Part shown: positions 1-10,940 of the stretch, one piece after another | How the letters are laid out: each line of letters begins with the position of its first letter | Position numbering within the stretch: the stretch's first letter is position 1 | Assembly: GCA_016839745.1 (NCBI GenBank) | Contig: JAEOTS010000132.1 | Coordinates: 1-10,940 of the forward strand | Reading direction: 5' to 3' | DNA: 10,940 nt | From: Promethearchaeota archaeon | GTDB lineage: Archaea > Asgardarchaeota > Lokiarchaeia > Sigyniarchaeales > SOKP01 | Translations under genes and position numbers: made by a program | Notes under the pieces: generated by a model | The model's database searches: none | What the model was told of the DNA's origin: nothing | Seen by the model: the letters and a program-made list of their open reading frames with translations, nothing else

Positions 1-11
1 AAATAGAAGAT

Positions 12-1112
12 TTGGAAAAGATTTCTATTAAAAAGTTAAAGGAAGAAGTTGATCTCATTAGAACAGAATTACCAAAAGAAGAACAAAAAGTAATTACATT
101 TTCAAGGAATTTTACTCTTTCTCTCTCTAATTATTGTCAGAATCAATGTGGGTACTGCTTCTATAATCAAACTGTATCTAAAGGAAATTCAGAACAAAAT
201 GTTGTATTAATTGAAGAGGATAAAATTAATAAGTTTATCCAAGCTGCTATAGGAAATCGATGCACTGAAGCATTGATAATGTCTGGGGAAGCTCCTGATA
301 AGTTCGAAATTGTTCAGAAAGAATTGGAAAAAAGAAATTATAGTAGTTTCAATCAGTTTGTAAAATCTTTAAGCGAACGGTTGTTAAAATCAAATCTTTT
401 ACCTCATACAAATATAGGTGTGCTCTCGTTTGATCAATTAAAATATTTAAAGGATTTTAATGCCAGTATGGGATTAATGATTGAAAGTACGTGTGAATCT
501 CTTTCTAATCCAGGTGGTGTTCACGAATATTCGCTTAGTAAAACACCAGAAAACAGAATTAACCACATTGAAAACGCAGGAAAGTTAAAGATCCCCTTTA
601 CAACAGGTTTGTTATTAGGAATCGGGGAAAAATTTAAAGATCGAATTGAGGATCTTCTTTTAATTAAAGAATTACATCAAAAATATAGTCATATTCAAGA
701 AGTCATCATACAAAATTTCACAACTAAAGAGGGTATACTCTATCGTCCTAAAGAGGTTTTCACTATTAAAGAAACTCTCAAAATTGCGGGGATTGCAAAA
801 TTAATATTTGGAAATGATATTGCTATTCAAGTTCCCCCTAATCTAATCCAAAATTACGAAAAAGAAGCTTTGGAGATGGGAGTTAATGATTTTGGGGGAG
901 TGTCTCCTTTTACTTTAGATTATATTAACCCACACCATAACTGGCCAGCAATTGATATCCTAGCAAAAATATGTATTAGCAATGGATATGAACTTAGGGA
1001 GCGGCTTCCTATCTATGAGAAATATATAAATAAGGAAGAGTTTTGTTCAGTAAATATTAAAAAAACGATAGATAATATTAATCAAAATGTCAGAAGTAAA
1101 AAATATTCTTAG
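12..1112 (+). CDS. cofG: FO synthase subunit CofG (7,8-didemethyl-8-hydroxy-5-deazariboflavin synthase), radical SAM; start may lie slightly upstream of the window
   Basis: CX3CX2C motif (CQNQCGYC) after ITFSRN. CofG motifs AGKLKIPFTTGLLLGIGE, HIQEVIIQNF, IQVPPNL, DFGGVSPFTLDYINP..NWP and LRERLPIY. Overlaps cofH. The frame is open to the window edge (ATA GAA GAT before TTG at 12), so the start is uncertain. Confidence 0.93.
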   Translation: MEKISIKKLKEEVDLIRTELPKEEQKVITFSRNFTLSLSNYCQNQCGYCFYNQTVSKGNSEQNVVLIEEDKINKFIQAAIGNRCTEALIMSGEAPDKFEIVQKELEKRNYSSFNQFVKSLSERLLKSNLLPHTNIGVLSFDQLKYLKDFNASMGLMIESTCESLSNPGGVHEYSLSKTPENRINHIENAGKLKIPFTTGLLLGIGEKFKDRIEDLLLIKELHQKYSHIQEVIIQNFTTKEGILYRPKEVFTIKETLKIAGIAKLIFGNDIAIQVPPNLIQNYEKEALEMGVNDFGGVSPFTLDYINPHHNWPAIDILAKICISNGYELRERLPIYEKYINKEEFCSVNIKKTIDNINQNVRSKKYS

Positions 1113-2187
1113 AAAAGCTGAGGAATCCGTTGAAATTAGTCCAGCAGAAGCTTTAATTCTTATGAAGCTTACGGGGAAAAATTTCGCAAGACTACAACAA
1201 GTTGCCGATCAAATTTGTATTGAGAAGAAAAATAACATCGTAACCTTTGTTGTTAATCGCAATATAAATTTTACAAACATTTGTTATCAAGGATGTAAAT
1301 TCTGCTCCTTTAGTGTTTCAAATAAAAACAAAGAGAGTTTCTTAAAAACTATTGAAGATATAAGAGAGGATATCATTGAAGCTAAGAATGCAGAATGCAC
1401 AGAGGTATGCATCCAAGGAGGGATAAATCCAGAGCTAGATTTTGATTATTATGTCGAAATTCTGAAAACTGTAAAGGAAATTGATTCAAACATCCATAGT
1501 CACGCTTTTTCTCCTCAAGAAGTGTTTCATATGGCAAAATTATACGGGACATCGATTAAAAATGTCTTAAAGGAATTAAAAAAAGCCGGTTTAGATTCTA
1601 TGCCGGGAACTGCTGCTGAAATCTTAGTAGAGAATATCAGAAGAGTTATTTGTCCAAATAAAATTACAACCTCTCAATGGATTGATGTGATAAAATCAGC
1701 ACATGAATTGGGTATTCCTACAACTTCGACTATGATGTATGGGCACATTGAAGATTTACAGGACAGAATAGAACACATTGAAGTGATAAGGAATATTCAG
1801 AAGGAAACTTCAGGTTTTACCGAATTTGTTCCACTACCTTTCGTTAGTGAAAATCCACTTTTATCTAAGTTAACCGAATTCCCCCTAAAACCAAGTTATG
1901 GCATGGCAGATTTAAAACTTTTCTCAGTAGCGAGAATATTTTTCAATAATTATATTGATAATATCCAGTGTTCCTGGGTAAAGTTAGGTCCTAAATTTGC
2001 TCAAGTTTCTCTTAATTATGGAGTGAACGATTTTTCTGGGACATTAATGGAAGAAAATATATCAAAAAGTGCGGGAGCCGAATTTGGAGAATATTTAACT
2101 CCTGATGAGATGATATCTATTATCAAAGCGGCAGGTAAAAGACCTGTTCAAAGGGATACACTCTATAAATTATTAAAATTCTATTGA
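1087..2187 (+). CDS. cofH: FO synthase subunit CofH (5-amino-6-(D-ribitylamino)uracil--L-tyrosine 4-hydroxyphenyl transferase), radical SAM
   Basis: VTFVVNRNINFTNICYQGCKFCSF (CX3CX2C), TEVCIQGG, HAFSPQE, SMPGTAAEIL, TMMYGHIE, GFTEFVPLPF, NIQCSWVKLG, NDFSGTLMEENISKSAG. Overlaps cofG by 26 nt, which favours CofH over MqnC/MqnE. Confidence 0.93.
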   Translation: MSEVKNILRKAEESVEISPAEALILMKLTGKNFARLQQVADQICIEKKNNIVTFVVNRNINFTNICYQGCKFCSFSVSNKNKESFLKTIEDIREDIIEAKNAECTEVCIQGGINPELDFDYYVEILKTVKEIDSNIHSHAFSPQEVFHMAKLYGTSIKNVLKELKKAGLDSMPGTAAEILVENIRRVICPNKITTSQWIDVIKSAHELGIPTTSTMMYGHIEDLQDRIEHIEVIRNIQKETSGFTEFVPLPFVSENPLLSKLTEFPLKPSYGMADLKLFSVARIFFNNYIDNIQCSWVKLGPKFAQVSLNYGVNDFSGTLMEENISKSAGAEFGEYLTPDEMISIIKAAGKRPVQRDTLYKLLKFY

Positions 2188-2198
2188 CTTTTAGAACC

Positions 2199-4076
2199 TT
2201 AGCGATTCCCTGTATCTTGCAGAAAATTTAAAACATAATGTTGAGTAATCAAATCTGAACTGATTTTTCCTAACACCTTTCCATCTTGAACAACTGGCAT
2301 TGCTGAGATTTGATATTGTTCAAATTCCCTTACAATGTCTAAAATATTAAAATCCGGAGAGGCGGTGATTACTTGTTTTGTCATAATTTTTGTGACAATT
2401 CCATCACAAAAACCTTCGGCAGAAGCTTTTGTTACATCCCAATCTGTAACGACACCAACTAATTTTTCATCTGAAATGACAGCAATTATTCCACTATTAT
2501 TATCTATCATGGATTTAGCAGCATCCTGAATTGAACTACTTGAATCTATCATGGGTATTGAAATCATTATATCCTTAGCTGTAAGTTCACTTTCTTTGGC
2601 TTTAAGCCGTTGAAGACTTATCCTTTCAGCAGCTTGAGATGGTAAAATATCTGGGTGTGTAGTTAAAATATCAATCAATTCAATCATATTATGGCGTATT
2701 ACACCCTCACGATATACCTCACCTGCTTCTAAGCGTTTTTTAGAAAGCTTTTTGAACTTAGCTGAATTATCAGTTAACCATTTTTCAACTGCTTCTTTAT
2801 TTCCAAGAATTTCCTCGGGAAATTGAAGTTCCTCTGGTGATTTAATAATATGTTCTTGAGCTGCGAAAATTACTCCGCCTGAATTAACTAAATAATCGTT
2901 AGCTATCATTACTCCCTTTTCACGATAGACAATTTGTTCCATACGTGTTCTAGCAGCTTTTCTATTTGGATCCGGAGAATAAGTATTTGCTCCTTCAATA
3001 ATTACGTTCCAATTGCCCATATGATCAACTAACATAGATGCATTATCTGACGGTCTTACACCTAAATAATTAAATATAGGTGCCGCAGGAACAAAGCAAA
3101 ATGCATTTTCGCGGAGCAGGTCATTTGCGTTCGTAGAAAACTTTGTGGGATGTTTGAATCCTTCAGATACTATACTCTTTTCGAAATATGTTTTTGTTGC
3201 TATTTTTTTATTTTCCCAAAACCTAAACAATTCTTCAGTTGGAAGACCAGATGGATTATGAAGATAACCCTCTAAGTCACTTATACCTATTACTAAAGCT
3301 TCAGGTATTCTCTCTTTTAAAATTCTAGTTGCGTGAGCGCCTACAGCACCAAATCCTTGTATGATAACCGTTAAATCTTGGTGAGCTGGAATTTCTAAAT
3401 TTTCAAATTGTGGTAGTACTCTCATACGTGGAAATATTTCCAATAATGTTTGTAACGCTATGATTACTCCTCCGGCAGCAGCTCCGAGTTCATCAATACG
3501 ATTTCCGCCCATATCTGCTGGTTTAGAAACAGCACTATCAAGACCATTTTCGATCGCAATTAATTTCATATCAGCGTCATTAGTACCAACATCTGGTCCG
3601 GGAACATAAATTTCTTTATATCTACGAATTAATTGTGCGAATCCTCTTACAATTTCTTCATGAATATTATCAGGTAAATTTCTTTTAGCTATTATTCCTG
3701 ATTTTCCACCACCATAAGGAAGATTCGCAGCAGCGTTTTTTAAAGTCATCCCCCGTGCAAGATTATAGATATCTGAAGGTTTGATATCAGGAAGGCATCT
3801 AATTCCGCCCATCGAGGGTTGTCCCATAGATAAATTATCAACAATTAAATATCCCCCGATTTCTAACTCTGATTTTTCATCCCATACACATGCTACAAGC
3901 TGAGGACCTATTTCATCGACTGTTACGTTCAATCGCTGTAAGAGATGCACATCTAGACTACTAAATTCCAAATAACATTTACCATCTTCTTTTTTAAGAC
4001 GGGTTAATAAAGTTGCTTCAGGGAGGTGAGCCTTAAGAAAAGCTTCCATTTCAATAGGTATCATGATTGATTTCAC
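2199..4076 (-). CDS. Glu/Leu/Phe/Val-family amino-acid dehydrogenase with C-terminal CBS pair; probably not glutamate-specific
   Basis: GGIR, LARGMTLK, LPYGGGK, PGPDVGT, Rossmann QGFGAVG, IEGAN, DYLVNSGGV. Residues ~498-612 form two CBS motifs (KLVGVVTDWDV; ISAMPVVQDGKVLGKIS). Alternative starts are ATG at 4064 or 4049. Confidence 0.9.
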   Translation of the reverse strand: MKSIMIPIEMEAFLKAHLPEATLLTRLKKEDGKCYLEFSSLDVHLLQRLNVTVDEIGPQLVACVWDEKSELEIGGYLIVDNLSMGQPSMGGIRCLPDIKPSDIYNLARGMTLKNAAANLPYGGGKSGIIAKRNLPDNIHEEIVRGFAQLIRRYKEIYVPGPDVGTNDADMKLIAIENGLDSAVSKPADMGGNRIDELGAAAGGVIIALQTLLEIFPRMRVLPQFENLEIPAHQDLTVIIQGFGAVGAHATRILKERIPEALVIGISDLEGYLHNPSGLPTEELFRFWENKKIATKTYFEKSIVSEGFKHPTKFSTNANDLLRENAFCFVPAAPIFNYLGVRPSDNASMLVDHMGNWNVIIEGANTYSPDPNRKAARTRMEQIVYREKGVMIANDYLVNSGGVIFAAQEHIIKSPEELQFPEEILGNKEAVEKWLTDNSAKFKKLSKKRLEAGEVYREGVIRHNMIELIDILTTHPDILPSQAAERISLQRLKAKESELTAKDIMISIPMIDSSSSIQDAAKSMIDNNSGIIAVISDEKLVGVVTDWDVTKASAEGFCDGIVTKIMTKQVITASPDFNILDIVREFEQYQISAMPVVQDGKVLGKISSDLITQHYVLNFLQDTGNR

Positions 4077-4171
4077 AAAATGCTTATTACATCTTCATAT
4101 ATGATTTGGTCTAATTTAAAATTGTTTTATCATTAGTAATAAATTAAAATCATATTAAAAAAATAAGGAAT

Positions 4172-6025
4172 ATGAATCCCGGTGGTAAAAAGCTTTTATT
4201 AATTGGCATTGATCAGGCAATTCCTTATTTAATTAATAGGTTTCTTGAGCAGAAAGCGATTCCGAACATCGCAAACTTATGTGAAAATGGTGTATTAGCA
4301 GAAGGATACTCCTCTGCTCCTTGTGATACACCAACTAATTGGACCACCATCGCTACAGGAGCTACAACCGCATCGCATGGAGTTACAAGTTTCTATATGC
4401 ACTTACGAGATGAACCTCTTGATTTAGGGGCAAGATTAAGATCAAGAACTCAATTATCTCGATATTGTCAAGCAGAATTTATATGGGATGTTGCGGAAAG
4501 AAGGAATTTAATACCTTTTGTAATAAATTATCCTTCTGGATGGCCAGGCAGTTTTAAAAAAGGAGTTATGAGTTTGTTTACTTGGATGGTGCCTGAATCA
4601 TATCAGAGAATGATTACACCCTCAAAATCTTATAAATTCAATAAAAAATCCAAAAACGATTCCATAAGAATAATCGACGATGGGGATAATTTAAAAATAG
4701 ATATCATTATTAAAGGCAAAAATATTCTTAACCCACTTACACAAGAGGTTTATGTTTCTAGTAATATTGGTGGCAAGATATTATTAAAAGTAAATGAAGT
4801 ACAACAAATTATTAAAGAAATGGAATGGAGTAGTTGGTTTAAGGTAAATATTAATACAACAAATGGATTTTTGCCATGCCTTTATAGAATTAAGATCATC
4901 GATCTAAATGATGAAACTATTACATTAAAACGTTCAGCTGTTTATAATACAAAAGGTTGGACAAATCCTGAGTCTTTCGGAGAGAAATTAATTAAGAATG
5001 TGTTTGAGTATGATTTTCCTCAAGAACATGACGTTGAATTTATGATTAATGAAGAGATAAGTTCTTATTTGATTTCGGCACGAAATGAAAGTTTGATGCT
5101 CGCTGAAGCGATTAAATATGCAAAACGATACTTAAATTGGGAGGTATGTTATTTTCATTATCATCCTTTAGATAGTGTTAATCATGATTCCCTTGCTTAT
5201 CTGCATAAGGAATCACCACTTTATACCGAAGAAAAAGCTAAGAAGACTTTTAACAATGTAGAAACAGCGTATAAAATAGTCGATGAGTTAGTCGGAAACC
5301 TAATAAATTCTTGTGTGGGAAAAGATACGATTGTTGTTTTTATTTCGGATCATGGTGCAGTACCAATTTGGAAGATAGTTAACATCCCGTTATATTTTAT
5401 GAAATCTGGCTTGACAAAATACAATTGGAATGAATTTGAGAAAAAATATGTTATAGATTGGAACAAGTCGACTGCCTTTCCCTATATGGAACCTCCATTT
5501 GTTTGGGTTAACCTTAAGGGAAGAGACTTACATGGAATTGTAAAGAGCTCAGAATATGAAGAAATAAGGGATTTAATAATTGAAACTCTATATAATTTAA
5601 AGGATCCTAATACTAACGAACGAATTATCGAGTTAGCTTTAAGAAAAGAAGAAGCAGGTTATCTAGGACTGAATGGAGAGAGAATTGGAGATGTTGTATA
5701 TTTTCTTAAACCTCCTTATGGAATATTCGATGGGAACTTAGGAAAGCTCGATGCAAGTAGTATGACTAAAAGCGAGTATAATAGACCAGAAGTGGATATG
5801 GCTCGATCTTTTTTCGGAGCTCATGCATATTATCTCCCCTCTACTAAATTTGGCAATTATTCAGTTTCTATACCTTTTATAATCAGTGGTCCAGGAATTA
5901 AAAAAGGTATCAAATTAGATGATATCGTTAATTTGGTTGATGTTGCTCCTACTCTTTCATATTTGCTGAATATCCCTAATCCTAAAAATTCAGAAGGTAG
6001 AATTTTATATGAAATGATGGAATAG
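4172..6025 (+). CDS. Alkaline phosphatase superfamily / nucleotide pyrophosphatase-phosphodiesterase-like protein
   Basis: Metal Asp in LLLIGIDQ, nucleophile region SSAPCDTPTNWTTIATG..HG, DSVNH, FISDHG, late His (GAHA) and C-terminal LVDVAPTL...EGR. No obvious signal peptide. Confidence 0.85.
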   Translation: MNPGGKKLLLIGIDQAIPYLINRFLEQKAIPNIANLCENGVLAEGYSSAPCDTPTNWTTIATGATTASHGVTSFYMHLRDEPLDLGARLRSRTQLSRYCQAEFIWDVAERRNLIPFVINYPSGWPGSFKKGVMSLFTWMVPESYQRMITPSKSYKFNKKSKNDSIRIIDDGDNLKIDIIIKGKNILNPLTQEVYVSSNIGGKILLKVNEVQQIIKEMEWSSWFKVNINTTNGFLPCLYRIKIIDLNDETITLKRSAVYNTKGWTNPESFGEKLIKNVFEYDFPQEHDVEFMINEEISSYLISARNESLMLAEAIKYAKRYLNWEVCYFHYHPLDSVNHDSLAYLHKESPLYTEEKAKKTFNNVETAYKIVDELVGNLINSCVGKDTIVVFISDHGAVPIWKIVNIPLYFMKSGLTKYNWNEFEKKYVIDWNKSTAFPYMEPPFVWVNLKGRDLHGIVKSSEYEEIRDLIIETLYNLKDPNTNERIIELALRKEEAGYLGLNGERIGDVVYFLKPPYGIFDGNLGKLDASSMTKSEYNRPEVDMARSFFGAHAYYLPSTKFGNYSVSIPFIISGPGIKKGIKLDDIVNLVDVAPTLSYLLNIPNPKNSEGRILYEMME

Positions 6026-6090
6026 TTGAATCATTTTCTTTAAATTTTAGTTATGATTTTACTATTAAAGCAATTTATAGTGAATTTAAA

Positions 6091-6381
6091 ATGGTAACTC
6101 TCATAGCTACACTTCAAGTTAAACCAGGAAAAATGGAAGAGGCAATAGAAGTTCTTAAAGAAATGGCTGCTGAGGTCAAATCTTCAGAATCAGGAACTTT
6201 AGAATATATTCCTCATACTGTAAAGGGAGAAGGACTAGAGAATACAATAATTTTTTATGAGAAATATGAAAGTGAAGAAGCACTTAAATTTCATAGTAAA
6301 AATCTAAGAAAAAAAGCAGTCAATTTAGCTCCTTTGTTAGCTCTTGGAAGAGATATTAAGACATGTGTTGAAATTAAATAA
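6091..6381 (+). CDS. Antibiotic biosynthesis monooxygenase (ABM) family / putative quinol monooxygenase
   Basis: 96 aa with ABM pattern VKPGK.EE, E.GTLEY and IIFYEKYESEEALKFH; preceded by SD-like AGTGA. Confidence 0.8.
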   Translation: MVTLIATLQVKPGKMEEAIEVLKEMAAEVKSSESGTLEYIPHTVKGEGLENTIIFYEKYESEEALKFHSKNLRKKAVNLAPLLALGRDIKTCVEIK

Positions 6382-6384
6382 CAC

Positions 6385-6393
6385 TTTTTTTTT
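6385..6393 (+). terminator. Oligo-T tract, candidate archaeal intrinsic terminator
   Basis: T9 run starting 4 nt after the ABM stop, at the junction with the convergent DHPS-like gene. Confidence 0.45.
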
Positions 6394-7966
6394 ATTCATC
6401 TTGAATATACGGTTTTCCGGTAAGCAAACAGAATTCTGCTTTGTTTAATTCACGTCCCAGATAATTTATATGTTGAAAGTTTTTAGTTAAATTCAATTCA
6501 AGAACTTTTTTGCTAAGTGTCTCAGCGTTATTCCCAATTAAAGTTTTGAGAAGAATACCTTGATTAGAATAAAATAATACATAAATTTCTTTAGTGTAGT
6601 AGTTAACATAAAATTTAAAATAACCATTTTTATCGGGTATATATTCCGGAGCGTAATCTTTTACGGAAATTGCATCAATTCTATCAAATTCTGGAATAGT
6701 TTGACTAGTTTTACCTTTGGCTTTGAAGACATTAATTCCATGATTTATAGGAGGAGTTCTTTTATACTTTGCAACATAATTAAGTTTTACACTTTCTTTG
6801 AGTTCTCTTACTCCTCCCATCAATTTAGTGCTGTGTTCAACCGTAAATAAAATTCCCATGTCTAATTCAACTGCAATACTTGCTAATAATCCATTTATTC
6901 CCACTGAATCAATATCCATTAGTTCTACTACATTAGATATACCAAAAAATAAAGGCAATTTCAGATTCTTGTTTATCTCATTTGTAACTTGTTTCTTATA
7001 GAGAAAATATGCTTCTAGCGAGTTACAAATCCCAGGTGTAATGGGTGTTTCTAGTAGGGGATCAGCAATTAACTTTTTAAAACCGCTTTGTCGTAGTTCT
7101 TGAGTTAATTTAAATATATTCTTAACTCTTATTTCAGGTTCTTTCGGAAAATAAGCTTCCTTGATGTTCGTAGGCAATATAACGATAGGGATATCACGAG
7201 GGAGATTAAGGAAATCTTTGTAATTTCCAAGGTCTATACTTAAGATTAAATCAACACCCTCATCTACTGCTGCTACAATTTCGCTTTTTTCCATTGAGTC
7301 AATACTGATTAAGACATTAAAATTATTCTGGATAAGTTGAACAATTCCTTTTATCCTATCTGGATAGGGTTTGTTTGCTACGCATCCAATATCAATAACA
7401 TCTGCACCCGATTCTATATAATGATTTACTTTTCTAACGATAGCATCATTACTTTTTTCTGGGCAATTGACAATTTCAGCAATAATTGGGGGTGGAAGAT
7501 TATTCCCGATCATTATACTAGAAGTTTGTTCGTTGATGAAAAAAGTATGGAATCCCAGATTTTCTTTTGCGATTTCAATTTGTTTTTTAGCGATTTCATC
7601 ATAGACTTGCTCGCCAGAACTCTCAAATACTTTATTTGCCGGTATTTTATTTGATAATTTAACGGTATTAATATGTTTTAAAATCCAAGGAAGATCAGAT
7701 GCAAATTCAGGTCCTTTCTTTATTTCAATTGAATTTTCTTCTTCTAATTTGGTAGTATCCCATTGGATGAAACCTGGAAGTAGTATTAGATCAAAACTGT
7801 TAAGATCTATATCTTTTAGTACATTAATAACTATACTTTCAGTTAAAAAAGCAGATATTGTTATGGGCGCTTTAAGAATTTCAATTTTCTGTTTTGTAAT
7901 TGATGAAGTGATATCCTTAATTATAGGATAACTACTCTTGCCCGTTATTATTAAAATTCTCTTAAT
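6392..7966 (-). CDS. Dihydropteroate synthase-related protein (MJ0107/Orf20 type), methanopterin biosynthesis; 524 aa if started at ATT 7966
   Basis: Pterin-binding barrel motifs IIAEI, SGADVIDIG, ISIDS, IADPLL and FFGISNVVELMDIDS, plus a DUF4346-like tail HINYLGRELNKAE..GKPYIQD. Manual translation shows no stop from 7513 up to 7966, giving IKRILIITGKSSY...ISAFLT...DLILLPG...KKGPEFASDLP...IPANK, the family's N-terminal domain. Confidence 0.88.
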   Translation of the reverse strand: MKRILIITGKSSYPIIKDITSSITKQKIEILKAPITISAFLTESIVINVLKDIDLNSFDLILLPGFIQWDTTKLEEENSIEIKKGPEFASDLPWILKHINTVKLSNKIPANKVFESSGEQVYDEIAKKQIEIAKENLGFHTFFINEQTSSIMIGNNLPPPIIAEIVNCPEKSNDAIVRKVNHYIESGADVIDIGCVANKPYPDRIKGIVQLIQNNFNVLISIDSMEKSEIVAAVDEGVDLILSIDLGNYKDFLNLPRDIPIVILPTNIKEAYFPKEPEIRVKNIFKLTQELRQSGFKKLIADPLLETPITPGICNSLEAYFLYKKQVTNEINKNLKLPLFFGISNVVELMDIDSVGINGLLASIAVELDMGILFTVEHSTKLMGGVRELKESVKLNYVAKYKRTPPINHGINVFKAKGKTSQTIPEFDRIDAISVKDYAPEYIPDKNGYFKFYVNYYTKEIYVLFYSNQGILLKTLIGNNAETLSKKVLELNLTKNFQHINYLGRELNKAEFCLLTGKPYIQDE

Positions 7967-7970
7967 TTAA

Positions 7971-7977
7971 ATCACTC
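7971..7977 (-). promoter_or_regulatory. Shine-Dalgarno-like GAGTGAT upstream of the DHPS-like gene
   Basis: Minus strand reads TGAGTGATTTAAATTAAGAGA. GAGTGAT resembles the archaeal GGAGGTGAT consensus and lies 4 nt before ATT. Confidence 0.5.
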
Positions 7978-9055
7978 AATAATTATGTTTATCAAATGGA
8001 ATATAGATATCATCTAGAATTGATCCTTTAGCTTCTTTAATTTTAATATTACTAATAATGGGTTCAAATTCGCCCCCTAATAAACCGTTTGCTATAAAAG
8101 CCGCACCTTGAGCAGCATGCTTTGATATGTTACCGTATGACTTCATTAGTTTAACAGGAAACAAATCTTCTAAACAATTGCTAATAGTTTCTTTAATATA
8201 TTGTAATTCTGACGATCTACCCGCTAGTAGTATTTCAGCAATTTTATCTTTATTTGAATAAGAGGAAGAAATTGCGTGAATTGCTTTAGTCAATTCTGAT
8301 AAATAAGCATCAAAAGCCAATTTTATCTGTGCGTCTTTTTTAGCTAATAATATGATATCTTTTAAAGTAAAATCTAAATGTCCTGAAATAAAAAAAAGTC
8401 CACCACTATAAATATCCTTTTTATTAATATTTTTAATTAGGTAAGCAAGTTCTCCATCGAGGCTCCCACAGGCTCTTAAACCCATAATGTTAGAGCCCCC
8501 TATTCCATCAATAACTTGACCATTTTCAATAGCTAAAACTGATGTAAACCCATATCCAATTTCAACCATAATAAAATTAGTACTTTTTGGATTAATTTTT
8601 AACCTTTCTACTTGGTCTCTTATCCCCGTAACGGCTGTGCATAATTTATCTGCTGTTCCCATATCAATTTTATTTACTTTGCGATACCTAGGAATTGTAA
8701 GTAGATGCTTAACGCCAGGAATAATTATACCAGGAATCTTTTCTGCTTTTATCAAGCGAAGGATTTCACCTAATCCGATTAATTTATTTTTCTCCTTTGT
8801 ATCGAATTTCAACAGGGTTAGAAATATATCTTCTTCAGTTATATCTGAAACTCTTTTCAAGGGTAATCCAAATCCGCTTGGAGCTACAATTAAATCGATA
8901 TTCTCTACCGATTTTATAATGGCTAAAGCTTTACTCGGTTCTTCTATTAATTCATTTGAAGGAATAGAAGTATCTAAGATTATTTCTTTGTTTTCTAAAC
9001 CAAAAAAATCCCAAGATTTAGAGCCAGGATCTATACCAATTACCCGATACAACAA
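7976..9055 (-). CDS. DUF1464 family protein (ASKHA fold, annotated as predicted butyrate kinase-like)
   Basis: ASKHA phosphate-1 motif VIGIDPGSKSWD, APSGFGLP, IPGVKHL.TIP.YRK.NKIDMGTADK, VEIGYGF, DGIGGS, AAQGAA. TTG start. Confidence 0.88.
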   Translation of the reverse strand: MLYRVIGIDPGSKSWDFFGLENKEIILDTSIPSNELIEEPSKALAIIKSVENIDLIVAPSGFGLPLKRVSDITEEDIFLTLLKFDTKEKNKLIGLGEILRLIKAEKIPGIIIPGVKHLLTIPRYRKVNKIDMGTADKLCTAVTGIRDQVERLKINPKSTNFIMVEIGYGFTSVLAIENGQVIDGIGGSNIMGLRACGSLDGELAYLIKNINKKDIYSGGLFFISGHLDFTLKDIILLAKKDAQIKLAFDAYLSELTKAIHAISSSYSNKDKIAEILLAGRSSELQYIKETISNCLEDLFPVKLMKSYGNISKHAAQGAAFIANGLLGGEFEPIISNIKIKEAKGSILDDIYIPFDKHNY

Positions 9056-9081
9056 AAATCAAGTTCTATTTAATTTGCTAA

Positions 9082-9089
9082 TTATAAAA
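9082..9089 (-). promoter_or_regulatory. Candidate TATA box for the DUF1464-DHPS transcript (leaderless or short leader)
   Basis: Minus strand TTTTATAA centred about 30 nt upstream of the TTG start, with no SD between them. The AT-rich background limits confidence. Confidence 0.4.
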
Positions 9090-9227
9090 GTTCAATAATT
9101 CTTTTTATTTTTGTTAATTTTTAATGCTTCTTGATCGAAGGAAAAAGATGATTATTTTATTATAAAGTTTTAAAGAACTTGGATATATTCTTACTTATAC
9201 TACTGAAAATTATTATTATCATATCTA

Positions 9228-9977
9228 ATGTCCTCTAATTTTCAAATAGATTTCACATCTATAGGCTTAAAAAAAAATTATTTATATGAAATCTTAGCTA
9301 CCACATTTTCGATAGATGGTACCCTAATGGTTCCAAATACTGCTAGTATGGGTCTCAGGTTAGTGGATAAGGAATTATTTAAAATTTGGCCTTATCCAAA
9401 TACAACCACTTATAAAAACATAGAAAACAATAAATTCCTTGTATTAAATTTTATTGATGATGTATTTCTATATGCGCTAACATCTTTAAAAGGTTATAAC
9501 TTGTCTAAAAGTGATAGAGCTTTATCAGAAAAATATTATAATTACTATACTCTTGGTGTTAAAGAGGAGTATAAAGATTTTGCTAAAAGAATTACATCTG
9601 CAGATTCTATTCAACTCCCTTATTTAAATCAAGCCTGGGCTATAATAGTCTGTATTGCAACGAATATAAATCAAATTTTAAGAAAGGACGATTTTGGTGA
9701 ATTTAAGTTAATGGAAGTAAATTTAACTGTTATATCCTACGAGAAATACAGGGAATCTTTTAAATTGTTTAATAGAGCGGAAAATTTAACTTTAGAAACT
9801 ATCGTATTAGCTACTAAATTAAATGTTGCGATAGAAAAAAAAGAAAGAGCCTTAACCGAATCAATAAAGCGAAAAATTGAAGAAAATGTAAGCAATGTAA
9901 TGAGATTTGGAAAAAATGTGAGTGCTTTAAAAGCGATTGAACATGTTACAGACTACATTAAAGGATTAGAGTCCTAG
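9228..9977 (+). CDS. DUF447 family protein (flavin-binding split-barrel fold), associated with methanopterin gene clusters
   Basis: YEILATT...PNTASMG, TTTYKNI...VLNFIDD and C-terminal helical FNRAENLTLETIVLATKL; consistent gene context. Confidence 0.82.
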   Translation: MSSNFQIDFTSIGLKKNYLYEILATTFSIDGTLMVPNTASMGLRLVDKELFKIWPYPNTTTYKNIENNKFLVLNFIDDVFLYALTSLKGYNLSKSDRALSEKYYNYYTLGVKEEYKDFAKRITSADSIQLPYLNQAWAIIVCIATNINQILRKDDFGEFKLMEVNLTVISYEKYRESFKLFNRAENLTLETIVLATKLNVAIEKKERALTESIKRKIEENVSNVMRFGKNVSALKAIEHVTDYIKGLES

Positions 9978-10369
9978 TTTTTATTTCTTATTTTTTCAAT
10001 GAACATCAAAGGGTATTTAAGTTCTTCAATCCACTCTACTTTTGCAGTTATTTCAACCGAGTTAAACTCAAGAACGACTGTCGCGGCTATTGATATGCCA
10101 GATAACTCATCATACTCAAATTCGGTGGTTTTATTACCCTGAATTTTATCCCGATTGATATTAATCTTAACGGATTTCACATATGGTTGGCAGGAGATTG
10201 ATGCTTCAATACCTTTTTCAATAGACTCTATAATTATAGGGTTCGATGAAATTGGCAAGCCACATAAAATATGATAAAGAGCTCCTAATTTTATGCCTAT
10301 TTCGAAGCATGCTCTTTCTCTATCGTTTATATCATAAGAAAAATACGCGTTTTCTTTGCCATTTGACAT
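9974..10369 (-). CDS. mptD: Archaeal dihydroneopterin aldolase
   Basis: RERACFEIGIKLGALYH, QPYV, Y.ELSG, LKYPLMFI; 131 aa; TAATG stop/start overlap with the RFAP synthase gene. Confidence 0.9.
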   Translation of the reverse strand: MSNGKENAYFSYDINDRERACFEIGIKLGALYHILCGLPISSNPIIIESIEKGIEASISCQPYVKSVKININRDKIQGNKTTEFEYDELSGISIAATVVLEFNSVEITAKVEWIEELKYPLMFIEKIRNKN

Positions 10370-10940
10370 TAATTCTCATCAACAAATTCAATTTTTGCTC
10401 CATTATTATTGGGTTTGCATAAGTAGATGTGTCCACCTATACTATTAAGACTGATCTGAACATCTTTTAAAAGTTTGTTTGCTTCCTCATCAGATTCTAC
10501 AATCCCAAATACACTAGGTCCGAATGAAGACATTCCAAAAGCTTTTACTCCATATTCTTCAAAAAAAGTGAGTGTCTTTTTTACGATTTCATGTTGTAAA
10601 GAGATTTCGATTTTTTTGAATCCTATGTTCTGTATTCTTTTTAAACCTTCACCAAAACATTCTAAATCTTTTTTAATGATTCCTGGTACAATTTTCATTA
10701 AAATTTGGTGCGAAACTTCATTGACTTCTTCTTTTGGAATTGGAGCATGACTTTGAAAGATGCTTACCTCTTCATCACCATAAGCACCCTTCTTTACATT
10801 AGGTATAACTAACACAAATCTCCAATGCTCTGGAACGGGATATCTTAAGATTGTAAGCGCAGGATTAGCTTCTTTTGATGCTGAGGAAGGTAGAAATGTT
10901 TCTTTCTCTTTTCCTTTACCAAATTCATGTCCCGCATCAA
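10369..10940 (-). CDS. mptG: Beta-ribofuranosylaminobenzene 5'-phosphate (beta-RFAP) synthase, GHMP superfamily; 5' end outside the window
   Basis: The frame stays open past the ORF-track start (10815) to the edge: DAGH....FLPSSAS...RYPVPEHWRFVLVIP. Also EE..IFQ, IQNIGFKKIE, GMSSFGPSVFG and PNNNGA. Confidence 0.9.
   Translation of the reverse strand, partial: DAGHEFGKGKEKETFLPSSASKEANPALTILRYPVPEHWRFVLVIPNVKKGAYGDEEVSIFQSHAPIPKEEVNEVSHQILMKIVPGIIKKDLECFGEGLKRIQNIGFKKIEISLQHEIVKKTLTFFEEYGVKAFGMSSFGPSVFGIVESDEEANKLLKDVQISLNSIGGHIYLCKPNNNGAKIEFVDEN

Follow-up and report, generated by a model that had tools for sequence, protein, structure and literature searches.

A CBS-fused dehydrogenase of an Asgard archaeon with a predicted neutral amino-acid pocket in a glutamate dehydrogenase-like scaffold

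Gene and domain layout

We analysed a 10,940-nucleotide stretch of DNA (the window) from Promethearchaeota archaeon, which carries on its minus strand a gene for an ELFV-type dehydrogenase with a fused pair of CBS domains. The gene is solitary in the window: one neighbour diverges from it and the other converges on it. The features discussed below are as follows, with the source of each assignment in brackets:

1087..2187, plus strand: cofH (FO synthase subunit), convergent with the dehydrogenase gene, the two 3' ends lying 11 bp apart (context only)
2199..4076, minus strand: coding sequence of the ELFV-type dehydrogenase with the fused CBS pair (Pfam, AlphaFold2 model)
2232..2588, minus strand: CBS pair (Bateman module) at the C-terminus, approximately residues 497-615 (Pfam, model, solved-structure match)
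2847..3392, minus strand: ELFV_dehydrog, NAD(P)-binding domain, residues 229-410 (Pfam and family alignment)
2862..2864, minus strand: A405, at the site of the gamma-carboxylate-binding Ser of glutamate dehydrogenase (GDH; GGVxxS to GGVIFA), invariant (alignment)
3519..3533, minus strand: AVSKP, residues 182-186, replacing VTGKP of GDH, with Val/Leu at the Thr position (alignment)
3555..3827, minus strand: ELFV_dehydrog_N, substrate-binding/dimerisation domain, residues 84-174 (Pfam and GDH structure alignments)
3597..3599, minus strand: G160, at the site of the GDH pocket Ala (PAPD to PGPD), invariant in the family (alignment)
3810..3812, minus strand: M89, replacing the Lys that binds the gamma-carboxylate in GDH (KGGIR to SMGGIR) (alignment)

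The reading frame, which ends in a stop codon at positions 2199-2201, encodes 625 amino acids from a GTG at 4076, or 621 from an ATG at 4064, four codons downstream. The initial annotation of this DNA counted residues from the GTG. The residues it named are those of the translation, with M89 in PSMGGIR, K113 in MTLK, K125 in GGGK, and the PGPD and GGVIFA contexts all exact, but its choice of start did not stand, since database homologues begin at the ATG.

Matches to PF02812 (69.3 bits, cut-off 25.3), PF00208 (64.3 bits, cut-off 23.4) and PF00571, the CBS family (71.8 bits over 2 stretches of the C-terminus), all exceeded their cut-offs. The ELFV_dehydrog_N domain contains M89, K113, K125, G160 and D162, and the NAD(P)-binding domain contains the Rossmann motif GFGAVG (3339-3356) together with NSGGVIFA. 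Absent from the initial annotation was the remainder of the protein: the frame runs 220 residues past the normal length of a GDH, into the CBS pair. In the AlphaFold2 model (pLDDT 91.4), long helices (residues 423-491) connect the catalytic part to the CBS pair, whose modelled strands and helices span residues 505-620 at a pLDDT of about 90.

Among solved structures, the best single match to the C-terminal 131 residues was the CBS pair of MJ0100, which aligned end to end at 57 bits; the next solved CBS pairs scored 40-48 bits, a modest margin of about 10 bits. Segments KLVG..T.WD..KA and IMT..VITA are common to the two CBS pairs, although that of MJ0100 (3KPB/3KPC) sits on a different catalytic domain and the likeness is one of overall sequence similarity. 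MJ0100, which takes part in homocysteine synthesis as an aspartate-semialdehyde sulfurtransferase, is regulated by SAM and MTA (PMC13381585, PMC4045070). The CBS pair of the dehydrogenase probably lets an adenosyl ligand modulate activity, and our best guess from the likeness to MJ0100 is that this ligand would be SAM or MTA. In our literature search we found no ELFV dehydrogenase described with a CBS pair, and likewise no description of the protein in Asgard archaea.

Side-chain pocket and placement in the superfamily

The catalytic set of the superfamily, consisting of the GGGK Lys, the MTxK alpha-carboxylate Lys, the PxPD Asp and GFGAVG, is present and invariant in 44 sequences. The initial annotation had described the catalytic Lys/Lys/Asp as intact, and K113 (3738-3740), K125 (3702-3704) and D162 (3591-3593), all encoded on the minus strand, indeed do not vary among the 44 family members.

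The pocket is altered relative to GDH in the manner that the same annotation had proposed. In HMMER alignments to solved GDHs M89 fell under the Lys of KGGIR, G160 under the Ala of PAPD and A405 under the Ser of GGVxxS, and the correspondence was identical when we used the genome's own canonical GDH. The proposed replacement of the TGK motif was also recovered: AVSKP aligned with VTGKP of GDH, and the Thr position is therefore a Val. In E. coli GDH, residues K92 and S380 hold the gamma-carboxylate of the substrate (PMC8784811). Both gamma-carboxylate ligand sites are apolar in every member of the family studied here. Across 44 homologues of 42-89% identity, G160 and A405 are invariant and M89 is present in at least 90%, the sequences without it having Leu instead. 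Because it is conserved over this range of divergence, the pocket pattern is not a product of chance. The Leu-bearing sequences are the most distant members of the family; P0123, P0125, P0126 and P0127, which are the most distant, lie on contigs too short or uninformative for gene context.

Assigned by sequence alignment, the pocket comprises M89, G90, G160, V183, V402 and A405 and is, on this assignment, uncharged and wider than that of GDH. Many uncharacterised relatives of 360-410 amino acids have a comparable pocket (I/L/M, G, A/C), and for that reason we regard it as the mark of a hydrophobic substrate rather than of methionine in particular. Leu/Val/Phe dehydrogenases have an apolar pocket, with Leu at the Lys-89 position (as in leucine dehydrogenases), Ala/Gly at 163, and Val/Leu plus Val in GGVxxV, on an octameric or dimeric scaffold of roughly 350-370 amino acids; Gly at the 160 position, which the dehydrogenase shares, is typical of phenylalanine dehydrogenases.

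Hexameric GDHs of the archaeal, bacterial and plant type, roughly 415 amino acids long, gave the best fold match to the model (Z 35.8, rmsd 2.3 Å, 373 residues, 25% identity). These enzymes (1B26 from Thermotoga maritima, 1BVU from Thermococcus and 8OWM, Arabidopsis GDH2) have in common with the dehydrogenase the two-domain fold, the catalytic Lys/Lys/Asp and the GFGxVG Rossmann motif. In contrast to them, the dehydrogenase bears the K to M, S to A, pocket Ala to Gly and Thr to Val replacements, and adds an N-terminal segment, an elaboration of roughly 60 residues in the NAD domain, the linker helices and the CBS pair. PheDH, LeuDH and TrpDH (1BW9/1C1D, 1LEH/3VPX and 5B37) matched the model at Z 31.9-33.4 (Rhodococcus PheDH 33.4, LeuDH 32.8, TrpDH 31.9), and like the dehydrogenase they have an apolar residue at the Lys-89 position. 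Unlike it, they are about 350-370 amino acids long and without a CBS pair, and sequence matches to them (E 1e-11 to 6e-16) lay mainly in the N-terminal domain. The pocket of the dehydrogenase is apolar (M/L, G, V, A), yet its scaffold is GDH-like, with a catalytic part of 480 amino acids, and by its model the family fold would lie about equally near GDH, PheDH and LeuDH. In a superfamily tree that took in no named LeuDH or PheDH, the family came out as a single clade (support 100/100) whose stem measures 1.81 changes per column. The dehydrogenase is not simply a mutated GDH, but occupies its own deep branch.

The initial annotation further predicted a GDH-family enzyme for methionine or another hydrophobic amino acid that would be misannotated as GDH. 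Replacement of the Lys by M89 and of the Ser by A405, relative to solved GDHs as well as to the GDH of the same genome, agrees with a pocket unable to bind the gamma-carboxylate of glutamate; as to the naming, source annotations and databases do call the gene glutamate dehydrogenase, and in the ESM Atlas the search led to no clusters but those of the family itself, which bear the same name by automatic assignment. The GDH equivalog models of NCBIfam were nonetheless failed: scores were 86.4 bits against a cut-off of 750 for GdhA_Arch, 91.2 against 620 for GdhB_Halo and 39.5 against 536 for PRK09414. We consider it very improbable that the protein is still a GDH that binds the gamma-carboxylate in another way and is placed under CBS control by energy charge. 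Although its fold and sequence are marginally nearest those of hexameric GDHs and databases label it as one, the gamma-carboxylate ligands are apolar throughout the family, the equivalog scores fall well short, and a second, canonical GDH with KGGIR/PAPD/GGVCVS is encoded in the genome. Taken together, these findings indicate that the protein is very probably an active NAD(P)-dependent neutral L-amino-acid dehydrogenase of the Glu/Leu/Phe/Val superfamily, and not a GDH.

Distribution and gene neighbourhood

The dehydrogenase is encoded in 32 of 201 Asgard genomes and 9 of 151 Anaerolineae genomes. Among the Asgard genomes it turned up only in four genera belonging to a single family, and the Asgard sequences nest within those of bacteria (Chloroflexota, Desulfobacterales); this narrow range, together with the nesting, makes a clear case of transfer from a bacterium to Asgard archaea.

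As an alternative to a methionine-like substrate, the initial annotation had suggested tyrosine, by way of the adjoining cofH. We rejected this link because the two genes are convergent, and so without co-transcription, and because they lie side by side only in four related genera, all from one Asgard family. Furthermore, cofGH was not found near the dehydrogenase at any of the bacterial loci, and we do not judge the two genes functionally linked. An aromatic (Phe/Tyr) dehydrogenase, possibly tied to the tyrosine-using CofH, is improbable on the same grounds, and the score with the ScyB tryptophan dehydrogenase model NF035922 (cut-off 600) was 68.9 bits. The observations that agree with an aromatic substrate are the Gly at position 160, shared with phenylalanine dehydrogenases, the Z of 33.4 with Rhodococcus PheDH and the position of cofH beside the gene in the window.

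The bacterial loci displayed a different linkage. At 20 of 31, a gene for an orphan TIM-barrel protein lies upstream of the dehydrogenase on the same strand, and at 19 of these panB comes before the barrel, giving a row in the order panB - orphan TIM-barrel - dehydrogenase, with the dehydrogenase last. Barrel-linked loci came from Chloroflexota, Desulfobacterales and UASB270, and the barrel and dehydrogenase genes are separated by 7-194 bp at 16 of them and by 0.5-2.1 kb at the other four. The panB of the row clears its equivalog cut-off (275.9 bits vs 207.55), and one bacterial locus extends into coaE. A barrel homologue (65% identity) is also encoded in the window's genome, at C184:11435-12718, where the next gene is a DHDPS-family aldolase fused to Fae; archaeal and bacterial barrels are 60-65% identical. 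In the barrel protein a helical domain precedes the TIM barrel at the N-terminus. A Foldseek search found nothing similar to this fold at E <=0.001, and VIA-align returned generic barrels only (Z about 12) and no specific family.

In Asgard archaea, 27 of the 32 genomes that encode the dehydrogenase also encode the barrel, compared to 75 of the 169 that do not; the corresponding Anaerolineae counts are 6 of 9 and 33 of 142. Since the barrel is far commoner overall (102 vs 32 of the 201 Asgard genomes; 39 vs 9 of the 151 Anaerolineae), the dehydrogenase is at most accessory to the barrel module.

We asked what the row's panB might serve. Of five dehydrogenase genomes checked, four yielded no panC and none yielded an archaeal PPS. 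Four of the five encode ketol-acid reductoisomerase, so 2-oxoisovalerate is presumably made independently, and genomes that bear panC often have a second panB adjoining it. In most cases, then, the barrel-adjacent panB is not for pantothenate: because neither panC nor archaeal PPS was found in most row genomes, pantoate for CoA is not the purpose of the row. A role for the dehydrogenase as the source of 2-oxoisovalerate for pantothenate is weakened by the same missing panC/PPS and by the presence of the reductoisomerase. The barrel as a substitute for PanC was ruled out, as barrel and panC occur independently across the 151 Anaerolineae genomes (11 with both, 11.1 expected). We also considered whether barrel-linked PanB is a single neofunctionalised paralogue. 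This was partly borne out by its lower Pfam scores (about 327-363 bits, vs about 376-411 for panC-linked copies), but in a quick FastTree the barrel-linked PanBs fell into at least two groups, intermixed with panC-linked copies.

Candidate substrates and a possible pathway

To our knowledge, the superfamily has no natural member that acts as a dehydrogenase of methionine (or of straight-chain neutral amino acids). The K89L/A163G/S380A substitutions, put forward by the initial annotation as an engineering precedent, reportedly turned Clostridium symbiosum GDH into a methionine/norleucine dehydrogenase. The precedent stands in kind: a Halobacterium salinarum GDH triple mutant at the equivalent positions accepts Met, norleucine and norvaline (PMC5708825), and the role of K92 and S380 is as stated above (PMC8784811). 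Engineered Met/norleucine dehydrogenases and the dehydrogenase have in common the same three positions, the same kinds of residue (M or L, G, A) and a GDH-like scaffold. In contrast to the engineered GDHs, the dehydrogenase is a natural protein of predicted activity and sits on a deep, separate branch; Thr to Val is an additional, fourth replacement, and a regulatory domain is attached. Because its pocket matches the K89L/A163G/S380A pocket in kind, methionine/2-oxo-4-methylthiobutanoate is the most likely of the candidate pairs and our leading guess by analogy, albeit a tentative one that may well prove wrong. The support is indirect, and consists of the pocket analogy, the MJ0100-like CBS pair and the linkage to the orphan barrel beside C1/2-oxoacid aldol enzymes. 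No SAM riboswitch or T-box reached Rfam gathering scores at the 19 bacterial loci scanned, and PLP enzymes of Cys/Met metabolism showed no distribution pattern tied to the dehydrogenase across the Asgard family.

The textbook substrate of PanB is 2-oxoisovalerate, which would suggest valine rather than methionine. A broad or branched-chain aliphatic dehydrogenase (Val/Leu/Ile, 2-aminobutyrate, norvaline) would make or use a 2-oxo acid that is the substrate or product of a PanB-type hydroxymethyltransferase, as in the conversion of valine via 2-oxoisovalerate to ketopantoate, or in a C1-branching route for 2-oxo acids. The row at 19 of the 31 bacterial loci, with a panB above its equivalog cut-off and coaE continuing it at one of them, is in keeping with such an enzyme, as is Leu, the leucine dehydrogenase residue, at position 89 in distant members; that the barrel-linked PanBs are not one specialised clade likewise suggests ordinary PanB chemistry. 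However, G160 and A405 give a larger pocket than the Leu/Val dehydrogenase pattern, most row genomes show neither panC nor archaeal PPS, four of five genomes have ketol-acid reductoisomerase, and the Asgard partner of the barrel is the aldolase-Fae fusion instead of panB. We therefore regard an aliphatic enzyme of this type as a serious but unlikely alternative.

The aldolase-Fae fusion raises the question of whether the enzyme (de)aminates a C4 hydroxy or unsaturated oxo acid from the barrel/aldolase module, such as 4-hydroxy-2-oxobutanoate/homoserine, by which pyruvate and a carrier-bound C1 unit would be joined to the homoserine family. Fusion of a DHDPS-family aldolase to a formaldehyde-activating enzyme implies formaldehyde as the aldehyde partner in a pyruvate aldol reaction, PanB performs an analogous C1 transfer in bacteria, and the barrel is both linked to and co-occurs with the dehydrogenase. 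Yet the pocket (M, G, V, V, A) offers no polar group for a 4-hydroxyl, a direct homoserine dehydrogenase role would leave the barrel without a role, and 4-hydroxy-2-oxobutanoate appears, in the publications our search retrieved, in engineered C1-assimilation contexts. Homoserine is accordingly a doubtful substrate.

As an NAD(P)-dependent enzyme of the superfamily, the dehydrogenase would interconvert a neutral amino acid and the corresponding 2-oxo acid; under the favoured methionine reading, the most likely physiological pair would be L-methionine/2-oxo-4-methylthiobutanoate, or that of a similar unbranched compound, for example homocysteine. Judging from the conserved residues, K113 would hold the alpha-carboxylate, K125 and D162 would carry out the imine chemistry, and hydride would pass to a nicotinamide bound at GFGAVG, while the fused CBS pair would make activity responsive to an adenosyl ligand, SAM or MTA. 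Depending on the direction of flux, the enzyme probably either supplies or draws on a 2-oxoacid module made up of the orphan TIM-barrel and a C1/2-oxoacid aldol enzyme, which would be PanB in bacteria and, in Asgard archaea, the fusion of a DapA-like aldolase with Fae.

A further proposal, which we regard as a long shot, places the dehydrogenase, gated by SAM/MTA, at the entry or exit of an undescribed route between methionine (or homocysteine) and pyruvate plus a carrier-bound one-carbon unit. Methionine would be deaminated to 2-oxo-4-methylthiobutanoate, the orphan TIM-barrel would swap the C4 thiol for a hydroxyl via elimination and hydration, and the resulting 4-hydroxy-2-oxobutanoate would yield pyruvate and a methylene-carrier through the action of PanB (folate, bacteria) or the aldolase-Fae fusion (methanopterin, Asgard archaea). 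Run in reverse, the route could represent a new methionine synthesis.

The dehydrogenase family is strongly conserved and unstudied. If our assignment is correct, the gene is misnamed glutamate dehydrogenase in several source annotations and in automatic cluster names, and reconstructed nitrogen and amino-acid metabolism, both of Asgard archaea and of sediment Chloroflexota/Desulfobacterales, could be affected by this misnaming. There is demand for dehydrogenases of the methionine (or straight-chain neutral) type in the production of non-canonical amino acids and keto acids. A CBS pair on an amino-acid dehydrogenase would amount to a form of regulation for which we found no description, and the dehydrogenase would provide a handle on the orphan TIM-barrel and its C1/2-oxoacid partners, which together may constitute an undescribed pathway.

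Pocket and place in the superfamily

The CBS-fused dehydrogenase is encoded in the window as follows.

2199-4076, minus strand: dehydrogenase, 625 residues from GTG (database copies have 621, from an ATG four codons later)

Pfam matches above the cut-offs were obtained for ELFV_dehydrog_N (84-174), ELFV_dehydrog (229-410) and two CBS motifs near the C-terminus; ELFV denotes the Glu/Leu/Phe/Val amino-acid dehydrogenase superfamily. The ORF extends ~220 residues past ordinary glutamate dehydrogenase (GDH) length, as long helices plus the CBS pair, and the pocket described in the initial annotation takes in the dehydrogenase core alone, the CBS pair lying outside it. The G+C content of the gene is 35.7%, vs 31.1% in the remaining window.

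Translation of the window placed every residue named in the initial annotation at its given coordinates. HMMER aligned SMGGIR under [MT]KGGIR, VPGPDVGT under VPAPDMGT and NSGGVIFAAQE under NAGGVTVSYFE of solved GDHs; thus, M89, G160 and A405 take the GDH Lys, Ala and Ser positions, as had been proposed, and alignment with the canonical GDH encoded in this genome gave the same placement. The reported replacement of the TGK motif by AVSKP also held, AVSKP being aligned with VTGKP and the Thr position being Val. The M/G/A pattern claimed for this one protein extends to its homologues: across 44 aligned family members (42-89% identity to the query), there is no variation at G160, A405, K113, K125, D162 or the Rossmann glycines, and M89 is conserved in at least 90% of members, with Leu in the most distant ones. 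The pocket pattern is a fixed trait of the family rather than a chance substitution. Among the outgroup enzymes closest to the family, many have I/L at the Lys, G at the Ala and A/C at the Ser position, and therefore an apolar pocket alone is not peculiar to the CBS-fused family. Since catalytic set and cofactor motif are both complete and do not vary across the family, activity as an amino-acid dehydrogenase is expected.

An AlphaFold2 model built from the 44-sequence alignment was confident (pLDDT 91.4, pTM 0.79). Its best structural matches were hexameric GDHs (Z 35.8, rmsd 2.3 A over 373 residues, 25% identity), with phenylalanine (Z 33.4), leucine (32.8) and tryptophan (31.9) dehydrogenases nearly as close. 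The NCBIfam tryptophan dehydrogenase model gave 69 bits vs a cut-off of 600, and we regard an aromatic amino acid as a very unlikely substrate despite the structural likeness. In a maximum-likelihood tree, which contained no named Leu, Val or Phe dehydrogenases, the family formed a single clade (support 100/100) whose stem measures 1.81 changes per column. Only about six full-length family clusters were found among 1.84 billion cluster representatives searched; below these (at least 480 bits), the score drops to ~120 bits, for 360-410-aa enzymes without the CBS pair.

Two of the three family clusters in the ESM Atlas, which are mainly from Chloroflexota, are automatically named glutamate dehydrogenase, and the best structural matches are likewise GDHs. 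Scores against the NCBIfam GDH equivalogs were 86-91 bits, vs cut-offs of 620-750. The genome of the window holds four matches to the dehydrogenase family, the studied gene included, among them a canonical 409-aa GDH (KGGIR, PAPD, TGKP, GGVCVS). The presence of this true GDH argues that the CBS-fused enzyme has another job. We are confident that it is not a glutamate dehydrogenase, and that it should be a true GDH after all is scarcely credible. The two other matches are listed below.

Locus L002, 1450-2652 (contig C23), minus strand: third ELFV-type dehydrogenase, divergent, 400 aa, adjoining an APC-type amino-acid permease
Locus L004 (contig C104, 1-2729): second dehydrogenase copy, 93% identical, ended by the contig edge, with a second cofH adjoining

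The C104 copy is probably a co-assembled strain variant, which fits the bin's 5.8% contamination estimate. The C23 enzyme is likewise without glutamate-binding residues (GIPAGGVR, YPGPDMG, NAGEVLAV) and forms a long, unplaced branch in the tree.

Distribution and the Asgard context

Asgard (Promethearchaeota) metagenome bins supply the close homologues, at 70-90% identity; at 56-65%, homologues are from Chloroflexota (Anaerolineales), Desulfobacterales and bacterium UASB270. Of 201 genomes sampled evenly across the window's phylum, 32 have the gene, all within one family and four genera (16/16, 10/10, 3/4 and 2/2 genomes per genus); it was not found in the same family's four other genera, nor in the 160 sampled genomes from the remaining 26 families. 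In the tree, three Asgard sequences are nested among bacterial ones, the nearest being Desulfobacterales, then UASB270, then Chloroflexota (support 94-95). The simplest reading is gene transfer from bacteria to one Asgard lineage.

The window also contains cofG and cofH (FO synthase for F420) together with genes for a dihydropteroate-synthase-like (DHPS-like) protein, DUF1464, DUF447, archaeal dihydroneopterin aldolase and beta-RFAP synthase, the last cut at the window end. This gene content points to methanopterin synthesis, and the stretches 1-2187 and 6392-10938 make the window a joint region for F420 and methanopterin biosynthesis. Two further genes separate the DHPS-like gene from the dehydrogenase.

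4172-6025, plus strand: type I phosphodiesterase/sulfatase-superfamily protein, 617 aa
6091-6381, plus strand: ABM monooxygenase-like protein, 96 aa

Both are confined to part of the Asgard loci: of 50, 11 contain the phosphodiesterase cluster and 24 the ABM cluster. On the minus strand at 7514-7790, the DHPS-like (PterinBD-DUF4346) gene encodes a conserved block of ~92 N-terminal residues, 57% identical to the N-terminus of a 466-aa homologue (locus L027); this block is in open frame upstream of the gene's first ATG/GTG/TTG (7513), which suggests a non-canonical start codon.

The Asgard order (DUF1464, DHPS-like, (ABM), (phosphodiesterase), dehydrogenase; on the opposite strand cofH, cofG, RibD_C, amidohydrolase, MptA) recurs in about 43-46 of the 50 loci, with cofH-cofG in 46. 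Because a handful of related genera contributed every one of these loci, shared descent alone may explain the synteny. In the window, the dehydrogenase points away from its upstream neighbour and runs tail to tail with cofH, and the suggested link to tyrosine through CofH found no support, given this convergence and the few related genera to which the synteny is limited. We give the cofactor-region context little weight as a functional clue. At three Asgard loci (L011, L015, L020), the dehydrogenase lies outside the cofactor region, after same-strand genes for a GlcD-like FAD oxidase and GlcF/HdrB-like iron-sulfur proteins, a layout that may reflect a trio of 2-hydroxy acid, 2-oxo acid and amino acid.

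The bacterial row and its orphan barrel

The bacterial context carries more weight, since it is found in more than one phylum. There the dehydrogenase is the third gene of a row, panB - barrel - dehydrogenase, in which the barrel is an orphan protein of 420 aa that matches no Pfam or NCBIfam family. Of 31 bacterial loci, 20 have the barrel gene upstream of the dehydrogenase and in the same orientation (gap 7-194 bp in 16, 0.5-2.1 kb in four), and panB precedes the barrel in 19 of those 20 (275.9 bits vs a cut-off of 207.55). The model of the barrel (pLDDT 85.9) combines a helical N-terminal domain with a TIM barrel; comparison with solved structures identified no specific relative. The window's own genome encodes a homologue of 65% identity at locus L091, in a pair equivalent to C184:11435-14232.

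L091, 7436-8722, plus strand: barrel homologue, 428 aa, 60-65% identical to bacterial homologues
L091, 8743-10233, plus strand: DHDPS-family aldolase fused to formaldehyde-activating enzyme, 496 aa, 20 bp after the barrel

The barrel is commoner than the dehydrogenase (102 vs 32 of 201 Asgard genomes; 39 vs 9 of 151 Anaerolineae genomes). It is present in 27/32 Asgard genomes with the dehydrogenase vs 75/169 without, and in 6/9 vs 33/142 Anaerolineae genomes, counts in which kin genomes are non-independent and p-values too favourable. Being far less common than the barrel yet mostly found alongside it, the dehydrogenase looks like an optional add-on to a barrel-centred module.

At the UASB270 locus (L055:4619-5442), the interval from panB to the barrel, in which the called 276-aa ORF is probably spurious, contains three Acido-Lenti-1 RNA motif copies (45-56 bits; gathering score 37); coaE and a Mur-ligase-family gene follow the dehydrogenase. 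In two Anaerolineales (L080:8934-10454 and L085:5683-7206), an aldehyde dehydrogenase gene (PF00171, 427 bits) comes straight after the CBS-fused dehydrogenase on the same strand, lengthening the row to panB - barrel - dehydrogenase - ALDH.

The barrel-linked panB mostly does not serve pantothenate. It adjoins the barrel in 4/5 bacterial genomes with the dehydrogenase; panC occurs in one of the five, beside another panB and a panE, and archaeal phosphopantothenate synthetase was found in none of them. Among 151 Anaerolineae genomes, panC (43) and the barrel (39) are independent (both in 11, expected 11.1). Many genomes have two panB genes, one adjoining panC and the other the barrel, and Pfam scores are lower for the barrel-linked copies. 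These copies formed no one clean clade in a quick tree, and a single specialised PanB paralogue is not claimed. A branched-chain or broad aliphatic dehydrogenase linked to PanB substrates would suit the recurrent panB; ketol-acid reductoisomerase is present in 4/5 genomes checked, and therefore a valine dehydrogenase is unneeded as a source of 2-oxoisovalerate. We consider the branched-chain or broad aliphatic reading rather unlikely.

CBS pair and candidate substrate

Searched alone, the last 131 residues of the dehydrogenase best matched the CBS pair of MJ0100 in a single end-to-end alignment (57 bits), the closest by overall sequence alignment; runner-up CBS pairs scored 40-48 bits, and one multi-CBS protein outscored MJ0100 solely by summing several weak stretches. 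MJ0100 is an aspartate-semialdehyde sulfurtransferase of archaeal homocysteine synthesis, whose CBS pair senses SAM and MTA (PMC13381585, PMC4045070). On sequence likeness, the CBS pair is a lead towards sulfur amino-acid metabolism, short of proof.

At the very positions mutated in engineered GDHs, the family pocket carries no charge and has more room. In Clostridium symbiosum GDH, mutation of these positions reportedly gave a methionine/norleucine dehydrogenase. Halobacterium GDH mutated at the equivalent positions became a dehydrogenase of methionine, norleucine and norvaline (PMC5708825), and in E. coli GDH the Lys (K92) and Ser (S380) bind the substrate gamma-carboxylate (PMC8784811). The partner module, for its part, could interconvert a C4 2-oxo acid with pyruvate plus a carrier-bound C1 unit, by joining or splitting. 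A hydroxy-C4 compound such as homoserine we hold to be improbable as substrate.

The fold and chemistry of the dehydrogenase are already known; we found no description of a natural family with such a specificity pocket, CBS fusion or recurrent orphan-enzyme linkage. Taken together, three independent but weak strands, namely the pocket, the MJ0100-like CBS pair and the partner module, fit methionine / 2-oxo-4-methylthiobutanoate, which we put forward tentatively as the favoured candidate for what the enzyme acts on.

Follow-up and report, generated by a model that had tools for sequence, protein, structure and literature searches.

Several enzymes are known to be regulated by a fused CBS pair, and many accepted CBS pairs carry one degenerate site; in the general architecture of such a module, the strands of the second motif (CBS2) and the ribose motif of the first (CBS1) together build one site. 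The amino-acid dehydrogenases of the ELFV superfamily, among them hexameric glutamate dehydrogenase (GDH) and the leucine, phenylalanine and tryptophan dehydrogenases, have in common two Pfam domains, a catalytic lysine, a lysine that binds the alpha-carboxylate and a GxGxxG motif. Control by S-adenosylmethionine (SAM) or related compounds has been connected to a few CBS proteins outside this class. MJ0100 of Methanocaldococcus jannaschii, a DUF39 L-aspartate-semialdehyde sulfurtransferase with a C-terminal CBS fusion, has been solved with SAM and methylthioadenosine (MTA; PDB 3kpb, 3kpc, 3kpd), and regulation of DUF39 enzymes by SAM itself is a hypothesis only (PMC12068725). In the SAM-activated human cystathionine beta-synthase, the ribose-binding Asp and the Thr of the G-h-h-T-x-x-D motif touch the ligand (PMC4276868). 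PH1780 of Pyrococcus horikoshii, with four CBS motifs and a structure containing SAM (PDB 2yzq), responds to both SAM and MTA (PMC13381585). Literature searches returned no description of an amino-acid dehydrogenase of the Glu/Leu/Phe/Val family fused to a CBS pair; here we analyze such a fusion encoded in a stretch of 10,940 nucleotides of a Promethearchaeota contig, hereafter the window.

An amino-acid dehydrogenase core with a C-terminal CBS pair

The gene occupies positions 2199–4076 on the reverse strand and, read from a GTG start, encodes an ELFV-family amino-acid dehydrogenase of 625 residues ending in a CBS pair. An alternative ATG start lies four codons further on, at window position 4064, and would give a protein of 621 residues in which W546 becomes W542; this ATG is also where relatives in the databases and the consensus of the family start, and is likely to be the true one. 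We retain the GTG numbering, under which the W546/D547 labels of the initial annotation are correct and the TDWD segment spans residues 544–547. Pfam recognizes ELFV_dehydrog_N (residues 84–174), ELFV_dehydrog (residues 229–410) and two CBS motifs (PF00571, E = 5.7e-20). The first of these, the substrate and dimerization domain (3555–3827, delimited by Pfam and alignment), retains the alpha-carboxylate lysine K113 and the catalytic K125 within GGGK, and the NAD(P)-binding domain (2847–3392) retains G241-x-G243-x-x-G246; all of these residues are invariant in the dehydrogenase-CBS family, which places it in the ELFV superfamily. The family is distributed among Asgard archaea, Desulfobacterales and Chloroflexota with 53–90% identity.

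The substrate pocket departs from that of glutamate dehydrogenase. Met89 (codon 3810–3812) aligns with the GDH lysine that binds the side-chain carboxylate of glutamate, and A405, in the GGV..A segment, occupies the place of the second glutamate-binding residue, a serine. Both Met89 and A405 are present in every family member, so that the Lys/Ser pair of glutamate dehydrogenase proper is absent throughout, and the protein stays far short of the cut-off of each NCBIfam equivalog model that it matches, those for GDH included (91 bits versus 620). Clostridial GDH mutated at the three positions matching Met89, a pocket Gly and A405 reportedly gained activity toward methionine and norleucine. On the basis of these sequence features the core would be a functional NAD(P)-dependent amino-acid dehydrogenase unable to bind glutamate, and the invariant pocket, taken with the gene partners described below, points to a neutral 4-substituted 2-aminobutanoate as its substrate. 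The odds appear to be spread almost evenly over methionine, some other neutral amino acid and, slightly behind these two, homoserine.

A segment located in the full-length AlphaFold model (2589–2798) separates the NAD(P)-binding domain from CBS motif 1 (residues 498–553; 2418–2585), which is followed by CBS motif 2 (residues 560–623; 2208–2399) with its strands 564–572 and 590–596; both motifs are delimited by Pfam and the model. The C-terminal CBS pair proposed in the initial annotation is thus present, at residues 498–612, and each of the motifs quoted there could be located, at residues 538–551 (2424–2465), 564–572 (2361–2387), 587–596 (2289–2318) and 606–609 (2250–2261). The AlphaFold model of the pair (pLDDT 89.5) has the secondary structure elements in the expected order, with the beta-alpha-beta-beta-alpha fold occurring twice, and is matched in Foldseek by more than 400 solved CBS structures.

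The two motifs differ sharply in their ribose-binding elements, and the pair contains one canonical site only. The G-h-h-T/S-x-x-D/N motif is present in CBS1 as G541-V-V-T544-D545-W546-D547 (2436–2456) and absent from CBS2, where the degenerate counterpart reads G603-K-I-S606-S607-D608-L609 (2250–2270). In the model, the helix that follows the CBS1 strand has D547 as its third residue, and L609 stands at the equivalent ribose-Asp position of CBS2; the earlier observation of a missing aspartate in the second site is thereby borne out. Of 136 family members, 128 have Leu at position 609; every member inspected has Leu or Ile there, and the adjoining D608 is invariant among the 136. W546 is Trp in all but one of them (135/136), and W546, D547, T549, G541 and G603 are invariant across the archaeal, Desulfobacterales and Chloroflexota members. 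Position 544 is Thr or Ser and, like W546 and D547, invariant or nearly so amid variable surface positions; K550, after the motif, is poorly kept (Lys in 69 and Ala in 44 of the 136).

Relationship to the CBS pairs of DUF39 enzymes

The initial annotation had likened this module to the SAM/MTA-binding pair of MJ0100, and the resemblance is genuine, MJ0100 being the nearest solved CBS pair by single sequence, by profile and by fold. It is the best single-pair match in the PDB to the CBS sequence of the window (57 bits), and a profile built from 18 family CBS pairs scores it at 77.2 bits, with the next single pairs at 45 (MJ1225), 41 and 39. A Foldseek search with the CBS-pair model ranks 3kpb, 3kpc and 3kpd first, second and fourth, at 34% identity and an rmsd of 1.6–1.7. 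The identity is concentrated at one site: by hand count on the pairwise alignment, 21 of 33 positions agree in the three elements of the site that includes the CBS1 motif, compared with 9 of 33 in the other. Among 427 canonical motifs in non-family matches, 2.6% have a Trp directly before the ribose Asp, where Arg, Thr and Lys prevail, and the residue before the CBS1 ribose Asp in DUF39 proteins is aromatic in all nine inspected (Trp in MJ0100, Phe or Tyr in the other eight).

The expectation that a search with the CBS pair alone would bring DUF39 proteins to the top was borne out among the best matches from outside the family that were checked in Asgard genomes, those lacking the fusion included, and failed among global representatives. 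No MetX-CBS protein appeared among the matches inspected. In 400 Asgard genomes, most non-family matches lie at the C-termini of open reading frames of about 500–545 residues, and all six of those checked are HcyBio+CBS (DUF39) proteins. In the global search of 1.84 billion representatives, proteins with many CBS motifs inflated the ranking, and matches were ordered by their highest-scoring single pair. Every DUF39 pair is outscored by metagenomic sequences, namely a number of CBS pairs that are short or stand alone and one SRAP-CBS protein; many of the top short matches are fragments of the dehydrogenase-CBS family itself. A maximum-likelihood tree of 64 CBS pairs (120 columns) recovers a DUF39 clade (support 97) and a dehydrogenase-pair clade (88) on a star-like backbone that neither joins the two as sisters nor separates them.

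By sequence and model similarity, the dehydrogenase CBS pair may be of the same subtype as the pairs of MJ0100 and other DUF39 enzymes. Because the closest solved relative of the module binds S-adenosylmethionine, the dehydrogenase is probably switched by a SAM-type metabolite through its fused CBS pair. Our preferred reading, to which as a whole we assign a probability of roughly 45%, is that the protein carries an MJ0100-type Bateman module with one intact adenosyl-ligand site, through which a SAM-family metabolite controls a neutral amino-acid dehydrogenase. The ~125 C-terminal residues form one Bateman module, with a putative adenosyl-ligand site made of T544, W546 and D547 of CBS1 together with CBS2 strands 564–572 and 590–596, and a second site made degenerate by L609. 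The ligand would be an uncharged or sulfonium adenosyl metabolite (SAM, MTA, SAH or 5'-deoxyadenosine), and not AMP or ATP. By analogy with MJ0100, the module would close upon binding, and the movement could be relayed through the long helices 438–496 to the catalytic core and so change its activity. Domain make-up, subtype similarity, site asymmetry, conservation and gene context come from direct analysis, whereas the identity of the ligand, the direction of its effect and the substrate are inferred.

Two other readings of the module have to be weighed against this one. The pair could be a sensor of energy or redox state that binds AMP, ADP, ATP or NAD(H), like the pairs of IMPDH, AMPK gamma, CBS-pyrophosphatase and AcuB, and would then couple amino-acid oxidation to the energy state of the cell. 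Most characterized or solved CBS pairs with a ligand do hold adenine nucleotides, AcuB and CBSX2 complexes with AMP, ADP or ATP are among the Foldseek matches, and MJ1225 is the second-best single pair in the profile search. We nevertheless regard an energy sensor as unlikely, as the family has an invariant Trp where Arg, Lys, Thr or Ser is usual, does not conserve the Lys after the motif (K550), and scores nucleotide-binding pairs about 32 bits below MJ0100. That the pair is ligand-free and serves oligomerization or stability only would suit a module with one clearly degenerate site, and CBS pairs commonly dimerize; the near-invariance of T544 (or Ser), W546 and D547 over two domains of life, while the surface varies, makes this improbable.

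Gene partners and the possible place of the enzyme in metabolism

The two radical-SAM genes beside the dehydrogenase had been offered as a further clue to methionine metabolism, on the ground that such enzymes consume SAM and release methionine, with the reservation that the adjacency might be coincidental. The neighbors are indeed radical-SAM genes, identified by NCBIfam equivalog models as CofG and CofH; as a methionine clue the adjacency has to be given up, because these enzymes make F420 and the linkage does not follow the dehydrogenase gene. In the window the gene sits within a neighborhood of F420 and methanopterin biosynthesis (cofG, cofH). A role in that pathway, together with cofG/cofH, a DHPS-like gene and DUF1464, could be imagined from the tail-to-tail cofH neighbor retained in genera g1, g22, g14 and g18 and from the co-directional DUF1464 and DHPS-like genes upstream in several genera. 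It is highly improbable, given that cofH occurs in seven related genera without the dehydrogenase-CBS fusion and that the linkage is absent from genus g12, from two of the three g23 loci and from every bacterial locus. The convergent arrangement means that the dehydrogenase gene and cofH do not form one transcript, and in view of the occurrence of cofH in the seven fusion-free genera we reject a dependence of the dehydrogenase gene on F420 synthesis.

A different set of partners accompanies the gene more widely. At 16 bacterial loci belonging to two phyla, the dehydrogenase gene lies downstream of, and on the same strand as, an orphan gene encoding a protein of about 420 residues, with gaps of 4–9 nucleotides where measured; two of these loci, L070 and L086, each have a fused or broken frame in this gene pair. 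The orphan protein has no match in Pfam, NCBIfam, solved structures or the protein atlas. A bona fide PanB gene lies upstream in three of the 16 loci. In Asgard genomes the gene after the orphan always encodes a fusion of a DapA-like aldolase with Fae, for which literature searches found no paper. The orphan, the aldolase-Fae fusion and the dehydrogenase-CBS gene occur in the same 6 of 13 genera, and 53 of the 64 family genomes without a match to homoserine dehydrogenase carry the dehydrogenase-CBS gene; the genomes counted are relatives of one another, and these numbers may stem from a handful of evolutionary events. One genome (G000) has both the dehydrogenase-CBS gene and homoserine dehydrogenase, and 23 of the 98 family genomes with the dehydrogenase-CBS gene lack the orphan partner, so that the orphan module is not obligatory. 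In the genome of the window, which is 89% complete, searches with two models, PF01941 (archaeal-type SAM synthetase) and PF01717 (MetE), found no match, a result that carries little weight.

Because of its operon partners and the homoserine dehydrogenase pattern, we would place the enzyme at the homoserine/methionine node; the orphan, PanB or the aldolase-Fae fusion, and this pattern are consistent with a possible role in methionine or homoserine metabolism. One may go further, tentatively, and suppose that the gene encodes a natural dehydrogenase for homoserine or methionine, working as reductive aminase or as deaminase on 4-hydroxy- or 4-methylthio-2-oxobutanoate under SAM-family control, within an undescribed route made of the orphan and a one-carbon aldol enzyme. 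The latter would be the aldolase-Fae fusion acting on methanopterin in Asgard archaea and PanB acting on folate in bacteria. Such a route would connect the homoserine/methionine node with pyruvate and a one-carbon unit bound to its carrier, and could replace homoserine dehydrogenase.

The initial annotation had put forward a more specific scheme, in which a methionine dehydrogenase converting methionine to 4-methylthio-2-oxobutanoate is switched on by SAM through the CBS pair and drains excess methionine. It shares with our preferred reading the CBS subtype evidence, namely the likeness to MJ0100 and the rare Trp, and it accords with a pocket in which Met89, a Gly and A405 take the places of the GDH Lys, Ala and Ser; the orphan with the aldolase-Fae fusion or PanB could, moreover, take the four-carbon keto acid to pyruvate and a one-carbon unit. 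We consider the full scheme doubtful, since the radical-SAM neighbors are cofG and cofH and do not travel with the gene, since it leaves unexplained why the loss of homoserine dehydrogenase falls mainly in carriers, and since we know of no natural methionine dehydrogenase; nor do we know of a natural ELFV-family dehydrogenase for homoserine.

Should the module of the preferred reading bind SAM or MTA, it would bring SAM-type control to an enzyme class where none is known and provide a handle on an unstudied family spread over Asgard archaea, Desulfobacterales and Chloroflexota; were the ligand AMP or ATP, the protein would be an ordinary energy-sensing fusion. The gene partners suggest that in sediment anaerobes the homoserine/methionine node is tied to pyruvate and one-carbon carriers in an undescribed way, which would bear on the making or breakdown of homoserine and methionine in Asgard archaea.

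Comparison with described systems

Relative to the known ELFV dehydrogenases, the protein has Met and Ala instead of the two binders of the glutamate side chain, and it adds an N-terminal extension of about 60 residues, a helical connector and the fused CBS pair. With MJ0100 it has in common the rare T-x-W-D ribose motif in CBS1, the "IS..PVV" strand and a nearly identical first CBS2 strand (7 of 9 positions). MJ0100 differs in its catalytic partner, DUF39 instead of a dehydrogenase, and in having the canonical Asp in both CBS motifs and two ligands, where the dehydrogenase pair has Leu at the CBS2 Asp; two Asgard DUF39 proteins (L052 and L054) have likewise lost the CBS2 Asp. PH1780 is also an archaeal CBS protein and is found among both the sequence and the fold matches, but it is a stand-alone protein with four motifs and a much weaker match, aligned over one motif only. 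Human cystathionine beta-synthase resembles the dehydrogenase in plan, as a single C-terminal Bateman module with one usable and one unusable site on an amino-acid-metabolizing enzyme (PMC4276868), although the sequence likeness is weak (NCBIfam cysta_beta, E = 0.0045) and its active site combines the CBS2 motif with FDQ in CBS1, whereas the dehydrogenase has its intact motif in CBS1 and lacks FDQ.

The dehydrogenase-CBS fusion and its catalytic core

The minus-strand gene at 2199-4076 lies in a region of about 31% G+C that is part of contig C106 of an Asgard (Promethearchaeota/Lokiarchaeia-type) metagenome-assembled genome, 89% complete. Pfam recognizes both Glu/Leu/Phe/Val dehydrogenase domains and two CBS motifs, confirming the C-terminal CBS pair described in the initial annotation, whose four quoted sequence strings and numbering of W546 and D547 are correct when counted from the GTG of the frame; an ATG four codons downstream is the start in the family consensus and in the database gene call. 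A second, 5'-truncated copy (C104:3-1712 of the same genome) with 93% identity and the same cofH-cofG neighbours probably represents strain heterogeneity in the bin (contamination 5.8%) and not a paralogue.

All NCBIfam dehydrogenase models score far under cut-off (the top one at 91 bits versus 620). The core retains the catalytic Lys (GGGK), the alpha-carboxylate Lys and GxGxxG, while the alignment places Met89 at the position of the Lys that binds the glutamate side chain, and A405 replaces the Ser of the GGV..S segment; none of these features varies among archaeal or bacterial members. Ordinary GDH-like paralogues are encoded on contigs C23 and C2 of the same genome. Judged by its sequence, the core is predicted to be a working, non-glutamate dehydrogenase. 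Methionine is a candidate substrate at roughly 35%, the remaining neutral amino acids are together given the same weight, and homoserine is a slightly weaker contender.

The distribution of homoserine dehydrogenase (PF00742) bears on this choice. It was found in 21 of 25 genomes from the seven genera of the Asgard family that lack the fusion, the remaining four being 64-79% complete, and in just around half of those from the six fusion genera, where it is missing even from some that are 100% complete. Of the 64 genomes without a PF00742 match, 53 carry the dehydrogenase-CBS gene and the other 11 are 58-94% complete; the genome studied here has both. This pattern fits an enzyme able to make homoserine dehydrogenase dispensable, with the proviso that the genomes are related and the events possibly few.

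Affinities of the CBS pair

With the 138 C-terminal residues as query, the top single-pair match among solved structures was MJ0100, the DUF39 (HcyBio) enzyme of Methanocaldococcus jannaschii (57 bits, E 1.4e-14), outranked by a 655-aa many-CBS protein solely through the summing of several motifs. A profile built from 18 family CBS pairs (alignment A1) matched MJ0100 in one stretch at 77.2 bits, the next single stretches scoring 45 (MJ1225), 41 and 39. In a Foldseek search with the AlphaFold model of the pair (pLDDT 89.5), the MJ0100 structures with MTA and SAM (3kpb, 3kpc and 3kpd) took ranks 1, 2 and 4, with small margins over other CBS pairs. The resemblance to MJ0100 proposed earlier is thus borne out by single sequence, profile and structural ranking.

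The pair alone was also searched against 1.84 billion representatives, and the matches were re-ranked by best single pair. The top ranks went to the fusion family itself, as fragments or distant members. Behind these came short or stand-alone CBS pairs (80-91 bits), an SRAP-CBS protein (87 bits) and a truncated protein bearing part of a transporter; most of the short matches come from contigs below 2 kb. A DUF39 fragment scored 68 bits, and MJ0100 would rank just under the matches listed. Among 400 Asgard genomes the fusion is restricted to one family, outside which most best matches are the C-termini of frames of about 500-545 aa, which were HcyBio+CBS in 6/6 cases checked. The genome's own DUF39-CBS protein (contig C147) scores 37 bits; a second DUF39/HcyBio homologue, a 432-aa frame at C85:457-1647, was missed by the genome-wide CBS-pair scan. 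The backbone of a 64-pair CBS tree is without resolution. Of the expectation that MetX and DUF39 domains would head such a search, the DUF39 half survives in part: these pairs are the nearest characterised type, not the nearest sequences overall, and no MetX-CBS protein was seen among the matches.

The two sites are not equivalent. Human cystathionine beta-synthase builds its SAM site from two CBS1 strands, the N-terminal one and the second, together with the G-h-h-T-x-x-D motif of CBS2 (PMC4276868); by symmetry, the CBS1-motif site here would be completed by CBS2 strands. CBS1 has the canonical motif (T544, D547), which is invariant or almost so among 136 family members as well as across bacteria and archaea. 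As had been noticed initially, the second site lacks the usual Asp: in the AlphaFold model that position is occupied by L609, which is Leu or Ile in all members, and the Asp directly before it (D608) is replaced by His in two Chloroflexota sequences. Two DUF39/HcyBio proteins of a sister Asgard family (L052:422-1990 and L054:384-2003) also lack the canonical CBS2 Asp, with S-A-D-M and S-E-S-M similar to the S-S-D-L of the dehydrogenases. Because a hand count on the alignment gave 21/33 identities with MJ0100 over the three elements of the CBS1-motif site and 9/33 over those of the other, the likeness is concentrated in the intact site.

The residue preceding the ribose Asp of CBS1 is Trp in 135 of the 136 members, as in MJ0100; the eight other DUF39 motifs inspected differ in having Phe or Tyr. 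In 427 canonical non-family motifs from 128 representative hits, this position is Arg in 30%, Thr in 22%, Lys in 12% and Trp in 2.6%, the last clustering among the nearest neighbours. In CBS motifs that bind nucleotides it is usually basic or hydroxyl-bearing, so a bulky hydrophobic residue would argue against a phosphate-bearing ligand. Taken together, the CBS pair reads as an MJ0100-subtype Bateman module in which one canonical site is conserved.

Gene surroundings in archaea and bacteria

The two convergent radical-SAM neighbours, whose adjacency had been offered as a possible further clue to methionine metabolism, are CofG and CofH (NCBIfam). cofH stays beside the fusion in four genera (g1, g22, g14 and g18), is missing there in g12, in 2/3 g23 loci and in every bacterial locus examined, and occurs in all seven fusion-less genera; on these grounds we treat the adjacency as coincidental. 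In one g23 genome (L059, 4251-7942) the fusion lies between cofG and cofH, not after cofH. Farther along, a methanopterin biosynthesis cluster (6392-10938) encodes a dihydropteroate-synthase-like protein with a PterinBD-DUF4346 tail (frame open to 7966), DUF1464, DUF447, archaeal dihydroneopterin aldolase and a truncated beta-RFAP synthase, making this an F420/methanopterin biosynthesis neighbourhood. Only here and in the closest relative do a 617-aa alkaline-phosphatase-superfamily phosphodiesterase and a small ABM monooxygenase-like gene (4172-6381) separate the fusion from the dihydropteroate-synthase-like gene, which in other genera is immediately upstream on the same strand. In g12 (L055 and L057) the same-strand upstream genes encode two FAD-binding oxidases, a CCG/Fe-S protein and a CAAX-protease-like protein, the oxidase and CCG/Fe-S genes forming a GlcD/GlcF-like 2-hydroxyacid oxidase set.

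When species genomes were searched with a distant member as query, Desulfobacterales and Chloroflexota (Anaerolineae) also proved to have the fusion, their proteins being 53-76% identical to the query. At 16 bacterial loci in two phyla it lies downstream, on the same strand, of a gene for a soluble, unannotated protein of about 420 aa, with gaps of 4-9 nt at the loci measured with both genes intact; a bona fide PanB is directly upstream in three loci of different lineages. This orphan has no match in Pfam, NCBIfam, solved structures or the protein atlas, and its listed homologues are all 'hypothetical'. The present genome encodes it (428 aa, 64% identity) in a two-gene operon with a 496-aa fusion of DapA-like aldolase and formaldehyde-activating enzyme (Fae) at C184:11435-14229 (L096:6436-9233), and the aldolase-Fae gene follows within 27 nt 3' of the orphan at 11/11 Asgard loci examined, from six genera. 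Orphan, aldolase-Fae and dehydrogenase occupy the same 6 of 13 genera; the orphan is missing from 23 of 98 genomes with the dehydrogenase. PanB and aldolase plus Fae are unrelated ways to transfer one-carbon units between pterin carriers and 2-oxo acids.

Proposed working of the module

The initial interpretation as a whole is partly supported. SAM regulation of the DUF39 enzymes themselves is still a hypothesis (PMC12068725). A fused CBS sensor is not known to have been described for this dehydrogenase class, and its ligand and pathway are directly testable. The intact CBS1-motif site may bind SAM, MTA or a close analogue, and movement of the module would then alter catalysis in the dehydrogenase core; a long helical connector is present in the model. 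Binding would close the module as in MJ0100, where such closure has reportedly been described.
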